64,000 bases of DNA from Dehalococcoidia bacterium UBA7891. GTDB taxonomy: Bacteria; Chloroflexota; Dehalococcoidia; Lucifugimonadales; UBA826. The notes below the pieces were generated by a model. It was not told where the DNA came from, ran no database searches, and saw only the letters and a program-made list of their open reading frames with translations. Location of the stretch: NCBI GenBank assembly GCA_002500485.1, contig DLRJ01000117.1, positions 69,226 to 133,225 on the forward strand. The letters run 5' to 3'. Of this stretch, positions 1 through 64,000 are shown piece after piece (positions within the stretch are counted from its first letter, which is position 1; each line of letters starts with the position of its first letter). A program made the position numbers and the translations under genes.

Positions 1-981
1 GGTGCTAATTACAGTTTTCCCTGTACGAGTTGCAAACCCGGAGGTGATGGACACGTTTTGTTCAGTGGATGGAGCTTCTATTCTTTCTATCCTTCCAAGC
101 TTTTTTGCTCTTCCTCTAGCTTCTTTAGATCTTTGCCCAGCATGATAACGAGCAATGAAATCTTGCTCTCTTTTTATGTATTCTTGTTGCCGGATATACT
201 CCTTAGCAAACCTGGCATCTTCTTCAGATTTAAGGAGTTTGTATTTTGAATAATTTCCACGGTACGTTTTTAATCGGCAATTATCTATTTCCCAGATGTC
301 CGAAGCTACACGATCGAGGAAAAATCTGTCGTGCGAAACAACCATAAATGCATTTGCTGATCTGTTTAAAAAATCTTCAAGCCATTCGAGTCCTTTGAAG
401 TCCAGATAGTTTGTTGGCTCATCTAAAACTAAAAGGTCTGGGTCTGCTAATAGAGCAGTTGCTAAAGCAGCCCGTGTTCTCTCACCCCCACTTGCATCTG
501 ATACTAATGTGTCTAGATTGGTGTCACTTAACCCCACTCCATCTACGACCCTGTCCATTCGATTTTGGTAATCATAACCACCAAGCGCTTCGTATTTATC
601 CAAAAGCGTCGAATATTTCTTTTCAGCTTGTGTTCTTTCAACTCCCTCTGAGTCTTGTATGGCGAAAGCATTGGTTTCCATATCTTTTTCTAATTGAATT
701 AAATGTTGGAAAGCCTGGCCAATTTGATCTTTCAAAGTACCACCTCCCGACTGTAATGCCGTTTGTGGGACATAACCCACCCGAAGAGAGTCTGACTTGA
801 AAATATCGCCACCGTCGTAATCCTGTATCCCCAACAAAACCCGAATCAGAGAAGTTTTTCCACTTCCATTTGGACCGACTATCCCGATATGGGCCTTTTC
901 ATTGACCTGCAAGGTAACATCAGAAAAAATTTCGATATCTGCGTAGTGTAGATTTAGTTGTGAGGCCCCTAGTAACGACAT
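1..981 (-). CDS. ABC-F family ATP-binding cassette protein (EttA/Uup-like), 3' part cut by window edge
   Basis: Not in the ORF track because it runs off the window. My own translation from ATG 981-979 gives MSLLGASQLNLHYADIEIFSDVTLQVNEKAHIGIVGPNGSGKTSLIRVLLG (Walker A). Further on it reads ...ASGGERTRAALATALLADPDLLVLDEPTNYLD (signature plus Walker B). A charged linker follows, then the start of a second ABC domain. The frame stays open to base 1. Confidence 0.85.
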   Translation of the reverse strand, partial: MSLLGASQLNLHYADIEIFSDVTLQVNEKAHIGIVGPNGSGKTSLIRVLLGIQDYDGGDIFKSDSLRVGYVPQTALQSGGGTLKDQIGQAFQHLIQLEKDMETNAFAIQDSEGVERTQAEKKYSTLLDKYEALGGYDYQNRMDRVVDGVGLSDTNLDTLVSDASGGERTRAALATALLADPDLLVLDEPTNYLDFKGLEWLEDFLNRSANAFMVVSHDRFFLDRVASDIWEIDNCRLKTYRGNYSKYKLLKSEEDARFAKEYIRQQEYIKREQDFIARYHAGQRSKEARGRAKKLGRIERIEAPSTEQNVSITSGFATRTGKTVIST

Positions 982-1091
982 AAATTCACTGGAATAATCT
1001 TCGATTCATGGAATTAGTAATAAAATAGAATTAATTTTTTTTTCAGTGCTTTTTATTCTATAGCTAAAATAAAAGTTTGGGTGGATTGGAT

Positions 1092-1277
1092 ATGCCTTTT
1101 TTATTTACGATTTTGAGTCATCATTCAGAACCAGGAGACCCAGATCTGATGAGCTGGGTAATAGATACAGTAAAACATTTGGTTGGTGGGGACTCTACTT
1201 TAGCTTTACTGGTTCTTTTTTTAATGATTCTTATGGTGCCTTTTGGGATTGTGGCAGCATATAAACTATTTTTTTAA
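1092..1277 (+). CDS. small hypothetical membrane protein
   Basis: ORF 1077..1277. An internal ATG at 1092 is preceded by GGTGGA. The C-terminal half (LALLVLFLMILMVPFGIVAAYKLFF) looks like a single TM helix. No family recognised. Confidence 0.25.
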   Translation: MPFLFTILSHHSEPGDPDLMSWVIDTVKHLVGGDSTLALLVLFLMILMVPFGIVAAYKLFF

Positions 1278-1290
1278 CAAATGTGAGCCA

Positions 1291-1869
1291 CTAAATAGGT
1301 ACATCAGAGAGGGAATACCAATTTTCGTGTGGTTCTAATGGGATCCCTATTGAGGCAATCCGATCACCGATTTTCATTTCTAATTCATTGTCCCTCATGT
1401 CATGTCCCAATGGTACCAATGGATAGAATTTTGATGTCCTGTAGTTGCATATGCAATAAAATGATTGATCTCCTATAGTCCCTTTAAAAACTGCGGCTGT
1501 CATATTTTCTCCTAACCCCAGATTGGCTATATGGGAGCTGATGGCGTTTATATCATCGACCATTTTTTGATTGTTAGTACTTTCGAATATTATCCAACAA
1601 CTGTTGTACGTTTCAGATTTCAAACCCTGAAGTGGTGTTCTCATTGTCGACATGAACAATTCTTTATCTAACTCTTTGAGAGATGACTTTATGTCGGTGA
1701 AAAAAGGATGATCATTGGCATTTAGCAATAATGTTGATTCCCCTGAGAGATTTATATCTTTTTTCCCATTGGTATCTCGATTTGTGATCCGCAGGACCGT
1801 TGATAAAATATCGGATTCGTTGGACTCAGGGCTATCTGGTTTTTTAAAAAGAGTTCTAAATAATCTCAC
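1291..1869 (-). CDS. hypothetical protein, co-transcribed downstream of htpX
   Basis: 192-aa ORF starting 11 nt after the htpX stop on the same strand. Composition is protein-like. From memory it loosely resembles PspA-associated 'PspAB'-type proteins found next to htpX in Actinobacteria, but I cannot verify that. Confidence 0.6.
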   Translation of the reverse strand: MRLFRTLFKKPDSPESNESDILSTVLRITNRDTNGKKDINLSGESTLLLNANDHPFFTDIKSSLKELDKELFMSTMRTPLQGLKSETYNSCWIIFESTNNQKMVDDINAISSHIANLGLGENMTAAVFKGTIGDQSFYCICNYRTSKFYPLVPLGHDMRDNELEMKIGDRIASIGIPLEPHENWYSLSDVPI

Positions 1870-1879
1870 GGGATCCCTT

Positions 1880-2818
1880 CTACCTGAGAAGATGCCAATT
1901 CTGCTGTTGCATTTCCATTAATCGTGCCACTCTTATTTCTGTAGGTGGGTGTGAGGACATCAAGGATGCGATCGCATTTCCTTGTAATGCGGGGATTATG
2001 AAAAATGCGTTGGCATGTTCCACTTGTCGTAGATCTTTTTCTGGAATTTGTGCTATCTGGCCACTAATTTTCTTGAGAGCGGATGCAAGGTTTGTGGGAC
2101 TACCAGTCATGATTGCACCTTCTCTGTCGGCTGCGAGTTCCCTGTACCTGGAAAGCGTACTTATAAGCAATTGGCTGATGAAGTAAATGATTATTACTCC
2201 AATGTAAACAACCATCATCATGGCCATAGCTTGGCCTCCATTGCCCTGTCGCCTATGACCTCCAAAACCTCCGAATAGACTCATCCAGAAGAGCATTTGC
2301 ATCAAAAAACCAGCAACCACTACTATCAAACTTGCCCAGGTCATAACCATAACATCGCGATTCTTAATATGGGCTAACTCATGACCGATCACCCCTTCTA
2401 ATTCTTTATCGTTTAGCTTGCTCAATAGTCCTGTTGTGACCGCGACTGTGGCATGCTTCGGGCTCCTACCGGTAGCGAATGCGTTAGGCGCTTCCATCTC
2501 CATTATTGCGACTGTTCGTGGTTTTGGAATTCCGCCTATTTTAGAAAGTCTTTCTATCATTTCATGTAACTTGGGTTGCTCTTCTTTAGTAACAGCTTTG
2601 GCTTTAGTTGTTTTCAGAACAAGCTTATCGGACATGAAATATTGAAAAAAAACCATTCCAATCCCAATCACAAATACAAAAATAGGATTCAGTCCTGAAA
2701 TTAGAAGTAAGCCAAAAAGAGCTAAATAGGCTACCAACAGCATCAATCCTGTTGCTAGCATCCTAATCGTTAACTGATGGTCTTTACCAATTGAATTTCG
2801 CTGCATCGTGATTAGCAA
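1880..2818 (-). CDS. htpX: zinc metalloprotease HtpX (peptidase M48)
   Basis: HEXXH motif in GVIGHELAHIKNRD. N-terminal and central TM segments are present, with the typical C-terminal ...SHPPTEIRVARL. Confidence 0.9.
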   Translation of the reverse strand: MLITMQRNSIGKDHQLTIRMLATGLMLLVAYLALFGLLLISGLNPIFVFVIGIGMVFFQYFMSDKLVLKTTKAKAVTKEEQPKLHEMIERLSKIGGIPKPRTVAIMEMEAPNAFATGRSPKHATVAVTTGLLSKLNDKELEGVIGHELAHIKNRDVMVMTWASLIVVVAGFLMQMLFWMSLFGGFGGHRRQGNGGQAMAMMMVVYIGVIIIYFISQLLISTLSRYRELAADREGAIMTGSPTNLASALKKISGQIAQIPEKDLRQVEHANAFFIIPALQGNAIASLMSSHPPTEIRVARLMEMQQQNWHLLR

Positions 2819-2962
2819 CCTGAGGGTGATTAAATTTAAACTATATATTATATTATAGTAGCTATTTTAGTTTGTGCTATTTTCAAAAATGGATCATTAT
2901 CAAATGGCTTGTAGAATTGCACCTTTAGGTTAAGGAAATCCATTTCGTTAAGGAAGATTAAA

Positions 2963-3997
2963 GTGGCCTGGAAAACTATTGGTCAACCTAATTCCATAGA
3001 TCGTATTTCTAGAGCTGTCGTGTTAGATAGACTCTCACATGCCTATTTAATCTGTGGTATGGATGGTATTGGAAAGGTCACCTTTGCGCAGGATATAGCA
3101 AAAGTTGCGAATTGCCTTGAAATGCCTAAATCTTCGGGGCCTTGCGGGTCATGCAACCAGTGCATACGTATCGATTCCCATAATCACACAGATGTATTTA
3201 TTTACGATGTAAAAAAAGACTTGGATGAGGTAGGCCGAACCACCACAATGGTCACCATTGATCAATTAAGAGAAGATTTTTTAAGACAGGTTCACCGGAA
3301 ACCATATGAAGGCCGCACCCGAATTTTCATTATTTCATCCATTGAAAGTATGAGATCAGAACAATCCAATATTCTGCTAAAAACGTTAGAAGAACCTCCA
3401 GATGATGTTGTAATTATATTGCTGGCGCGTGATGCATCGAATCTTCTGAGTACTATTGTGTCAAGATGCCAGGTTCTTAATTTGGACCCAGTTGGTGAGT
3501 TAGAAATATTGGAATATTTAGGTGAATGTGAATTAGGACCAGAAGTCCCCATTCAAGAGATAGCAAAGCTTTCGCGCGGGAGACCAGAATGGGCTTATCG
3601 AGCAGCCATAAACCCTGAAATATTACATATATTGGAAGATAAATTGAATCAGTTTGTAGGGTGTTTAATTGGTAGTTTGGAGCAACGGTTTAAATTGTCG
3701 AAGGATTTATCAACTCAGTTTTTTCGTGACCGCGATGGGGTATATGAATTTTTGGATATAGCAATGACCTGGACTAGGGATGTGTTGCTCTCTAGCAGTG
3801 AGAGAGCAGGAGATATAGTAAATATTTCCCATAAAGAGCGAATTCACGAGTTTTCTAAAATGTTATCGACCACAGATATTTTGAACATTTTAAAACTTAT
3901 TAGGATGACTCTCGGCAACTTAAGGAAAAACGTTACTCCGAGTCTGGTTTTGGATAATTTTATGTTAAAACTTCCGGTCGCTACATCATTAACCTGA
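2963..3997 (+). CDS. holB: DNA polymerase III subunit delta'
   Basis: AAA+ clamp-loader N-terminus (HAYLICGMDGIGKVTFA). Zn module CGSCNQCIRI. LKTLEEPP box and SRCQ sensor motif. Confidence 0.85.
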   Translation: MAWKTIGQPNSIDRISRAVVLDRLSHAYLICGMDGIGKVTFAQDIAKVANCLEMPKSSGPCGSCNQCIRIDSHNHTDVFIYDVKKDLDEVGRTTTMVTIDQLREDFLRQVHRKPYEGRTRIFIISSIESMRSEQSNILLKTLEEPPDDVVIILLARDASNLLSTIVSRCQVLNLDPVGELEILEYLGECELGPEVPIQEIAKLSRGRPEWAYRAAINPEILHILEDKLNQFVGCLIGSLEQRFKLSKDLSTQFFRDRDGVYEFLDIAMTWTRDVLLSSSERAGDIVNISHKERIHEFSKMLSTTDILNILKLIRMTLGNLRKNVTPSLVLDNFMLKLPVATSLT

Positions 3998-4016
3998 CAA
4001 TTTTCCTGTTTATAGG

Positions 4017-4544
4017 TTAATTTTTCCAGGGGATAAATGGAGACCACTCATCTTCTAGTTTCCTATGATAGAAAATATAATATGGATTTGGTTTCGGAGC
4101 CAATGGTGCCCTCAGTAGAGTCATTTGAGCTTCTCTCGGTGTTTTTTCAGCCTTGTTGTGGTTGCAGGTCATACATGCACTCACAACATTTTCCCATTCA
4201 TGTTTACCATTTCTTGAACGAGGTCTAATGTGGTCAATAGTCAGCTTCTTAGTTGAGATGCCGCAATATTGGCATGTGAAATTATCTCTATAAAATAATG
4301 CTTGCCGAGATAGCCTTCTTTCAACCATTGGCTTTTTGACCATATAGTAGAGTCTAACCACGGACGGCATTGGAAACGCTGCGCTTGAACTCCTTATTTC
4401 TCCTCGACCGTTTATTATAAGTTCTGCCTTTCCTCTGCCCATTAATACGATTGCTCTTCTCACACTGCAAATGTTTAATGGCTGGTAATTTTGGTTCAGA
4501 ACTAACACGGGTGATTCTATTGTGGGAGCTGTAGCTGTAGCCAT
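4017..4544 (-). CDS. HNH endonuclease
   Basis: CQYCG...LTIDHIRPRSRNGKHEWENVVSACMTCNHNK is a canonical HNH/zinc-finger core. Confidence 0.85.
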   Translation of the reverse strand: MATATAPTIESPVLVLNQNYQPLNICSVRRAIVLMGRGKAELIINGRGEIRSSSAAFPMPSVVRLYYMVKKPMVERRLSRQALFYRDNFTCQYCGISTKKLTIDHIRPRSRNGKHEWENVVSACMTCNHNKAEKTPREAQMTLLRAPLAPKPNPYYIFYHRKLEDEWSPFIPWKN

Positions 4545-4550
4545 CCCTGT

Positions 4551-5231
4551 TTAATCTAACTTTGAATCAAGTATTTTTATGGCAGTCATGTAGTCAGAGG
4601 GGATAATTCCCAAAGCATTATCCGGTGTAATTTCCAAAATATTTACAAAAACAGGAGCTATTCTGGAGTCTAGTAGAGCAGTTTCTATTGAGGTTCTGGT
4701 ATTTTCAATTTTTGCGTCAATACCCTCTATCGAAATGACTTCTCCAGCAGAAATAAGAGATGAGCCAGGCAATTCGGGAATCTCATGAAAGTCATATGCC
4801 AGTCGTGTAAGACCTGAAATAGTGATAAAAGAGATAATCACACCGATTATCAATCCAAGTACAATGCCGGCTATTCTACCCATTCCAAGGGTAGCAATGT
4901 CTAAAACTGCTAGAAGAGGTCCAACAAACTTTAGGACTATATTAGTGATGATAAGTAAGAGAATGAGCACAACTACAAAAGCCGCAACAGTTGCAATCGT
5001 ATCGACACCCAGATTAATTCCACTTAATTCACTTAGGGCCTTCGCTGAAGAAGAATTGAAACCTAAGGCATCTCCGATAAATTCTCCGACAAACTGTGAA
5101 ACGGCACCAGAAATTCTCCAGCCCACCAGTATCGCGATTCCATAAATGCCGGCCACAAATATTCCGGTCTTGAGACCCCAAAGCATGGACGCAATTAGGA
5201 TTCCCAGTATGACAAAATCTAGCCAGTTCAT
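4551..5231 (-). CDS. CvpA-family membrane protein
   Basis: N-terminus MNWLDFVILGILIASMLWGLKTGIF plus four predicted TM helices is typical of colicin V production protein CvpA. It carries an extra soluble C-terminal tail. Confidence 0.7.
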   Translation of the reverse strand: MNWLDFVILGILIASMLWGLKTGIFVAGIYGIAILVGWRISGAVSQFVGEFIGDALGFNSSSAKALSELSGINLGVDTIATVAAFVVVLILLLIITNIVLKFVGPLLAVLDIATLGMGRIAGIVLGLIIGVIISFITISGLTRLAYDFHEIPELPGSSLISAGEVISIEGIDAKIENTRTSIETALLDSRIAPVFVNILEITPDNALGIIPSDYMTAIKILDSKLD

Positions 5232-5308
5232 ATTCTTACCTTCTTCAAATTAGGCTTTCCAAGGAAGTAGGTGCAGTTTAGCATACGGCTCGTGAAATAT
5301 TGGGCTAC

Positions 5309-6247
5309 CTAATTTCGTGGGGGTTCAACGGGTACTGGGTTTATGAGACCACTTCCTAGAGAGATCGGTATCAACTGATCTAACTCATCTAAAGTCCATC
5401 TCCCATCTTTATGTATGCTTTTTATTACGTGCCGTGGAGAATAAAGCGACAATGCCCAGCCACTGGTACCAAAAACTTGTCCTGTGATACCATCCGCGGC
5501 TTCAGAACAGAGGTAGACTACCTTTGGTGCATTGTTACCAGGATCTCTATATTCTGGAGGTGGTTCAGACGGGTCTGCAGTTGCTAAACCGACTGCTTCT
5601 CTCTGATCCTGTCTCAACTGCCTCGTCGATTGAGGGACCGTATCTGTCATTCTAGTAGACCCCCCAGGATAGACGGCATTCACCATGATATTAAAGGGTT
5701 CGAGTTCCTTTGACACAGCCCTTGTGAATCCAACCATACCTTCCTTGGCTGCAGCATAATTACCTTGGCCTGAGGCACCTAATCCGGATCCAGAGGAAAA
5801 TAATACGATTCTGCCGTATTTGTTTTTGATCATGTGAGGGACTACATTCCTTACCATATTGAAGGCCCCGTACAGGTGGACTTGTAATACTAGGTCCCAT
5901 TCCTCCTCAGTCATATTAAATATCATCCTGTCCCTCAATATGCCTGCTGGATGACAAAGTATGTCCACTGTCCCAAAAGTGTCTACAGCTTTTTCGACAA
6001 TTTTAGCGGCACTATGAAAATCTGCTACTGAGTCATATGACGCAACAGCCTCTCCACCTTCGGCCTTTATTTCATCAACTACTAAATCTGCGGGAGTCGC
6101 AGAATCACCGGTGCCATCAACTGATCCCCCAAGGTCATTAACTACAACTTTGGCACCGTCCCTTGCTAACCAAAGTGCGACTTCCCTTCCTATGCCTCGG
6201 CCGGCCCCTGTTACTATTGCTACTTTTCCTTCGACCCTCTTAGTCAC
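5309..6247 (-). CDS. SDR oxidoreductase, MFE-2-type (3R)-hydroxyacyl-CoA dehydrogenase-like
   Basis: TGAGRGIGR Rossmann motif. VVNDLGG...DG.G.S..AD.VV.EI...GG.A.A.YDSV and NYAAAK (YxxxK) resemble the dehydrogenase domain of multifunctional enzyme type 2. GTG start preceded by GAGGTGA. Confidence 0.85.
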   Translation of the reverse strand: MTKRVEGKVAIVTGAGRGIGREVALWLARDGAKVVVNDLGGSVDGTGDSATPADLVVDEIKAEGGEAVASYDSVADFHSAAKIVEKAVDTFGTVDILCHPAGILRDRMIFNMTEEEWDLVLQVHLYGAFNMVRNVVPHMIKNKYGRIVLFSSGSGLGASGQGNYAAAKEGMVGFTRAVSKELEPFNIMVNAVYPGGSTRMTDTVPQSTRQLRQDQREAVGLATADPSEPPPEYRDPGNNAPKVVYLCSEAADGITGQVFGTSGWALSLYSPRHVIKSIHKDGRWTLDELDQLIPISLGSGLINPVPVEPPRN

Positions 6248-6310
6248 CTTTTCACCTCTTCGTTTGCTTTTTTTTCATGTTCATCAAAATTGGTTCGGAA
6301 GAAATTGATT

Positions 6311-7234
6311 TCAGAATCCGTACCCCATCATTTTCGGGAACAAAACATCCATTTCTTCCATTGTGAAATTTCCCCATTTGTTTACTACATTTTCAATGTC
6401 TGGGTTGGAATAAACGTACAAGCTTCCTCCACGTACGCCCAGCACGTAACCATTAATATTGGGGGCAGCATTTGTGCATAGGTAAACAGCTAGTGGGGCA
6501 ATATTTTCGGGTTCATCTGGAGAACCTTCTCCCAACCATTCGGGTATCTCTGGTGATGGTCCAATCCCTGCTCTTTCATCCCGGGAAGGTCCAGATACGT
6601 CTGGTAGTCTGTGTTGATCTACGGCACCTGGGAATAATCTAGTTTCCGCCATAGGTGATATTGCATTGGCAGTAATACCATATTTGCCCAAATCTTTTGC
6701 AGTAGTTCTCGTTAATCCTATAATACCTTCGGTCGCTGCGGCATAGTTCGACCGTCCTACATCACCGAGGCCTGCATCAGCCACCATATTTACGATTCTT
6801 CCCGACCTTTGCTGACGAAACAGGATTCCTGCAAATTTTGTAGTTGTAAAAACGCTTTTAGCATTATTGCGAACTACTTGATCGAAATCCGATTCCGTCA
6901 TTTGGTAAATCATTCGATCTTTTAATGAACCTGCTGAATTGACCAAAATATCGATATGGCTATAAGTGTCTATGCAGGATTGAATCAGGTTCTCACCCCC
7001 TTCCATGGTCGAAATATCGGCATAATTCGCTGTGGCATTACCTCCCGCGGATTTGATTTCTTCTACAACTGAATCCGCCGGCATGTTAGAGGCACCGGTC
7101 CCGTCTACCTCAGCACCTTTGTCGTTTATTAGTATGGATGCACCCTCCTCTGCGAGGAGTTTGGCAATACCTCTACCAATACCTCTCCCCCCACCAGTAA
7201 CCGCCGCCACCTTTCCTTCTAATCTGTTTCCCAT
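6311..7234 (-). CDS. SDR oxidoreductase, paralogue of the adjacent MFE-2-type dehydrogenase
   Basis: TGGGRGIGR. The layout matches its neighbour (INDKGAEVDGTG...ADSVVEEIKSAGG, NYAAATEG). Confidence 0.85.
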   Translation of the reverse strand: MGNRLEGKVAAVTGGGRGIGRGIAKLLAEEGASILINDKGAEVDGTGASNMPADSVVEEIKSAGGNATANYADISTMEGGENLIQSCIDTYSHIDILVNSAGSLKDRMIYQMTESDFDQVVRNNAKSVFTTTKFAGILFRQQRSGRIVNMVADAGLGDVGRSNYAAATEGIIGLTRTTAKDLGKYGITANAISPMAETRLFPGAVDQHRLPDVSGPSRDERAGIGPSPEIPEWLGEGSPDEPENIAPLAVYLCTNAAPNINGYVLGVRGGSLYVYSNPDIENVVNKWGNFTMEEMDVLFPKMMGYGF

Positions 7235-7375
7235 ATTATGACCATCCTATTTAATTATTTTTTAGGTTTGGCAAATTATCTATTATCGACAATTTTCACT
7301 TTATATCAGAATTAGCTAATTATAAAAGGATGTCTGCCCAAAATAAACATAGCCGTCAAATTTAAAGTTTGAAGG

Positions 7376-8407
7376 CTATTGCTCCTTGGGAAATTTTTTT
7401 AAAGACAGAAAGTAAAGTCCGGTGGCTATGGCTTGGAATGGGGAAACAAGGGTTGTTACACACACATCAATTAAAAGTATTATGAAATCTGAATTAAGAT
7501 TCGGTGAAAGTAGATTTAATAAGTATGTAGGTATTGTCATGAGAATAACAATTACTAAACCTGTACCGAAAGTTACCCACCATCTTTTCTCCACAAGATC
7601 CCAACTCATCTGAATAGATCTTGTGATTCCGGTGTTGTCTAATGCCATCGATGGGAGCGAAAAATACCAGCGAACAAAGAGGTACAGCAGGATAGGAATA
7701 CCTATTAACATTATTGAAAGTAGGAACGGTATTATCAAAAGCCCTATCAAAAACAATGAGAGCAGGATTAACCTGCCTATTTTTGAAAGTGTGTAGTTGA
7801 GACAGGCAATGGAGGAGACCTTTTCAGAGTTTGCAAATTGTGCTGCTCCAACGATAATGGCCATTACCGATATTAGGTTGGCCACTAGTCCTATGAGAAT
7901 TAAAATGAAGATAGAAAACAATTTCCATATAGGTATTGATTTCAAATCAGACATTAAATTTTCGGAAAGCTGACCATCGTTATAGGGCTGAAAATTCGCA
8001 AGGGAAACCCAATCCGTTTCGAGAGCAGTACGTAAAATAATTCCGATTACCAGTACTGGGATACCATTTATTAAGGATAGGATGAGAAAATTTTTGAAAT
8101 TTTTTCTATAGGCGTAGCTGGAGATTGAAATTAGATCTACTAATTTTCCTGGCTCTGGGATTAATCGGGCCACAGAAGGTGATGGTATATCTGTTTTACT
8201 TTTTTCATTTTCTGATTCGTCTACGGCACCTGGGTTGTATATTTCCCCTAGATCATGTGATAAAACCTGACCACAGTTAGTGCAAAATGTTTGATTTCTG
8301 TTGATTGTCCGACAACGTTCACATTGGGTTGCTATCTCTTTTCCGCAACCCCCACAAAAAAGACTGCTTTCGGTATTTTCGAAATCGCAATTTTTGCAGC
8401 CCCCCAT
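7376..8407 (-). CDS. double zinc-ribbon membrane protein (hypothetical)
   Basis: The N-terminus has CKNC...CGGCG...CERC...CTNCG, i.e. two CxxC pairs twice. A linker and about six hydrophobic helices follow. The start lies 3 nt after the M16 peptidase stop. Confidence 0.7.
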   Translation of the reverse strand: MGGCKNCDFENTESSLFCGGCGKEIATQCERCRTINRNQTFCTNCGQVLSHDLGEIYNPGAVDESENEKSKTDIPSPSVARLIPEPGKLVDLISISSYAYRKNFKNFLILSLINGIPVLVIGIILRTALETDWVSLANFQPYNDGQLSENLMSDLKSIPIWKLFSIFILILIGLVANLISVMAIIVGAAQFANSEKVSSIACLNYTLSKIGRLILLSLFLIGLLIIPFLLSIMLIGIPILLYLFVRWYFSLPSMALDNTGITRSIQMSWDLVEKRWWVTFGTGLVIVILMTIPTYLLNLLSPNLNSDFIILLIDVCVTTLVSPFQAIATGLYFLSLKKFPKEQ

Positions 8408-8410
8408 TTT

Positions 8411-11062
8411 TTATATGTTGTTTCCGTACATATCAATAACGAAGAGAGGGTACCCTAACTCCTCTAAATTCTTTTGGATTTTTTCTTTGTCACCAACGAC
8501 AATCATTTTTATTTCAGCTGGTAAAATGTGCTTCACAGCTGACTGTCTGACATCATCGAGTGTCAAATCCGAAATCTTTTCAATGTTGGTCTCAAAATAA
8601 TCCAGAGGTAGGTCAAATGCAGCTATGTTGAGCAATTGATTTGTAATTTGTTGATTGGATTCAAATTGAGAAGGCACACTTTTTAGCAAACCTTCTTTTG
8701 CTTTTCTAAATTCCTCAAGACCAATTGGGTTTAATTCCACAATATCAGTTAATTCCTTCAGTGTTTCAAAAACTGATTCTTTTGTAACCTCTGTTTGTAC
8801 ACTTCCTCTAGTCACTAGAATGGAGAGAGGTTTCATCCATTCTATGGAAGAATGGAACCCATAACTATACCCTTTGTCTTGTCTTAAATTCATATTTAGG
8901 CGACTCGAATAATCGCCACCGAGTATGTAATTTACAAAGGCAAGGGAATGATAATCTTGGTGTTCTCTTGGTATTGATATGTGACCTGCTCGTAATATCG
9001 ATTGGGCCGAACCAGGTCTATCGACTAGGTATATCGTAGGACCTTCACCGGCAAGAGGCTTTGAGGCAACTTGATTTTCTTGAGGCTTTTGTCGATTTTC
9101 GAAAGTTCTAAATTTTTCGGTTATTAATTCGGCTGCAAGATTTGATGAAATATTTCCCACCACAATGAAAGTCTTTTTAGAGGTGAGTAAGGTTTCGTGG
9201 TAATGCTTTTCAAGATCACCTGTTTTCATTGCAGCAATACTGGTTTCATCTCCGTTGATAGTATGGCCGTAGGGTGTGGTGGGCCCCAATAAAATAGATC
9301 TCATAGCAACAGATGCAGTGGCATCAGCACTATCCTGGATGGAACGGAGATCAGATAATTTTTCTTTTCGTATTCGCTCCATTTCAGTTACGGGAAAATT
9401 TGGGTTCAATATTATGTCTGACAAGACGTCAAGTTCTTTATTTGTGTTGTCGGATATGCCAGAAACAGCTAGAAAGGTGTGCTCTCTCGACACATCTTTG
9501 GTCACGTGAGAGCCAAGGAATTCCATTTCATCTGCAATTTGAGAACTACTTCTGCTCTGTGTGCCTTCAAACAACATATCCGTTGCAAACTGGGCTATTC
9601 CAGGCCTCTCTTCTAGGTCTTCCGCTGACCCAGTGTCAAAGAATACTCCAACTGTGGTCAGTGGCAATTCAGAACGCTCAATTACTAGCAGCCTTGTTCC
9701 GTTTTCCAGAAATATGTCCTTCGGTTGAGGAGCTGAAAATGTAGTGAGTGCTGCCACTTTTGGTAGATTAGTTCTATCGAGTTGTCTTGAAGAGGGTTTT
9801 GTGTCTTTAAGTGGGTTCACAGTCAGGCCTACGAAATTGCCGTTGAGCAACTTTGCAGCTGCTGAAACATCATTAGCTGACACTTTTTTGTATCTTTCTA
9901 CGTCTGTCTCTATAAGGCCGGGATTTCCAGCCATCACATTGAAGTGGTTTAATTGGTCGGCTTTACCCCCAAACCCACCTATTTTTTCTAACTGTCGGAC
10001 ATGATAGGAATTTATTATGTTATAGGCCCTTTCCATTTCTTTGTCGGATGGGGGCGTTTGTGATAGCTCATCTAATAATGCTTGGATCTCTTTATAGATT
10101 TCTCCTGTGGTTTGTCCAGGATTTGCCGTGGCTATAATATGAAATTCACCAGATATCTCTTGTCCATGATGATAAGCGCGAATGTCCCTAGCAAGTTGTT
10201 TTTTATAGACAAGATTTTGTTCCAGTCTTGAACTTCTTCCATCGGCCATAATTACAGATAATACGTCTAAAGCCGCTTGCTCTTGAGTAAATTCGGGGAC
10301 CGTTGGCCAAGCTAGATAAAGTCGAGGAAGATGGACAGAGTCTTCCAAGGTGACCCAAGTTTGTCCTTTCAAGATGGAATCCATTTTGTGAAACCTGTTG
10401 ATTGCAGGTCCCGGCGATAAATTTCCGAAATATTTGTCTATGAGATCAAAGGTTGAATTCGGGTCTATATCTCCCGCGATTGAAATGCTTGCATTGGAAG
10501 GATGATAGAAATTACGAAAAAATTCTTTTACGTCTTCTATTTCTGCTCCATCCAAATCTTCCTGAGATCCTATAGTTGGCCAGTTATAAGGATGTGGAGG
10601 TGGAAAGAGAAGTTCTTGTAGTTTTAAATACGCCATTCCATAAGGGCGATTTTCATAACTTTGTCTTCTTTCGTTTTTCACCACTTCTCTTTGCAAATCA
10701 AATCGTTTCTGGTCAAGGGCCTCTAGTAAAAATCCCATCCGATCTGATTCCAGCCATAATGCCAGTTCCAAGTAGTTTGAAGGCAAATTCTCCCAATAAT
10801 TTGTCCTATCGTTTGTTGTAGACCCGTTTACCGTGGCCCCTATCTCCTGAAGAGGGCCGAAATAATCCTTATTATGATTTCTGGATCCTTCAAACATCAC
10901 ATGTTCAAATAAATGCGCAAATCCTGTTTTGCCGGGAATCTCGTTTTTTGATCCCACGTGATACCAAATATTCACGGCCACGGTTGGGACTGTTTTATCA
11001 ACATGAGTGATGATATCTAGGCCATTTCCGAGAGTATGCTTTTGAAAAGGTATCGATATCAT
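8411..11062 (-). CDS. M16 (pitrilysin/insulinase) family zinc peptidase, double-length
   Basis: Inverted zinc motif HLFEH in GFAHLFEHVMFEGS. At 883 aa it has four M16 half-domains; the second pair lacks HxxEH. Confidence 0.9.
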   Translation of the reverse strand: MISIPFQKHTLGNGLDIITHVDKTVPTVAVNIWYHVGSKNEIPGKTGFAHLFEHVMFEGSRNHNKDYFGPLQEIGATVNGSTTNDRTNYWENLPSNYLELALWLESDRMGFLLEALDQKRFDLQREVVKNERRQSYENRPYGMAYLKLQELLFPPPHPYNWPTIGSQEDLDGAEIEDVKEFFRNFYHPSNASISIAGDIDPNSTFDLIDKYFGNLSPGPAINRFHKMDSILKGQTWVTLEDSVHLPRLYLAWPTVPEFTQEQAALDVLSVIMADGRSSRLEQNLVYKKQLARDIRAYHHGQEISGEFHIIATANPGQTTGEIYKEIQALLDELSQTPPSDKEMERAYNIINSYHVRQLEKIGGFGGKADQLNHFNVMAGNPGLIETDVERYKKVSANDVSAAAKLLNGNFVGLTVNPLKDTKPSSRQLDRTNLPKVAALTTFSAPQPKDIFLENGTRLLVIERSELPLTTVGVFFDTGSAEDLEERPGIAQFATDMLFEGTQSRSSSQIADEMEFLGSHVTKDVSREHTFLAVSGISDNTNKELDVLSDIILNPNFPVTEMERIRKEKLSDLRSIQDSADATASVAMRSILLGPTTPYGHTINGDETSIAAMKTGDLEKHYHETLLTSKKTFIVVGNISSNLAAELITEKFRTFENRQKPQENQVASKPLAGEGPTIYLVDRPGSAQSILRAGHISIPREHQDYHSLAFVNYILGGDYSSRLNMNLRQDKGYSYGFHSSIEWMKPLSILVTRGSVQTEVTKESVFETLKELTDIVELNPIGLEEFRKAKEGLLKSVPSQFESNQQITNQLLNIAAFDLPLDYFETNIEKISDLTLDDVRQSAVKHILPAEIKMIVVGDKEKIQKNLEELGYPLFVIDMYGNNI

Positions 11063-11065
11063 GTT

Positions 11066-11500
11066 CTACGGCTTATTAGGGAGTGCTATTACTCCTGTTC
11101 CAATGACAAGTTTCACCCCATCAGAATTTTCCATCACTACGTCACATTCTAATTTTGTACTGTCCCCAGTCTCATCTTTATCTGTCACTATCCCACTGAA
11201 CGTCAGGTCTTGGTTGTGAGGAACTGTTTGTCGGAAGACGACGTCTATTTTGAGAAGACAAACTGTGTCTGACCAGTCGGTTAAAATTTGTGACATCAGC
11301 GCTATATTCATGGGACCTGGCACAATGGCTTCCGGCATCCCCTCGTTATTTGCTATTTCTTTTGACGTAAATCTTGAAGGGGTGATTTCTTTTTCTCTGA
11401 TTGAAACAAATTCGATCACATCTTTGTCAGTGACGGATTTTTTTATCGGACCAATATCGTCTCCGATTTCAACATCTTCAAAATATAGATTCTCTTTCAT
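11066..11500 (-). CDS. MaoC-like (R)-specific enoyl-CoA hydratase, hot-dog fold
   Basis: 144-aa hot-dog-sized protein with a MaoC-type layout. It overlaps the upstream partner gene by 4 nt. Confidence 0.75.
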   Translation of the reverse strand: MKENLYFEDVEIGDDIGPIKKSVTDKDVIEFVSIREKEITPSRFTSKEIANNEGMPEAIVPGPMNIALMSQILTDWSDTVCLLKIDVVFRQTVPHNQDLTFSGIVTDKDETGDSTKLECDVVMENSDGVKLVIGTGVIALPNKP

Positions 11501-11961
11501 CTATTTTTATTCCTTCTAACAAAAGACTCTGTTACTAAGGCAACGGTCTCTTCATCCTGGTTGCTGAATTTTGTTTCCCAAACAGCAAAAACCATTTTTC
11601 CGGACCGGCCTGTTTTGGCATAAACTTTGTCCAGCTTCGTACTGGCTGAAAGAACATCGCCAGGTCGAATTTCTGCTTTACATTCGATAGATTGACCAGC
11701 GAAAAACCCCAATTCTCCAAATTCAAGCTTTATGTCGGGTCTTGATACCCCTGAAACAAAAACATTGCAGATTGTTGGTGGGGCTACGATATGCCCGGCA
11801 CCATGTTCATCCCCCACGTACCTTGGATTAGTTTCACCTGTCGATTTCGCAAACCCTAATAGCATTTCCCTGGTTAACTCAAAAGTTCCAATCTGTGTTT
11901 CCACTCCAAGCAAACTTCTGTCGTATACGATTCCTTCATCTGTCGTCATTCTGTGCTCCAA
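11497..11961 (-). CDS. MaoC N-terminal-like (FAS1-type) dehydratase subunit
   Basis: 154 aa with the pattern ...F.LTRE....FA..TGE.NP.Y, typical of the non-catalytic partner in HadA/ChsH-type heteromeric hydratases. It is translationally coupled to the downstream MaoC gene. Confidence 0.7.
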   Translation of the reverse strand: MEHRMTTDEGIVYDRSLLGVETQIGTFELTREMLLGFAKSTGETNPRYVGDEHGAGHIVAPPTICNVFVSGVSRPDIKLEFGELGFFAGQSIECKAEIRPGDVLSASTKLDKVYAKTGRSGKMVFAVWETKFSNQDEETVALVTESFVRRNKNR

Positions 11962-11970
11962 AATATGTGG

Positions 11971-12612
11971 TCAGGATTCAAGTTTCACAGCGGTAAAACG
12001 GCCATTTCTTAGTTCCTGTACTAAATCAGATTCATTCGCTATTTTTTTTTCAAAACGTGTCATGCAGGTACCTACCGCACTCACTATGTGGGCGTCGCTT
12101 CCTCCTGTTCCTAAATACCCCTTCGCTTTAATAAGTGATTCGGCTTTTTCTCCTTCTCCTGGCCTGTTGGACCCGTTAAGCTGTTCGACAGTTTTAACTG
12201 TTTCAAAACCAGTTACACCATTATCTAAATATTCAGCAAAACCTATTCCAACTCGACCGGGATGAGCTGGAATTGCTATTCCCCCATAGGTGTCGCAAAC
12301 ATCAACTAGGTTTTGTGCACTAATGTTAACATCTGAGAAATCCAATTCATTGGTGATTTGTTCTGAGATCCCGTAAACGAGAAAATGCCCGGTGTCTGTG
12401 TCTAATTCAGCCCCTTTCAAAATGATTATTCCATCATCTGAGGCTAACTTACTATAGTCCACATCGTGGTCGAATTGCCTGTGCTCGGTTAAGACAAATC
12501 CATGTATCGATTTGCCTTTTCTTCGTAGCACATTAACCCATTTTATGTATTGTTCTACCGTTGCTCTGGAATCATCCGAGGCAACTGAGTGAGTGTGTAA
12601 ATCAAGGAGCAT
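11971..12612 (-). CDS. PHP-domain metal-dependent phosphoesterase
   Basis: MLLDLHTHSVASDDS (the HxH motif of PHP) plus later His/Asp ligands (PAHPGR, GGSDAH). Confidence 0.75.
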   Translation of the reverse strand: MLLDLHTHSVASDDSRATVEQYIKWVNVLRRKGKSIHGFVLTEHRQFDHDVDYSKLASDDGIIILKGAELDTDTGHFLVYGISEQITNELDFSDVNISAQNLVDVCDTYGGIAIPAHPGRVGIGFAEYLDNGVTGFETVKTVEQLNGSNRPGEGEKAESLIKAKGYLGTGGSDAHIVSAVGTCMTRFEKKIANESDLVQELRNGRFTAVKLES

Positions 12613-12722
12613 AACAGGATTGAATGTTAGGTCAGCATATTCATGTAGTCAAGAAATTAATGTATTAAACTTAGGGAAATTGCATCCAATAGATGTAAAA
12701 CACAACAAAGTGGGTGATTAAT

Positions 12723-13499
12723 ATGGATTTAGGGTTGACTGGAAAAATTGCTTTAATAACTGGCGGCAGTAGAGGTTTGGGTAGAGAAAGTGCATTGTCC
12801 TTAGCTAGAGAAGGCGTGAGCGTTGCCATATGTGGTAGAACAAAAAATGTATTAGATGCGACTGTAAAAGAGATTGAGCAAATTGGGGCAACCTGCGTGG
12901 GCATTGTGGCTGATGTATCTGATACCAGGGCTATAGAAGTTTTGCATTCATCTGTAATTGAGGCCCTCGGACCTATAGATATACTCGTGAATAATGCAGG
13001 TGGAACCAGATCTAGAGATGATATTAATGGAACCCCTTTAGAGGATTTTAAAGGCACCTTTGATTTAAATGTTTTTGGAGCATTTGAATTGATGCAACAT
13101 GTTATACCGTCTATGAGAAGTAACGGTTGGGGCAGAATTATTAATATTGCTTCTATCTGGGGCCGAGAATATGGCGGGAATATATCTTACATGTCGGCGA
13201 AAGCGGCATTAATCGCAGCTTCTAAACACTCGGCAATTTCCCTGGCTAAAGATGGAATCTTGGTTAATTCTATTGCTCCTGGCTCAATCGAACACCCTGG
13301 AGGTTCATGGGAACGTTTTCAAAATGACAATTCGCCTCAAGTCGTAGAAAACTTTATAAAGGAAAATCTGCCTCTTGGCAGGTTTGGCTGGCCTGAACCG
13401 CTTGGAGATTTGGTTGCCTATCTTGCCTCTGATAGATCTGGGCTAATTACCGGTTCATGTATAGTAATCGATGGTGGTCAGAGCGTATCGATGATCTAG
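12723..13499 (+). CDS. SDR oxidoreductase (FabG-like)
   Basis: GKIALITGGSRGLG, NNAG and YxxxK (YMSAKAA). ATG 12723 is preferred over the track's GTG 12714 because of the GGGTGA RBS. Confidence 0.85.
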   Translation: MDLGLTGKIALITGGSRGLGRESALSLAREGVSVAICGRTKNVLDATVKEIEQIGATCVGIVADVSDTRAIEVLHSSVIEALGPIDILVNNAGGTRSRDDINGTPLEDFKGTFDLNVFGAFELMQHVIPSMRSNGWGRIINIASIWGREYGGNISYMSAKAALIAASKHSAISLAKDGILVNSIAPGSIEHPGGSWERFQNDNSPQVVENFIKENLPLGRFGWPEPLGDLVAYLASDRSGLITGSCIVIDGGQSVSMI

Positions 13500-13502
13500 A
13501 AA

Positions 13503-14504
13503 TTAGTTTTCTAAAGACCTTTTGGGGTTGGGATGTTCTAATACTTCTGGATTGACTAAATTTTCAGGCATGGTATTCCTGTACACTTTGACGACCTCGC
13601 TGGCTGCTCGTTCTTCTAGCTCAAGGGTTGATTCCTGGGAGAAGAAAGCTGTGTGAGGGGTTATCAGTATGTTTTCCAGTTGCATTAAGGGATGATCCCG
13701 TGATGGTTCGTTATCCACCATCACATCTAGACCTGCACCACCTATTTTACCCTCTGATAAGGCCTCGTATAAGGCTATTTCATCAATTAAGGGACCTCGT
13801 GCAGCATTGATTAGGAAAGCATCGTCTCTCATCAAATCAAATTGTTCCGATCCGATCATTTTCTCTGTGTTGGGAGTTAATGGTGCATGAAGTGAAACAA
13901 AATCCGAATTCTCCAGTAGTTCCTCAAGGCTTACCAGTTTACCGCCTGAAGATTCTACTATTTCTTTAGGAGTGAAAGGGTCAGATGCCAATATGTTTAA
14001 ACCGAAGACAGCGGCTTTTTCTGCTACTGCTTGTCCGATCCGACCAAATCCCACAATGCCAATAGTTTTACCTCTCAGTCTTTTGATACGCATCGTTAAA
14101 CCCAAATGACCCCAACCGTCAGATTTTACTGATCGATCGAATAGGGCTATCTTTCTATTCCAAGTGTGTAACATTGCTAAAACGTGGTCAGAAACTTCAT
14201 CTACGCAATAGTCTGGAACGTAGGTCACCGGTATACCAAGTTCGCTTGCTGTACTCACATCTATATTGTCAACTCCGACTCCAAATCTTCCTATCGATAC
14301 ACAATTTTTGGCGGACCTAATTACATTCCCTGTGACTTTTGCAAAACATGTCATGATCGCATCCACGTCCCTAGCTAACTCAATCAGAGTATCTTCGTCC
14401 CCATCAGGGGCTACTATGACCTCCGCTCCGGCAGCCTCTAAAACAGCCCTCTCAGGATCTGTTGTTGGCCATACATGATCTGTAATAAGGACTTTCCAAC
14501 CCAT
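13503..14504 (-). CDS. D-isomer-specific 2-hydroxyacid dehydrogenase (CtBP/PGDH-like)
   Basis: GIVGFGRIGQAVA NAD-binding motif. Catalytic region ...NAARG..ID...L...GAGLDV...EP...PH. Confidence 0.85.
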   Translation of the reverse strand: MGWKVLITDHVWPTTDPERAVLEAAGAEVIVAPDGDEDTLIELARDVDAIMTCFAKVTGNVIRSAKNCVSIGRFGVGVDNIDVSTASELGIPVTYVPDYCVDEVSDHVLAMLHTWNRKIALFDRSVKSDGWGHLGLTMRIKRLRGKTIGIVGFGRIGQAVAEKAAVFGLNILASDPFTPKEIVESSGGKLVSLEELLENSDFVSLHAPLTPNTEKMIGSEQFDLMRDDAFLINAARGPLIDEIALYEALSEGKIGGAGLDVMVDNEPSRDHPLMQLENILITPHTAFFSQESTLELEERAASEVVKVYRNTMPENLVNPEVLEHPNPKRSLEN

Positions 14505-14537
14505 TTATTTCTCCCTTTCCTTACGATTAACTAACAA

Positions 14538-16166
14538 CTAAATTGATGTTAAATCTCTCGGCATGGATTTAAACATACACCCTTCAACAAAAACTTCGAA
14601 GAAATCAGGAACAGTTTCCAATTCCAAATGGTCGATGTCCAATACTAACTTTTCTATCTCCATTCTCATTCTCATTGATTTAAGCATTAGTATTGCGCCT
14701 TCGAGCGAAGCATTTCCCACCTTTTCGATCTTTTTTATGGGAAAATTGGCTATAAAGCCAATGTCCCGAGCATTTGATGAATTTATGTAGTTTGCAAAAC
14801 CTCCAGCCAAGTATAGTTTGGATATTTTACTAATTGGTGCACCGAAATGCCGTAACGCTAAATATTGGCCACAATAGTTGGCAGATTTTGCCTGGGCCAG
14901 GGCACTAATATCGGATCGGTAGAGAGCCATGTTTTCTTCTTCGGAAAATATGTATGCATTCTCTCCATTTGAGTAAACTCCTAGGTCGGTCATAAGATTG
15001 TATTTTCTCAGTTCGGCCAACAAATCGATCAACCCTGATCCACAGATCCCTTGGATACTTGCATCCCCTATAGTAGCGATCTTCAAAATCCCATCTTGAA
15101 TTTTCACGGATTCAACAGCTCCTTCGTATCCAGGCATCCCGTATGTTATCTCGCCACCCTCAAATGCTGGCCCAGCAGGGCAGGAAGCTGCGACCATTTT
15201 ATCTCGAGTTCCGATTACAACTTCAGTATTGGTGCCTATATCCACTAACATTACGGGGTGTTCGGCTTCATCAGCCATTATCGCCAGTAAATCTGCTGCC
15301 ACATCTGACCCTACGTGAGACCCAATTAAAGGTCCACTATAGATTCGAGCCTGGGGGAATATTCGTAGACCAAGTTCTTTTGCACTTATATTAATTGCGG
15401 TGGATTCTCGTGAACCAGATTCCATAGCATGTTGAATAATCGATTTGTAGGGCTTTTCCCCTACAGATTGGACATTTACACCAAAAAGTATGTCCCTCAT
15501 TGTAGTGTTTCCAACTAGTACAGCGTCATAAATTCTCCTACGATGAATTTTATGCTCCCTAAGCATTTCACCAATTTCATAATTGATCGAGGATAGCAAT
15601 ACCTTTTTTAATTCACCTTTATTTGGCCCACCATCATAGGAAATCCTGTTCATTACATCGGACCCGCCAAATCTTTGCGGGTTTTCAAAAGAGGAAGTGG
15701 TTAATATGTCACCACTTTCAAGGTCTATGATGCTTAATACTATGGTTGTGGTTCCAATATCCCCAGCCAAACCTAATATGTGCCCCTGATACCTGTCTTC
15801 ATCCATATCCTCTATGAAGACCCTGTCACCTCTTTTGGTAACGACGCTTTCTAAACTAACAGGTCTCTTCACTCCTGAGGTTAATATTTTTGGTTGCCTT
15901 CTTAGCGTGGTAAATTCAACATTGGAGTTTAAATCTTCGACTACAGCTTGGCAGGCCAACCTGTAATCACCTCTTAAGAAAGTTTCTTCTTTCGTCGGTT
16001 GGCTTAGGGATTCCATCCCTTTTTTTATTTCCACCACGCACTCATGACATTCCCCATTTCTACCACATGCGGTTGGAACTCTAACTTCAAGATCATCAGC
16101 GTAATCAAATATAGTTCTTTGAGGGCCTGTCGGATATTCTTTGCCGTTGGCAAAAACTGGAGACAT
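14538..16166 (-). CDS. RACo/RamA-type reductive activator of corrinoid proteins ([2Fe-2S] ferredoxin + ASKHA ATPase)
   Basis: N-terminal plant-type ferredoxin cysteines CGRNGECHEC...C. ASKHA phosphate motifs DIGTTT and DIGTNTE. The ICGSGLIDL segment is typical of COG3894/DUF4445 proteins. Confidence 0.85.
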   Translation of the reverse strand: MSPVFANGKEYPTGPQRTIFDYADDLEVRVPTACGRNGECHECVVEIKKGMESLSQPTKEETFLRGDYRLACQAVVEDLNSNVEFTTLRRQPKILTSGVKRPVSLESVVTKRGDRVFIEDMDEDRYQGHILGLAGDIGTTTIVLSIIDLESGDILTTSSFENPQRFGGSDVMNRISYDGGPNKGELKKVLLSSINYEIGEMLREHKIHRRRIYDAVLVGNTTMRDILFGVNVQSVGEKPYKSIIQHAMESGSRESTAINISAKELGLRIFPQARIYSGPLIGSHVGSDVAADLLAIMADEAEHPVMLVDIGTNTEVVIGTRDKMVAASCPAGPAFEGGEITYGMPGYEGAVESVKIQDGILKIATIGDASIQGICGSGLIDLLAELRKYNLMTDLGVYSNGENAYIFSEEENMALYRSDISALAQAKSANYCGQYLALRHFGAPISKISKLYLAGGFANYINSSNARDIGFIANFPIKKIEKVGNASLEGAILMLKSMRMRMEIEKLVLDIDHLELETVPDFFEVFVEGCMFKSMPRDLTSI

Positions 16167-16243
16167 TGGTTATACCTTCTAACTGTATTTGGCTAGGTGG
16201 ACTCTACAGTGAGCAAAGAAAGAATGTGCTTTTAGTCTTCATA

Positions 16244-16489
16244 TTAATTACTAGGTTCCCACGCCGAGCGATAATCGAGGTCATCACTTCCGAGACAAAG
16301 ATACAATTTTCCAACAGAGCCCGGCCTATCTTGGTTGCGGCAACCAAATTTCGCGGTGCATCTGTCGTCAACATTTTTGTACGGGCATCTCCAGGTGAAT
16401 ACTTCCGAGGCTGTATCTGAGATAGACTTGAAGATTGATTCAAGCTTTCCCAAACTTTTCCTATATTTTTCTTGGTCGACCGGTTCCAT
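16244..16489 (-). CDS. small four-cysteine protein (hypothetical)
   Basis: 81-aa ORF between the corrinoid protein and activator genes. Cys pattern is C-x8-C-x5-C-x14-C (RCPYKNVDDRCTAKFGCRNQ...LYLC). Its codon pattern looks more native than that of the overlapping 101-aa frame (16204..16509). The RBS is weak. Confidence 0.4.
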   Translation of the reverse strand: MEPVDQEKYRKSLGKLESIFKSISDTASEVFTWRCPYKNVDDRCTAKFGCRNQDRPGSVGKLYLCLGSDDLDYRSAWEPSN

Positions 16490-16526
16490 ATTATTGTCTC
16501 AGTAGCCACAAAATACTTTATAAGAC

Positions 16527-17285
16527 TTAACCAAGCGGACTTATTGAAGGCTCGGTATCGGGGCTCATGAAAGTTTTAGCTAATTCCACACAGGATATAG
16601 CATCTTTTCCGTAACCATCCGCACCCATATCATCGGCAAATTCCTGGGAAAGGGGGGCTCCGCCAACCATAATTTTCACCACCTCCCGCATCTCAATTTC
16701 TTCAAAGGCATCTATGGTTCTACCCATATTAGGCATTGTGGTTGTTAATAATGCAGACATTCCTAAAACACCAGCCTCATTCTCTTCAACTGCCTCTATG
16801 AATTCCTCTGGAGAAGTGTCTACGCCCAAATCGATAACACTAAAGCCGGCTCCTCTCAACATCATGATGCAAAGGTTCTTTCCAATATCATGTAAATCTC
16901 CTTTCACTGTTCCCATTATCACAGTACCAACAGGTTCTATACCTGAAGCCGATAGAATTGGTTCAACGTGAGTCATCCCGGCTTTCATAGCTCTTGCAGC
17001 CACAAGCACTTCTGGTACAAATATAAGATTATCTCTGAATTTCACGCCGACAATCGCCATTCCTGCTATGAGGCCATCATCCAGAATTGTATTGGCTGAA
17101 AACCCGGCTTCTAGAGCCTTTTGGGTCAATTGGTCAACTCTATTATTGTCTCCTTTTATCAAAGAAACTGATATATCTTGCATTAAGGGATCTGCTTCGT
17201 TCCACAAGTTTCTAATGTGTTGTTGTTCTGCAGAGTTGGTTACATACTCTAATTCCGCCTTCAAATCTTCATTAGTTACTGGCAT
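16527..17285 (-). CDS. cobalamin-binding corrinoid protein (MtaC/MtbC/MetH-B12-domain-like)
   Basis: Helical cap domain followed by the B12-binding Rossmann domain. It carries the DxHxxG signature (GDLHDIGKN), SALLTTT and MVGGAP. Confidence 0.9.
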   Translation of the reverse strand: MPVTNEDLKAELEYVTNSAEQQHIRNLWNEADPLMQDISVSLIKGDNNRVDQLTQKALEAGFSANTILDDGLIAGMAIVGVKFRDNLIFVPEVLVAARAMKAGMTHVEPILSASGIEPVGTVIMGTVKGDLHDIGKNLCIMMLRGAGFSVIDLGVDTSPEEFIEAVEENEAGVLGMSALLTTTMPNMGRTIDAFEEIEMREVVKIMVGGAPLSQEFADDMGADGYGKDAISCVELAKTFMSPDTEPSISPLG

Positions 17286-17393
17286 ATCGTAAACGAACCT
17301 CTGATACTGATTGGGCTATGGTTTATTAGAAATTGGACATAAATTTGCATTCAAGGGGAGCAATTATACGACTAAATTATAATCGGACATAGC

Positions 17394-18431
17394 TTACCCG
17401 TGCCTTTCAGCAGACCAATCTTTGATTGCTAAAGGAATCTCCATCAGGTTTTCTATTTTGGTCGCCAATGGCACTGCGCATTCTGGACCAATCATCTGGA
17501 CTCCAGCCTCCAAGCATTTGTAGACCTCTTGTCTTACTTCTTCAGGGCCTCTGGCGTACAAAGTTTCCGGATTATTTATATTTCCGACAAGAGTGATGCC
17601 ACCATCTACAGCGTCCATAGCCTCTTGAGGATCATTTTTAGAATCAAAGTGAAAAGAGGCCATTCCTGTTTGGGCAATATATGGCATCCTATCCACGGTT
17701 TTCCCGCATATATGCAAAATGAGAGGTGCTTCCAACACATCTACCATTTCAGTATGAATATCTTGTAAAAATTCTTTATAGTATTCTCCACTCACTAAAT
17801 CACCTGTGGCGTGATCGGGGAATGTCAGTGCATCAGCTCCTGCATCTATCTGGGCTTGTCCGAAAAGTACGGAAACTTCCTTCAATTTTTGTAAAGCCCT
17901 CTTTGTTTCATCTGGATTGTCCACTGTGCCCAATAAAAAACTCTCTACACCAAAAACGTGATAGGCGAGAGTCCATGGGCCCATTGTTTTTCCAATAACA
18001 GCTACCTCATCTCCAAACTCATTTTTCAGCATTTTAATTGAGTCAGTTATAGCTTTCATATCTCGGTGTTCCAGTATGTTGGCCGGTATTTTCACATCAT
18101 CAGCGGACTTCCAAATGGGGTTATACATTCGGACTGTGGGCCAATTGTCTTTTTCTTCCCATTGCATTTCACATCCTAGGGCCGATGACTCTTGTATTAT
18201 GCTGAAATAGGGTGAAACGGAGTCGAAACCTAATTCCGTATGGCCAGTCGCTGCCAACCTAGCTGCCAACTCTCCGTCCTGGCATGCGTATGGGAAAGGA
18301 GCATCTACCAGATCCATTAATTCCACTGTCGCAACATTGGTTGGATTTACGGCTGGTGTTCTGTCAACAGGTTTACCGGCTAAAGCGTTCATTACCCTTT
18401 CTTTGGACGACATGGTTTCTTGATAAGGCAT
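17394..18431 (-). CDS. uroporphyrinogen-decarboxylase-family methyltransferase (MtaA/MtbA-like, zinc/thiol type)
   Basis: URO-D fold length (345 aa). H240-x-C242 (LILHICGKT) plus C318 (IGPECAVP) matches the H-x-C...C zinc triad of methylcobamide:thiol methyltransferases. Strong AAGGAG RBS. Confidence 0.85.
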   Translation of the reverse strand: MPYQETMSSKERVMNALAGKPVDRTPAVNPTNVATVELMDLVDAPFPYACQDGELAARLAATGHTELGFDSVSPYFSIIQESSALGCEMQWEEKDNWPTVRMYNPIWKSADDVKIPANILEHRDMKAITDSIKMLKNEFGDEVAVIGKTMGPWTLAYHVFGVESFLLGTVDNPDETKRALQKLKEVSVLFGQAQIDAGADALTFPDHATGDLVSGEYYKEFLQDIHTEMVDVLEAPLILHICGKTVDRMPYIAQTGMASFHFDSKNDPQEAMDAVDGGITLVGNINNPETLYARGPEEVRQEVYKCLEAGVQMIGPECAVPLATKIENLMEIPLAIKDWSAERHG

Positions 18432-18449
18432 TTCTCAACCGCTCCTTCT

Positions 18450-19124
18450 TTATGTCTGACTGAAACCTAAGGTACTAGTGGTCATTTGACCTCTCATGGA
18501 TTCTGCTTGCATCATCGTTTCGACACTACTTACGTTCCGCGAATAAGGTAGCAGAATTCTTAATAATTCATCGTGATTATTCCGGCACTCGAAAGCCACT
18601 TCTTGATCTCCCATTTTGTCCATTTCACCATATTTGGAAAATCCTGCCACAATCATCCTCAGGCGCATAGCTGGATTTTTAGCTTCGCCATTAACAGATA
18701 TCTGGTAGCATCTGGTGTTGTCCCTATCAAAACCTTCTGCGTTGATGATTAAATTTGATTTGCTATCCTTTATCGTCATTGCGGACGGGCTTGTGGCATA
18801 TTCCGGATCTTTTCCAACAGCCTGAGCCAATAGAAACCGGACAGGCCTGCTATGAATTAAACCGCACTCAAATTTGGCTTGATTATGCGTCCCAAGGACA
18901 GGAGTCATGCCTCCCAGAGAGACTAATAAGCCTCGAATTTCTTCTATTCGGTTTTCTACACCAGGTTTGGTGCTGAATGACCACACAGTGAAGACAGAAT
19001 TTTTTACGTATAAGCCTACAGATATTTCATTAAATCTTTTGTCCGTGGGAACTAGTTCCAGACAGCGACCATATTTTTCTATAACGTCTTTTGGTCTCGG
19101 GCCATCGTAGGACACAAGTTTCAT
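18450..19124 (-). CDS. hypothetical protein, internally duplicated Cys/His module
   Basis: Start revised to ATG 19124 (AAGGAG 7 nt upstream, 2 nt after the upstream stop). The track's start at 19196 overlaps the preceding gene. 224 aa, no family recognised. The motifs R-C-(L/Y) and F-E-C-x3-H-x4-R-x-L-L each occur twice. Confidence 0.7.
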   Translation of the reverse strand: MKLVSYDGPRPKDVIEKYGRCLELVPTDKRFNEISVGLYVKNSVFTVWSFSTKPGVENRIEEIRGLLVSLGGMTPVLGTHNQAKFECGLIHSRPVRFLLAQAVGKDPEYATSPSAMTIKDSKSNLIINAEGFDRDNTRCYQISVNGEAKNPAMRLRMIVAGFSKYGEMDKMGDQEVAFECRNNHDELLRILLPYSRNVSSVETMMQAESMRGQMTTSTLGFSQT

Positions 19125-19126
19125 GT

Positions 19127-20029
19127 TTATACTCCTTGTTTTTTCCCCAATAGTGTTGAAAATGCGGAGATATGCTCTGGTCCGGTTCCACAGCATCCAC
19201 CAATGATATTGACTCCAATTTTTTTTAACCGCATGAATTTTTCGGCCATGTAGTCGGGTGGTTCAGGATACAGTATTTCTCCATCTTTGAGCGATGGAAT
19301 ACCAGCATTTGAATGAACCAAGAGTGGAGAGTCAGTAGCATCTCTCATCATAGTTGCTATCTCTATCATGTTATCTATTCCGTTTCCGCAATTGGTCCCT
19401 ACAATATCGGCCCCAGATTTGACTAATTCTATTGCGGCCTGTTCAGGTGTTACGCCCATCATTGTAAAGTACCCCCTTGGGCCTTTATCAAAGGTCATAG
19501 TCGATATTACGGTTAAATTGGTATTTTCTTTAGCAGCTCTGATAGCTATGGTGGCTTCATCAAGGGCTGTCATAGTTTCTACAACCACTCCGTCAGCACC
19601 GCCTAATTCTAAGGAAGTTACCTGACTACGAAAGGCCCGGTAAAGCTCTTTTTCAGAGACTATCCCCAAAGGTTCTAGGAATTCACCACTTGGGCCTACA
19701 GACCCACACACGAAGGTTCCTGGCTTCGATTGACTTTTTGCATGCTCAGCTGCGAGCCTATTAAATTCATCTACTTTGTCTCCAAATCCGTAGTGGGTTT
19801 GCCGAAATTTGGTGCCACCGAAAGAATTAGTGAGAACCATGTCAGATCCTGCATCAAAGTAGGATTTTGCCATTCTTTGGACAACTTCTGGGTGACTTAC
19901 ATTGAACTCTTCAGGGCATCCGCCCGGCTCGAGGCCATTTTGTTGTAAAAAAGTCCCGGTAGCTCCATCTGAAACTAACATCTCTCCATTGGATATTCGA
20001 TCAAGTATGCTTTGGGATTTTAAATTCAT
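19127..20029 (-). CDS. homocysteine S-methyltransferase domain protein (MetH N-terminal module-like)
   Basis: DGATGT, VLTNSF, VVETMT, GTNCG and IGGCCGTGPEHI. The last two supply the Cys3 zinc site of Pfam S-methyl_trans proteins. 300 aa, stand-alone. Confidence 0.85.
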   Translation of the reverse strand: MNLKSQSILDRISNGEMLVSDGATGTFLQQNGLEPGGCPEEFNVSHPEVVQRMAKSYFDAGSDMVLTNSFGGTKFRQTHYGFGDKVDEFNRLAAEHAKSQSKPGTFVCGSVGPSGEFLEPLGIVSEKELYRAFRSQVTSLELGGADGVVVETMTALDEATIAIRAAKENTNLTVISTMTFDKGPRGYFTMMGVTPEQAAIELVKSGADIVGTNCGNGIDNMIEIATMMRDATDSPLLVHSNAGIPSLKDGEILYPEPPDYMAEKFMRLKKIGVNIIGGCCGTGPEHISAFSTLLGKKQGV

Positions 20030-20044
20030 CTTGTTTTTGGCCTT

Positions 20045-20386
20045 CTAATTTGATTCTATCCATCCGTCGATGGATCCTGCGCTTGGGTTTCGAGATCCAT
20101 TTTTATGTAAATCCCTCAACTTGGCCACAAAATTCTGCGGCATCCCATTGTTGTAACGGTCTCCGATGGACTTCAACACATGATTCAATTCCCCGGGCAT
20201 TTCAAAATATTCACCCCACTCCCATGCGTCAAGGTATTCATCTGAACCATAACTTCCATCCAGCATAGAAATCGCATCTACAGCTTCTTGGAATCTCGAC
20301 TCCAGTGGAAGGGATTGGGTTTCAGATTCATTGGTTGCTTGCACTTGTACCGGAATTTCCTTCCAATACATTATTCGCACTTTCAA
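20045..20386 (-). CDS. small conserved protein, 'virulence factor' (Pfam Virulence_fact-like) family
   Basis: N-terminus ...IMYWKEIPVQVQA...L..RFQEAVD..SML.GS.GSDEYL..W matches my memory of the I-V-Y-W-R-D-I-P-A-Q-V type family annotated 'virulence factor'. This is a recollection, not a search result. TTG start with AGGA upstream; ATG 20371 is an alternative. Confidence 0.55.
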   Translation of the reverse strand: MKVRIMYWKEIPVQVQATNESETQSLPLESRFQEAVDAISMLDGSYGSDEYLDAWEWGEYFEMPGELNHVLKSIGDRYNNGMPQNFVAKLRDLHKNGSRNPSAGSIDGWIESN

Positions 20387-20527
20387 ATTTCTAATCCTAG
20401 GGGAACGTAATCACAGCTATTATAGTTCCATCAGCAAACATACAGAAGCCGCAGCCTCCATATGCCTATTTCTAACCGATGTGTTATAAATCAATAATTC
20501 TTAATAGTGTTCGTCAAGGAGGGGGTT

Positions 20528-21388
20528 ATGCCACATGCACCGATCAACGGAATAGATATTTATTATGAAGTCCATGGTACAGGTGACGCGATTATATTTT
20601 GTCATGAATTTGCAGGAGATATTCGATCGTGGGACTTACAAGTAAATCATTTTTCCAGAAATTTCCAAGTAATCACTTACTGTGCTAGAGGCTATTCTCC
20701 AACTTCAGTACCTGAAGACCCAAAACTATACACCCAAGATCTGGTTATTGATGACCTTAAAGGATTGATGGGTTTTTTGAAAATTGATAAAGCTCATATA
20801 GTTGGTCTTTCAATGGGAGGAAATGTTGCCCTAAATTTCGGCATTAAATACCCGGAACAAGCCAAAACATTAACAATAGCTGGGACGGGGACTGGTTCAG
20901 ATAATCCTGACCTTTTCCGGGGACGCATTTTAAAATTTTCGGATGGAATGAGGTCAGAAGGTATGGCTTTTATGTCAGATTACCTTAAAGGCCCCCAAAG
21001 GGTTCAGCACCAGTTGAAAGACCCTAAAGGCTATCAACTTTTCTGTGAGAAATTCTTGGAACATTCCAACATAGGCTCTGCAAATACCTTCTACGGTATT
21101 ATGGCCAAAAGGCCGCCTATTTTCGATTTAAAGAATCAACTTTCCAACATGAAAATTCCGGTTTTAGTTATGACTGGGGATGAGGACGATCCCTGTATTA
21201 AACCGTCTCTTTTTATCAAAGAATCTATACCTAGTGCAGGCTTAATAATGTTTCCAAGATCCGGACATGCAATTAACCTAGAAGAGCCACAGTTGTTTAA
21301 TGCTTCTGTAACTGAATTTATCAACCATTCAGGAGCCTCCTACTGGGGACCACGTGGTCAGGGTGAGGCAGAAGGATCTTTAACCTAA
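20528..21388 (+). CDS. alpha/beta hydrolase
   Basis: HG..D oxyanion region, nucleophile elbow GLSMGG and late GDEDD / GH residues. ATG 20528 is preferred (AAGGAGGGGG upstream) over GTG 20507. Confidence 0.8.
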   Translation: MPHAPINGIDIYYEVHGTGDAIIFCHEFAGDIRSWDLQVNHFSRNFQVITYCARGYSPTSVPEDPKLYTQDLVIDDLKGLMGFLKIDKAHIVGLSMGGNVALNFGIKYPEQAKTLTIAGTGTGSDNPDLFRGRILKFSDGMRSEGMAFMSDYLKGPQRVQHQLKDPKGYQLFCEKFLEHSNIGSANTFYGIMAKRPPIFDLKNQLSNMKIPVLVMTGDEDDPCIKPSLFIKESIPSAGLIMFPRSGHAINLEEPQLFNASVTEFINHSGASYWGPRGQGEAEGSLT

Positions 21389-21576
21389 CAGAATTTTGAG
21401 TTGATGGCTAAAATTCCTGCTGGGACTCAACAAAAATAAACATTTGATGTTCACACTTTTTTTGAAATCGTTGCGGTAATAAATAATTTCCTAGATATGA
21501 AAGTTAGCGCCTCCGGTCATATTCTGTCAGCTTGTAACGCACCGGCCAAATTTCTATGGGTAAATAGGCTTTAATG

Positions 21577-22683
21577 TTAGATCTGATACTTGACTATCGA
21601 ATAATGATCGAGTTCCAGTCCAAGACCTGGTTTGTCATGGAATGGAGACCAATAACCATCCTTCTGTTTTGGGAAATCTACGTACCATAACTCGTCCCCT
21701 TCTAGAGACACATTCATGTATTCAACTACTTTCAAATTCGGTGTTGCACATGCTACATGTAGATGGGCTAATTGTAGTGCGTGTGGGGCTACTGGGAGGT
21801 TAAATGAATGTGCCAGATGTGCTACTTTCACCCACTCGGTGACACCACCAACCCGTCCGATATCAGGCTGAACAATATCCACCCCTCCGCGGGCGATAAG
21901 TTCCCTAAAACCATATTTTGTGTATTCGTGCTCCCCGGTAGCTATAGGAATAGTAGTGGCCTTGGATATTTCGGCCATTCCGTCAATATCGTCAGGTATC
22001 AACGGCTCCTCAAGCCAGCCTATCTGGAACTGTTCAAACTCCTTTGCCATGTATATGGCTTGTTTTCGATAATAGCCGTTGTTTGCATCGATGTAGATAC
22101 TGACATCATCTCCTACCGCTTTTCTTACTGCAGCTACTCTTTCAATATCTTCTCTTTCCGATAGACCAAAATCCTTGCCTACTTTCATTTTGACTCTTGG
22201 TATGCCATCGGACACATAACCTGTCATTTCCTCGACAAGCTCTTTTTCTGAGAAATTGGTCCAGCCGCCGCTTCCATAGACTGGGACTGAATCTGTATAC
22301 GCTCCAAGTAATTTATAAAGTGGTAGATTTACGTATTTTCCTTTCAGATCCCATAGCCCTATATCGATGGCAGAAATAGCGCAGAATGCTATCCCTTTTC
22401 GGCCATATCCTCTCACTTTCCAATACATATCGTTCCATAGTTTCTCAATGTCCAGGGGGTCTTTACCTATCAGTTCTTGTTTGAGAGAACTTTCGATGAC
22501 ATCAATAACCCCTGGCGAAGCGTAAGTCATCCCGAGGCCTTCGATATCTGCATCAGTTTTAATATGGACGAAAATTTGGCCTCTTCCTCCAGACCCTTCC
22601 TTTGGTGTGGGTATGGTGGCATCTTGTATTGGCTTCCCTTCAGGACTGTGAAGATGAGTTGTGGTGATGTCAGTTATTTTCAT
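21577..22683 (-). CDS. enolase-superfamily enzyme (mandelate racemase/muconate lactonizing family; sugar-acid dehydratase-like)
   Basis: KMKVG, IDANNGY, WLEEP and ATGEHE metal- and acid/base-bearing strands of the MR/MLE barrel. Confidence 0.85.
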   Translation of the reverse strand: MKITDITTTHLHSPEGKPIQDATIPTPKEGSGGRGQIFVHIKTDADIEGLGMTYASPGVIDVIESSLKQELIGKDPLDIEKLWNDMYWKVRGYGRKGIAFCAISAIDIGLWDLKGKYVNLPLYKLLGAYTDSVPVYGSGGWTNFSEKELVEEMTGYVSDGIPRVKMKVGKDFGLSEREDIERVAAVRKAVGDDVSIYIDANNGYYRKQAIYMAKEFEQFQIGWLEEPLIPDDIDGMAEISKATTIPIATGEHEYTKYGFRELIARGGVDIVQPDIGRVGGVTEWVKVAHLAHSFNLPVAPHALQLAHLHVACATPNLKVVEYMNVSLEGDELWYVDFPKQKDGYWSPFHDKPGLGLELDHYSIVKYQI

Positions 22684-22708
22684 TTTGGCCCTTTTATAAT
22701 TGGAGAAT

Positions 22709-24385
22709 TTACATTTTCTCAGGCTTACTCATTCCCATAAGGTCTAGGCAGCGTGCAAGTGAAAGTTTGGCCGCTTCGCATAGTTTCAATCTGGCTTTAC
22801 TTAACTCCAGGTCGCCTTCATTTCCCGAAATCACCCTACAATTCTGATAAAAATTGTGAAAAGCCGTTGCTAATTCTAGTGAGTAATGTGGCAAGTGATG
22901 CACTTCATAAGTGTCTGCTATCGCATTCATGATAGACGGCAATTCCAATATTTTGTTGATGAGTTGCCTTTCTGATTCATGGCCCAACATGGCAACTAAG
23001 CCCGTGGAATAATCTATCTTTTTTTCGATAGCCAGATCTAGGATGCTGCATATTCTGGCATGCCCATATTGAATATAATAAACGGGGTTTTCAGAAGACT
23101 GTTTTTTAGCTAAATCGAGGTCAAAATCTAATTGAGTTTCGTGGGATCGGGACAAAAACATGAACCTACATGCATCCGGACCAATTTCATTGACTAGTTC
23201 TATCAAAGGTACAACGTTGCCTTCTCGTTTGGATAATTTTTCGGTGGTCTCGCCTTTCTTGAATCTAACCATCTGAACCAAAATCATTTCTAGATTTTCG
23301 GGATTACTGCCAAGCATTTTCATTGCAGATTTTAGTCTGGGTACCTGCCCTTGGTGGTCAGCACCCCAAATATCGATCACTGTGTCGAATTTTCTCTTCA
23401 CAAACTTGTTGTAGTGGTAAGCGATGTCTGTGGAAAAATAAGTTGGCGTTCCGTTGCTTCTTATCAGGACATTATCTTTTTCTTCGCCTAACTTGGTATT
23501 TAAGAGCCATGTAGCCCCATCTTTATCTGATACAAATCCCATTTCTTTCAATAAGGCCATACATTTTTCAAACTGGCCATTCTCAAAAAGACTTTTTTCA
23601 CTGAACCAGTTATCGAAATGGATTTTTAGGGATTCGATATCTTCCTTTATTCCCTCTATCATCAGATCTATACCGACCTTACCTAGCTCCGATATTTCTT
23701 TAGGATTAGAGGTGTCGTATCTATGGTGACTCGAATCTCTTATTTTTTCAGCTACTGCCGTCACATCCTCTCCTGGATATGAATCTTCCGGCATATCAAT
23801 ATCATTCCCCAACGACTGCATATATCTGGTCATTAAGGATCTGTTGAATTTGTCTATTTGAGCTCCTGCATCGTTTAGATAGTATTCTTGTTCGACGTCA
23901 AAACCGGATGACTTCAAAACGCTAGCTAGTGTGCTTCCTATAACCGCTCCTCTAGCGTGAGCTACATGCAATCTTCCTGTTGGATTTGCGCTTATGTATT
24001 CGACTTGAAATCTTTTGCCATTTCCTACATTTGTGACCCCATAGTTTTCCGGTTCAGCCAAGATTTGGTCAACTTGGTTTTGTAGCCACTTTTTGCTTAG
24101 AACAAAATTAAGGAAACCGGGTTTAGCCACTACAACATCGTCCAGGATTTCATCTTCTTTCAGGTATTGAGCAAGTACATTCGCTATCTCCATAGGATTT
24201 TTCTCCAATGGTTTTGCGAGCTTCAACGGGAGGCTTGAGGCATAGTCGCCATGCTCAGGGTTTTGTGGTCTTTCAACAGCGGCATCGGTGATTTTGGCCA
24301 CAGCTATAAGATTGTCCTTCTGTGCTAATTCAAAGGCATTCGTTATCGAATTACGCAACATGTCAGGAACGGTGGTCAATTTCAC
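22709..24385 (-). CDS. argS: arginine--tRNA ligase
   Basis: N-terminal Arg-tRNA add-1 domain, SANPTGRLHVAHARG (HIGH-type) and a DALR anticodon-binding C-terminus ending ...GMSKPEKM. Confidence 0.95.
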   Translation of the reverse strand: MKLTTVPDMLRNSITNAFELAQKDNLIAVAKITDAAVERPQNPEHGDYASSLPLKLAKPLEKNPMEIANVLAQYLKEDEILDDVVVAKPGFLNFVLSKKWLQNQVDQILAEPENYGVTNVGNGKRFQVEYISANPTGRLHVAHARGAVIGSTLASVLKSSGFDVEQEYYLNDAGAQIDKFNRSLMTRYMQSLGNDIDMPEDSYPGEDVTAVAEKIRDSSHHRYDTSNPKEISELGKVGIDLMIEGIKEDIESLKIHFDNWFSEKSLFENGQFEKCMALLKEMGFVSDKDGATWLLNTKLGEEKDNVLIRSNGTPTYFSTDIAYHYNKFVKRKFDTVIDIWGADHQGQVPRLKSAMKMLGSNPENLEMILVQMVRFKKGETTEKLSKREGNVVPLIELVNEIGPDACRFMFLSRSHETQLDFDLDLAKKQSSENPVYYIQYGHARICSILDLAIEKKIDYSTGLVAMLGHESERQLINKILELPSIMNAIADTYEVHHLPHYSLELATAFHNFYQNCRVISGNEGDLELSKARLKLCEAAKLSLARCLDLMGMSKPEKM

Positions 24386-24408
24386 AACTCCAGTAAACTT
24401 TGATCTAT

Positions 24409-25467
24409 TTATCCAATTACATGTATCGTAGGGTCGTTTTCTGAAGGACTGTAAACTTCCCCTACGATTTGATTACTCAGAGTCCCTGCCTCAGATAGTG
24501 ATTTTTGTAGTTCGTCTGCTTTATTCGGATCGACTGATATTAACAGTCCGCCCGAGGTTTGGGCGTCACATAGAAGGATTTTATCGTTTTCTAAGATTTC
24601 TTTTCCCCACAGTACTGTGGGGTTTAGAGATTCTAGATTTCGCATGGTTCCCCCAGGAGCAATTCCTTGGTTCAAAAGATCCTCAGTTCCTTCTATGACC
24701 GGTACTTTTGATTTGTAGATTCGAGCTCCCGTGCCGCTACCTTCCATCATCTCTCTTAAATGTCCTAATAAACCAAATCCTGTAACGTCGGAACAAGCAT
24801 TCACCCCGACTGAAATCATAGCCTCAGAAGCCGTTTTATTGAGTGTTGCCATAATTTCTACGGCATTTTTTAGTACACCGTCATCTACTTTTTCTTGTTT
24901 CCCCGCGGTGGTAATCACGCCGGTGCCTATTGGCTTCGTTAATACCAATAAGTCTCCAGTTTTCGAATTACTATTTGCTGTTTGAGATCCTGGATTAACT
25001 ATTCCTGTTACTGAAAGTCCATATTTGGGTTCGGCATCCACTACGCTATGCCCCCCAGCTATAATGATTCCCGCTTCCAGTGCTTTTGAAGCTCCGCCTT
25101 TTAAGATTTCGGCCAAGATAGACATGTCCAAATCTGAAGGAAACCCGACTATATTTAGGGCCGCTATCGGTTTAGCTCCCATTGCGTAGACGTCACTTAG
25201 TGAGTTAGCAGCAGCTATTTGCCCAAATGTAAATGGATCATCCACAATCGGAGGAAAAAAATCGATTGTTAAAACGACAGCCAAATCATCGCTTAATTTG
25301 TAGACGGCGGCATCATCACTAGTCTTTGTTCCAACCAATAGGTTTGGATGGGTCATATCTGGTAGTTGACTCAGGACCTGAGCCAAGTCGTCTGGACTTA
25401 GTTTAGACGCTCAACCTGCACATGATGCAAGTTCTGTGAGCCTAACTTTTTCATGTTGATGCTGCAT
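24409..25467 (-). CDS. selD: selenide, water dikinase (selenophosphate synthetase), selenocysteine-containing
   Basis: The track ORF (24409..25386) begins at an internal TTG. Reading upstream in frame gives ATG(25467) QHQHEKVRLTELASCAG-TGA(25413-25411)-ASKLSPDDLAQVLSQL... The TGA aligns with the catalytic Cys/Sec of the SelD G-x-G-(C/U)-G-x-K loop. AGGA lies 8 nt before the ATG. The rest is an AIR-synthase-like fold (DDAAVY..., GGHS). Confidence 0.9.
25368..25384 (-). promoter_or_regulatory. candidate bacterial SECIS hairpin for the selD UGA
   Basis: mRNA GGCUCAG-GUC-CUGAGUC forms a 7-bp stem (one G-U pair). The apex contains GGUC, the same apical tetranucleotide I recall from E. coli fdhF SECIS. 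It spans nt +30 to +46 counted from the U of UGA. Confidence 0.4.
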
Positions 25468-25606
25468 ATTTAATATCCTGACTGATGCAAATTACTGAGT
25501 ATTATATCTGTATCCGGGTTGCTTTGAAGCATAAAATGTATATTCACTATCGGATATCATTTAATACCATTATTTTTGAGTAAGTAAAAAGGTTTTCATT
25601 TTGTAG

Positions 25607-26587
25607 ATGAAATATTCAGATTTTTCAGTTAATGATATTAATTTGTCTGTCATAGGCTTTCCCTTGTGGACTTTGGCGACCAAAGGCTGGGGGAAAAAAG
25701 ATCCTAGCATTGCCATTTATTTATTGCAGCAAGCGTTTAATCAAGGCATAAATTTTTTTGATACTGCAGATTCTTATGGTAAGGGGTACGGGGAAGAATT
25801 AATTCGAGAAGCACTCTCTCCAATAAGGAAAGAAATTGTTATATCCACAAAATTTGGGTTCGACTTTTATTCACCTCAATTGAACGTTGATGGTGGAGAC
25901 GGCAAAAACTTTGACCCCGAATATGTTTCTTATGCCTGTGAACAGTCTTTACGCCGCCTTGGGACTGATTACATTGATATGTATCTTGTCCATTATCCGT
26001 CTTATACTGAGGTCGAGAATGACGATTTATACGAGGTGCTCGAAAGACTTGTAGACACAGGCAAGATTTTGAGGTTTGGCCTAGCAATCGATGATCGCCC
26101 TGAAGCTACAGAAATAGCTAGTCTGCTCCTTTCGGAAAGAGAGTTAGGTTTAATTCATGCCCCATATAGTTTGCTGGAGCAGGACTTAGTTTCAAGTCTT
26201 TCGGAAATAGGCGGCGACTTAACTGTGATAGCCAGAAGAGTACATGCTTTCGGTCTGCTAGATGATTCTTACGACCCCAAAATGCTCGAAGGTTCTAACC
26301 TTGCTCAACAAGAAGGTCATCCTGTATTCAAAAATGTCTTAGCAAGGAGACCATATTACGATTTCCTTTCAGATAGTTTTGAGGAAAACATTTCAGATAT
26401 CGCCTTGAGATTCGCGATAACAAATCGAGATATTGCTTCGGTACTTCCAAACATCAATGATATTGGAGACTTGTCGGATTACTCTTTGTCGGCCGATAAA
26501 TCAGATTTGGATGACGGACTAATGCAAATGATATGTGATGTATTTCAAGACCAGAAAGAAAGTGAGCAAAAAGAGGAATATGAATAA
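25607..26587 (+). CDS. aldo/keto reductase
   Basis: FFDTADSYG, catalytic-tetrad context (D-Y-K-H: STKFG, LVHYP), TIM-barrel length, acidic tail. Confidence 0.85.
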   Translation: MKYSDFSVNDINLSVIGFPLWTLATKGWGKKDPSIAIYLLQQAFNQGINFFDTADSYGKGYGEELIREALSPIRKEIVISTKFGFDFYSPQLNVDGGDGKNFDPEYVSYACEQSLRRLGTDYIDMYLVHYPSYTEVENDDLYEVLERLVDTGKILRFGLAIDDRPEATEIASLLLSERELGLIHAPYSLLEQDLVSSLSEIGGDLTVIARRVHAFGLLDDSYDPKMLEGSNLAQQEGHPVFKNVLARRPYYDFLSDSFEENISDIALRFAITNRDIASVLPNINDIGDLSDYSLSADKSDLDDGLMQMICDVFQDQKESEQKEEYE

Positions 26588-26604
26588 AAGCTAACGAGCC
26601 CATG

Positions 26605-27066
26605 TTAGTTGGCCTGTTTTTGCTTTTTAGCTCTTTTCATTTCGTCCTCAATCAACTTGAAGTCTCTACTGGGTAGTAAATGTATTCGATCCCAAAAAGC
26701 TAGGGGCCAATCTTCGGGAGCCCATCTCTTCACGTACTCTAAACTTGGCCCTAATTGAAGGCCGTCTATGTATTGTTCTTCCTCTAAAACATAGTCAGGT
26801 TTCAAAGAGATCCTGAATTTATATTCCCTGGGTTTATCTATAGGAACCCAAATTGGAGACTCATCCTCAAAATAGTCGGAGATTATGGTGGCGGATGCGG
26901 TCCAACATTTTCTATTCCTGTCAAAAAAGATCACTCGATCTTTTGCATGCATTCTTTGGGCCCGTCTTTTATATTTAGCGCTCATGCCAAATACCTTGTA
27001 GCCTTTCTTCCGTGTAATAGCAGAATTTTCGCTGTTGTCCACAAACATCCAATAATTGGAGCCCAT
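26605..27066 (-). CDS. EVE/PUA-like domain protein
   Basis: N-terminal YWMFV... and the overall 150-aa pattern resemble EVE (ASCH/PUA-like) domains. Lys-rich tail. Assignment is from memory only. Confidence 0.5.
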   Translation of the reverse strand: MGSNYWMFVDNSENSAITRKKGYKVFGMSAKYKRRAQRMHAKDRVIFFDRNRKCWTASATIISDYFEDESPIWVPIDKPREYKFRISLKPDYVLEEEQYIDGLQLGPSLEYVKRWAPEDWPLAFWDRIHLLPSRDFKLIEDEMKRAKKQKQAN

Positions 27067-27258
27067 CTTTTTCCCCTATTTTCTCTACTCTGAGATTACT
27101 ATGTTTAGTTTTGGCAGAGGGAGTGTTTTTCACATTATTGTACATCTGTTTTGAAGGGTCTCTTTATAGAGGATGCGAGCTTGTAGGATGAACGTATAAA
27201 ATGACTCTTGTATTGTGATGATTATTAATATCTCGGTAAGTCAGATCGGCTAATTTCT

Positions 27259-27933
27259 ATGAACGGTTTTTCAGCGATAATTTTAGGTGCGGGCACTGGA
27301 AACAGAATGCGTGGCATCGATAAAATACTGACCACTATTTGTGGGCTGCCGGTGATATTGCATTCTGTAGATGAATTTCTTAGATCGGGAATCTTTGAAA
27401 CAATGACAGTGGTGGCTAACGCGAACAATATTTCCAAGCTGGAACATTTGATGTCTGGCCCCCAATATCGCACGGTTCAGGTGATTCTAGGAGGCATTCG
27501 GAGACAAGATTCTGTTAAAAATGCTCTAGCTACTACCAATACTGCCGACTATGTGATGATTCATGATGGTGCTAGGCCTTGTGTATCTATTGATCTTATA
27601 GAACGCGCTGCTAAGGCGACTCAAACCTCAGATGCGGCGATACCTGTGCTACCAGTTACAGATACTATAAAGAGAGTAAAAGACTTTAAGGTTGTGTCCA
27701 CTGTAGATAGATCCAATCTTTATTTGACCCAAACACCTCAGGTCTTCAAATATTCCAGCATAGCTAAATTTCATAAAATGTTTGGGGCTAATGTTACAGA
27801 TGACTCCTTGCTGGTAGAAATGTCTGAAACTGACGTTTCTACCTTTGAGGGAGATCCTGAGAATATAAAAATAACGAATCCAATAGATATTGAAATTGCA
27901 GAAACTATTTTACAGAGACGCAAAAATACATGA
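27259..27933 (+). CDS. ispD: 2-C-methyl-D-erythritol 4-phosphate cytidylyltransferase
   Basis: AIILGAGTGNRM, GG.RQDSV, HDGARP and TQTPQ.F motifs. Confidence 0.9.
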   Translation: MNGFSAIILGAGTGNRMRGIDKILTTICGLPVILHSVDEFLRSGIFETMTVVANANNISKLEHLMSGPQYRTVQVILGGIRRQDSVKNALATTNTADYVMIHDGARPCVSIDLIERAAKATQTSDAAIPVLPVTDTIKRVKDFKVVSTVDRSNLYLTQTPQVFKYSSIAKFHKMFGANVTDDSLLVEMSETDVSTFEGDPENIKITNPIDIEIAETILQRRKNT

Positions 27934-28415
27934 ATATTATTCGCACTGGTATTGGAGTTGATATACACAGGTTAGAAAAAGGCGAGTCCTTGATTTTGGG
28001 GGGGGTGGAAATCCCATCTCAATATGGTTTGCTGGGGCATAGTGATGGTGACGTCCTGATACATTCAATCATAGATGGGCTTTTAGGTGCGGCAAATTTA
28101 GGTGATATCGGCAGGTATTTCCCTCCTACTAAAGCAGAATATAAAGGGATAAGTAGCCAAAAGTTACTAGAAATTGCTTTAAGTAGAGTTGTAGAGGAAG
28201 GATGGAAGCCTGTGTTTGTGGATGCTACAATCGTTGCCGAAAAACCACTGGTCGCGGAATTTATACCACAAATGACATTTAACATAGCGCATGCTATTAA
28301 CTTAGCTCCAAAAGACATCAGTATTAAAGCAACTACGGCTGATGGGTTGGGATATATCGGTAGGGGAGAGGGTATTTCCTGCCAGGCTATAGTTACTATC
28401 CAAAAACCAGAATGA
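27930..28415 (+). CDS. ispF: 2-C-methyl-D-erythritol 2,4-cyclodiphosphate synthase
   Basis: GIGVDIHRL...GHSDGDVLIHSIIDGLLGA..LGDIG. 4-nt overlap with ispD. Confidence 0.95.
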   Translation: MNIIRTGIGVDIHRLEKGESLILGGVEIPSQYGLLGHSDGDVLIHSIIDGLLGAANLGDIGRYFPPTKAEYKGISSQKLLEIALSRVVEEGWKPVFVDATIVAEKPLVAEFIPQMTFNIAHAINLAPKDISIKATTADGLGYIGRGEGISCQAIVTIQKPE

Positions 28416-29770
28416 GACTGTACAACACACTGAATAGGAAAGTAGAAGAACTTGTTGTAGAAGACAATACGGTTAACATGTATGTTTGCGGTATAACTCC
28501 CTATGCACCTTCTCATTTGGGCCATGCCATGTGTGCGATAGTTTTTGATGTCATTAGACGATATCTGGAATACAAAGGATATAAAGTTCATTTCATACAA
28601 AACTTTACTGATATAGACGACAAGATGATAACCGCCGCCAATGAGGAAGGGATTGAAGTGTCAGCATTGGCAGAACGAAATATTCAGGCTTACCTCTCAG
28701 AATTGGGACAACTGAATGTGCTTCAGGCTTCAGAATACCCAAGAGCTACTGAAGAGATCAGTTCCATTATAGCCGTCATTACTGACTTGATTGAGAAAAA
28801 CTATGCATATGCAATTTCTGGTGACGTTTATTTCAGGGTAAAGGAAGATGAAGACTATGGGAAGTTAAGCAGGAGGAATGTTGATGAACTGTTAGCTGGC
28901 GCTAGATTGGAAATAGAAGAGACTAAGGAAAACCCTGCAGATTTCGCTCTATGGAAAAGTCAAAAACCAGGGGAACCAGCTTGGGATAGCCCTTGGGGGC
29001 AGGGACGTCCAGGATGGCACATAGAATGTACTGCCATGTCGTTAACGTACCTTAATAATAGAGTTGATATTCATGGTGGTGGTCAAGATTTGGTGTTCCC
29101 ACATCACGAAAATGAAATTGCTCAATCTGAGTCATACACAGGCGTTGAACCTTTTGCCCGATATTGGATGCATAATGGTACTTTAGGCTATGGTCAAGAA
29201 AAAATGAGCAAATCTTTAGGGAATGTATTTTCCATTGCAGAAGCCTTAGAAGAATTCTCCTCTGACGCCCTTAGAATGTTTTTCTTAAGTTCACACTACA
29301 GGACGCCATTAGTGTTCAGCAATGAATCTGTCAAAGGGCAACAACGGGCCATGGAAAGATTGAAATCTGCCTTGGAGTCGCCTTCTGGTGAAGGAACTGT
29401 TCTTGATACAAAGACCTACCAGAATCGATTTAAATCAGCGATGGATGAGGATTTCAACACTCCAATTGCTATGTCGGTGATTTTTGATCTTGCCAGAGAC
29501 ATTAATAGAGAGTCTACCAAGGGATTAAATGTAGAAGCGGCCCAGGAATTACTTGGTGATTTGGCTGAAGTTTTGGGATTGACCTTAAAAAGTGATGATT
29601 CGGAATTTGAGGGGAATTTAGCACCGTTTATTGATTTGTTGTTGGATGTTCGAGAAGGACTTAGAAAAGAAAAACAATTTGAATTATCGGACCGTATTAG
29701 AGATAGGTTGGACGACCTAGGGGTATCAATAGAAGATACGACAACCGGGGTTCGGTGGAAATTGGATTAA
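28412..29770 (+). CDS. cysS: cysteine--tRNA ligase
   Basis: MYVCGITPYAPSHLGHA (HIGH), GWHIECTAM, KMSKSLGN. 4-nt overlap with ispF. Confidence 0.95.
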   Translation: MRLYNTLNRKVEELVVEDNTVNMYVCGITPYAPSHLGHAMCAIVFDVIRRYLEYKGYKVHFIQNFTDIDDKMITAANEEGIEVSALAERNIQAYLSELGQLNVLQASEYPRATEEISSIIAVITDLIEKNYAYAISGDVYFRVKEDEDYGKLSRRNVDELLAGARLEIEETKENPADFALWKSQKPGEPAWDSPWGQGRPGWHIECTAMSLTYLNNRVDIHGGGQDLVFPHHENEIAQSESYTGVEPFARYWMHNGTLGYGQEKMSKSLGNVFSIAEALEEFSSDALRMFFLSSHYRTPLVFSNESVKGQQRAMERLKSALESPSGEGTVLDTKTYQNRFKSAMDEDFNTPIAMSVIFDLARDINRESTKGLNVEAAQELLGDLAEVLGLTLKSDDSEFEGNLAPFIDLLLDVREGLRKEKQFELSDRIRDRLDDLGVSIEDTTTGVRWKLD

Positions 29771-29791
29771 AATTGTGAGCAGTTAGGGGTG

Positions 29792-30010
29792 TTAGAACCA
29801 ACTGCTGGCGCTGATGATGGAAACGGCGATGAAGACGACAACTAACGCGATGGTAAATCGAAATAATGCTAGTTCTATGCCTCTCCTTGTTCTAAAAGAA
29901 GATTCGGCAGCCCCGAATAAAGCAGTCCCTTGACCTTTTACCTGCATAAGTATCACGGCAATCAGCAGTAGAGATATAGAAATCATTATTATGTTTATTG
30001 CGGTATCCAT
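29792..30010 (-). CDS. secG: preprotein translocase subunit SecG
   Basis: 72 aa with two TM helices. ILMQVKGQG...FG......RRG.E..L.R.T is the SecG signature region. Confidence 0.8.
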   Translation of the reverse strand: MDTAINIIMISISLLLIAVILMQVKGQGTALFGAAESSFRTRRGIELALFRFTIALVVVFIAVSIISASSWF

Positions 30011-30051
30011 TCAGTAATTATACTCCTACTTTGGAGGATGTTGCGAGGACA

Positions 30052-30993
30052 TTACCCTAAGTAATTTCTCATTATGAATTTTGCTAATTTATCTGAATCG
30101 TGTCTAACTTTATGTTTTTCGTCCAATAAATCAGAAGTTACAATTAAATGCTTAGTTGAGCCAGTATTTGGGTCAACAGCCTCACCTCTGAATTGTTTAC
30201 CGATGCTACCAATATTATCATTGGCTATTATCATATCCAGAATACCTGGCCCCAGATAACTTTCTAGCACATCTATGTGTTTTACAACGTTGAAATGCTG
30301 GGTTTCCCCGATTTCGGTCGCTACATTACAAATATAATATTTAATACCTTTTGATCCGGAGATTGCATCTACAATTCCCGGTACCATCAAATTGGGCAAT
30401 ATACTTGTATATAAGCTTCCGGGGCCTATGACTATCAAATCTGCTCCAAATATGGCTTTAATAGCTGCCGGTGAGGCTTCAGCATCAGGCGGGTCTATAA
30501 ATAACTCTTTGATTTCAGATGAACTTTCTTTGACGTTTGATTCCCCTTTTATGAATCGGCCATCGGCTAACTTCACGGATAAATTCACATTTTCTATTGT
30601 TGCTGGGAGTACCCGACCGGTAACTGATAATATTCTACTGGACTCTGTGAGAGCATCCTCAAAACTATTAGTTACATCTGTCATTGCGGCTATAAAAAGA
30701 TTGCCAAAACTATGCCCTTGCAGTTCAGATCCTTCTGGAAATCGGTATTGAAATAATTCTTTTAGTAAGGAATCTTCGTCTGATAACGCAACGATACAGT
30801 TTCTGAAGTCGCCGGGTGGAATAATACCCATTTCCCGACGTAATCTTCCAGAACTGCCCCCATCGTCTGCAACCCCAATTATTGCAGTTATTCGTTGGGT
30901 GTGTTGTTTGAGTCCTTTCAATAATACCGACAGTCCTGTGCCACCGCCTATTGCTACTATATGAGGGGTTTTAGTTTTGGAGCTGTCGTTCAT
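30052..30993 (-). CDS. YvcK-like gluconeogenesis factor (UPF0052/CofD-fold)
   Basis: IVAIGGGTGLSVLLKGLK, VADDGGSSGRLRREMGIIPPGDFRNC and IGPGSLYTSI are YvcK-type motifs. Confidence 0.85.
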   Translation of the reverse strand: MNDSSKTKTPHIVAIGGGTGLSVLLKGLKQHTQRITAIIGVADDGGSSGRLRREMGIIPPGDFRNCIVALSDEDSLLKELFQYRFPEGSELQGHSFGNLFIAAMTDVTNSFEDALTESSRILSVTGRVLPATIENVNLSVKLADGRFIKGESNVKESSSEIKELFIDPPDAEASPAAIKAIFGADLIVIGPGSLYTSILPNLMVPGIVDAISGSKGIKYYICNVATEIGETQHFNVVKHIDVLESYLGPGILDMIIANDNIGSIGKQFRGEAVDPNTGSTKHLIVTSDLLDEKHKVRHDSDKLAKFIMRNYLG

Positions 30994-31027
30994 AATTAAT
31001 TTTGAATTAAGATCGGAATAACTAAAC

Positions 31028-32512
31028 TTACTGGGTTTTTTGTTTAATTAGTGCTGAGGTAACCATTTTCGAAGCAACTTGTGGGTTAGCTTGACCCTTG
31101 GTTTTTTTCATGACCTGGCCTACCAAATATCTCACTGCGGAATCTTTTCCGTTTAAATAATCGTCAACAGCACTTTGGTTTTCAAGAAGTGTTTCTGTAA
31201 CTACATTTTGAATGGAGGAAGCATCATTTATTTGAGATAAGCCCTTATCCTCTGAAATTTTTATTGGATCACCACCATTGACAAACATATCGTCAAATAC
31301 AGTTTTCGCCATCGAATTACTTATTTTGCCATCGTCTACAAGTATAATTAACTTGGCGAATTCTTTTGGGTTAAGCTTTATTTCGGGCCAATTATATTTG
31401 AGTTCATTTTTCATCCTGTTTAAATCAACATTTATCCAATTGGCTGTCGCCTTTGCCGCATCCTTCTGATCCATCGATTCAGAGAGGTAGGGTAAGGTGT
31501 TTTCAAATAGTTGGGTTGATTCTTTATCACCAATCATGACCGAGGCATCGTAATCAGATAAACCGAATAGATCAATATATCGCTCTTTTTTCTTAGCGGG
31601 AAGCTCGGGCATCTCAGACTGGATACTTTTTACCCATTCATTTGAGATTAATATTGGAGGCAAGTCAGGTTCAGGAAAATATCTGTAGTCAGCAGCGTAT
31701 TCTTTGGTACGTTGGCTCAGGGTCGTACCTCTATCGTCTGACCACCCGCGAGTCTCTTGTTCAATATTGTGGCCTGCATCCAATAATTTTCGCTGTCTAG
31801 TCTCCTCATATTTCAGAGCCCTAAATACAGATCTGAAACTATTGACATTTTTAATTTCCACTTTAGAACCAAGTTTCTTTGAACCAAGAGGTCTCACACT
31901 AATGTTGGCATCGCACCTAAAGCTGCCTTCCTCCATATTTGCAGTGCTTGTCTCCACGAACCTTATTATCGAATGTAGGTTAGTTAAATATTCGTTTGCC
32001 TCCTCAGGACTGTTCATATCTGGTTCACTCACAATTTCCATCAAAGGAACCCCGGCTCTGTTAATATCAAGCAGGCTGTATGTTTCTCCATTCGGTTCCT
32101 TTCGGTGTACTAGTTTAGCCACATCTTCTTCCAAATGTACTCGGGTTATTCGAATGTATTTCCCCCCCGTCTCTGGAGTCTTTATTGACAATCTTCCACC
32201 GAGGGCTATAGGAATATCAAACTGAGATATTTGATATCCCTTCATAAGGTCAGGATATGGGTAGTTTTTTCGGTCAAATTTTGTTTCTGGCGAAATCTCG
32301 CATTCTAAGGCCAGCCCAGTTTTAATTACTAGATTAACCGCTTTCTTGTTCACTACTGGTAGAACTCCGGGCATACCCATGCAAACGGGACAGACTCGGG
32401 TATTTGGTTCTGAATCTTGGTAATCCGAACCACAAGGGCAGAACATTTTGCTCAAGGTAAGAAGTTGAGAATGAACCTCCAGACCAATTACTGTTTCATA
32501 CTTGTCGGTCAT
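31028..32512 (-). CDS. gatB: Asp/Glu-tRNA(Asn/Gln) amidotransferase subunit B
   Basis: YETVIGLEVHSQL, CPVC.G.PG.LP, RCDANISV and a C-terminal YqeY-like tail. Confidence 0.95.
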   Translation of the reverse strand: MTDKYETVIGLEVHSQLLTLSKMFCPCGSDYQDSEPNTRVCPVCMGMPGVLPVVNKKAVNLVIKTGLALECEISPETKFDRKNYPYPDLMKGYQISQFDIPIALGGRLSIKTPETGGKYIRITRVHLEEDVAKLVHRKEPNGETYSLLDINRAGVPLMEIVSEPDMNSPEEANEYLTNLHSIIRFVETSTANMEEGSFRCDANISVRPLGSKKLGSKVEIKNVNSFRSVFRALKYEETRQRKLLDAGHNIEQETRGWSDDRGTTLSQRTKEYAADYRYFPEPDLPPILISNEWVKSIQSEMPELPAKKKERYIDLFGLSDYDASVMIGDKESTQLFENTLPYLSESMDQKDAAKATANWINVDLNRMKNELKYNWPEIKLNPKEFAKLIILVDDGKISNSMAKTVFDDMFVNGGDPIKISEDKGLSQINDASSIQNVVTETLLENQSAVDDYLNGKDSAVRYLVGQVMKKTKGQANPQVASKMVTSALIKQKTQ

Positions 32513-32613
32513 AATTTTTGTATACCAGTCCCTGACTAGACGTTTGTTTATTTTACAACGTAACCGAAATTCTTAGAAAGGCATTAATATTAAACCTAAT
32601 GTGATACTACACT

Positions 32614-33669
32614 TCAGGAGCGAGGGACGTTAAAAACATTGAATTTTGTATATTGTACCGGAGACAATTGTACTTTTAATCCAGGGAAGAGAGTGGTGTG
32701 TATTTTGTGTTTACATTGAATGACCTCTTCCTGGGGGGTTTTGACCCAGAATATTGTTTCGTCTCCTCTGAAATCTTTCCGCACCACTATATTTTTGCCG
32801 GTTGGTGTTGGTTCCATAGAAAGATCTGTCTGTCTTATCGCCACCTCTACTTCATCTCCATCGGAAAACGCTTCAGGTATTCTCATGGGTAGGGGGCCGA
32901 TGCTTGTGTTAACAGACCCTCCAGAGACGGAGCCTTTTATAAAATCACAGCTTCCACTCATCAAGGCAGACTCTTTACTATTGGGCCAGAAATATATTTG
33001 ATCGGGAGGTCCCACTTGCTGGATGGCCCCATCAACCATAATAGCTACCCGATCTGAAATAGAAAAAGCCTCTTCTCTATCGTGGGTTACGAATATCGTA
33101 GCCGTATTACTAGATTTTAGGATTTGTTCCATTTCCATTCTTACCGATAAACGTAAGGAAGCATCGAGATTAGAGAAAGGTTCATCCATCAGCAAAACAG
33201 TAGGGCTGGGAGCTAGGGTCCTGGCAATGGCGACTCTTTGTTGTTGACCACCTGATAGTTGATGTGGATACCTATCCATTAGTCCCTTGAGCCGGGTTAA
33301 CTGTTGAACCCTTTCTAAATTATCATCTTGTATTCTCTGTTCGAGATTTGAAATACCGAACAGTATATTTTTTTCCACAGTTAAATGAGGAAACAAGGCG
33401 TAATCTTGGAATATCATCCCTATGTTTCTATTTGATGGTTGTAAATTAATATTTGGCCCAAAGATTTCATGATTTTTGAGAAAAATGCTTCCCTGGGAAG
33501 GAATTTCTAGACCTGCGATTATTCTAAGAAGTGTGGTTTTGCCGCACCCGCTGGGACCAAGTATAGAAAGTATTTCACCTGCCAACAAATGCATATTTAG
33601 GTTTTTTATAACGTGATTCTGCCCATATTTAATGTTCAGATCACTACATTTCAAAAGAGCATCGACCAA
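32614..33669 (-). CDS. ABC importer ATP-binding protein (FbpC/PotA/ThiQ-like)
   Basis: GPSGCGKTT, LSGGQQQRVAIAR, LLMDEP and a C-terminal TOBE-like regulatory domain. Confidence 0.9.
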   Translation of the reverse strand: MVDALLKCSDLNIKYGQNHVIKNLNMHLLAGEILSILGPSGCGKTTLLRIIAGLEIPSQGSIFLKNHEIFGPNINLQPSNRNIGMIFQDYALFPHLTVEKNILFGISNLEQRIQDDNLERVQQLTRLKGLMDRYPHQLSGGQQQRVAIARTLAPSPTVLLMDEPFSNLDASLRLSVRMEMEQILKSSNTATIFVTHDREEAFSISDRVAIMVDGAIQQVGPPDQIYFWPNSKESALMSGSCDFIKGSVSGGSVNTSIGPLPMRIPEAFSDGDEVEVAIRQTDLSMEPTPTGKNIVVRKDFRGDETIFWVKTPQEEVIQCKHKIHTTLFPGLKVQLSPVQYTKFNVFNVPRS

Positions 33670-33673
33670 TTAT

Positions 33674-35293
33674 CTATTCACCCCATGAATTATTGAAGAT
33701 GTTGTTTTTCAAAACTATTACAGTTAGCGGTATCGATGATAGTAAAATTAGCAAAAGTGAAGGTATAGCGGCTCTTGCGAAAAATGCTTCTGAAGTAAAT
33801 GACCAAATCGCAGTAGTGAGGGTATGAAAATCCAAAGGGGCTAGTAGAAGAACCGCTGGTAGCTCCTTCATCGTTATTAAAAATACAGTCACAGAAGCCA
33901 TTGTAACTCCAGATTTAAGGAGAGGCACATTGGTCGTAATGACAGATTTAATACGGCTTTTACCGAGGGTCATTGATGACTCCTCATACCTTGGGCTTAT
34001 TTGGGTCATAGATGACCTTATTGCACTCAACCCTGTAGGCATACACAAGACAGCGCAGGCCATCACCAATAAATATATTGATTGGTAGATGGGGGACCCT
34101 ATTTTCGATCCCAAAAAAACGAGTGCCAAAGAAACTGCGATGCTGGGCAATGCATAACCTGTGTAACACATCTTTTCGATGGTACTTGATAAAAAGCCAG
34201 AATGTCTGATTGCTAAATAACCCACCGGTAAGGATAAGGTAACTACTACAGCTGCTGTGAGTACAGAAAGCATGATGGAATTCAGAACTAAAATATGATT
34301 GGATTCTGCGCTTAAAATAGCCGCTGACTCCCCGTGATACAGCCCCCTGAGTACCCAATAAAGTAGGACTAATATCGGTATTGCGACAGATAGCAGAGAT
34401 ATCACAGCGCACAACCCGGCAGCCGGCCATCGCCATTTTCCTATATCTATCACGGGGAGTTTTTTTGATGCGCTACTTGAATTTTTGTAGTATTTTTTGT
34501 TTCCCCTAACTATAAGTTCAAAGAACATAAATCCGGTAGCCACAATAAACAATGTTAGCGATAACAATGCGGCCGTACTTCTATCAAATCCAGATTCATA
34601 TTGAGTATAAATTGACCAAGTGAAAGTTTTGTAACGAAGTAAAGAAACAGCACCAAAATCACTCAGTGTATATAAAGTAACTAATAGTGATCCTGATAGG
34701 ATCGCAGGTTTGATTGAAGGTATGGTTACCTTGATTAGAGTTTGAAAGTGACTCAAACCCATCATTTTGGCAGTTTCTTCCCCAGACACATCCATATTTG
34801 ATAAATTCGACCTAATTGTAAGTATTATGTAGGGGAAATTGAGTAGACTTAAAGTTACTAGGCTTCCATAATACCCGTACATAGTAGGTACACTACCAAC
34901 GTCAAAGAAAGTCCCTGTGATTTCATGTAAAAGACCTCCATTTCCGCTGAACGATATGAGAATGTATGCTCCGACATAACTAGGTATCACGAGCGGTAGA
35001 AAGGTAAGAACTGACCATAGCTTGCGGTATGGTAAATTAGTGCGGATTGTCAACCACGCGATTGGCACTGCTATAACGGCCGAAAACATGGTAACGGTGA
35101 TAGCTAAGAATATAGATCTCGTAAAGATCATGACCGTTTTGGGCCTCATAAGCCATGCCCATACAGATGAGTCTGAATCCACAACCCGATTTATGAGATA
35201 AATTAATGGGGTTATACACACCATAGCTGCAATTAGCGATGGTATTAAAATCCACATTGAAGTGTTGATAACTACTGGTCTTGTTAAAGTCAA
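33674..35293 (-). CDS. ABC importer permease, fused double-domain (FbpB/ThiP-like)
   Basis: 539 aa, about 12 TM helices. Two copies of the EAA-type loop region (EETAKMMGLS..., EESSMTLGKS...). TTG start. Confidence 0.85.
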   Translation of the reverse strand: MTLTRPVVINTSMWILIPSLIAAMVCITPLIYLINRVVDSDSSVWAWLMRPKTVMIFTRSIFLAITVTMFSAVIAVPIAWLTIRTNLPYRKLWSVLTFLPLVIPSYVGAYILISFSGNGGLLHEITGTFFDVGSVPTMYGYYGSLVTLSLLNFPYIILTIRSNLSNMDVSGEETAKMMGLSHFQTLIKVTIPSIKPAILSGSLLVTLYTLSDFGAVSLLRYKTFTWSIYTQYESGFDRSTAALLSLTLFIVATGFMFFELIVRGNKKYYKNSSSASKKLPVIDIGKWRWPAAGLCAVISLLSVAIPILVLLYWVLRGLYHGESAAILSAESNHILVLNSIMLSVLTAAVVVTLSLPVGYLAIRHSGFLSSTIEKMCYTGYALPSIAVSLALVFLGSKIGSPIYQSIYLLVMACAVLCMPTGLSAIRSSMTQISPRYEESSMTLGKSRIKSVITTNVPLLKSGVTMASVTVFLITMKELPAVLLLAPLDFHTLTTAIWSFTSEAFFARAAIPSLLLILLSSIPLTVIVLKNNIFNNSWGE

Positions 35294-35314
35294 TGCTAGC
35301 TGATTTTCCTCGGA

Positions 35315-35345
35315 ATTATAGCGATAATTGAAGTATCCATGTCAA
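35315..35345 (-). promoter_or_regulatory. candidate sigma70-type promoter for the ABC importer operon
   Basis: On the minus strand, TTGACA (35345-35340), a 19-nt spacer, then TATAAT (35320-35315), about 20 nt upstream of the permease TTG start. Both hexamers are perfect but the spacer is long. Confidence 0.3.
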
Positions 35346-35519
35346 GATTGAAGAATCATAAGAATTTTATAGTAAGTATAGTCTAATTTAATAAGAAAGT
35401 ATGAACTAATGAATATAGTTTCGTAGAACATACTCTTAAATTTCCTCTTCTGAATTGCTGTTTTTCCCTACTGAACGTAGAATGCGCTCTCAAACAGAAG
35501 GCATTGAAGGGGGACTAAA

Positions 35520-36620
35520 TTGTTAGAACAATTCAAAGTGCAACCGGAAGATCAAGTTAGAGTAACCGAAGATAACCTTAGAAAAACGGTGGAGGCTGTA
35601 TTTGCAAAAATGGGGCTTGACGACTCTGATTCAGCATTGGGGGCTGATGTTTTAGTAAAAGCAGATATGAGAGGTGTTGACACTCATGGTGTCTCTAATA
35701 TGTTGCGGTCTTATGTCACCGGGTATGGGAACGGGGAACTTAATTCTCATCCTAATTGGACTATAACAAGAGAAACCCCGTCTACCGCAAATATTGATGG
35801 CGATAGAGGCTTGGGGATAATTGTAACTCCGAAAGCAATGGATATAGCGATTGAAAAGGCTAAGAATGTGGGTATGGGAGTCGTGACTATTCATAATTCG
35901 AGGCATCTTGGCATGGCTTCATATCATGCTTTGAAAGCAGTGGACAACGACATGATAGGCATGTGTATGACATCGTGCCCTCCTGGGGTTTTACCAACCT
36001 TCGGAGCAGAACCTGTTTTGGGTACGAATCCGATAGCGATTGCGGCTCCTGCTGATAAAGAGGCTCCCTTTGTGTTTGATGCTGCCATGAGTGCAGTTGC
36101 AGGCAATAAACTAGGGCTTGCTAGAAGAAATGGCACGCAATTATTAGGAGGATGGGTGGCCGATCATGATGGTAGCCCTATTATGGATAAAGTGGACCCC
36201 CCAACACCAGGCTATGAAGGTTCTGCTTCATCCTATTTGCTTCCTGTTGGAGGGACGCGAGAATTAGGCTCACATAAAGGGTATGGGATGATGTGCATGG
36301 TCGACATATTAGGAGGTATTCTGACAGGAGGCGGGTATGGGATGAACCCTGGCCGACCAAATTTTGGGCATTATGTAGCTGCCTACAACATCGAAGCCTT
36401 TATGGACACAAAAGAATTTAAAATAACCATGGATGAATGGATTAATATGCTGAATTCTTCTAAACCAGCACCCGGTCATGATCGAGTTATGTATCCGGGC
36501 CAGCCCGAGCATGAGGCAGCGATTGAAAGATCTGAAAATGGTATACCCTTACATTATGAGGTTATAGACTGGTTTAAAGATATATGCGGTGAATTGTCTA
36601 TTCCCTTTTCCCTGGTTTAG
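35520..36620 (+). CDS. Ldh_2-family (malate/L-lactate/sulfolactate-type) NAD(P)H-dependent dehydrogenase
   Basis: RGVDTHGV, LGTNPIA, GSHKGYG motifs of the Ldh_2 family. TTG start with GAAGGGGGA RBS. Confidence 0.8.
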   Translation: MLEQFKVQPEDQVRVTEDNLRKTVEAVFAKMGLDDSDSALGADVLVKADMRGVDTHGVSNMLRSYVTGYGNGELNSHPNWTITRETPSTANIDGDRGLGIIVTPKAMDIAIEKAKNVGMGVVTIHNSRHLGMASYHALKAVDNDMIGMCMTSCPPGVLPTFGAEPVLGTNPIAIAAPADKEAPFVFDAAMSAVAGNKLGLARRNGTQLLGGWVADHDGSPIMDKVDPPTPGYEGSASSYLLPVGGTRELGSHKGYGMMCMVDILGGILTGGGYGMNPGRPNFGHYVAAYNIEAFMDTKEFKITMDEWINMLNSSKPAPGHDRVMYPGQPEHEAAIERSENGIPLHYEVIDWFKDICGELSIPFSLV

Positions 36621-36631
36621 TGTAGATATAC

Positions 36632-36662
36632 TCGTCAGGGCTCCTTTATTGGGCCCTGACGA
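36632..36662. terminator. bidirectional stem-loop between convergent genes
   Basis: TCGTCAGGGC (36632-36641) pairs perfectly with GCCCTGACGA (36653-36662) around an 11-nt loop. It sits 12 nt after the Ldh_2 stop and 7 nt after the ThDP-enzyme stop. The T-tract is weak (AAATTGTTT). Confidence 0.55.
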
Positions 36663-36668
36663 AATTGT

Positions 36669-38282
36669 TTAGTAATCCCTGAAAGGATTAGGCATTGGCC
36701 CTACTGGTACCTCTATCAATGTCGGAGCCTCTATACCCAGGGACTCTTGCACAGCTTTTCCTAATTCAGGTGCTCCACCTTCGACTCTTACACCCCTTAC
36801 ACCAAAAGCTTCAGCGAGCTTCATGAAATCTGGGTTATGAACCTCAGCTCCATATTCTCTTCCATCAAACATGTTGACCTGATCTCTCATTACATTTCCG
36901 TAAGCGCTATCGTTAAACACAACAGCAACCACGTTAATGTGGTGTTTTGCAGCTGTGGCTAATTCTTGTACATTGAACATAAATCCACCATCCCCACAAA
37001 CAGCAACGACTGCCTTATCTGGTTGTGCAACTTTAGCGCCTAATGCGGTTGGATAAGCATATCCAAGGTTACCGTAATAGGAGGAGGTAATGTAGGTCCT
37101 CGGTTCATAAACTTCAAATTTATTCCTACTGTAATATCCAATTTGCGTCATGCCGGAGATGAATATTCCATCATCTGGCATGACACTTCGAATGACTTTG
37201 GTAAAAGATTCTTGCGGCTCAATTACAGTGCCAGGATTAAATCGTTCGGCCTTTACCTTTGTGAGTTCTTCTTCTCTGCTTTCACGAGGCGGCATCACGT
37301 TTTTTAGTCCATTTAGAATCTCTGTGAGAGTCTTTTTGGCGTCGCCATTTATTCCTTCTGTGTTGTCATAATTACGACCGATTTCTTCATCGTCTATGTC
37401 GATTTGCAGGACTTTTTGCCCTGTGAATTGTTGGTTGTTCAATAACCTTGTTCCAACCGCTACGACCAGGTCATAGTCTTGGATTTTGTTTTCAAAAAAG
37501 GTGTCGTTTTTGAACCGGAAACTACCAATCGATAGGTAACTTCTGTCTGAAATAGCCCCTCTACCTTCACCGGTTGCTATAACAGGGGCTTGTAGAAATT
37601 CCGCTAAAGATGTGAGTTCCTTTGATGCTTCTCCAGATATCACACCTCCACCAGCCCATATAAGAGGATTTTTTGCATTGGAAATAAGATCGATTCCCCG
37701 ACTTACGCTTTCTTTACTGCCAACAGGTCTCTCATATTTTCCAGCTTCCAATAACTCAATGTCAGCTGTGTCGGAAAGGGTTTCTGGGGGTATTTCTATT
37801 TGAACCGGCCTTGGCCTGCCTGTTTGAAGTTGCTTAAAGGCCTCATGTACGGCCTCTGGTATCTTAACGGGATCCAGTATTAGTTTTTGATGTTTGGTAA
37901 TGGGTTTTATTGTTTCAATTTGACCTTTTATTTCATGGAGCATTCCTCTTTCAAGGCCAATGTGGTCTCTCTCAATTTGACCCGAGACAACTAAGATAGG
38001 AGATGATGCTGAATATGCTGTACCTATTCCTGCACTGGCGTTTTGAAGGCCCGGTCCTGGCACAACCAATGCTGTGCCTATTCCTCCTCCTGCCCGTGAA
38101 TATCCATCAGCCATGTAGGTAGTAGCTTGCTCATGCCGGGTATTAATAAACCGTATTCCGGGTTCTTTTGCCAATCCGTCAAGGAGATGGTAAAGCTGTA
38201 CCCCCGGCAACCCAAAAATTACTCTTACCCCTTCTCGGTAAAGTGATTTCGCGAGAGCTTCGCCTCCAGTCATTTTTGTCAT
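36669..38282 (-). CDS. thiamine-diphosphate-dependent enzyme (acetolactate-synthase-like family)
   Basis: Three-domain Pyr/central/PP layout. ThDP motif GDGGFMFNVQELATA...NDSAYGN. Confidence 0.85.
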   Translation of the reverse strand: MTKMTGGEALAKSLYREGVRVIFGLPGVQLYHLLDGLAKEPGIRFINTRHEQATTYMADGYSRAGGGIGTALVVPGPGLQNASAGIGTAYSASSPILVVSGQIERDHIGLERGMLHEIKGQIETIKPITKHQKLILDPVKIPEAVHEAFKQLQTGRPRPVQIEIPPETLSDTADIELLEAGKYERPVGSKESVSRGIDLISNAKNPLIWAGGGVISGEASKELTSLAEFLQAPVIATGEGRGAISDRSYLSIGSFRFKNDTFFENKIQDYDLVVAVGTRLLNNQQFTGQKVLQIDIDDEEIGRNYDNTEGINGDAKKTLTEILNGLKNVMPPRESREEELTKVKAERFNPGTVIEPQESFTKVIRSVMPDDGIFISGMTQIGYYSRNKFEVYEPRTYITSSYYGNLGYAYPTALGAKVAQPDKAVVAVCGDGGFMFNVQELATAAKHHINVVAVVFNDSAYGNVMRDQVNMFDGREYGAEVHNPDFMKLAEAFGVRGVRVEGGAPELGKAVQESLGIEAPTLIEVPVGPMPNPFRDY

Positions 38283-38299
38283 GAATGTTTCTCCTAGTT

Positions 38300-39463
38300 C
38301 TAGGTTCTATTTTTGTAGCTTTCTGTTGCCTTGTTGAGAGATACAGTTTTCAAGGCTTGCAAGTTATCTCTATTATCTTCAGACCATTTTTGAGATGTCA
38401 CCAAATTGTTAAGTGAGCCTTGGAAATGGGGCATTACGTATCGGGCAATCAATTCGTAACTGTGCCGTACTTGTTCTCTAGTTCCCCATTCTGTGGCTTG
38501 AATCATAAAACCGCCAAACCCTCCGCTTTGATCACCCAGTTCTTTGATTTTTTCTATGAGATCATCTGGTGTTCCAACACACCAAGCCCCGTTATCAACC
38601 ATGTAGTCTATTATTTTGTCCTTGGGTCCGTCGTAATCAAAAGGTGTTCCCATAGTTTGATGGAAGTAGTCGTATTGGTATGCGGCCGATTTTTCTCTTG
38701 CTTGGTCCATAGCTTCTTTTTTGGTGTCAGCTAGATGAACGTGTAAGACGATTCTCCAGTCATTTCTGTCGACTGTTTGATGATATTTTTCCGCTGTATC
38801 TTCTGCGATCTTCCAGAAGTCTCCCAAATTAGATGCTATGCTCCCACCTCTTACTACGCTAACAGAAAGCACTCCCAGGCCATGCTTACCGGCTGCAACC
38901 ATCCCTGAAGGTGATTGTGCTGCTGCAACGGCCATCGGAAAATGTGGTTCTGTGTAGGGTCTCAAATGTATTAAAGCCTCTCGTAAAGTGAACCAGTCAG
39001 ATTCATAGGTTATAGGCTCTGTTTCTGTAAGAAGCCTTTTTATTATGCCTATTGCTTCGTCCATGCGGGGTCTTTGTAAAGATGGTTCAATACCAAGTGC
39101 ATAGGCATCCGAAACCAAAGCACCTGGCCCTACACCCAACATCACTCTTCCTCGAGTCAAATGATCTAATAAAACCATACGATTTGTAAGCATAAGAGGA
39201 TGGTGATATGGCAAACTGGCGACCCCTGTGCCTAGTTTTATGTGTTTGGTTCTTTCTGCTGCGACTCCCATAAATACCTCAGGAGAAGATATAGTCTCCC
39301 ATCCCGCGCTGTGGTGCTCACCTATCCAAGCCTCATCGAAACCTAGATGATCCAACCACTGTATCGTTTCCAGATCCCTTTCTAGGGCGAGAGTTGGGTT
39401 GTCGCCCAGCCAGTGGAAAGGTGCTAGGAAAATTCCAAATTTCATGCGGTTGGGTAAGGTCAT
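38300..39463 (-). CDS. LLM-class (luciferase-like) flavin-dependent monooxygenase/oxidoreductase
   Basis: MKFGIF..., GFDEAWIGEHH, LGTGV..LPYHHP, GRV.LGVG: bacterial luciferase-family TIM barrel. Confidence 0.85.
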   Translation of the reverse strand: MTLPNRMKFGIFLAPFHWLGDNPTLALERDLETIQWLDHLGFDEAWIGEHHSAGWETISSPEVFMGVAAERTKHIKLGTGVASLPYHHPLMLTNRMVLLDHLTRGRVMLGVGPGALVSDAYALGIEPSLQRPRMDEAIGIIKRLLTETEPITYESDWFTLREALIHLRPYTEPHFPMAVAAAQSPSGMVAAGKHGLGVLSVSVVRGGSIASNLGDFWKIAEDTAEKYHQTVDRNDWRIVLHVHLADTKKEAMDQAREKSAAYQYDYFHQTMGTPFDYDGPKDKIIDYMVDNGAWCVGTPDDLIEKIKELGDQSGGFGGFMIQATEWGTREQVRHSYELIARYVMPHFQGSLNNLVTSQKWSEDNRDNLQALKTVSLNKATESYKNRT

Positions 39464-39572
39464 TTGGTTTATTTTGCTCCTTGTTATAATGGCAAACCAT
39501 GTATACGGCAGATTACAGTGGGGATTAAACCGTGAAATGTTATCATCAGGCCTATCCCTTCTTCAAACCCTT

Positions 39573-40385
39573 TTACATGTATTCGTGTTCTTTTAGGACA
39601 GCAAGGTCTTTACATGACATGAAAGAGGTTCCTTGAAAACTTTTTATCAGGGTTATCAATTTATCCAGCATGTTGAGCCTGCCTGGTCTTCCTATAATCC
39701 ATGGGTGCATAGTTAAGACAAAGGTTCTTTTATATTTATATAAACCTTCAAATGCCGCAGACCAAACCGAATATACATGTTGAGGGCTCGCCATGACATT
39801 AGTTTGATTCAGGAAAGGAATGTAATTGAAAAACGGGTGATCATCCAATTCCCAATGTATCGGGATTTCTATCATAGGTGATTCTTTGGTATGTACAAGA
39901 TATGGAACGTCATTTCCCATCATACTTGAGTCATATAGAAAATGGTTCCTTTTTAATATTTCCAATGAATCAGGACTCAATTCCCAACTAGGAGATCTAT
40001 ACCCTACTGGAGACTGACCTGTTATATCTTTTAGTATTTCCGATCCTTGCAGTAGTACTTGTTCCTCCTCTTGTGAGGTCAATGTGGCAGGAGGCTCATG
40101 CATATAGCCGTGGTTTCCTATCTCATGGCCTCTTTGATGAATGTCCAATACCAATTCTGGATGTGTTTCGGCTATGAAGCCTGGTATGAAAAAAGAAGAT
40201 TTTATTTTGTGTGTATCCAATAGGTCTAGAATTCTCGGGGTCGCAATCGAAGGACCATACTCTCTCATAGACATTAGAGTAGGTAAATTCTTGGATGCTG
40301 GGTTTCTGTTAATGGTTCCACTGATGCCATCTAGATCAAAACTTATCACTATCGGGCAAAGTATTTTGTCAGGCCAAGTTACCAT
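39573..40385 (-). CDS. polysaccharide deacetylase (NodB/CE4) family protein
   Basis: SFDLDG (metal Asp pair region) and EIGNHGYMHE (H-x4-H) motifs. Confidence 0.8.
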   Translation of the reverse strand: MVTWPDKILCPIVISFDLDGISGTINRNPASKNLPTLMSMREYGPSIATPRILDLLDTHKIKSSFFIPGFIAETHPELVLDIHQRGHEIGNHGYMHEPPATLTSQEEEQVLLQGSEILKDITGQSPVGYRSPSWELSPDSLEILKRNHFLYDSSMMGNDVPYLVHTKESPMIEIPIHWELDDHPFFNYIPFLNQTNVMASPQHVYSVWSAAFEGLYKYKRTFVLTMHPWIIGRPGRLNMLDKLITLIKSFQGTSFMSCKDLAVLKEHEYM

Positions 40386-40396
40386 TTTAGATCCGT

Positions 40397-42094
40397 TTAC
40401 TTTCCCAATAGTCTGGCCACTTCTTCAATGCAATTTTCAATTGGGATAGTGTATCCCTGTTGTTCATTCCGTATTTTGATTTCGACTACATTGTTTTCTA
40501 TGTTTCGGCTACTTACAACCACTCTCAATGGCATACCTAATAGGTCTGCATCATTGAATTTGACTCCCGCAGATTCTTGCCTATCGTCCCAAAGCACCTC
40601 AATGCCTGTTCGTGACATTTCTGTGTATATGTTCTCTGATGTCTCCATGACCTGGATCTTATCAGTGTTCAGAGATGTAAGTATCACCTCGTATGGAGCA
40701 ATGGTCTTCGGGAATATTATCCCTTTATTATCAGCATGTTGTTCTATTGCCCCAGCGAGAATCCGTCCGACCCCAATTCCATAGCATCCCATGACTATAG
40801 GTTGTGGATTTCCGTCTTGGTCTGGAAACTTGGCATCCATTGACTCGGAATAACGCGTGCCTAATTTAAATACGTGCCCAATTTCTATCCCTCGTTTTGT
40901 ATGCAAGGTTCCGATGCAATTCGGACATAAAAACCCATCTTCTGCCAAGGCAATATCGGTTAGTATTTCAGCTTGAAAATCTCTCGGATGATTTATTCCT
41001 GACAGATGGTATCCCTCTTTATTTGCACCTGCCAAAAAATTGTTGCCCAAAGTGATAGAGTCATCTGCAATCACCTTAATATCTTTCACTCCTATTGGAG
41101 AGGCAGAACCCGATATTAATCCCTGTTGAGCAACTTCTTGTTTTGTGGCTAGTCTTAGATCAACTGCACTTATGTTGTTCTTTAACTTCACTTCGTTGAT
41201 TTCCAAATCACCACGAATAACCACGATAAGGAATTCTTGGTCTGATTTATAGAAGACTGACTTGAGGGTTTTTTCCGGGCCCACTGAGAGATATTTGCAG
41301 AGTTGGTTTATGGTTTTTACCCCGGGAGTAGGGACTTCTTTTTGCCCCGTTTCAGGTTCGTCGGGATTCGATAGCTTGGTGAATTCTGATTTTTCTCCAT
41401 TGGCCGCATAGGAGCAACTGTCACACATTACTATTGTGTCCTCTCCTGAATCCGATAGAAGAATAAATTCTTTAGAATCTTTGCCCCCGATTGCACCGCT
41501 GTCTGCCTCTACTATCACAGTTTCAATTCCGCAGCGCTTGAAAATGTTGACATATGCACTGATCATTAAGTCATAACTCAGGTTTAACCCTTCCGTATTA
41601 ATGTCAAAGCTGTAGGCATCCATCATGTCAAATTCTCTAACTCTTATCAGACCACCTCTGGGCCTAGGTTCATCCCTAAATTTTGTTTGGATATGGTACA
41701 AAGTGAATGGAAAATCCCTGTAACTTTGGATGAAACTTTTTACTGTCTCGGTCATCAATTCTTCATTGGTAGGAGGCAAGGCTAAATGCCGTCCTCTACG
41801 GTCCTGGAGTCTAATCATGTCCGGCCCGTAAATTTCGTCTCTTCCGGACTTTTGCCAAATTTCCCTCGGCTGCAATAACCCTAGTTTTACCTCTTGCGCT
41901 CCTGCATTATCCATTTCTTCTCTAATGATCTGTTCAATTTTGCGCAACGATTTCCATGCGAGTGGTAAGTAGCTGTATACGCCAGAAGAAACTTGGTGCA
42001 CCATTCCGGCTTGCAGCAATAACTTATGGCTTATTAATTCAGTGTCACTAGGGGCATTTCTCAAGGTTCTTACGAATAATCGGGATAATTTCAT
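40397..42094 (-). CDS. proS: proline--tRNA ligase (bacterial type with INS editing domain)
   Basis: Class II motifs (FRDE.RPR.GL.R.REF), central INS domain, C-terminal anticodon-binding domain. Confidence 0.95.
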   Translation of the reverse strand: MKLSRLFVRTLRNAPSDTELISHKLLLQAGMVHQVSSGVYSYLPLAWKSLRKIEQIIREEMDNAGAQEVKLGLLQPREIWQKSGRDEIYGPDMIRLQDRRGRHLALPPTNEELMTETVKSFIQSYRDFPFTLYHIQTKFRDEPRPRGGLIRVREFDMMDAYSFDINTEGLNLSYDLMISAYVNIFKRCGIETVIVEADSGAIGGKDSKEFILLSDSGEDTIVMCDSCSYAANGEKSEFTKLSNPDEPETGQKEVPTPGVKTINQLCKYLSVGPEKTLKSVFYKSDQEFLIVVIRGDLEINEVKLKNNISAVDLRLATKQEVAQQGLISGSASPIGVKDIKVIADDSITLGNNFLAGANKEGYHLSGINHPRDFQAEILTDIALAEDGFLCPNCIGTLHTKRGIEIGHVFKLGTRYSESMDAKFPDQDGNPQPIVMGCYGIGVGRILAGAIEQHADNKGIIFPKTIAPYEVILTSLNTDKIQVMETSENIYTEMSRTGIEVLWDDRQESAGVKFNDADLLGMPLRVVVSSRNIENNVVEIKIRNEQQGYTIPIENCIEEVARLLGK

Positions 42095-42115
42095 ATAATA
42101 AATGCCTTCTAGGAA

Positions 42116-43267
42116 TCAACTAACAGATTTTTTTGTTGGCTGTGATAATTCTTTTTCGACTTGTTTAATTTCTGCCATCAGTTCAGTAAGCATGTTGGAT
42201 TCATCCACGATTTTTGACTTTTTTCCTTTACGGAAAATCACTGCTTTACCCACCCCGGCGGCAATTCCAATATCAGCATCTTTGGCCTCTCCCGGGCCAT
42301 TGACCTCACATCCCATAACAGCGACCTTGATATGTGTTCTTGTATCCTGTAGTAGTTGGTCAACTTGGTTGGCCAAGCCCCTTACATCTACATCAGCTCT
42401 TCCGCAACTCGGACAGGCTACGAGAATAGCTCCTTCTTTTTTTAGGCCTAATGCTTTTAATATTTCAAGCCCAGTAATCACCTCTTCGACTGCATTATCA
42501 CTAAGGCTTACGCGTATTGTGTCTCCAATACCTTCATAAAGTAATACGCCCAATCCTATTGCACTTCTTATACTGCCTGATTTTGCTGTACCAGCTTCTG
42601 TTATACCCAGATGAAGAGGGTATGGGATCAATTTTGACATTCTTCTGTAGGCATCTACTGTTGTATCTATATCAAAGGCTTTTAGGGATATTTTAATTAG
42701 ATCAAAATCCAAATTTTCAAGTAGGTCAATTTCCCACAGGCCAGTAGCAACCATATGATCTACGGCAGTATAGTCTGAGCTAGGTGTACTTCCCTTGGTT
42801 AGTAGGTTTACCCCGTCATCGTGCCTGTTCAAGCCACGTGTTTTCCCTATAGCTCCTACTGGAGGAAGACTTCCGAAATTTACACCTATCCTGATTGGCA
42901 CTTCTCGCTGTTTGGCCAATTTGACCACCTCTTTTACCTTTTCTTCGTCCCTTATGTTTCCTGGGTTAAGCCTTAGGCAATCAACGCCGCTTTTTAACGA
43001 TTCTATAGCCAATTCATGATGGAAATGTATGTCTGCAACGACAGGTATACGTGCACCTTTTTTTATTTCTTTTAATGCTTTTGCAGCCTCCATGTCAGGC
43101 ACGGCACAGCGAATTATCTCGCAACCCGCGTTTTCCAGTTCCTTTATTTCAATAAGTGTAGATTTCACATCTCTGGTGTCAGTTTTTGTCATGGATTGGA
43201 CCGATATGGGCGCGTCCCCACCAACTTTTACGTCGCCTACAAAAACAGGTTTTGTTACTCTACGCAT
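42116..43267 (-). CDS. ispG: 4-hydroxy-3-methylbut-2-en-1-yl diphosphate synthase
   Basis: VGGDAPISVQSMT, RINPGN-like (RLNPGNI), CPSCGR...GCEVNGPGE cluster-binding cysteines. Confidence 0.95.
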   Translation of the reverse strand: MRRVTKPVFVGDVKVGGDAPISVQSMTKTDTRDVKSTLIEIKELENAGCEIIRCAVPDMEAAKALKEIKKGARIPVVADIHFHHELAIESLKSGVDCLRLNPGNIRDEEKVKEVVKLAKQREVPIRIGVNFGSLPPVGAIGKTRGLNRHDDGVNLLTKGSTPSSDYTAVDHMVATGLWEIDLLENLDFDLIKISLKAFDIDTTVDAYRRMSKLIPYPLHLGITEAGTAKSGSIRSAIGLGVLLYEGIGDTIRVSLSDNAVEEVITGLEILKALGLKKEGAILVACPSCGRADVDVRGLANQVDQLLQDTRTHIKVAVMGCEVNGPGEAKDADIGIAAGVGKAVIFRKGKKSKIVDESNMLTELMAEIKQVEKELSQPTKKSVS

Positions 43268-43298
43268 TTAAAATCCCTGGTGATTTATTAATTAATAA

Positions 43299-44492
43299 CT
43301 ACCTGAAAAAACTATTTCCACTTAATATTCGGATTATGTCAAAATAACTCATCACCACCACCAGTCCGATTAGTAGAATGAATCCCGCCATATGGATGAT
43401 TCCTTCCTTTTCCGGAGAAACCTTCTTGCCACCTCGAATTCCTTCAATCAATACGAACATTAGTCTACCTCCATCCAGAGCAGGGATGGGTAATAGATTA
43501 ACGATTCCCAAGCTGATGCTGATTAAGGCGGTAAGTTCAAAAATAGGGGCGATTCCCACCTTAGCGACTTCTCCGGTAACCTGAGCAATCCCGATTGGAC
43601 CGGTCAATCCAGGGTTTTGGCCACTACTTACTAAACTACCGATTCCTTGTGCTGAAAATGAGATAACTTCACCTATTTTACTAAATGCTGTTGGTATAGC
43701 TTCATGCAAAGGAAGTTGATCTTTAACTACTTTACTATTAGCGGTCCCGATTAATACCCCAATAGAACCTTGACGTAAAACGTCTCCGATTTCTAGGGAT
43801 GGATTGTATTGTTTTGCATCAGATAGTGATATTTCTTTTGTGGATTCCGATACTATTTCTACTACCCTGTAGGAAGGAGAGGTTTCCCGGGGTGTTAGGC
43901 GAATATACTTAGAAGTCGCAAATTCGGGAGATCCAAGTAACCCTAAACGTGAATTGTCTTTTCTTATTAACAGCTCGACTTCAGTGCCCTGCTTGGTTGA
44001 TATTTCTTTAACAAGCTCCATATGGTTAGAGATTCGTAAGGAGTTTATTTCTAGTATTGCGTCGCCTTCTTGAAGCCCAGATTCTTCAGCAGGTGAATTT
44101 GGTGCTACCCCACTGACAGTAACAGTACCAACTAATGTGTCGTGGGGTAGTGAAAGGATAATTGCAAATATAAATAAAGGTAAAAGGAGATTCATAAACG
44201 AACCAGCAGTCAAGACAATTGATCGTTTGAGGATTGATTGTCTTGCAAAACTTCTGGGTTCTGTAGGGTCTTCTTCACCAACCATTTTGACAAATCCGCC
44301 AAGAGGAATTAGATTGATGGAATATAAGGTTTCTCCAATAGATATTCCCCACAACCGGGGCGGGAAACCAAATCCAAACTCCGTCACTTTGATTCCAAAA
44401 CGCTTAGCTGTTAAAAAATGACCAAGTTCATGTACAAATACTAGAATCGACAATACCGGAATAACTAGTAACCAACTTGGCATGGATATCAA
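43299..44492 (-). CDS. rseP: RIP metalloprotease RseP (site-2 protease, M50)
   Basis: HELGHF zinc motif, PDZ domain, C-terminal NLLPIPALDGG. Confidence 0.9.
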   Translation of the reverse strand: MISMPSWLLVIPVLSILVFVHELGHFLTAKRFGIKVTEFGFGFPPRLWGISIGETLYSINLIPLGGFVKMVGEEDPTEPRSFARQSILKRSIVLTAGSFMNLLLPLFIFAIILSLPHDTLVGTVTVSGVAPNSPAEESGLQEGDAILEINSLRISNHMELVKEISTKQGTEVELLIRKDNSRLGLLGSPEFATSKYIRLTPRETSPSYRVVEIVSESTKEISLSDAKQYNPSLEIGDVLRQGSIGVLIGTANSKVVKDQLPLHEAIPTAFSKIGEVISFSAQGIGSLVSSGQNPGLTGPIGIAQVTGEVAKVGIAPIFELTALISISLGIVNLLPIPALDGGRLMFVLIEGIRGGKKVSPEKEGIIHMAGFILLIGLVVVMSYFDIIRILSGNSFFR

Positions 44493-45631
44493 TTACCTGA
44501 GGTCAGTTCGGACACTCGGTCATAGGCCCAATGGGATGCTTTCAACATCTCAGCGGTAGTAGGTTTTGTTATTGATTCGTGGTTCTGTATCGCCTGTTCG
44601 ATGAGAGTGTGTATTTCAGTGAATTTGATTCTGCTATCAAGGAATGCTTCCACAGCAGCTTCATCGGCTCCGCTAAGAGCTGAAGGCCAGGTCCCTCCTC
44701 GCTTGGCAATTTTCAAAGCAATTTCAAAACACGGATATTTGTCTTGATCAAGACTTTCAAAAGTGAGCGATTTAGTTTTATTTGGATCGAAAGGGTTTGT
44801 ATTTGATTTTGGTGCCCGATCCGGAAAAAACAAAGCATGCTTTATCGGTACAATCATATCGGGATAACTTAGTTGAGCTTTTGTTGAACCGTCTGAAAAT
44901 TCAACCATTGAATGTATTATGCTCTCAGGATGTACAATAACTTCTATATTTTCCCACGGTACATTGAATAACCACCTAGCCTCAATCACCTCGAACGCTT
45001 TATTCATCATTGTGGCAGAGTCAACACTAATCTTCTGACCCATTTTCCAGGTCGGATGCTGCAATGCATTAGTGGGAGTGACGTTTGGTAAAGATCTCAC
45101 AGGGGTATTTCTAAATGGTCCCCCGGATGCGGTTATTATCAATTTGGAAATATTGTTATTTTCTCCCCGTAAGCACTGCCAGATTGCACTCGGTTCGCTG
45201 TCAATTGGCATTAAGCTGACGGAGTTTGACTCGGCTAGAGAAGTTAATTGCTCTCCTGCCATTATGATCGTTTCTTTATTTGCGATTGCTATGTTCTTCC
45301 CTTTTTTAATTGCTTCAAAAGTGGGAATCAAAGCCACATTTCCGGATGTTGCTACTACGACAGTATCGACTCCTTCATAGGTGGCTATTTCAGAAAGAGA
45401 CACTATCTCTTCGGCTATTTCACCATTGGCACTCAATTCTTTATGGAAATCGCAGGATATTGCCTGAGGTTGAAATTCAAGAATTTGTTCTTTTAATATT
45501 TGTGTATTTTTATTAGCACCGAGGCATACTACATTGAAATCTTCAGGATAACTTCGCGCTACTTCCAGTGTTTGAGCACCCACGGAGCCTGTAGAACCGA
45601 GGATGGATATGTTTTTCTTACTCCTATTCAT
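44489..45631 (-). CDS. dxr: 1-deoxy-D-xylulose 5-phosphate reductoisomerase
   Basis: ILGSTGSVG, ANKE, LIITASGGPFR, HPTWKMG, NKAFEVIEA. Confidence 0.95.
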   Translation of the reverse strand: MNRSKKNISILGSTGSVGAQTLEVARSYPEDFNVVCLGANKNTQILKEQILEFQPQAISCDFHKELSANGEIAEEIVSLSEIATYEGVDTVVVATSGNVALIPTFEAIKKGKNIAIANKETIIMAGEQLTSLAESNSVSLMPIDSEPSAIWQCLRGENNNISKLIITASGGPFRNTPVRSLPNVTPTNALQHPTWKMGQKISVDSATMMNKAFEVIEARWLFNVPWENIEVIVHPESIIHSMVEFSDGSTKAQLSYPDMIVPIKHALFFPDRAPKSNTNPFDPNKTKSLTFESLDQDKYPCFEIALKIAKRGGTWPSALSGADEAAVEAFLDSRIKFTEIHTLIEQAIQNHESITKPTTAEMLKASHWAYDRVSELTSGN

Positions 45632-46455
45632 TGTGCAAAATAATATAGCACTGGAAAAGCCAATACAATCGAGTCTAACCTGTCCAAAGCCCCTCCATGC
45701 CCTGGCATTATTGAACCTGAATCTTTTAGGTTTGCTCTCCTTTTAAGGGAAGACTCAAATAAATCTCCTGTTTGGGCCAATACAACAAAAATGAAACCTA
45801 GTATTAATAGTGAATATAACCCTAAATCGACAAATCCGAAATGAGGGAGTAATAGGCCGCTGGCGATGGCGACTGCCAAACCACAAACGTACCCCCCAAT
45901 AGCTCCTTCTACAGTCTTGTTGGGACTTATGGTAGGGAAGAATGGGGTTTTACCGACCGTCTTTCCTATTATGTATGACCCTGTATCATTGGCCCAAACT
46001 ATCAATGATAAAAATACGATCCAACCGAGGCCAAACTCACTATTTCGAGCAAGAACAGCGAACGAAAGCAATCCTGCAGTATATGACACTGATGAGACAA
46101 CACATGTAAAACTACCTAGTTTTCTATCGCTACCCCACATCAAAAGTATTAGGATGGATGTAAATACGAACGATAGAAGAACTATTGGTAATATGGTGGT
46201 GCTTGCTTCTATGTTAATACTGGGTAGACCGTCTAGATAACTGTCATACGTTTGAACAAACGTAACTATCAACCCAGCTAGAATAGCTGATATAAAGGGC
46301 TCTTTTCGGAGATTGTTACCGGTGATTCTTGCCAGTTCATAGGCTGAGACAACTGCACCAAATATTATTATGAGGGAGAACCATATCCCTCCCAACAATA
46401 TCCCCCCAAGTACTAAGGGAAGTGCTATAGCAGAACTGATTAATCGGTGTTTCAC
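45628..46455 (-). CDS. cdsA: phosphatidate cytidylyltransferase
   Basis: Polytopic membrane protein ending in the CTP-transferase signature S..KR....KDSG...PGHGG.LDR.DS. Confidence 0.85.
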   Translation of the reverse strand: MKHRLISSAIALPLVLGGILLGGIWFSLIIIFGAVVSAYELARITGNNLRKEPFISAILAGLIVTFVQTYDSYLDGLPSINIEASTTILPIVLLSFVFTSILILLMWGSDRKLGSFTCVVSSVSYTAGLLSFAVLARNSEFGLGWIVFLSLIVWANDTGSYIIGKTVGKTPFFPTISPNKTVEGAIGGYVCGLAVAIASGLLLPHFGFVDLGLYSLLILGFIFVVLAQTGDLFESSLKRRANLKDSGSIMPGHGGALDRLDSIVLAFPVLYYFAQ

Positions 46456-46501
46456 TTTATGTTTTCCAGCAACCTAATATACCCATAGCCCGTGTGAAGC
46501 T

Positions 46502-47197
46502 TCATAACTCTCCAAATTTTCGGGTTCTACGTCGATATACATCTATAGCTTTGGATACATCGGACTCATTAAAATCAGGCCAAAGAGTTTCAGTTGAATA
46601 GTATTCTGAATATGCTGTTTGCCATATTAAAAAATTACTTAATCTCATTTCTCCTGCTGTGCGTATAACCATATCGGGGTCTGGTATACCCTTTGTGTAA
46701 AGTCTTGTCTCGATTTGGGATTCACTAATTTCTGGTGGGCTTACCTTATCTTCGACTAGTTTTTTTACTGCTTTCACTATTTCTGACCTGCCACCGTAAT
46801 TGAAGGCAAGGTTGAGAATTAATTTATCGTTGTGGAAGGTCATTTTTTCGCATTTTTTTATTGCTTCTACAACTTCGGAAGGCAAGGAATATTTTTCTCC
46901 AAGATGGGTAATTTTTATACCTTCAGAATGCAGAAATAGTAGCTGTTCAGCAATGGAAGATACGGTTAGCCTCATAAGGTTATCTACTTCGGTCTTTGGG
47001 CGGTTCCAATTCTCTGTAGAGAAGGCGTAAAGGGTAATATACTTCACGCCGTGGGATGAAAATGCTTGGAGCACCCTTTGAATATTTAGTGTTCCTTTCT
47101 CGTGACCAGAGCTTCTATCTAGTCCTTGGGAGGTTGCCCATCTTCCATTGCCGTCCATAATTATGGCTACATGGCGTGGACCTTTACTTTTACCCAT
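46502..47197 (-). CDS. uppS: isoprenyl (undecaprenyl) diphosphate synthase
   Basis: HVAIIMDGNGRWA, TLYAFSTENW.RP, RTAGE.RLSNFL.WQ.AY.E. Confidence 0.95.
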   Translation of the reverse strand: MGKSKGPRHVAIIMDGNGRWATSQGLDRSSGHEKGTLNIQRVLQAFSSHGVKYITLYAFSTENWNRPKTEVDNLMRLTVSSIAEQLLFLHSEGIKITHLGEKYSLPSEVVEAIKKCEKMTFHNDKLILNLAFNYGGRSEIVKAVKKLVEDKVSPPEISESQIETRLYTKGIPDPDMVIRTAGEMRLSNFLIWQTAYSEYYSTETLWPDFNESDVSKAIDVYRRRTRKFGEL

Positions 47198-47209
47198 AGT
47201 ACAACTGGG

Positions 47210-47773
47210 TCACACCTCCATAACCTCTTTTTCTTTTTGAGACTTGATTGAATCCATTTCAGATATGAAGGAGTCGGTGACATTTTGAAGCTCCTGCTGA
47301 GCTCTTCTACCGTCGTCTTGAGAGATCTCCTTGTCTTTATCTAAAGTTCTTATTTTCTCCAAACTATCTCTACGTATATTTCTTATTGCTACGTGGCCTT
47401 CTTCAACCAAGTTTCCAACCAACTTAACCATCTCACGTCTTCGCTCTTCAGTTAATTCAGGTACGTTTATTCTTATGATTACTCCATCAGAATTAGGAGT
47501 CAGGCCAAGATCTGATTTCAATATACTTTTCTCTATTTCTTGTAGGGATTCCTTGTCCCAAGGTTGGATAACTATGGTCCGGGCTTCAGGTACTGATATC
47601 GAGGATAATTGGTTTAAAGGTGTGGAGCTACCATAATATTCAACATCAAGGTTTTCAACTAGATTGGTTGAAGCTCGTCCGGTTCTCACCGAGGATAGAT
47701 CTCTTTGCAAAGAATCAACACTTTTGTTCATTCTTTCTTTGGTGTTTTTAAATATTTCTTCAATGTCTTCCAT
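47210..47773 (-). CDS. frr: ribosome recycling factor
   Basis: 187 aa with typical RRF pattern (...VRTGRA...L..I.V.YYG..TPL.Q...I...E.R...I.PWD...). Confidence 0.95.
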   Translation of the reverse strand: MEDIEEIFKNTKERMNKSVDSLQRDLSSVRTGRASTNLVENLDVEYYGSSTPLNQLSSISVPEARTIVIQPWDKESLQEIEKSILKSDLGLTPNSDGVIIRINVPELTEERRREMVKLVGNLVEEGHVAIRNIRRDSLEKIRTLDKDKEISQDDGRRAQQELQNVTDSFISEMDSIKSQKEKEVMEV

Positions 47774-47781
47774 GATCTTTA

Positions 47782-48522
47782 TTACTCCCCTGTGACCAAA
47801 GTACCGACTTTTTCACCTGAGACGATACGGTTTAGATTCCCTTTCTCAAAAAGGTCAAAAACAACGATTGGGATACTGTACTCCATACATAACGACAGAG
47901 CCGTACTATCCATTACTTTAAGGCGTTTTTCTATTGCGTCTAAATATGAAATACTGTCATAGCGAACTGCGGATTTATCTAATTTGGGATCCTTATCGTA
48001 AACCCCGTCTACATCATTTTTCGCCATTAGTAATACATCTGCGTCTATTTCCAAAGCTCTTAACGCAGATCCTGTGTCCGTTGTCACGAATGGGTTGCCA
48101 GTACCAGCTGCAAACAATACGATACGACCTTTTTCAAGGTGGCGTATTGCCCTTCTCCGGATGTATGGTTCCGCCACTTGTTGGATATTAATTGCACTAA
48201 GAGTTCTTGTGTTGAGTTTGTGCTTTCTCTCTAGTGCATCCTGTAGTGCCAAGGCGCTTATTACAGTTGCAAGCATTCCTGCATAATCGGCAGAGGCTCT
48301 GTCCATACCTTCAATCTCTGCTTCTGAACCTCTCCAGATATTTCCGCCTCCTACAACAATCCCTAGCTCAATACCTTTTGAAGTGACTGACTTTATCTCT
48401 TCAGCCATATAATCCAGGGAGTCAGGATCTATTCCGTGACTTCGGTTTCCTTTTAGCGATTCTCCACTTAGCTTTAGCAGAATCCGTTTGAATGGTTTAT
48501 CTGGCATATTTGCCTCATTCAC
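47782..48522 (-). CDS. pyrH: UMP kinase
   Basis: [19 protein letters not shown], amino-acid-kinase fold. 8-nt overlap with tsf. Confidence 0.95.
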
Positions 48523-49018
48523 CCAAGGAAAATCTTTGGAATCTCCGTACCCTTATGTTTTCCCCAAGCTTTCCAACAGTTTCGTTGATCAGGTCTTGGA
48601 TAGTTTTTGAGGGGTCTTTGATAAATGGCTGTGATAACAAACATTTATCTTCGGTTGTTGTGTCATTTTCCGGGGCATCCTTCATCGTAAGGAATTCCGG
48701 TGACATAGCTGCGACTTGCATTGCGATATCGTGGGCTAGTCCTGCAAAATCATTTGTTCGGGCCACAAAATCAGTTTCACAGTTGATCTCTATCATTGCT
48801 CCTATCCTGCCGCCGCTGTGTATGTAGGTATCTATTAAACCTTGATCTGTGTCCCTATCTGCTTTTTTTGCAGCTGATGCAACTCCTTTTTCCTTCAAGA
48901 AGGATTCAGCTTTGTCTATGTCGCCTTTACTTTCTTCCAAAGCCTTTTTGCAATCCATAACGCCTGCGCTTGTTCGGGCGCGCAACTCTTTGATCAGTTG
49001 TGTGGTAGTAGCAGGCAC
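48515..49018 (-). CDS. tsf: translation elongation factor Ts (short form)
   Basis: N-terminal UBA-like [27 protein letters not shown]...L. Only 167 aa, a length I recall for the short Dehalococcoidia-type EF-Ts. Confidence 0.9.
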
Positions 49019-49057
49019 ATTCTCTCCCTTGAAATTGAGTTAGATGGGTTTTTTCAG

Positions 49058-50095
49058 TCAGTTGACCTTTTCATCAGGCTCAGATTCTTTTTCAGTAGAG
49101 TCTGAACTTACCGAATTTTCAGGATTAGGCGTGGATTCCTCAATTTCAGGAGAAATTACTTCCTTGTCGATTTCTGAAGGTTCGGATTCCGATTCATCAC
49201 TTTCAACGTTTTGCTCTGGTTCGATGATTGTTTCTTCAGCATCTTCATTTTCCTCAGATTCAGTTTCCTCAGAAATTGAATCTTCTATGGTAACAGTAGA
49301 GTAAGTAACCATTCTTGGATTCGATGCTTGATTTGGGTCTGTGGGATCATCAGATTGCTCAGCGTTTCGTTGGTGATAGCCATCTATAATGGCATCCGAC
49401 ATTCTTCCCGTGATTAATCTGACAGACCTTATCGCATCATCGTTTCCTGGGATTGGGTGGTCAATAAGATCTGGATCACAGTCAGAGTCCACCAATGCCA
49501 CTATTGGTATACCGACTCGATTAGCTTCAGCTACAGCTATTTCTTCTCTTCCCACATCGATAATGAACATTGCCCCCGGCATTTCGGTCATTTCCTTTAT
49601 TCCGGAGAGGTTTTTGTTTAATTTGGTTATCTTCTCATCAATTTTCAAAGACTCTTTTTTCGTTAGGTTTTCAAAGTCCCCTTGATCGCGCCGAGTCTCC
49701 AAATCTACCAAATAGTCAATTCTCTTCTGAATAGTTTTGAAGTTGGTTAGGGTCCCTCCTAGCCACCTGTTGGATATGTGCAAGGAATTACTTCTTTCAG
49801 CTTCAGTCACAATCGTATCTTGGGCTTGCTTCTTTGTACCGACCATCAGAATCTTTTTTCCACTTGCGGCTACCTCACTCAGAAATGCTGCAGCTTCTTC
49901 TACCAAATTCAAAGTTTTCTGTAGGTCGATTATGTGAATGCCATTTCTGTGAGTGAAGATATACCTTTTCATCTTCGGGTTCCATCGCCTTTTCTGGTGG
50001 CCAAAATGAACTCCGGCCTCCAAAAGTGATTTCATCGTTATTGCTTCAGGATCCTGGGTTTGAATTGTTTCTACCTCAACAGCCTCTTCGACCAT
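49058..50095 (-). CDS. rpsB: 30S ribosomal protein S2 with long acidic C-terminal extension
   Basis: [19 protein letters not shown]..., TNF/GG.LTN core. ATG 50095 (AAAGGAAAA upstream) is preferred to the track's GTG 50110; ATG 50035 is also possible. The last 100 or so aa are E/S/D-rich. Confidence 0.9.
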
Positions 50096-50243
50096 GTATT
50101 TTCCTTTCACTATGATAGGTTGGTTGGCTATTTTAAAGCCCTTAAACCGTGATTATCTAACTGTGCTTTGCAACTGAAAAAACGCCGGAAAAGTATAACA
50201 TGACACTACTTCGACAGTAAAAGCAAATTTTAGAAAATAAGAA

Positions 50244-50873
50244 TTATTTTTTGAGGCGCTTTTCTAACTTTTTCCATTTGGAGTTCAGTAAATGTCGGTA
50301 ATCTAGGGATTGGATATCAGCTACCGTCATAATTTTGGCATCCTCACGGTTGTCAGTGTAATAGGATTTTCTTAATCCTTGTGTAGTCATTCCATATTTT
50401 TGGTATAGAGATATAGCTGGTATATTTGAAACCCTCACTTCGAGGGTCAAAGACCTTGCTCCTTTTTTAATCGAGTTTATTAAAGCTGAATATAGAAGCA
50501 ATTCTCCAATCCCTTTCCTTCTATGAGATCTTCTAGTGCCTATGGACATGATATGAGATTCTTCAAAAGTTGTATCCCAGAGAAAAATATATCCGGTCAG
50601 GAAGTCCATCCCAGGTTTCCATCCTGTATTTCCAGACCGATAGCTTACAGGGCTTTTGATTGGCTTGGAATGGGGTGAGGATTCTTTTTTCTCTCCCGTA
50701 TTTGAGTTAGATATTGCAACTAGGATAGTCGAAATTTCCCTTTGGAGCTCCTTTCTAAATGAAGTGGGAGGAAACAATTGAGGAAAGGCATCCGATTCAA
50801 TAAGTGAAACTTGAGAGATATCCTCATTCTTCATTTTTCGTATGGATTGGTTATTACCTTTGGGTTTATCCAT
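50244..50873 (-). CDS. GNAT N-acetyltransferase (RimI-like)
   Basis: Acetyl-CoA loop RRSHRRKGIGELLL. Position next to rpsB is common for rimI. It contains a roughly 45-aa low-complexity insertion. Confidence 0.7.
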   Translation of the reverse strand: MDKPKGNNQSIRKMKNEDISQVSLIESDAFPQLFPPTSFRKELQREISTILVAISNSNTGEKKESSPHSKPIKSPVSYRSGNTGWKPGMDFLTGYIFLWDTTFEESHIMSIGTRRSHRRKGIGELLLYSALINSIKKGARSLTLEVRVSNIPAISLYQKYGMTTQGLRKSYYTDNREDAKIMTVADIQSLDYRHLLNSKWKKLEKRLKK

Positions 50874-51018
50874 TTCGAAAGGGTTTACCTCGTGCAGTCT
50901 TTTTGTTTTTAATTATGCCTTTTAAAGACATGTATTAGATTACATGAACAAATTGTCAAGAAATTGTTTTCAAAACACTTGATATTTAGATGACAACTCA
51001 ATGTAGAATAAGGAGTCC

Positions 51019-52851
51019 GTGTGGATTCCGAGCTTTTTTGCTTCGTTAGCCACAACTCTTGGGCCAAGTTTCAGGGAATCTATGCAACATATCCTTAGAA
51101 TAATAAGAATTGCTCTGAGGTACAAATATAGAATAGCTTTTGCTTACTTATCTACGATAGGGGCTATAGTAGCTTACATTTTCCTGCCCAAACTATTCGG
51201 AGACGCAATCGACTCTGTTGCAGAGCCTATCTTAGCCGGACAGAAAGTGGACACAGGAATCCTTTACCCATGCATATTAATTATTTTGGGGTTGAGCGTG
51301 ATTCGTGGAGGTATGTCCTATTTCCAGACTTATTTGGCAGAGACATTGTCGCAATATGTTTCTTACGACCTAAGAAATGCTTTCTATGATCATGTGCAGC
51401 ATCAGAGTTTTGCTTTTCATGATAGGCACCACACCGGTAATCTGATGTCTCGAGCCATCACAGATGTGGAAAACATACGGATGTTCATAAATATGGGACT
51501 TGTCAGGGCCCCATATTTCATAGCTTTGTTCATAATAGTCGCTGCTATTTTGATTTCCATGAACTGGAAATTAGGACTCTTAAGCGCTAGCTTTATGCCT
51601 ATAGTTGCTATTTATACCAGCCGAGTTCGACTTAGGATGAGGGCATTATGGCTTTTAGTACAACAAAAAATGGCGGAACTTAGTATTATTCTTCAGGAGA
51701 ATTTCTCAGGCCAACGAGTCGTTAAGGCTTTTGCTTCAGAGGACCATGAAGAGGATAAATTTGAAATAAAGAATGCCGAAGTTTCAGATATTTATGTGTC
51801 TGCAGAGAAGTTGCGGGCTTCTAGCATGTCTTTCATGATGTTTACTTTCATGGTGGCCATGGCTTTGATAATTTGGTACGGGGGGCGACAAGTTATGAAT
51901 GGGACTATGACGCCTGGTGAATTAGCAGCCTTTGTTTTTTATCTCCAGATACTGGCCTTGCCGGTTAGGATGGCAGGGTGGGTAGTAAACGCGTATGCCA
52001 GAGCTGCTTCTGCAGGAGAAAGGATGTTCGAGATACTTGATGCACCATCTCCGGTCGAAGAAACATCAAACCCAATTACACTTGAAAAATCTAAAGGGCA
52101 CGTTAGATTTGAAAATGTGTCTTTTGCCTACGATGGCGGTAAACCTGTTCTCAGGAACATAAATTTGGAGGCAAAGCCTGGTGAGATAATCGCATTGGTT
52201 GGACCCCCAGGGAGCGGTAAGTCGACTATTGCCAACCTTCTTCCAAGATTTTACGACGTTTCTGCAGGAGTAATAAAAATCGATGGGATAGATGTGAAAG
52301 AGTTCACTCTGCGTTCCTTAAGGGAGAACATTGGAATGGTCCAGCAGGACGTTTTCCTCTTCACTACCTCGTTAAAGGAAAACATTAAATATGGTCGTGA
52401 GAATGCTAGCGATGAGCAGATGGAAAACGCCTCTTCAATCGCTCAAATGGCAGATTTTATTGAAGGTCTTGACGAGGGTTATGATACCTATGTTGGGGAA
52501 AGGGGGTCCACTTTATCCGGAGGACAACGCCAGCGAATGTCGATAGCTCGAGCGATTTTGCTAGACCCTCCTATATTAATATTGGATGATTCAACTTCCA
52601 GCGTGGATGCAAATACTGAAGATCTAATAAAGGCCGCAATGGATAATTCAATGGAAGGAAGAACAACATTCATTATCGCCAACAGACTTAGTACCGTACA
52701 CAGTGCTGACAAGATAGTCGTCTTGAAGGATGGGAGGATCATTGAAGAAGGTTCTCATGACCAGTTGCTAAGGCAAGGTGGCCTTTACAATGAAATATAT
52801 GAATTGCAATTGCGACCCCAGGATGAATTGAGCTCTGAGGTGAGTAGATGA
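51019..52851 (+). CDS. ABC exporter, fused permease/ATPase (heterodimer half 1)
   Basis: Six-TM type-IV exporter domain, GPPGSGKST, LSGGQRQRMSIARA, ILILDD. The start codon is uncertain (GTG 51019 vs ATG 51082). Confidence 0.9.
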   Translation: MWIPSFFASLATTLGPSFRESMQHILRIIRIALRYKYRIAFAYLSTIGAIVAYIFLPKLFGDAIDSVAEPILAGQKVDTGILYPCILIILGLSVIRGGMSYFQTYLAETLSQYVSYDLRNAFYDHVQHQSFAFHDRHHTGNLMSRAITDVENIRMFINMGLVRAPYFIALFIIVAAILISMNWKLGLLSASFMPIVAIYTSRVRLRMRALWLLVQQKMAELSIILQENFSGQRVVKAFASEDHEEDKFEIKNAEVSDIYVSAEKLRASSMSFMMFTFMVAMALIIWYGGRQVMNGTMTPGELAAFVFYLQILALPVRMAGWVVNAYARAASAGERMFEILDAPSPVEETSNPITLEKSKGHVRFENVSFAYDGGKPVLRNINLEAKPGEIIALVGPPGSGKSTIANLLPRFYDVSAGVIKIDGIDVKEFTLRSLRENIGMVQQDVFLFTTSLKENIKYGRENASDEQMENASSIAQMADFIEGLDEGYDTYVGERGSTLSGGQRQRMSIARAILLDPPILILDDSTSSVDANTEDLIKAAMDNSMEGRTTFIIANRLSTVHSADKIVVLKDGRIIEEGSHDQLLRQGGLYNEIYELQLRPQDELSSEVSR

Positions 52852-54752
52852 ATCTCGGCTTAGGCGGTATGTCTGCCTCGAGAGGCCAGGCAGACGAGGA
52901 ATTTTTTGGGTCCGTATATGATCAAAAGGTTATCCTGAGACTACTTCCTTATATCAAACCCTTTACACCCCTGGTAATTGTTTCCTTCGTTTCGATGTTG
53001 ATTTATACCTTTACTTTGGTGGCGGTACCTTGGCTCATACAATGGGGTATCGATAATCCTATCAAGGATGGGCTGCAAACTGCGACTGACTACAAAGAAA
53101 CTGTAAGTCTTGCAGGAGAGGAGACTAATCTAGCAATACTCAAAGAACTTCTTTCACCTCATATTAAGATACTCAACATTCTTTTCGTTGTTTTTTTAAT
53201 TAATGCGTTTACCAACTGGGGTACGAATTACCTTCAACAGTATGCAATGCAGAAAGTGGGTCAAGGTGTCCTGTTTAGGTTGAGAAGAGCTTTGTTTGGT
53301 CATGTGCAAAAGCAATCCCTGTCCTATTTTGATACCACAGAAGTGGGTAGGCTTATGTCACGTGTACAAGGAGATGTTGGTCAACTGCAGGAGTTTGCAG
53401 CTTTGGTAGTTATGAGCCTCGGTGAGCTGTTGAGTCTTGTAGGTATTGTCATTGCCCTCTTGGTGATGGACCTAGAATTGGGTCTTATTACGATGGGGGT
53501 ACTGCCTGTTTTGATGATTATTACGGTCATTTGGCAAAAATATGCTAAAGAGGCCTTTAGTGAAATCAGACGGCGAATCGCGATAGTAAACGCCGCGTTC
53601 AACGAAAATATTTCAGGGGTAAGGGTAGTCCAAAGTCTTAATAGACAGGAAAGGAATCTAGAAATATTTGATGAAAAAAATACAGCTCATAGGTGGTCCA
53701 ACGTAATCGCAGGTAGATATGCCGCAGGCCTTCTGCCGGCGGTTGATATTCTTACTGCTGTTGCAATTGGGCTTGCCTTGTATTTTGGTTCCAAATTGGT
53801 TGGATTAGAGGAAGGTCAGTTACTTCCAGGAGTGTTAGTCGCCTTTGTGATGTATGTGCAAAGATTTTTTGATCCTATTCGCAATTTGACTCAGCAATAT
53901 ACTCAGTTGCAAAGATCCATGGCTTCGGGGGCGAGAATTTTTGATTTGATGGATAGGGAGCCGGAGTTAGTAGATATAGACGATGCTATCGAGATGCCCG
54001 AAATAAAGGGGAAGGTTGAATTTAAAAACGTCAGCTTCCGATATGTGGAAGGTGAGGATGTCCTAAAAGGGATAAATTTAAAGGTAAATGCGGGTGAAAC
54101 CGTTGCTGTTGTGGGACCAACTGGTGCTGGGAAAACCAGCATTGTGTCTATTTTGTCGCGATTCTACCCAGTTAAGCGGGAAGAAGGTGAGATATTGATA
54201 GATGGGATCGATATCAGAGACGTCAAGAGAGCTTCGGTCGTAGGCCAAATGAGTATGGTTTTACAAGAACCATACCTTTTTTCTGGTACGGTGATGGAAA
54301 ATATTAAATATAATCACGTGGATGCAACTGATGAAAAAGCCATCTCTTCGGCAAAGGTAGTTGGGGCACACGAATTTATTATGCAGCTTGAAGATGGATA
54401 TGACACTTTTCTTTCAGAAAGAGGAGCCAATATTAGTTTGGGCCAACGCCAATTAATAAGTTTTGCAAGGGCCATTGTCGATGATCCCAAGATACTTATC
54501 CTAGATGAGGCTACGGCTAGCATCGATAGCCATACGGAATTAGTTATTCAAACGGCCTTGAGAAAATTGTTAGAAGGACGTACTGCTATTGTCATAGCCC
54601 ATAGACTATCTACGATAAGAGGAGCAGATAAAATAGTTGTGTTAGAGGCAGGTGAGGTGGTCGAGGTAGGGAATCACCAAGAACTAATGGATAAAGACGG
54701 TCTCTACGCGCATCTCTACAATATGAATTTTCAGTCGATTGAAGATTTATAA
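52848..54752 (+). CDS. ABC exporter, fused permease/ATPase (heterodimer half 2)
   Basis: 4-nt overlap with the upstream half. GPTGAGKTS, degenerate signature ISLGQRQLISFARA, ILILDEAT. This is the asymmetric heterodimer pattern (one non-canonical signature). Confidence 0.9.
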   Translation: MNLGLGGMSASRGQADEEFFGSVYDQKVILRLLPYIKPFTPLVIVSFVSMLIYTFTLVAVPWLIQWGIDNPIKDGLQTATDYKETVSLAGEETNLAILKELLSPHIKILNILFVVFLINAFTNWGTNYLQQYAMQKVGQGVLFRLRRALFGHVQKQSLSYFDTTEVGRLMSRVQGDVGQLQEFAALVVMSLGELLSLVGIVIALLVMDLELGLITMGVLPVLMIITVIWQKYAKEAFSEIRRRIAIVNAAFNENISGVRVVQSLNRQERNLEIFDEKNTAHRWSNVIAGRYAAGLLPAVDILTAVAIGLALYFGSKLVGLEEGQLLPGVLVAFVMYVQRFFDPIRNLTQQYTQLQRSMASGARIFDLMDREPELVDIDDAIEMPEIKGKVEFKNVSFRYVEGEDVLKGINLKVNAGETVAVVGPTGAGKTSIVSILSRFYPVKREEGEILIDGIDIRDVKRASVVGQMSMVLQEPYLFSGTVMENIKYNHVDATDEKAISSAKVVGAHEFIMQLEDGYDTFLSERGANISLGQRQLISFARAIVDDPKILILDEATASIDSHTELVIQTALRKLLEGRTAIVIAHRLSTIRGADKIVVLEAGEVVEVGNHQELMDKDGLYAHLYNMNFQSIEDL

Positions 54753-54804
54753 TAAGTTTTTGTTTTCTTGAGTAGCACTTTTCCTAGACGCAATTTGGAG
54801 TTTA

Positions 54805-55230
54805 ATGCTTGCACACCTAGAAAAATTCATACTTTCTTTACAGGTAGCTAGGTTATCTACTCTGACCCCTTCCGGAGCTCCTCATACGATACCAATATGC
54901 TTCGCTTTGTTTGATAACGACACGATCTATACTCCAATTGATACAAAGCCTAAAAAGGATATAACTAAACCTCTTAAAAGAATTGAAAACATAGCAAATA
55001 ACGATGAAGTTGTTGTCTTATTTGACAGATATTCAGAAGATTGGGGTGAATTGGCATACGTGATGGCTAAAGGTAAAGCCAAACTTGTGAGTGATGAACA
55101 GGAAAACCTACAGGCTATGAGATTACTTGAAAATCGATACATACAATACCGGGATCAGAATTATCTTCCAAGAGGGGCAAAGATTATCGGGATCAGAGTA
55201 TACGACTATACATCTTGGGGAAATCTTTAA
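54805..55230 (+). CDS. PPOX-class (pyridoxamine 5'-phosphate oxidase-like), probable F420-dependent protein
   Basis: Split-barrel-sized (141 aa). ARLSTL...G.PH..PICFA and DRYSEDWGELAYV resemble the Rv0121-type F420 family, as I recall it. Confidence 0.65.
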   Translation: MLAHLEKFILSLQVARLSTLTPSGAPHTIPICFALFDNDTIYTPIDTKPKKDITKPLKRIENIANNDEVVVLFDRYSEDWGELAYVMAKGKAKLVSDEQENLQAMRLLENRYIQYRDQNYLPRGAKIIGIRVYDYTSWGNL

Positions 55231-55357
55231 TAAATATATTTGGATCTTTTTATTTTCAAGAAAACGCTAAGATGGTATCTATTTCGCTTATAGTGGACAT
55301 ATAATCACTGCAGGTTGATAGTGTTTTCGAATATACGAAAGAGAAAAATAATAATCT

Positions 55358-55726
55358 ATGAGAATTTACTTTTGTCCTGAGTGTGGCGGTTACTCGTTAG
55401 GGCCAGCGACATCATGTGACGAATGCCAAACAGACCTGCCAGAAGACTCCTGGGCAGAGATAACAGAGGAAGAACTTCAACAGTTGGAGTATGTGGAAGA
55501 TTTTGATCTTCCGCATGGCATATCGACGTGGGAGTACGATGTGGTAAGGCTGAAAACTGACACAGAAGAAGGTGGATTACGCTACACAACAGGTCTTCTG
55601 AAACGTATGGGAGACAAGGGTTGGGAGTTGGTGAACATTACTCCGCTAGGCGACAAAGATGGCCCTCGATACGGTATTTTTAAGAGGATATGGGATGAAG
55701 GTCATGGCGATGAAGGTGATTCATAG
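55358..55726 (+). CDS. zinc-ribbon + DUF4177-like protein
   Basis: N-terminal CPECG...CDEC. The C-terminal WEYDVV...LLKRMGDKGWELVNI matches the DUF4177 pattern (WEYKV...GWELV). Confidence 0.6.
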   Translation: MRIYFCPECGGYSLGPATSCDECQTDLPEDSWAEITEEELQQLEYVEDFDLPHGISTWEYDVVRLKTDTEEGGLRYTTGLLKRMGDKGWELVNITPLGDKDGPRYGIFKRIWDEGHGDEGDS

Positions 55727-56221
55727 ACTTTGTAGATAAGTTTTATAGGCTGACATTATTTCCTGGTCATAAGGGAATGGTAAGTTAGGTAGTTCGTCCA
55801 ATTCACACCATTTTATTTCACTTACTTCTTCGGCAGCTTTAGCTGTTCCTGATTTGTGAGTTGCTACATAGACATGGATCACAACCGGACCCTTCCCTGA
55901 AAATACCCCTAGATAGTGACACGGGCTGGTATATATTGTTGTTTCCTCAAAGACTTCCCGTACCAAGGCATCTTCTATAGCCTCACCGCGGTCTACATAG
56001 CCTGATGGCAGGCTCCATTTGCCTAAATGGGGTTCTATGGCTCGTCTTATCAGCAATATTGCTTTGTTTGATGGGACTATCGCCACTACTGCGACTTTGG
56101 GATCCGCATATATGAAAGTATTACAAGCCTGGCAGAATGGCCTTTCCTTGCTGCGATCGTATCTTCTCACCAGCTGTGTACCGCAAAACTGGCAATACTT
56201 AATTTGCTCAATCATAGTCAT
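55721..56221 (-). CDS. NUDIX hydrolase with N-terminal zinc ribbon
   Basis: CQFCG...CQAC, then Nudix box GKWSLPSGYVDRGEAIEDALVREVFEETT. ATG 56221 is preferred to the track's TTG 56281, whose extra residues look non-native. Confidence 0.8.
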   Translation of the reverse strand: MTMIEQIKYCQFCGTQLVRRYDRSKERPFCQACNTFIYADPKVAVVAIVPSNKAILLIRRAIEPHLGKWSLPSGYVDRGEAIEDALVREVFEETTIYTSPCHYLGVFSGKGPVVIHVYVATHKSGTAKAAEEVSEIKWCELDELPNLPFPYDQEIMSAYKTYLQSL

Positions 56222-56335
56222 TTGAAAGCTTTCATAATTTAAAAATATGAACCAATATTTGGTTCCTCTGTATAATTTCAAAGTATAAGACCTGAAATCT
56301 TACTGTAAAGAACCAAGAGTAATGTCGAAAGATTT

Positions 56336-57553
56336 ATGAATATAGAAAATCTTTTAGAAAAAACGCTTACAAACCCTCAGTACGAAGCGATAAGAATGCT
56401 GGGGGACCAGTTTCATAAAATGGGAATCCGTGCTTTTTTGGTTGGAGGAACCGTAAGAGATTTGCTTCTAGAAAGGGAAGTCTCAGACATCGATATTATC
56501 GTGGAATCAGACCCTTCGAAACTATTGAATAAATTTGAGCCACAATATCAATTAGATGTGATTTCTAACTCGCAGTTCAACACCTGCAAGATAAAATTTT
56601 TAAACCAAATAGTGGATCTGGCGATGGCAAGAAAAGAGGTATATCCAGCCTCTGGAGCATTACCTGAGGTAACTTCAGCCTCGATTGAAGATGATTTAGG
56701 GAGGAGAGATTTTTCAATAAATTCCTTGGCAGCCTGTATTAATCCTTCAAACTGGGGGGAAGTCCTCGATTTGCATAAGGGGTTAGAAGACCTACATTCA
56801 AAGCAGGTAAGAATTTTGCAGTCCGAATCCTTTAAAAATGACCCGACGCGAATATTTAGATGCATACGCTACTCCGGGAGGCTGGGGTTTTCTATTGAAA
56901 ATGAAACGCAAACCCAATTGCTGCACGACATAACAGATATAAATTTGTTAAGTGGGGTACGCATAACCAATGAATTAGTCAAGATTTTTTCGGAAAAGAG
57001 CCTAAACTCTATTTTGGATCTAATGGACCAATTTGAAGTTTCAAGACATATTCACTCTGGATTTCCGAAAGGATCGGGGTTTCCTAAGAGAAAAAAACTG
57101 TTGAAAAATATCAGGATTCCTACTTTAGAATTCCCCCTTTGCGTGCTGATTTCATTAATTGAAGCCGATCATAGAATGGATTTAATCAAGAGACTTGATT
57201 TAGGAAATAAGTTGGCAAAATTTGGGGCAGATTTAAATCGCATCGAACTTATCGCAGCAGACTCCTCACGCAGCGAAATTTACAAACAACTCACAGATGT
57301 CTCTGAAATTACAATATCAGTAGCTAAAGCATATGCCTCAAAAGAGCTTAGAAATAATCTGGACCTATTTGTAAATGAATTAAAAGCTATTAATTTGTGT
57401 ATCGACGGCGAAGACCTTATAAATATTGGTATACCTCAAGGTCCAAAAATTGGGAATATATTGGCCAAAATTCTTGAAGATATGATTGACTCTGGCCAAC
57501 AGTCTAAGTCTGGTCAGATTCGTATGGCTAAGAAGCTTTTATGTGATTCTTAA
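56336..57553 (+). CDS. class II tRNA nucleotidyltransferase / poly(A) polymerase family protein (no HD domain)
   Basis: Head-domain motifs FLVGGTVRDLLL and SDIDI, RDFSINSLA, RIFRCIRY. 405 aa with no C-terminal HD phosphohydrolase. Confidence 0.8.
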   Translation: MNIENLLEKTLTNPQYEAIRMLGDQFHKMGIRAFLVGGTVRDLLLEREVSDIDIIVESDPSKLLNKFEPQYQLDVISNSQFNTCKIKFLNQIVDLAMARKEVYPASGALPEVTSASIEDDLGRRDFSINSLAACINPSNWGEVLDLHKGLEDLHSKQVRILQSESFKNDPTRIFRCIRYSGRLGFSIENETQTQLLHDITDINLLSGVRITNELVKIFSEKSLNSILDLMDQFEVSRHIHSGFPKGSGFPKRKKLLKNIRIPTLEFPLCVLISLIEADHRMDLIKRLDLGNKLAKFGADLNRIELIAADSSRSEIYKQLTDVSEITISVAKAYASKELRNNLDLFVNELKAINLCIDGEDLINIGIPQGPKIGNILAKILEDMIDSGQQSKSGQIRMAKKLLCDS

Positions 57554-58968
57554 CCCAAGGATGTGTCTGAAACTCCTGGTTCTGTCATAGATTCCGGGTC
57601 AAGTATTTTCTGTAATTCTTGTTTATTCAAATCCGTTTCAACAAGAGCCACTTCCATGATCGTCTGACCGGTTTGTTGGGCTTTATGTGCTAATTCTGCA
57701 GATTTATCGTATCCAATATGTGGAACTAAAGTAGTCACTATAGCAAGACCTTTTTCAACCATCTCGGGACCTTTGGTGGTCGCCTTAAGTCCTTCTATAC
57801 ATTGCTCAGCCAGGTTTGAGGAGGCCGTTGCTAAAAGATCGATAGATTGTAAAAGATTATAGGCTGCTACAGGCATCATTACGTTGATTTCAAAATTTCC
57901 TGATTGGCCAGCTATTGCAACAGTCATATCGTTTCCTATGACCTGAGCTGCTACTTGACACACTGACTCAGGTATGACTGGGTTGACTTTACCTGGCATT
58001 ATAGAACTGCCCGGTTGTACTTCTGGAAGTTCAATTTCACCAAATCCTCCCCGAGGCCCTGAACCCATCCATCTCACATCGTTGGCTATTTTCATCAAAC
58101 TCACTGCGATTGTTTTCATCGCACCACTGGCTTCTACTATATTGTCTAAGGTACTTTGAGCTTGGAAATGATTGGATGTTTCTCTAATTTCTATCCCAGC
58201 GGATTTCGTCAATTTTTCGCAGACTCTTTTAGCAAACTCTGGATGTGTGTTTACTCCTGTTCCAACCGCTGTGCCACCTAAGGCGACTTCCCCGAGTTCT
58301 TGAACAGCGTGTTCTGCGCGCCGAATGCCTCTATTTATTTGTCCTGCATGTCCGGAAAATTCCTGACCGAGACGAACAGGAGTCGCGTCCTGTAGATGCG
58401 TTCTTCCCGTTTTAATTATCGGCATGAATTCTTGAGATTTGACATTGAGGGAGGCGGATAATTTTTCTAAAGATGGAATTAAATCACTTGTTATAGCTTT
58501 GGCGGCAGCCAAATGTATCGATGTTGGTATGACATCGTTCGAAGATTGACCGGTATTTACGTGATCGTTAGGGTGTACGGGATACCGGGAACCCAGTTCA
58601 CCACCGAGTATTTCAATTGCCCTATTTGAAATTACTTCATTAGCATTCATATTTGTCGAAGTTCCCGAACCAGTTTGAAATATGTCCACGACAAATTGGT
58701 CATCAAATTTGCCGCCTGATACCTCTGTTGCGGATTTTATGATGGCTTCCCCTAATTTTGAATCTAACAATCCTAGTTCAATATTTGTTTCGGCAGCAGC
58801 TAATTTCACCATAGATATTGCTTCGATGAAAGAGCGGGAGAAACGAAGATTACTTATTGGAAAATTAATCACTGCTCTCATCGTATTAGCACCATAATAA
58901 GCTTCCGACGGTACTTGGAATTCTCCCATGGAGTCTCGTTCGCTTCTAAATGTTTGGGTTTCTGACAA
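57550..58968 (-). CDS. aspartate ammonia-lyase / class II fumarase family enzyme (AspA-like)
   Basis: Signature GSSIMPGKVNPVIPE. The N-terminal ...VPSEAYYGANTMRAVINF and the NPV.PE after the SS loop look more AspA-like than FumC-like. Confidence 0.85.
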   Translation of the reverse strand: MSETQTFRSERDSMGEFQVPSEAYYGANTMRAVINFPISNLRFSRSFIEAISMVKLAAAETNIELGLLDSKLGEAIIKSATEVSGGKFDDQFVVDIFQTGSGTSTNMNANEVISNRAIEILGGELGSRYPVHPNDHVNTGQSSNDVIPTSIHLAAAKAITSDLIPSLEKLSASLNVKSQEFMPIIKTGRTHLQDATPVRLGQEFSGHAGQINRGIRRAEHAVQELGEVALGGTAVGTGVNTHPEFAKRVCEKLTKSAGIEIRETSNHFQAQSTLDNIVEASGAMKTIAVSLMKIANDVRWMGSGPRGGFGEIELPEVQPGSSIMPGKVNPVIPESVCQVAAQVIGNDMTVAIAGQSGNFEINVMMPVAAYNLLQSIDLLATASSNLAEQCIEGLKATTKGPEMVEKGLAIVTTLVPHIGYDKSAELAHKAQQTGQTIMEVALVETDLNKQELQKILDPESMTEPGVSDTSLG

Positions 58969-59076
58969 TTGACTACTCCAAAGTTTGCTGGTTGAAATTT
59001 TAGGCCGTTATTTCTTGATTCCAACTACGGCATCAAGTAAATGATAATTTATTAACCTTTGCATACCTATATTAGC

Positions 59077-59721
59077 CTATAAAGTTTCCTTAATAAATTC
59101 GGAACTCAACTCGCCGACTAAATCACTGTGTTCTCTAAAGAAATGATCTGCTCCGGTTATCACTTCTGTCTTCTTCGGTTCTGACATTCTGTTAGCTAAA
59201 AACTTAAATTGTCCAAGAGTAAAATCATGATCCCTGTCACCGAGTATCAGTAACTTTGGTTGAGTTATTTGGACTGTGCCATATTGAGCGAACTTATTTT
59301 GTGGGCATGCAATTGATACAAGAGATTTGATTAAATTACTTCTCAAGGCTGATTCTAATGCCATCCAGGCTCCGAAAGAATAGCCAATAATTCCTAGGCG
59401 GCTGCCATCAATTTTTGGATTAGAACTTGTCAGATTAACTACCGCATTTGTATCTAGCAATTCATTGGTGCCTTCCCCGGGTTCTCCGCTGCTCATTCCG
59501 ACACCTCTTTGGTTAAACCGTAGTGTAGCTATTCCGCTATTCAGTAAACGGCTGGAAATTTGGTTCAGGACGATATCGAACATATTACCTCCATATCGAG
59601 GATGTGGATGGCAAAGGATAACGCAAGGAGGTCTTTTGATTTGGTTAGGTGTTTCCAAAAGGGATTCAAGTTCGGAAGTTTCGGTTGATAATGTCGCTAA
59701 TTCTTTGGTTACATCAGTCAT
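59077..59721 (-). CDS. alpha/beta hydrolase (short, dienelactone-hydrolase-like)
   Basis: HPHPRYGG, nucleophile elbow GYSFGAW, late GDRDH and GADHFF. Confidence 0.7.
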   Translation of the reverse strand: MTDVTKELATLSTETSELESLLETPNQIKRPPCVILCHPHPRYGGNMFDIVLNQISSRLLNSGIATLRFNQRGVGMSSGEPGEGTNELLDTNAVVNLTSSNPKIDGSRLGIIGYSFGAWMALESALRSNLIKSLVSIACPQNKFAQYGTVQITQPKLLILGDRDHDFTLGQFKFLANRMSEPKKTEVITGADHFFREHSDLVGELSSEFIKETL

Positions 59722-59869
59722 ATAATTACCCTGAGAAAATAATAATGGCCATAAACAGTGATCAATTCAAAGTTAAAAATAAGCATAAGTATAGTAATTA
59801 AGAAAAGCCGTTGCTAGAATCAATATATAAAAGTAAAAGTCCGAATTAATTTACCTTGGTGAAAGTTAT

Positions 59870-60898
59870 ATGACGAAAGTTGATCTTAGAAGCGACACAG
59901 TTACCCATCCATCCCCTGAAATGAGGGAAGCCATAGCCGAGGCGGAAATCGGGGATGATGTATTTAATGATGATCCGTCAGTTAACAAACTTGAAGAAAT
60001 TGCGGCAGCGAAAGTAGGAAAAGAAGCTGCTGTGTTTGTTGCAAGCGGGACGATGGGCAACCTAATTTCTGTCCTATCTCATTGCGGAAGAGGCGACGAA
60101 ATTATCCTTGGTGACAAATCTCACATTTTCCGTTCAGAAGCCGGCGGCGCTGCAGCTCTCGGAGGAGTTTCGTACCATACAGTTAGGAATGATGCCCGCG
60201 GAATGCTTGATCCTTCTGAAGTTGAAGAGGCCATAAGAGATTCAACGAATAGCCATAATCCCCACACTGCAGTTATAGCTATAGAGAACACTCAAAACAG
60301 CTGTGGTGGTAGGGTACTTACTCCGCAAGATACCGAACTGATCGCAAATGTAGCCCATAACTATGAGCTGCCACTTCATGTGGACGGGGCTAGGATATTC
60401 AATGCGGCAGTCAAACTGGAAACCCCTGTTGACGCAATGTTGAAGGAGGCCGACACGGTGAGTTTTTGTTTGTCAAAAGGACTTAGTTGTCCTGTGGGCT
60501 CGATCGTGGCAGGGACTCACGAATTCGTCGAAGAGGCTAGAAGATGGAGGAAAATGGTTGGTGGGGGGATGAGGCAAGCTGGCTTTCTCGCCGCGGCCGG
60601 TATCGTTGCCTTAGACCAGATGGTTGATCGTTTGGCTGAGGACCATGCCAACGCAAAGAAATTGGCAGAAGGATTATCCAAAATAGATGGTGTAGCGATA
60701 GACCCAGACTCGGTTGACACGAATTTAGTTTTCTTTGAAGTCGAACACCCTAATAAGAATGAATTGATGAAAAAATTAGAGTCGGAAGGAATAAAAGGAG
60801 CTTCACCGTATTCCCGGTGGAGGTTCGTGACCCACTACGGGGTGGATTCCCAAGATATAGATTATGTTTTGGAAGTTATGGCCGATGCTATGAGATGA
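59870..60898 (+). CDS. low-specificity L-threonine aldolase (PLP-dependent)
   Basis: DLRSDTVT.P, GDDV..DDP, SGTM.N, FCLSKGL (PLP lysine). Confidence 0.85.
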   Translation: MTKVDLRSDTVTHPSPEMREAIAEAEIGDDVFNDDPSVNKLEEIAAAKVGKEAAVFVASGTMGNLISVLSHCGRGDEIILGDKSHIFRSEAGGAAALGGVSYHTVRNDARGMLDPSEVEEAIRDSTNSHNPHTAVIAIENTQNSCGGRVLTPQDTELIANVAHNYELPLHVDGARIFNAAVKLETPVDAMLKEADTVSFCLSKGLSCPVGSIVAGTHEFVEEARRWRKMVGGGMRQAGFLAAAGIVALDQMVDRLAEDHANAKKLAEGLSKIDGVAIDPDSVDTNLVFFEVEHPNKNELMKKLESEGIKGASPYSRWRFVTHYGVDSQDIDYVLEVMADAMR

Positions 60899-60975
60899 TA
60901 ACCTCATCGTTTGTGCCGGCATCACACCATTGCCTTTAATATTGACCCTATAGCGTTACCAGGCGCGTTTTATTT

Positions 60976-62178
60976 ATGCTCCTCCTGTTTAAAAATAAGT
61001 CTTTTCGGCGTTTTTTCTATGGTCTCTTGTTCGACGACGCCGCCATGATGGTAAGTCCTATGCTCCAAGGTTGGATTGTTTTAATTCAGACAGATTCCGC
61101 GTTCTGGGTTGGGGCTACTGCGGGAGTTTCAGGGGTTGGGATGACATTATTTAGCCCCCTGGCCGGAGTTTTAATAGACCGTTACAACAGAAAAATATTG
61201 TTGTTGCTTACACAGGCTATTCAAATAGTTCTAGTCGCCATTTTAGGGATAGCAGCTTTTTATGAACTACTAGAGGTATGGCACGTGTTGGGGTATGGGT
61301 TCTGTGCAGGGGCTTTCCATGCTGTAAGGCTTCCTTGCAAAATGGCTATGACTTTAGATTTAGTAGGCCCTAAAAATCTCCTTAAGGGAACTGCAGCTAA
61401 CTTCTTTTCTATGACAGTTATGGGAGTTTTAGCACCGTTGGCAGGTGGATGGCTTATCGATCGGGAAATTTATTTGGGATTTGCCTTAATGCTCATATCC
61501 TTGCTTGTATCGAGTTCAATTTTCTTAAATCTCAAGAATATAAAATCTCCAGAAATATCTGGCTCGTCTCATTTGGAGGATTTAGTTTATGGTGCAAAGT
61601 ATGTGGCCAAAAACACACTAGTTCGTTCTTTGATACTTGCAATTTTGGTCACAGAAATTTTTGGATGGGCCGTTGAATCTATGTTGCCAGTAATCGCAAG
61701 AGATGAACTTGGATTAGATGCTCGAGGATTAGGGGTTCTCATGTCAGTAGGGGCGTTAGGAGCCGCAATATCTACGGTAATCATGACTGCAATGCCAGAT
61801 GTAGAAAATAAGGGGAAGCTGGTGATTTATGGACTGTTTGGATTTGGTTTTGGATTGATTGCTTTTGCATTTTCTGATGTTTTATTTTTATCGATGATTT
61901 TACTGGCTTTTGCCTACGGTTCTGGGGTGATTTACGAAAGTGGGCTATCCACACTACTTCAAACATCGGTTCCGGATAGTATGAGAGGTAGAGTTTTAAG
62001 TTTTCAATCTTTATGTTGGGGGTTTAGTGGGTCAGCAGGATTTCACGCCGGGGTGATTGCCGCAATTTTGGGTGCCCCAATTGCTGTAGCGGCAGGTGGA
62101 GCAGTGGTGATAATTAATGGGACGCGAATAGCTAAAAATATGATATCCATAGGAGCCAAGGTGGCTTCGGGGAAGTGA
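60976..62178 (+). CDS. MFS transporter
   Basis: About 12 TM helices with the loop 2-3 motif GVLIDRYNRK. Confidence 0.85.
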   Translation: MLLLFKNKSFRRFFYGLLFDDAAMMVSPMLQGWIVLIQTDSAFWVGATAGVSGVGMTLFSPLAGVLIDRYNRKILLLLTQAIQIVLVAILGIAAFYELLEVWHVLGYGFCAGAFHAVRLPCKMAMTLDLVGPKNLLKGTAANFFSMTVMGVLAPLAGGWLIDREIYLGFALMLISLLVSSSIFLNLKNIKSPEISGSSHLEDLVYGAKYVAKNTLVRSLILAILVTEIFGWAVESMLPVIARDELGLDARGLGVLMSVGALGAAISTVIMTAMPDVENKGKLVIYGLFGFGFGLIAFAFSDVLFLSMILLAFAYGSGVIYESGLSTLLQTSVPDSMRGRVLSFQSLCWGFSGSAGFHAGVIAAILGAPIAVAAGGAVVIINGTRIAKNMISIGAKVASGK

Positions 62179-62185
62179 TTGACTG

Positions 62186-63514
62186 TTATTCCTTGTATTC
62201 CTCTTTCCACCATTTGTTTAGCCGTTCTGCTATAAATTTTTCATAACCCAAATTCCCCGGCAAGTAAAAATCGTTGCTCCCAAGATTTTCTGGGAGATTT
62301 TCTGATCTGACAAAATGTTCTGGATAATCATGGGCATACTTGTAACCTTGGCCGTATTTCTCCCGTGACATTAAATCAGTCACAGGATTGCGTAAATGAA
62401 GTGGGACTGGATTTTCTCCTGAAGATTTAATTTCGGACATTGCAGCATTTATCGCTTTATAGGCAGAGTTACTTTTAGGAGCGGAGGCTAGGTATATTGT
62501 TGCCTCTGATAGTATGATTCGAGCTTCTGGCATTCCCACGAAATGGGCAGCTTGTTGAGCGGAAACAGCAATTGTCAGTGCTCTGGGATCAGCTAATCCT
62601 ATGTCTTCACTAGCCAATATAACAAGCCTTCTGGCTATGAACATGAGGTCTTCCCCGGCCAAGAGTAGCCTGGCTAACCAATACACAGAAGCGTCAGGGT
62701 CTGAGGCTCGGACAGATTTTATAAACGCAGATATCGTGTCAAAGTGTTTGTCTCCCGCTTTATCATGCGGAAGAGCCTTCGTTTCTATTACCTCATCCAA
62801 CAATGATCTACTTATTAATATTTCATTGCCTTGGATAGAGGTAGAGTCTGCTGCCAGTTCTAATGTGTTCAAGGCCCATCTGGCATCCCCACTGGACAAT
62901 GCCGCTATATCTTGGAGCACTCCGTCTTCAATGGAAAGATTTCTTTTTTCTAAACCTTTCTCTGAATCATTCAGAGCATTGGTTAATATGTGGACGATGT
63001 CTTTCTTTTCAAGGCCATTTAATGTGAACACTCTACATCGTGATAAAAGAGGAGAAATTATTTCGAAGGACGGATTTTCTGTGGTGGCGCCTATGAAAGT
63101 GACAGTGCCATCTTCTACATGTGGCAGTATTGCATCTTGTTGTGCTTTATTAAATCGATGAATTTCGTCAATAAAAAGAGCAGTCCTTTGCCCTGACATT
63201 CCTAGCCGGGATCTAGATTCGGCAATTATTTTTCTCAACTCAGACACTCCAGAAGTGACAGCACTGATTTTTTCGAGATGGAAATTCGAAGTTGAAGTTA
63301 TAAGGTTTGCTAGGGAGGTTTTACCGGTCCCCGGTGGCCCCCATAAAATAAATGAAGGGATCCTCCCTGCGTCGATACTTCTTCGGAGGGGGCTATTTTT
63401 GCCAGTTAAATGAGCCTGACCTACTATGTCATCAAGACTGGTTGGCCGCATTCTCGCTGCCAAAGGGGCGTTATTGGTCAGGTGTCGGCTCGCCTCAAAA
63501 TCAAACATGTTCAT
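62186..63514 (-). CDS. rarA: replication-associated recombination protein A (AAA+ MgsA/RarA)
   Basis: PLAARMRP..LDDIVGQ, GPPGTGKTS, FIDEIHRFNK, C-terminal MgsA domain (YLPG...YE). ATG 63514 (GAGG 8 nt upstream) is preferred to the track start at 63574. Confidence 0.9.
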   Translation of the reverse strand: MNMFDFEASRHLTNNAPLAARMRPTSLDDIVGQAHLTGKNSPLRRSIDAGRIPSFILWGPPGTGKTSLANLITSTSNFHLEKISAVTSGVSELRKIIAESRSRLGMSGQRTALFIDEIHRFNKAQQDAILPHVEDGTVTFIGATTENPSFEIISPLLSRCRVFTLNGLEKKDIVHILTNALNDSEKGLEKRNLSIEDGVLQDIAALSSGDARWALNTLELAADSTSIQGNEILISRSLLDEVIETKALPHDKAGDKHFDTISAFIKSVRASDPDASVYWLARLLLAGEDLMFIARRLVILASEDIGLADPRALTIAVSAQQAAHFVGMPEARIILSEATIYLASAPKSNSAYKAINAAMSEIKSSGENPVPLHLRNPVTDLMSREKYGQGYKYAHDYPEHFVRSENLPENLGSNDFYLPGNLGYEKFIAERLNKWWKEEYKE

Positions 63515-63604
63515 CGTTTTAGCCTCGATGGATGTGTAAAAATGGTTTGGCTCACGTAATGCAATAGTGTACAAGAATCAGCGAGTTATTGATTGGAGAC
63601 TAAG

Positions 63605-63910
63605 ATGCAGAAATCCTTGATTTGTGGCAGGTGTAAAGAAACGATAAACGGTTCAACTTATTTAGTCAGTCCAAATGGTTCGTCTGAGTATCGGCACTTT
63701 TGGTGTTTATTGGCGTATTTTCCAATGTTAAACCGCTCCTTAATGGCTGCAGGCCTGGTTGGAACAATATTAATTCTGTTGAACCAGGGCGATTTTATAG
63801 TTTCTGGTAATTTCTATAGGGCCCTAATTTGGAAGATACCACTTACATATATAGTGCCATTCTGCGTGGCCACTTGGGGGGCTGTTACCAACTGTAAATT
63901 TATAGATTAG
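63605..63910 (+). CDS. NrtS-like small membrane protein with Cys/His N-terminal extension
   Basis: The C-terminal part AAGLVGTILILLNQGD...W.K.PLTYIVPFCVATWGA matches my recollection of the NrtS family. The N-terminus carries CGRC...H..C. ATG 63605 has a GGAG RBS. Confidence 0.45.
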   Translation: MQKSLICGRCKETINGSTYLVSPNGSSEYRHFWCLLAYFPMLNRSLMAAGLVGTILILLNQGDFIVSGNFYRALIWKIPLTYIVPFCVATWGAVTNCKFID

Positions 63911-64000
63911 AACGATAATTCCAATACAGCTATTGTGGCTCCGGGCCCTCCTTCGGCAGGTGGGGCTGGATAGTATCTTTCAACGTCGGGATGTTCAGAC
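63907..64000 (-). CDS. 3' end of an unidentified CDS running into the window edge
   Basis: The open minus-strand frame ends ...PDVERYYPAPPAEGGPGATIAVLELSF-TAA (stop 63909-63907). That stop overlaps the stop of the convergent NrtS-like gene. Confidence 0.3.
   Translation of the reverse strand, partial: SEHPDVERYYPAPPAEGGPGATIAVLELSF

Follow-up and report, generated by a model that had tools for sequence, protein, structure and literature searches.

A corrinoid methyltransferase operon conserved in marine SAR202 bacteria and a possible route from a thioether-type methyl donor to homocysteine

The window analysed here, a 64,000-nucleotide (64-kb) stretch of a Dehalococcoidia genome, contains eight co-directional minus-strand genes between positions 13503 and 20386, which form an operon strongly conserved in marine SAR202 bacteria (Table 1). 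In the ORF map, the first seven genes are separated by 15, 2, 18, 108, 37 and 77 nt from upstream to downstream, and a further 33 nt lie between the reductive activator (RACo) gene and the terminal dehydrogenase gene. The promoter region is presumed to occupy the upstream intergenic region, where a consensus promoter scan gave no convincing match; Rfam families, including riboswitches, were found neither there nor elsewhere in the 64-kb window. The cluster is flanked by adh_short and MR_MLE genes, and no published description of it was found in the literature. A previous sequence-only reading had placed seven genes here. All seven ORFs were confirmed at their positions, the domain families were recovered by Pfam and NCBIfam profile searches, and the motifs proved real and invariant across 82-127 orthologues. 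These families also support its picture of a corrinoid-centred operon with a MetH/MtgE-type homocysteine (Hcy) methyltransferase and a RACo/RamA-type reactivase. As a unit, the set of seven has to be redrawn: the operon has eight members with the dehydrogenase, and its conserved core has five.

Table 1. Features of the corrinoid methyltransferase operon in the window.
Feature	Position	Strand	Basis
VirF, 113-aa PF13769 'Virulence_fact' protein	20045..20386	-	Pfam 6e-14
Stand-alone homocysteine S-methyltransferase, 300 aa	19127..20029	-	PF02574 (S-methyl_trans) 1e-60
U224, 224-aa Cys/His protein, new family	18450..19124	-	ORF and homologue lengths
MtaA/CmuA-family (UroD superfamily) zinc methyltransferase, 345 aa	17394..18431	-	PF01208 (URO-D) 3e-66
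Corrinoid protein, 252 aa, B12 cap and Rossmann B12-binding domain	16527..17285	-	PF02607 (B12-binding_2) and PF02310 (B12-binding)
U81, 81-aa four-Cys protein, new family	16244..16489	-	ORF
RACo/RamA-type reductive activator, 542 aa	14538..16166	-	PF00111, PF17651, PF14574
D-isomer-specific 2-hydroxyacid dehydrogenase (2-Hacid_dh), 333 aa, last operon gene	13503..14504	-	PF02826 and PF00389
Upstream intergenic region, shared with divergent alpha/beta-hydrolase gene	20387..20506	-	ORF coordinates

The gene order, whose conservation the sequence-only reading had put up for checking, is colinear in all 80 of the closest related loci, drawn from species-representative SAR202/Dehalococcoidia and Entotheonella genomes. 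The conserved unit is a five-gene core of U224, the MtaA-like protein, the corrinoid protein, U81 and RACo, kept in 73 of the 80 SAR202 loci. This core, with U81 as its optional member, also occurs in Acidobacteriota, Poribacteria and Latescibacterota and in soil and marine metagenomes, where the acceptor gene beside it is either Pterin_bind, with or without MTHFR and PurU, or an Hcy methyltransferase gene. Acceptor modules are interchangeable around a constant core, and because the acceptor genes vary while the core does not, the MtaA-like/U224 pair would be placed on the donor side. Distant clusters show further variation: FCD-type regulators lie 5' of 17 of 39, GntR/FCD regulators occur among them, one contains an Ldh_2 gene, and some have no Hcy methyltransferase gene at all.

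The 300-aa enzyme is of the MetH-N-terminal/MtgE (bacterial 'Bmt') type and is a candidate methyl-Co(III):homocysteine methyltransferase. Its nearest relatives are the Hcy domain of MetH and the Bmt/MtgE family, with MmuM far removed: the closest PDB entry is the Hcy domain of T. maritima MetH (1Q7M, 8e-50), followed by weaker matches to BHMT (4e-22) and MmuM (1e-7), and the top NCBIfam models are PRK07534 (Bmt; 247 bits, cutoff 338) and YitJ (244 bits), against only 73 bits for MmuM. The zinc ligands C214 (GTNCG) and C279/C280 (GGCCG) are invariant in 82 sequences. It is very unlikely that this protein is instead a corrinoid-independent enzyme of the Bmt, BHMT or MmuM type, acting on betaine, S-methylmethionine or DMSP and merely co-located with a corrinoid system of other use, for example in thiol or selenide (de)methylation. 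The name of its top model, betaine--homocysteine S-methyltransferase, and the absence of the gene from some distant clusters would suit such an enzyme, but the protein falls well short of the Bmt cutoff and matches MmuM poorly, its gene lies 2 nt from U224 and holds a fixed position in the 77 of 80 SAR202 loci that have it, and the bacterial 'Bmt' family itself is now interpreted as the corrinoid-enzyme subunit MtgE (PMC12478193). In Ruegeria and Phaeobacter, MtgE has RamA and a stand-alone corrinoid protein as its partners (PMC12478193; PMC5764234). VirF goes with the acceptor modules, whether Hcy methyltransferase or pterin-binding protein, and not with the donor core; its gene is directly 5' of the Hcy methyltransferase gene in 50 of the 80 SAR202 loci and adjoins a Pterin_bind or Hcy methyltransferase gene in distant clusters. 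Residues Y7, W8, P12, Q14, Q33, D37, M41, G44, Y51, L52 and W55 of VirF are invariant, and its single-sequence AlphaFold model (pLDDT 42) is unusable.

The corrinoid protein is the predicted methyl carrier. Its nearest NCBIfam models are MtgC_2 (203 bits, cutoff 370) and pyl_corrinoid (185 bits, cutoff 215), and the His-on DxHxxG motif, D130-x-H132-x-x-G135, is invariant in 118 sequences. U81 gives no Pfam match at E<=5. Its gene was recovered from 76 of the 80 SAR202 loci as well as from most distant ones, invariably with the corrinoid protein gene on one side and the RACo gene on the other, and the protein's four cysteines (C35, C44, C50 and C65) and R34-C-P-Y37 motif are invariant in 116 sequences; it is possibly a metal or redox helper in corrinoid loading or reactivation. 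The 542-aa protein is the predicted ATP-dependent reductive activator of corrinoid proteins, with a Fer2 ([2Fe-2S] ferredoxin) domain followed by Raco_middle and RACo_C_ter (ASKHA ATPase) and with cluster cysteines C34, C40, C43 and C72 invariant in orthologues; it scores 298 bits against NCBIfam AcsV (cutoff 800). RACo was found in 53 of the 71 SAR202 loci with sufficient downstream sequence, and in 49 of these 53 it is followed by 2-Hacid_dh (median gap 27 nt), which is a regular operon member and occurs in pterin-containing SAR202 clusters as well. This dehydrogenase scores below all NCBIfam equivalog cutoffs (PGDH, 250 vs 454; glyoxylate reductase, 229 vs 455). The best model for the operon does not account for what VirF, U81 and the conserved dehydrogenase do, which counts against it.

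The MtaA-like protein passes NCBIfam TIGR01463 (MtaA/CmuA; 244 bits, cutoff 235) and PRK06252 (260 bits, cutoff 244), and scores under the MtaA and MtbA equivalog cutoffs. Its closest PDB entry is M. mazei MtaA (4AY7, 5.6e-48), with which its H-x-C...C zinc ligands align, and the phmmer score to MtaA (167 bits) is far above that to every other solved UroD-family protein. H240, C242 and C318 are invariant among 127 sequences from several phyla, over which 154 of the 345 positions are at least 97% identical. The protein is proposed to be a donor-side methyltransferase (MT1) for a thioether-type substrate. MtaA-type enzymes usually work on the acceptor side, moving methyl from methyl-Co to a thiol, which counts against such a role; MtaA homologues can nevertheless serve as MT1, as do MtpA, MtsA and CmuA (PMC13222342). 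S- or Se-methyltransferases of the UroD superfamily are recognizable by a His-Cys-Cys sphere, whereas O-demethylases have other residues in place of the cysteines (PMC10418091). Because this zinc site is strictly conserved, a thioether or methylthiol donor such as MMPA, DMS or methanethiol is suggested. The donor is probably a sulfur-bound methyl group, with methyl selenide or methyl halide less likely, and the methyl-sulfur class, one of those suggested by the sequence-only reading, fits the site (PMC10418091; 10.1101/548461). Methyl transfer from a thioether to Co(I) is thermodynamically uphill, a point against the thioether-donor model (10.1101/548461). Since the same NCBIfam family also takes in the chloromethane enzyme CmuA, only the zinc ligands speak for sulfur. 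A methyl halide, by CmuA-like chemistry, or a methoxylated compound is an improbable donor, even with the 'MtaA/CmuA family' cutoff passed and with haloalkanes and methoxy compounds/aromatic methyl ethers among the substrates of UroD-superfamily MT1s (PMC13222342). A hydroxy-acid product may then be processed by the dehydrogenase that follows RACo and by the GntR/FCD regulators of distant clusters; the frequency of these genes and the single Ldh_2 would fit. Against such donors stand the invariant S/Se signature, the closeness to MtaA, and the zinc-free operation of CdmB (PMC13222342).

U224 has no Pfam match even at E<=5 and no NCBIfam match, and only 159 representative clusters of its family occur among 1.84 billion proteins. 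A longer 248-aa ORF overlapping the upstream gene was rejected, the homologues being 222-226 aa long. The protein is an internal tandem duplication of an alpha/beta module of about 95 aa (N-half against C-half by hhalign, 97.3%, E 2e-11), and both copies end in F-x-C-G-x-x-H. C87, H91, C180 and H184 are invariant within the SAR202 subfamily (A1), and C87, C180 and H184 are at least 90% conserved over both subfamilies (A2). Its AlphaFold model (pLDDT 84.6, pTM 0.78) is a tandem beta-beta-beta-alpha repeat, for which a fold search of the PDB returned no match (best E 0.04, TM<0.25). A divergent pterin domain, which the sequence-only reading had considered, is ruled out by this predicted fold, which is no TIM barrel and has no PDB neighbour. 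In both subfamilies, the gene lies 5' of the URO-D gene, either directly or with inserted TA-like genes only between, and U224 is proposed to be a metal-binding partner of the MtaA-like enzyme. A stronger role, unlikely on balance, would make U224 itself the substrate:corrinoid methyltransferase, and its family a new type of MT1 whose Cys/His metal site activates the donor. Both zinc enzymes would then be acceptor-side, with the MtaA-like one methylating a low-molecular-weight thiol and the other homocysteine. The invariant C-x3-H motifs, the constant position of this phylum-spanning core member and the classical MT2 role of MtaA-type enzymes favour this, as does the lack of a classical donor enzyme in a pterin-less cluster that would otherwise have two enzymes of the 'acceptor type'. 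The U224 repeat, however, resembles none of the known MT1s, which are large TIM barrels able to dock a corrinoid domain, and MtpA, MtsA and CmuA show MtaA homologues to be capable of the MT1 step (PMC13222342). Sequence conservation between subfamilies is also far lower for U224 (about 28% identity) than for the MtaA-like protein (505-552 bits), a pattern that would be unusual for a catalytic, substrate-specific subunit.

The absence of a pterin module from the 64 kb, noted in the sequence-only reading, was confirmed: a Pfam scan of the 58 window ORFs (at least 81 aa) returned no PF00809, MTHFR, MetE or MttB, and neither phmmer with the E. coli MetH pterin domain nor a profile built from SAR202 stand-alone pterin proteins matched in the window. 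Outside the window, the genome may still encode a pterin partner or else a complete MetH or MetE, a point against the model proposed here. In other SAR202 lineages (loci L028, L029, L034 and L175-L180), a PF00809 gene lies between the MtaA-like and corrinoid genes. Since these clusters hold both, the MtaA-like enzyme is better seen as an added donor module than, as had been suggested, a replacement for the pterin module. The sequence-only reading had also named a neighbouring pterin gene as evidence against its folate-independent relay; one adjoins 3 of the 80 closest loci and many distant loci, and none lies within 10 kb of the remaining 77. The larger SAR202 cluster includes a pterin-binding (methyl-THF) methyltransferase; a second MtaA paralogue and a YitJ-like Hcy-methyltransferase/MTHFR fusion are occasional additions. 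Because the pterin-containing clusters share the adh_short and MR_MLE flanks, and so the chromosomal site, the window cluster is most simply read as a reduced form of the larger one. The relay stands insofar as no pterin module is present in cis, but with pterin genes in relatives' clusters, folate independence would be a property of the reduced cluster at most; the richer versions most likely also pass methyl into folate.

These observations leave room for a split methionine synthase of the MtgC/MtgE/RamA type, supplied with methyl-THF by a pterin subunit encoded elsewhere, in which the MtaA-like/U224 pair is an optional second methyl source, as MtgB is in Ruegeria. This arrangement is possible, at rather less than an even chance, and the system would then not be folate-independent. 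Pterin_bind, MTHFR and PurU in distant clusters and pterin genes in SAR202 suggest a corrinoid family adapted to a folate methyltransferase as partner, and the dispersed MtgBCDE genes of Ruegeria provide a precedent (PMC12478193). The stand-alone SAR202 pterin homologues with context examined (3 proteins from the best 120 of 1482 matches) all lie inside the same cluster, adjoining the corrinoid gene. This ties the pterin protein to the system, but it also means that no trans-encoded copy was seen in this small sample, and the lack of PF00809 in the window and around the 77 loci weighs on the same side.

The preferred reading, with a probability of about 0.45, is a multi-component corrinoid methyltransferase that would carry methyl from a thioether-type donor through Co(I)-corrinoid to homocysteine, with repair by RACo. 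The MtaA-type zinc enzyme, probably joined by U224, would demethylate a small substrate and pass the methyl group to the Co(I) form of the corrinoid protein. The MetH/MtgE-type enzyme would then transfer it from methyl-Co(III) to zinc-activated homocysteine, yielding methionine. Cofactor in the Co(II) state would be re-reduced by RACo at the expense of ATP, possibly assisted by U81. So organized, the operon would be a functional counterpart of the MtgBCDE hub in which an MtpA/MtsA-like enzyme substitutes for the MttB-family MtgB, and in the window's lineage the folate branch is missing from the operon.

The eight ORFs of the cluster, separated in transcription order by gaps of 15, 2, 18, 108, 37, 77 and 33 nt, were assigned products with Pfam and NCBIfam models (table), and they match in every particular the genes and families that the sequence-only reading had described as a corrinoid-dependent methyl-transfer cluster. 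Genes on the opposite strand border the cluster, one for an alpha/beta hydrolase on its upstream side and one of the adh_short family on its downstream side, and the remaining 50 larger window ORFs constitute, by Pfam, a housekeeping chromosomal region with ArgRS, CysRS, ProRS, MEP-pathway genes and rpsB-tsf-pyrH-frr. Pfam scans of the ORFs revealed no Pterin_bind (PF00809), MTHFR, MetE or MttB (PF06253) domain in the 64-kb window, and searches with the MetH pterin domain and a SAR202 pterin profile agree with the earlier claim that no pterin module is encoded there. The window has one URO-D gene and no second, and none of its ORFs matches DUF1638 (PF07796). Two of the products, the 224-aa U224 and the 81-aa U81, yield no Pfam match even at E≤5, and their assignment to DUF1638 or any other Pfam family was ruled out on this basis. 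No riboswitch (B12 or SAM) or other Rfam element was detected in or upstream of the operon at the gathering threshold or at E≤1, and a promoter and terminator scan returned fewer sites than in shuffled sequences.

Features of the cluster, its surroundings and related loci (L-numbers denote loci of relatives)
Feature	Location	Coordinates	Strand	Length (aa)	Assignment
Whole cluster	window	13503–20386	−		eight ORFs
VirF	window, gene 1		−	113	PF13769 'Virulence_fact'
HcyMT	window, gene 2		−	300	stand-alone homocysteine S-methyltransferase domain, PF02574 (1e-60)
U224	window, gene 3	start 19124	−	224	without family
U224, mechanical ORF	window	18450–19196	−	248	24 extra codons upstream
MtaAL	window, gene 4		−	345	URO-D/MtaA family, PF01208 (3e-66)
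CorP	window, gene 5		−	252	corrinoid protein; cap and B12-binding domains (PF02607 + PF02310)
U81	window, gene 6		−	81	without family
RACo	window, gene 7		−	542	reductive activator; [2Fe-2S] PF00111, RACo-middle PF17651, ASKHA PF14574
2-Hacid_dh	window, gene 8 (last)		−	333	D-2-hydroxyacid dehydrogenase
Ldh_2	window	35520–36620	+		Ldh_2 family dehydrogenase
TPP enzyme	window	36669–38282	−		TPP-dependent enzyme
Monooxygenase	window	38300–39463	−		luciferase-like flavin monooxygenase
Ldh_2	L093	16035–17081			inside a distant cluster
Synteny past operon	window (also L001, L178)	11066–12612; 21577–22683			shared among SAR202
Junction insert	L004	10719–12704			between U224 and MtaAL
Junction insert	L006	10851–11607			between U224 and MtaAL
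Extra ORF	L001	12980–13339		119	weak Polyketide_cyc2/SRPBCC match
Tandem MtaAL	L175	7716–9910			two paralogues
Tandem MtaAL	L178	5731–7910			two paralogues

The catalytic sites of the recognized families were read from alignments of 82–127 orthologues, other phyla included. In MtaAL, the MtaA-like enzyme, H240, C242 and C318 are invariant across 127 sequences and align with the zinc ligands in MtaA from M. mazei (4AY7), which is also the best match in the PDB (5.6e-48). With at least 97% identity at 154 of its 345 positions, the conservation of MtaAL, as judged from this alignment, is extraordinary. The predicted His-Cys-Cys site is the signature of S/Se-methyltransferases; within the UroD superfamily, this coordination sphere marks enzymes acting on sulfur or selenium, while O-demethylases substitute the cysteines (Kountz and Balskus, PMC10418091). 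MtaAL clears the cutoffs of the TIGR01463 'MtaA/CmuA family' (244.4 vs 235.4) and PRK06252 (260.5 vs 244) and falls under the equivalog cutoffs for MtaA_Meth (231 bits vs 400) and MtbA (203 vs 600), and hence does not qualify as an ortholog of MtaA or MtbA, for which coenzyme M is the acceptor. The Cys3 zinc site of the homocysteine S-methyltransferase HcyMT (C214, C279 and C280) is likewise invariant, and the nearest structure to this protein is the N-terminal module of MetH (1Q7M, 8e-50). Its nearest NCBIfam models are the bacterial 'Bmt' (247 bits, under the cutoff of 338) and YitJ, with MmuM distant; bacterial Bmt has been reinterpreted as MtgE, the homocysteine module in a corrinoid-dependent split enzyme (Mausz et al., PMC12478193). 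Also invariant are the DxHxxG motif of CorP (D130-x-H132-x-x-G135), four cysteines of RACo (C34, C40, C43 and C72) and four of U81 (C35, C44, C50 and C65). Because RACo scores under the cutoffs for AcsV (298 vs 800) and RamA (96 vs 500), it is regarded as a family member and not an equivalog. A single-sequence model of VirF reached a pLDDT of 42 and was set aside.

U224 is the least familiar component of the cluster. The mechanically called ORF overlaps the HcyMT gene by 70 nt, and homologue lengths of 222–226 aa favour the ATG at 19124. Because this codon lies 2 nt past the HcyMT stop codon, the arrangement suggests that the two genes are translationally coupled. An AlphaFold model built with 33 homologues (pLDDT 84.6, pTM 0.78) comprises two beta-beta-beta-alpha units, then a C-terminal helix, and ends in a tail that is disordered yet highly conserved. 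The N- and C-terminal halves match each other in profile-profile comparison (97.3% probability, E 2e-11) and each terminates in F-x-C-G-x-x-H, from which U224 is taken to be an internal tandem duplication. Foldseek comparison of the model with the PDB returned no neighbour (best E 0.04, TM<0.25). A divergent pterin-binding or TIM-barrel domain was ruled out by this result together with the lack of a (beta-alpha)8 barrel in the model; U224 is not a TIM barrel and therefore conceals no pterin domain. If U224 has a metal site, its pair of C-x3-H motifs is the obvious place for it. U224 may be a partner to MtaAL or may itself be the real MT1, the methyltransferase that passes the methyl group from substrate to Co(I)-corrinoid. 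HMMER, run exhaustively on 1.84 billion representatives, recovered only 159 clusters of U224 sequences, among them a second subfamily of about 28% identity. Residues ~145–217, past the second C-x3-H motif, also match 5–15 stretches in each of several very long proteins (P0143, P0165, P0235 and others like them). These are ankyrin-repeat proteins, and the Pfam Ank models miss U224 itself; homology was rejected, the likeness being probably a repeat-inflated resemblance to the helix-turn-helix pair after the C-x3-H motif.

Close homologues of U224 number 692, nearly all of them unnamed or 'hypothetical' proteins in Chloroflexi/SAR202 MAGs. When one genome for each GTDB species was pattern-scanned with U224 alignment A1 (alignment A3 served for metagenomes), relatives turned up in 207 species. 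The best 80 of these loci, drawn from Dehalococcoidia/SAR202 MAGs and four Entotheonella/Tectimicrobiota, were scored for synteny by phmmer with the window proteins against all ORFs; the closest, 'SAR202-II' MAGs among them, encode U224 proteins of 85–92% identity. The order VirF-HcyMT-U224-MtaAL-CorP-U81-RACo-2-Hacid_dh is colinear in 80/80. The central five genes were found in 73 of the 80 loci, RACo in 53 (contig ends cut a further nine) and VirF in 50. In 49 of the 53 loci with RACo, the 2-hydroxyacid dehydrogenase gene comes after it (median gap 27 nt) and so counts as a regular operon member. Interruptions of the order fall mostly at the U224/MtaAL junction and consist of toxin-antitoxin-like genes (DUF4268, DUF433 and DUF5615). 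This junction is the only point of interruption in many SAR202 relatives (L004, L006 and many of L028–L090), and a family of ~321 aa recurs there in 29 loci. In three loci (L001–L003), an extra ORF with a weak Polyketide_cyc2/SRPBCC match (E 0.001) and without counterpart in the window lies between U81 and RACo. Synteny among SAR202 reaches past the operon, with an upstream block of alpha/beta hydrolase, MR_MLE enolase-superfamily genes and ArgRS, and a downstream block of adh_short, PHP_C, two FAS1-like dehydratase-fold proteins and a large M16 peptidase. Named carriers are all MAGs, and no cultured or plasmid-borne ones turned up; PLSDB holds no U224 homologue and no close MtaAL homologue.

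Searches with the pterin domain of E. coli MetH (phmmer) identified a 348-aa ORF between MtaAL and CorP in three of the 80 best loci (L028, L029 and L034). This ORF in turn retrieved 1482 PF00809 homologues, the best 120 of which are 63–93% identical to it, and the three SAR202 homologues from these 120 whose context was checked all lie in the orthologous cluster. Here the order is VirF-HcyMT-U224-MtaAL(-second MtaAL)-Pterin_bind-CorP-U81-(YitJ-like HcyMT+MTHFR)-RACo-2-Hacid_dh. Two of these three clusters have adh_short and MR_MLE genes downstream, and genes of these two families border the window's cluster as well, one on either side; in the third (L177), other genes and then adh_short genes follow. 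The pterin-bearing SAR202 loci have a GC content of 61% (vs 42%), and their proteins are 51–75% identical to those of the window. GC-rich SAR202 clusters (L175 and L178) contain two MtaAL paralogues in tandem, which share 67% and 75% identity with the MtaAL of the window and both have the H-x-C...C zinc site; in these clusters a YitJ-like fusion of 631 aa (S-methyl_trans + MTHFR) separates U81 from RACo. These gene contents are most simply explained if the cluster in the window's lineage is a 9–11-gene cluster in reduced form, from which the folate branch and extra paralogues would have been lost at this site. The proposal that an MtaA-like enzyme stands in place of the pterin module is thus not established, as the relatives' version of the cluster holds both. 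The same finding bears on the folate-independent relay advanced in the sequence-only reading: a relay to homocysteine with a sulfur-type donor is plausible and now better founded, whereas its independence from folate is not established, given a pterin-binding gene beside MtaAL in relatives.

Beyond these relatives, the second U224 subfamily derives from MAGs of Terriglobia (Acidobacteriota), Poribacteria and Latescibacterota and from soil and marine metagenomes. All of its contexts carry U224-MtaAL-CorP-(U81)-RACo, and their MtaAL proteins score 505–552 bits against that of the window. Downstream of RACo, Pterin_bind is found in at least 13 distant loci, mostly with VirF. Of 39 distant loci, MTHFR with DUF5981 is present in eight, PurU in nine and a divergent GntR/FCD regulator in 17; HcyMT with VirF lies upstream in eight distant loci, and HcyMT downstream of RACo in four. 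VirF accompanies the acceptor modules. With the core present throughout and its neighbours varying, MtaAL, U224, CorP, U81 and RACo are therefore taken as constant and the acceptor as variable; going by the neighbouring genes, this acceptor is THF, with enzymes that oxidise methyl-THF, or homocysteine. Such a pattern is expected if MtaAL and U224 load the corrinoid and other methyltransferases unload it.

The best-supported model is accordingly a three-step relay. MtaAL, with or without U224, would take the methyl group off a thioether-type donor and load it onto Co(I)-CorP; HcyMT would then pass it from methyl-Co(III) to homocysteine; and RACo, perhaps with U81, would repair Co(II) at the cost of ATP. 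Overall, the relay would carry out R-S-CH3 + homocysteine → R-SH + methionine, which corresponds to the methylthiol:CoM reaction with homocysteine in place of CoM. The donor could also be a methyl halide or methyl selenide, and MT1 enzymes of the UroD superfamily are known to accept haloalkanes and aromatic methyl ethers too (PMC13222342). The recurrence of 2-Hacid_dh, FCD-type regulators and, at one distant locus, Ldh_2 hints at a 2-hydroxy or 2-oxo carboxylate as the substrate or product. The window has its own Ldh_2 gene outside the operon, adjoined by genes for a TPP-dependent enzyme and a luciferase-like flavin monooxygenase. A cobalamin-dependent DMS methyltransferase has been proposed for aerobic bacteria, the gene for which was still missing in 2019 (PMC6548844), and the core is, speculatively, a reasonable candidate. 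The more specific claim, which we consider unlikely (a probability of about 0.2), is that the core is the enzyme, sought for a long time, by which aerobic bacteria demethylate methyl sulfides (DMS, methanethiol or MMPA) with the help of cobalamin, that it includes two novel families of essential subunits, and that in SAR202 it is wired through HcyMT as a folate-free, B12-dependent route to methionine.

The cluster is classed with the multi-component corrinoid methyltransferases and contains two new protein families, U224 and U81, and a full-text literature search found no published description of it or of a function for U224, U81 or PF13769. Abundant and conserved but uncharacterised, the system builds on a theme that was described recently and does not amount to a new principle. 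In the dark ocean, SAR202 ranks with the most abundant groups of bacteria, and the core occurs also in uncultured Acidobacteriota, Poribacteria, Latescibacterota and Entotheonella. Should the relay be correct, it would provide a new route by which methylated compounds, of sulfur or related, enter methionine and one-carbon metabolism, add a further requirement for vitamin B12 in the ocean, and offer a candidate gene set for aerobic cobalamin-dependent methyl-sulfide demethylation, for which we know of no genes. It would also define two new, highly conserved families of 224 and 81 aa and place the misnamed 'Virulence_fact' proteins in a metabolic setting. The pterin-bearing and pterin-less versions at one chromosomal site would represent a natural experiment in how modular B12 methyltransferases acquire and shed acceptor branches.

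Several known systems share parts of this architecture. The chloromethane systems CmuAB and CdmBCA (PMC13222342) likewise combine a UroD-superfamily MT1, a corrinoid carrier and a second methyltransferase, and CmuA and MtaAL both belong to TIGR01463; however, CmuA is fused to its own corrinoid domain, the acceptor of these systems is THF via a pterin-binding MT2, and CdmB is without zinc. The type 1 mlp clusters also pair a bacterial His-Cys-Cys MtaA-like protein (Mlp) with a corrinoid protein and RACE/RamA, lack a THF methyltransferase, and have been proposed to function in methyl-sulfur or methyl-selenium metabolism (Kountz and Balskus preprint, PMC10418091). These clusters encode at least two distinct Mlps (Mlp2 and Mlp3), occur in obligate anaerobes, mostly Firmicutes, without conserved synteny, and have no homocysteine methyltransferase. 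The window's cluster, with only one Mlp, fixed synteny and a homocysteine methyltransferase, is not of this type; the U224 and U81 families set it further apart. In the methylthiol:CoM systems of Methanosarcina (MtsA/MtsB and MtpA/MtpC), an MtaA-family His-Cys-Cys zinc enzyme and a small corrinoid protein are again found, the thioether methylates Co(I), a second methyltransferase is needed for the thiol acceptor, and a RamA-type activase is required (10.1101/548461). Their acceptor is coenzyme M, whereas that of the window's system would be homocysteine, through the MetH-type domain, or THF; moreover, the hosts of the latter are bacteria, U224, U81 and VirF stand alongside, and MtaAL scores under the MtaA/MtbA equivalog cutoffs.

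The closest parallel is MtgBCDE, the split MetH of Ruegeria pomeroyi and Phaeobacter inhibens, in which MtgC, MtgE and RamA produce methionine in roseobacters (PMC12478193; PMC5764234). Both systems belong to aerobic marine heterotrophs and centre on a stand-alone corrinoid protein, with a stand-alone MetH-type homocysteine methyltransferase (the MtgE/'Bmt' family), a RamA/RACo-type ATP-dependent reactivase replacing the SAM-dependent activation domain of MetH, and an extra substrate-specific donor methyltransferase supplying the same corrinoid protein. The pterin-binding MtgD equivalent and MTHFR are matched only in the fuller clusters of relatives, as the window lacks the pterin-binding subunit of split MetH both in the operon and in the 64 kb. 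Strict membership among split MetH systems fails because PF00809 and DUF1638 are absent from the window; in place of the DUF1638 protein of MtgBCDE stand the four-Cys U81 and the PF13769 protein. The donor enzyme of MtgBCDE is the MttB-family (PF06253) MtgB, whereas that of the window would be the MtaA/UroD-family zinc enzyme together with U224, encoded in a single operon that closes with a 2-hydroxyacid dehydrogenase. By analogy, the window's system would work like MtgBCDE with another donor enzyme.
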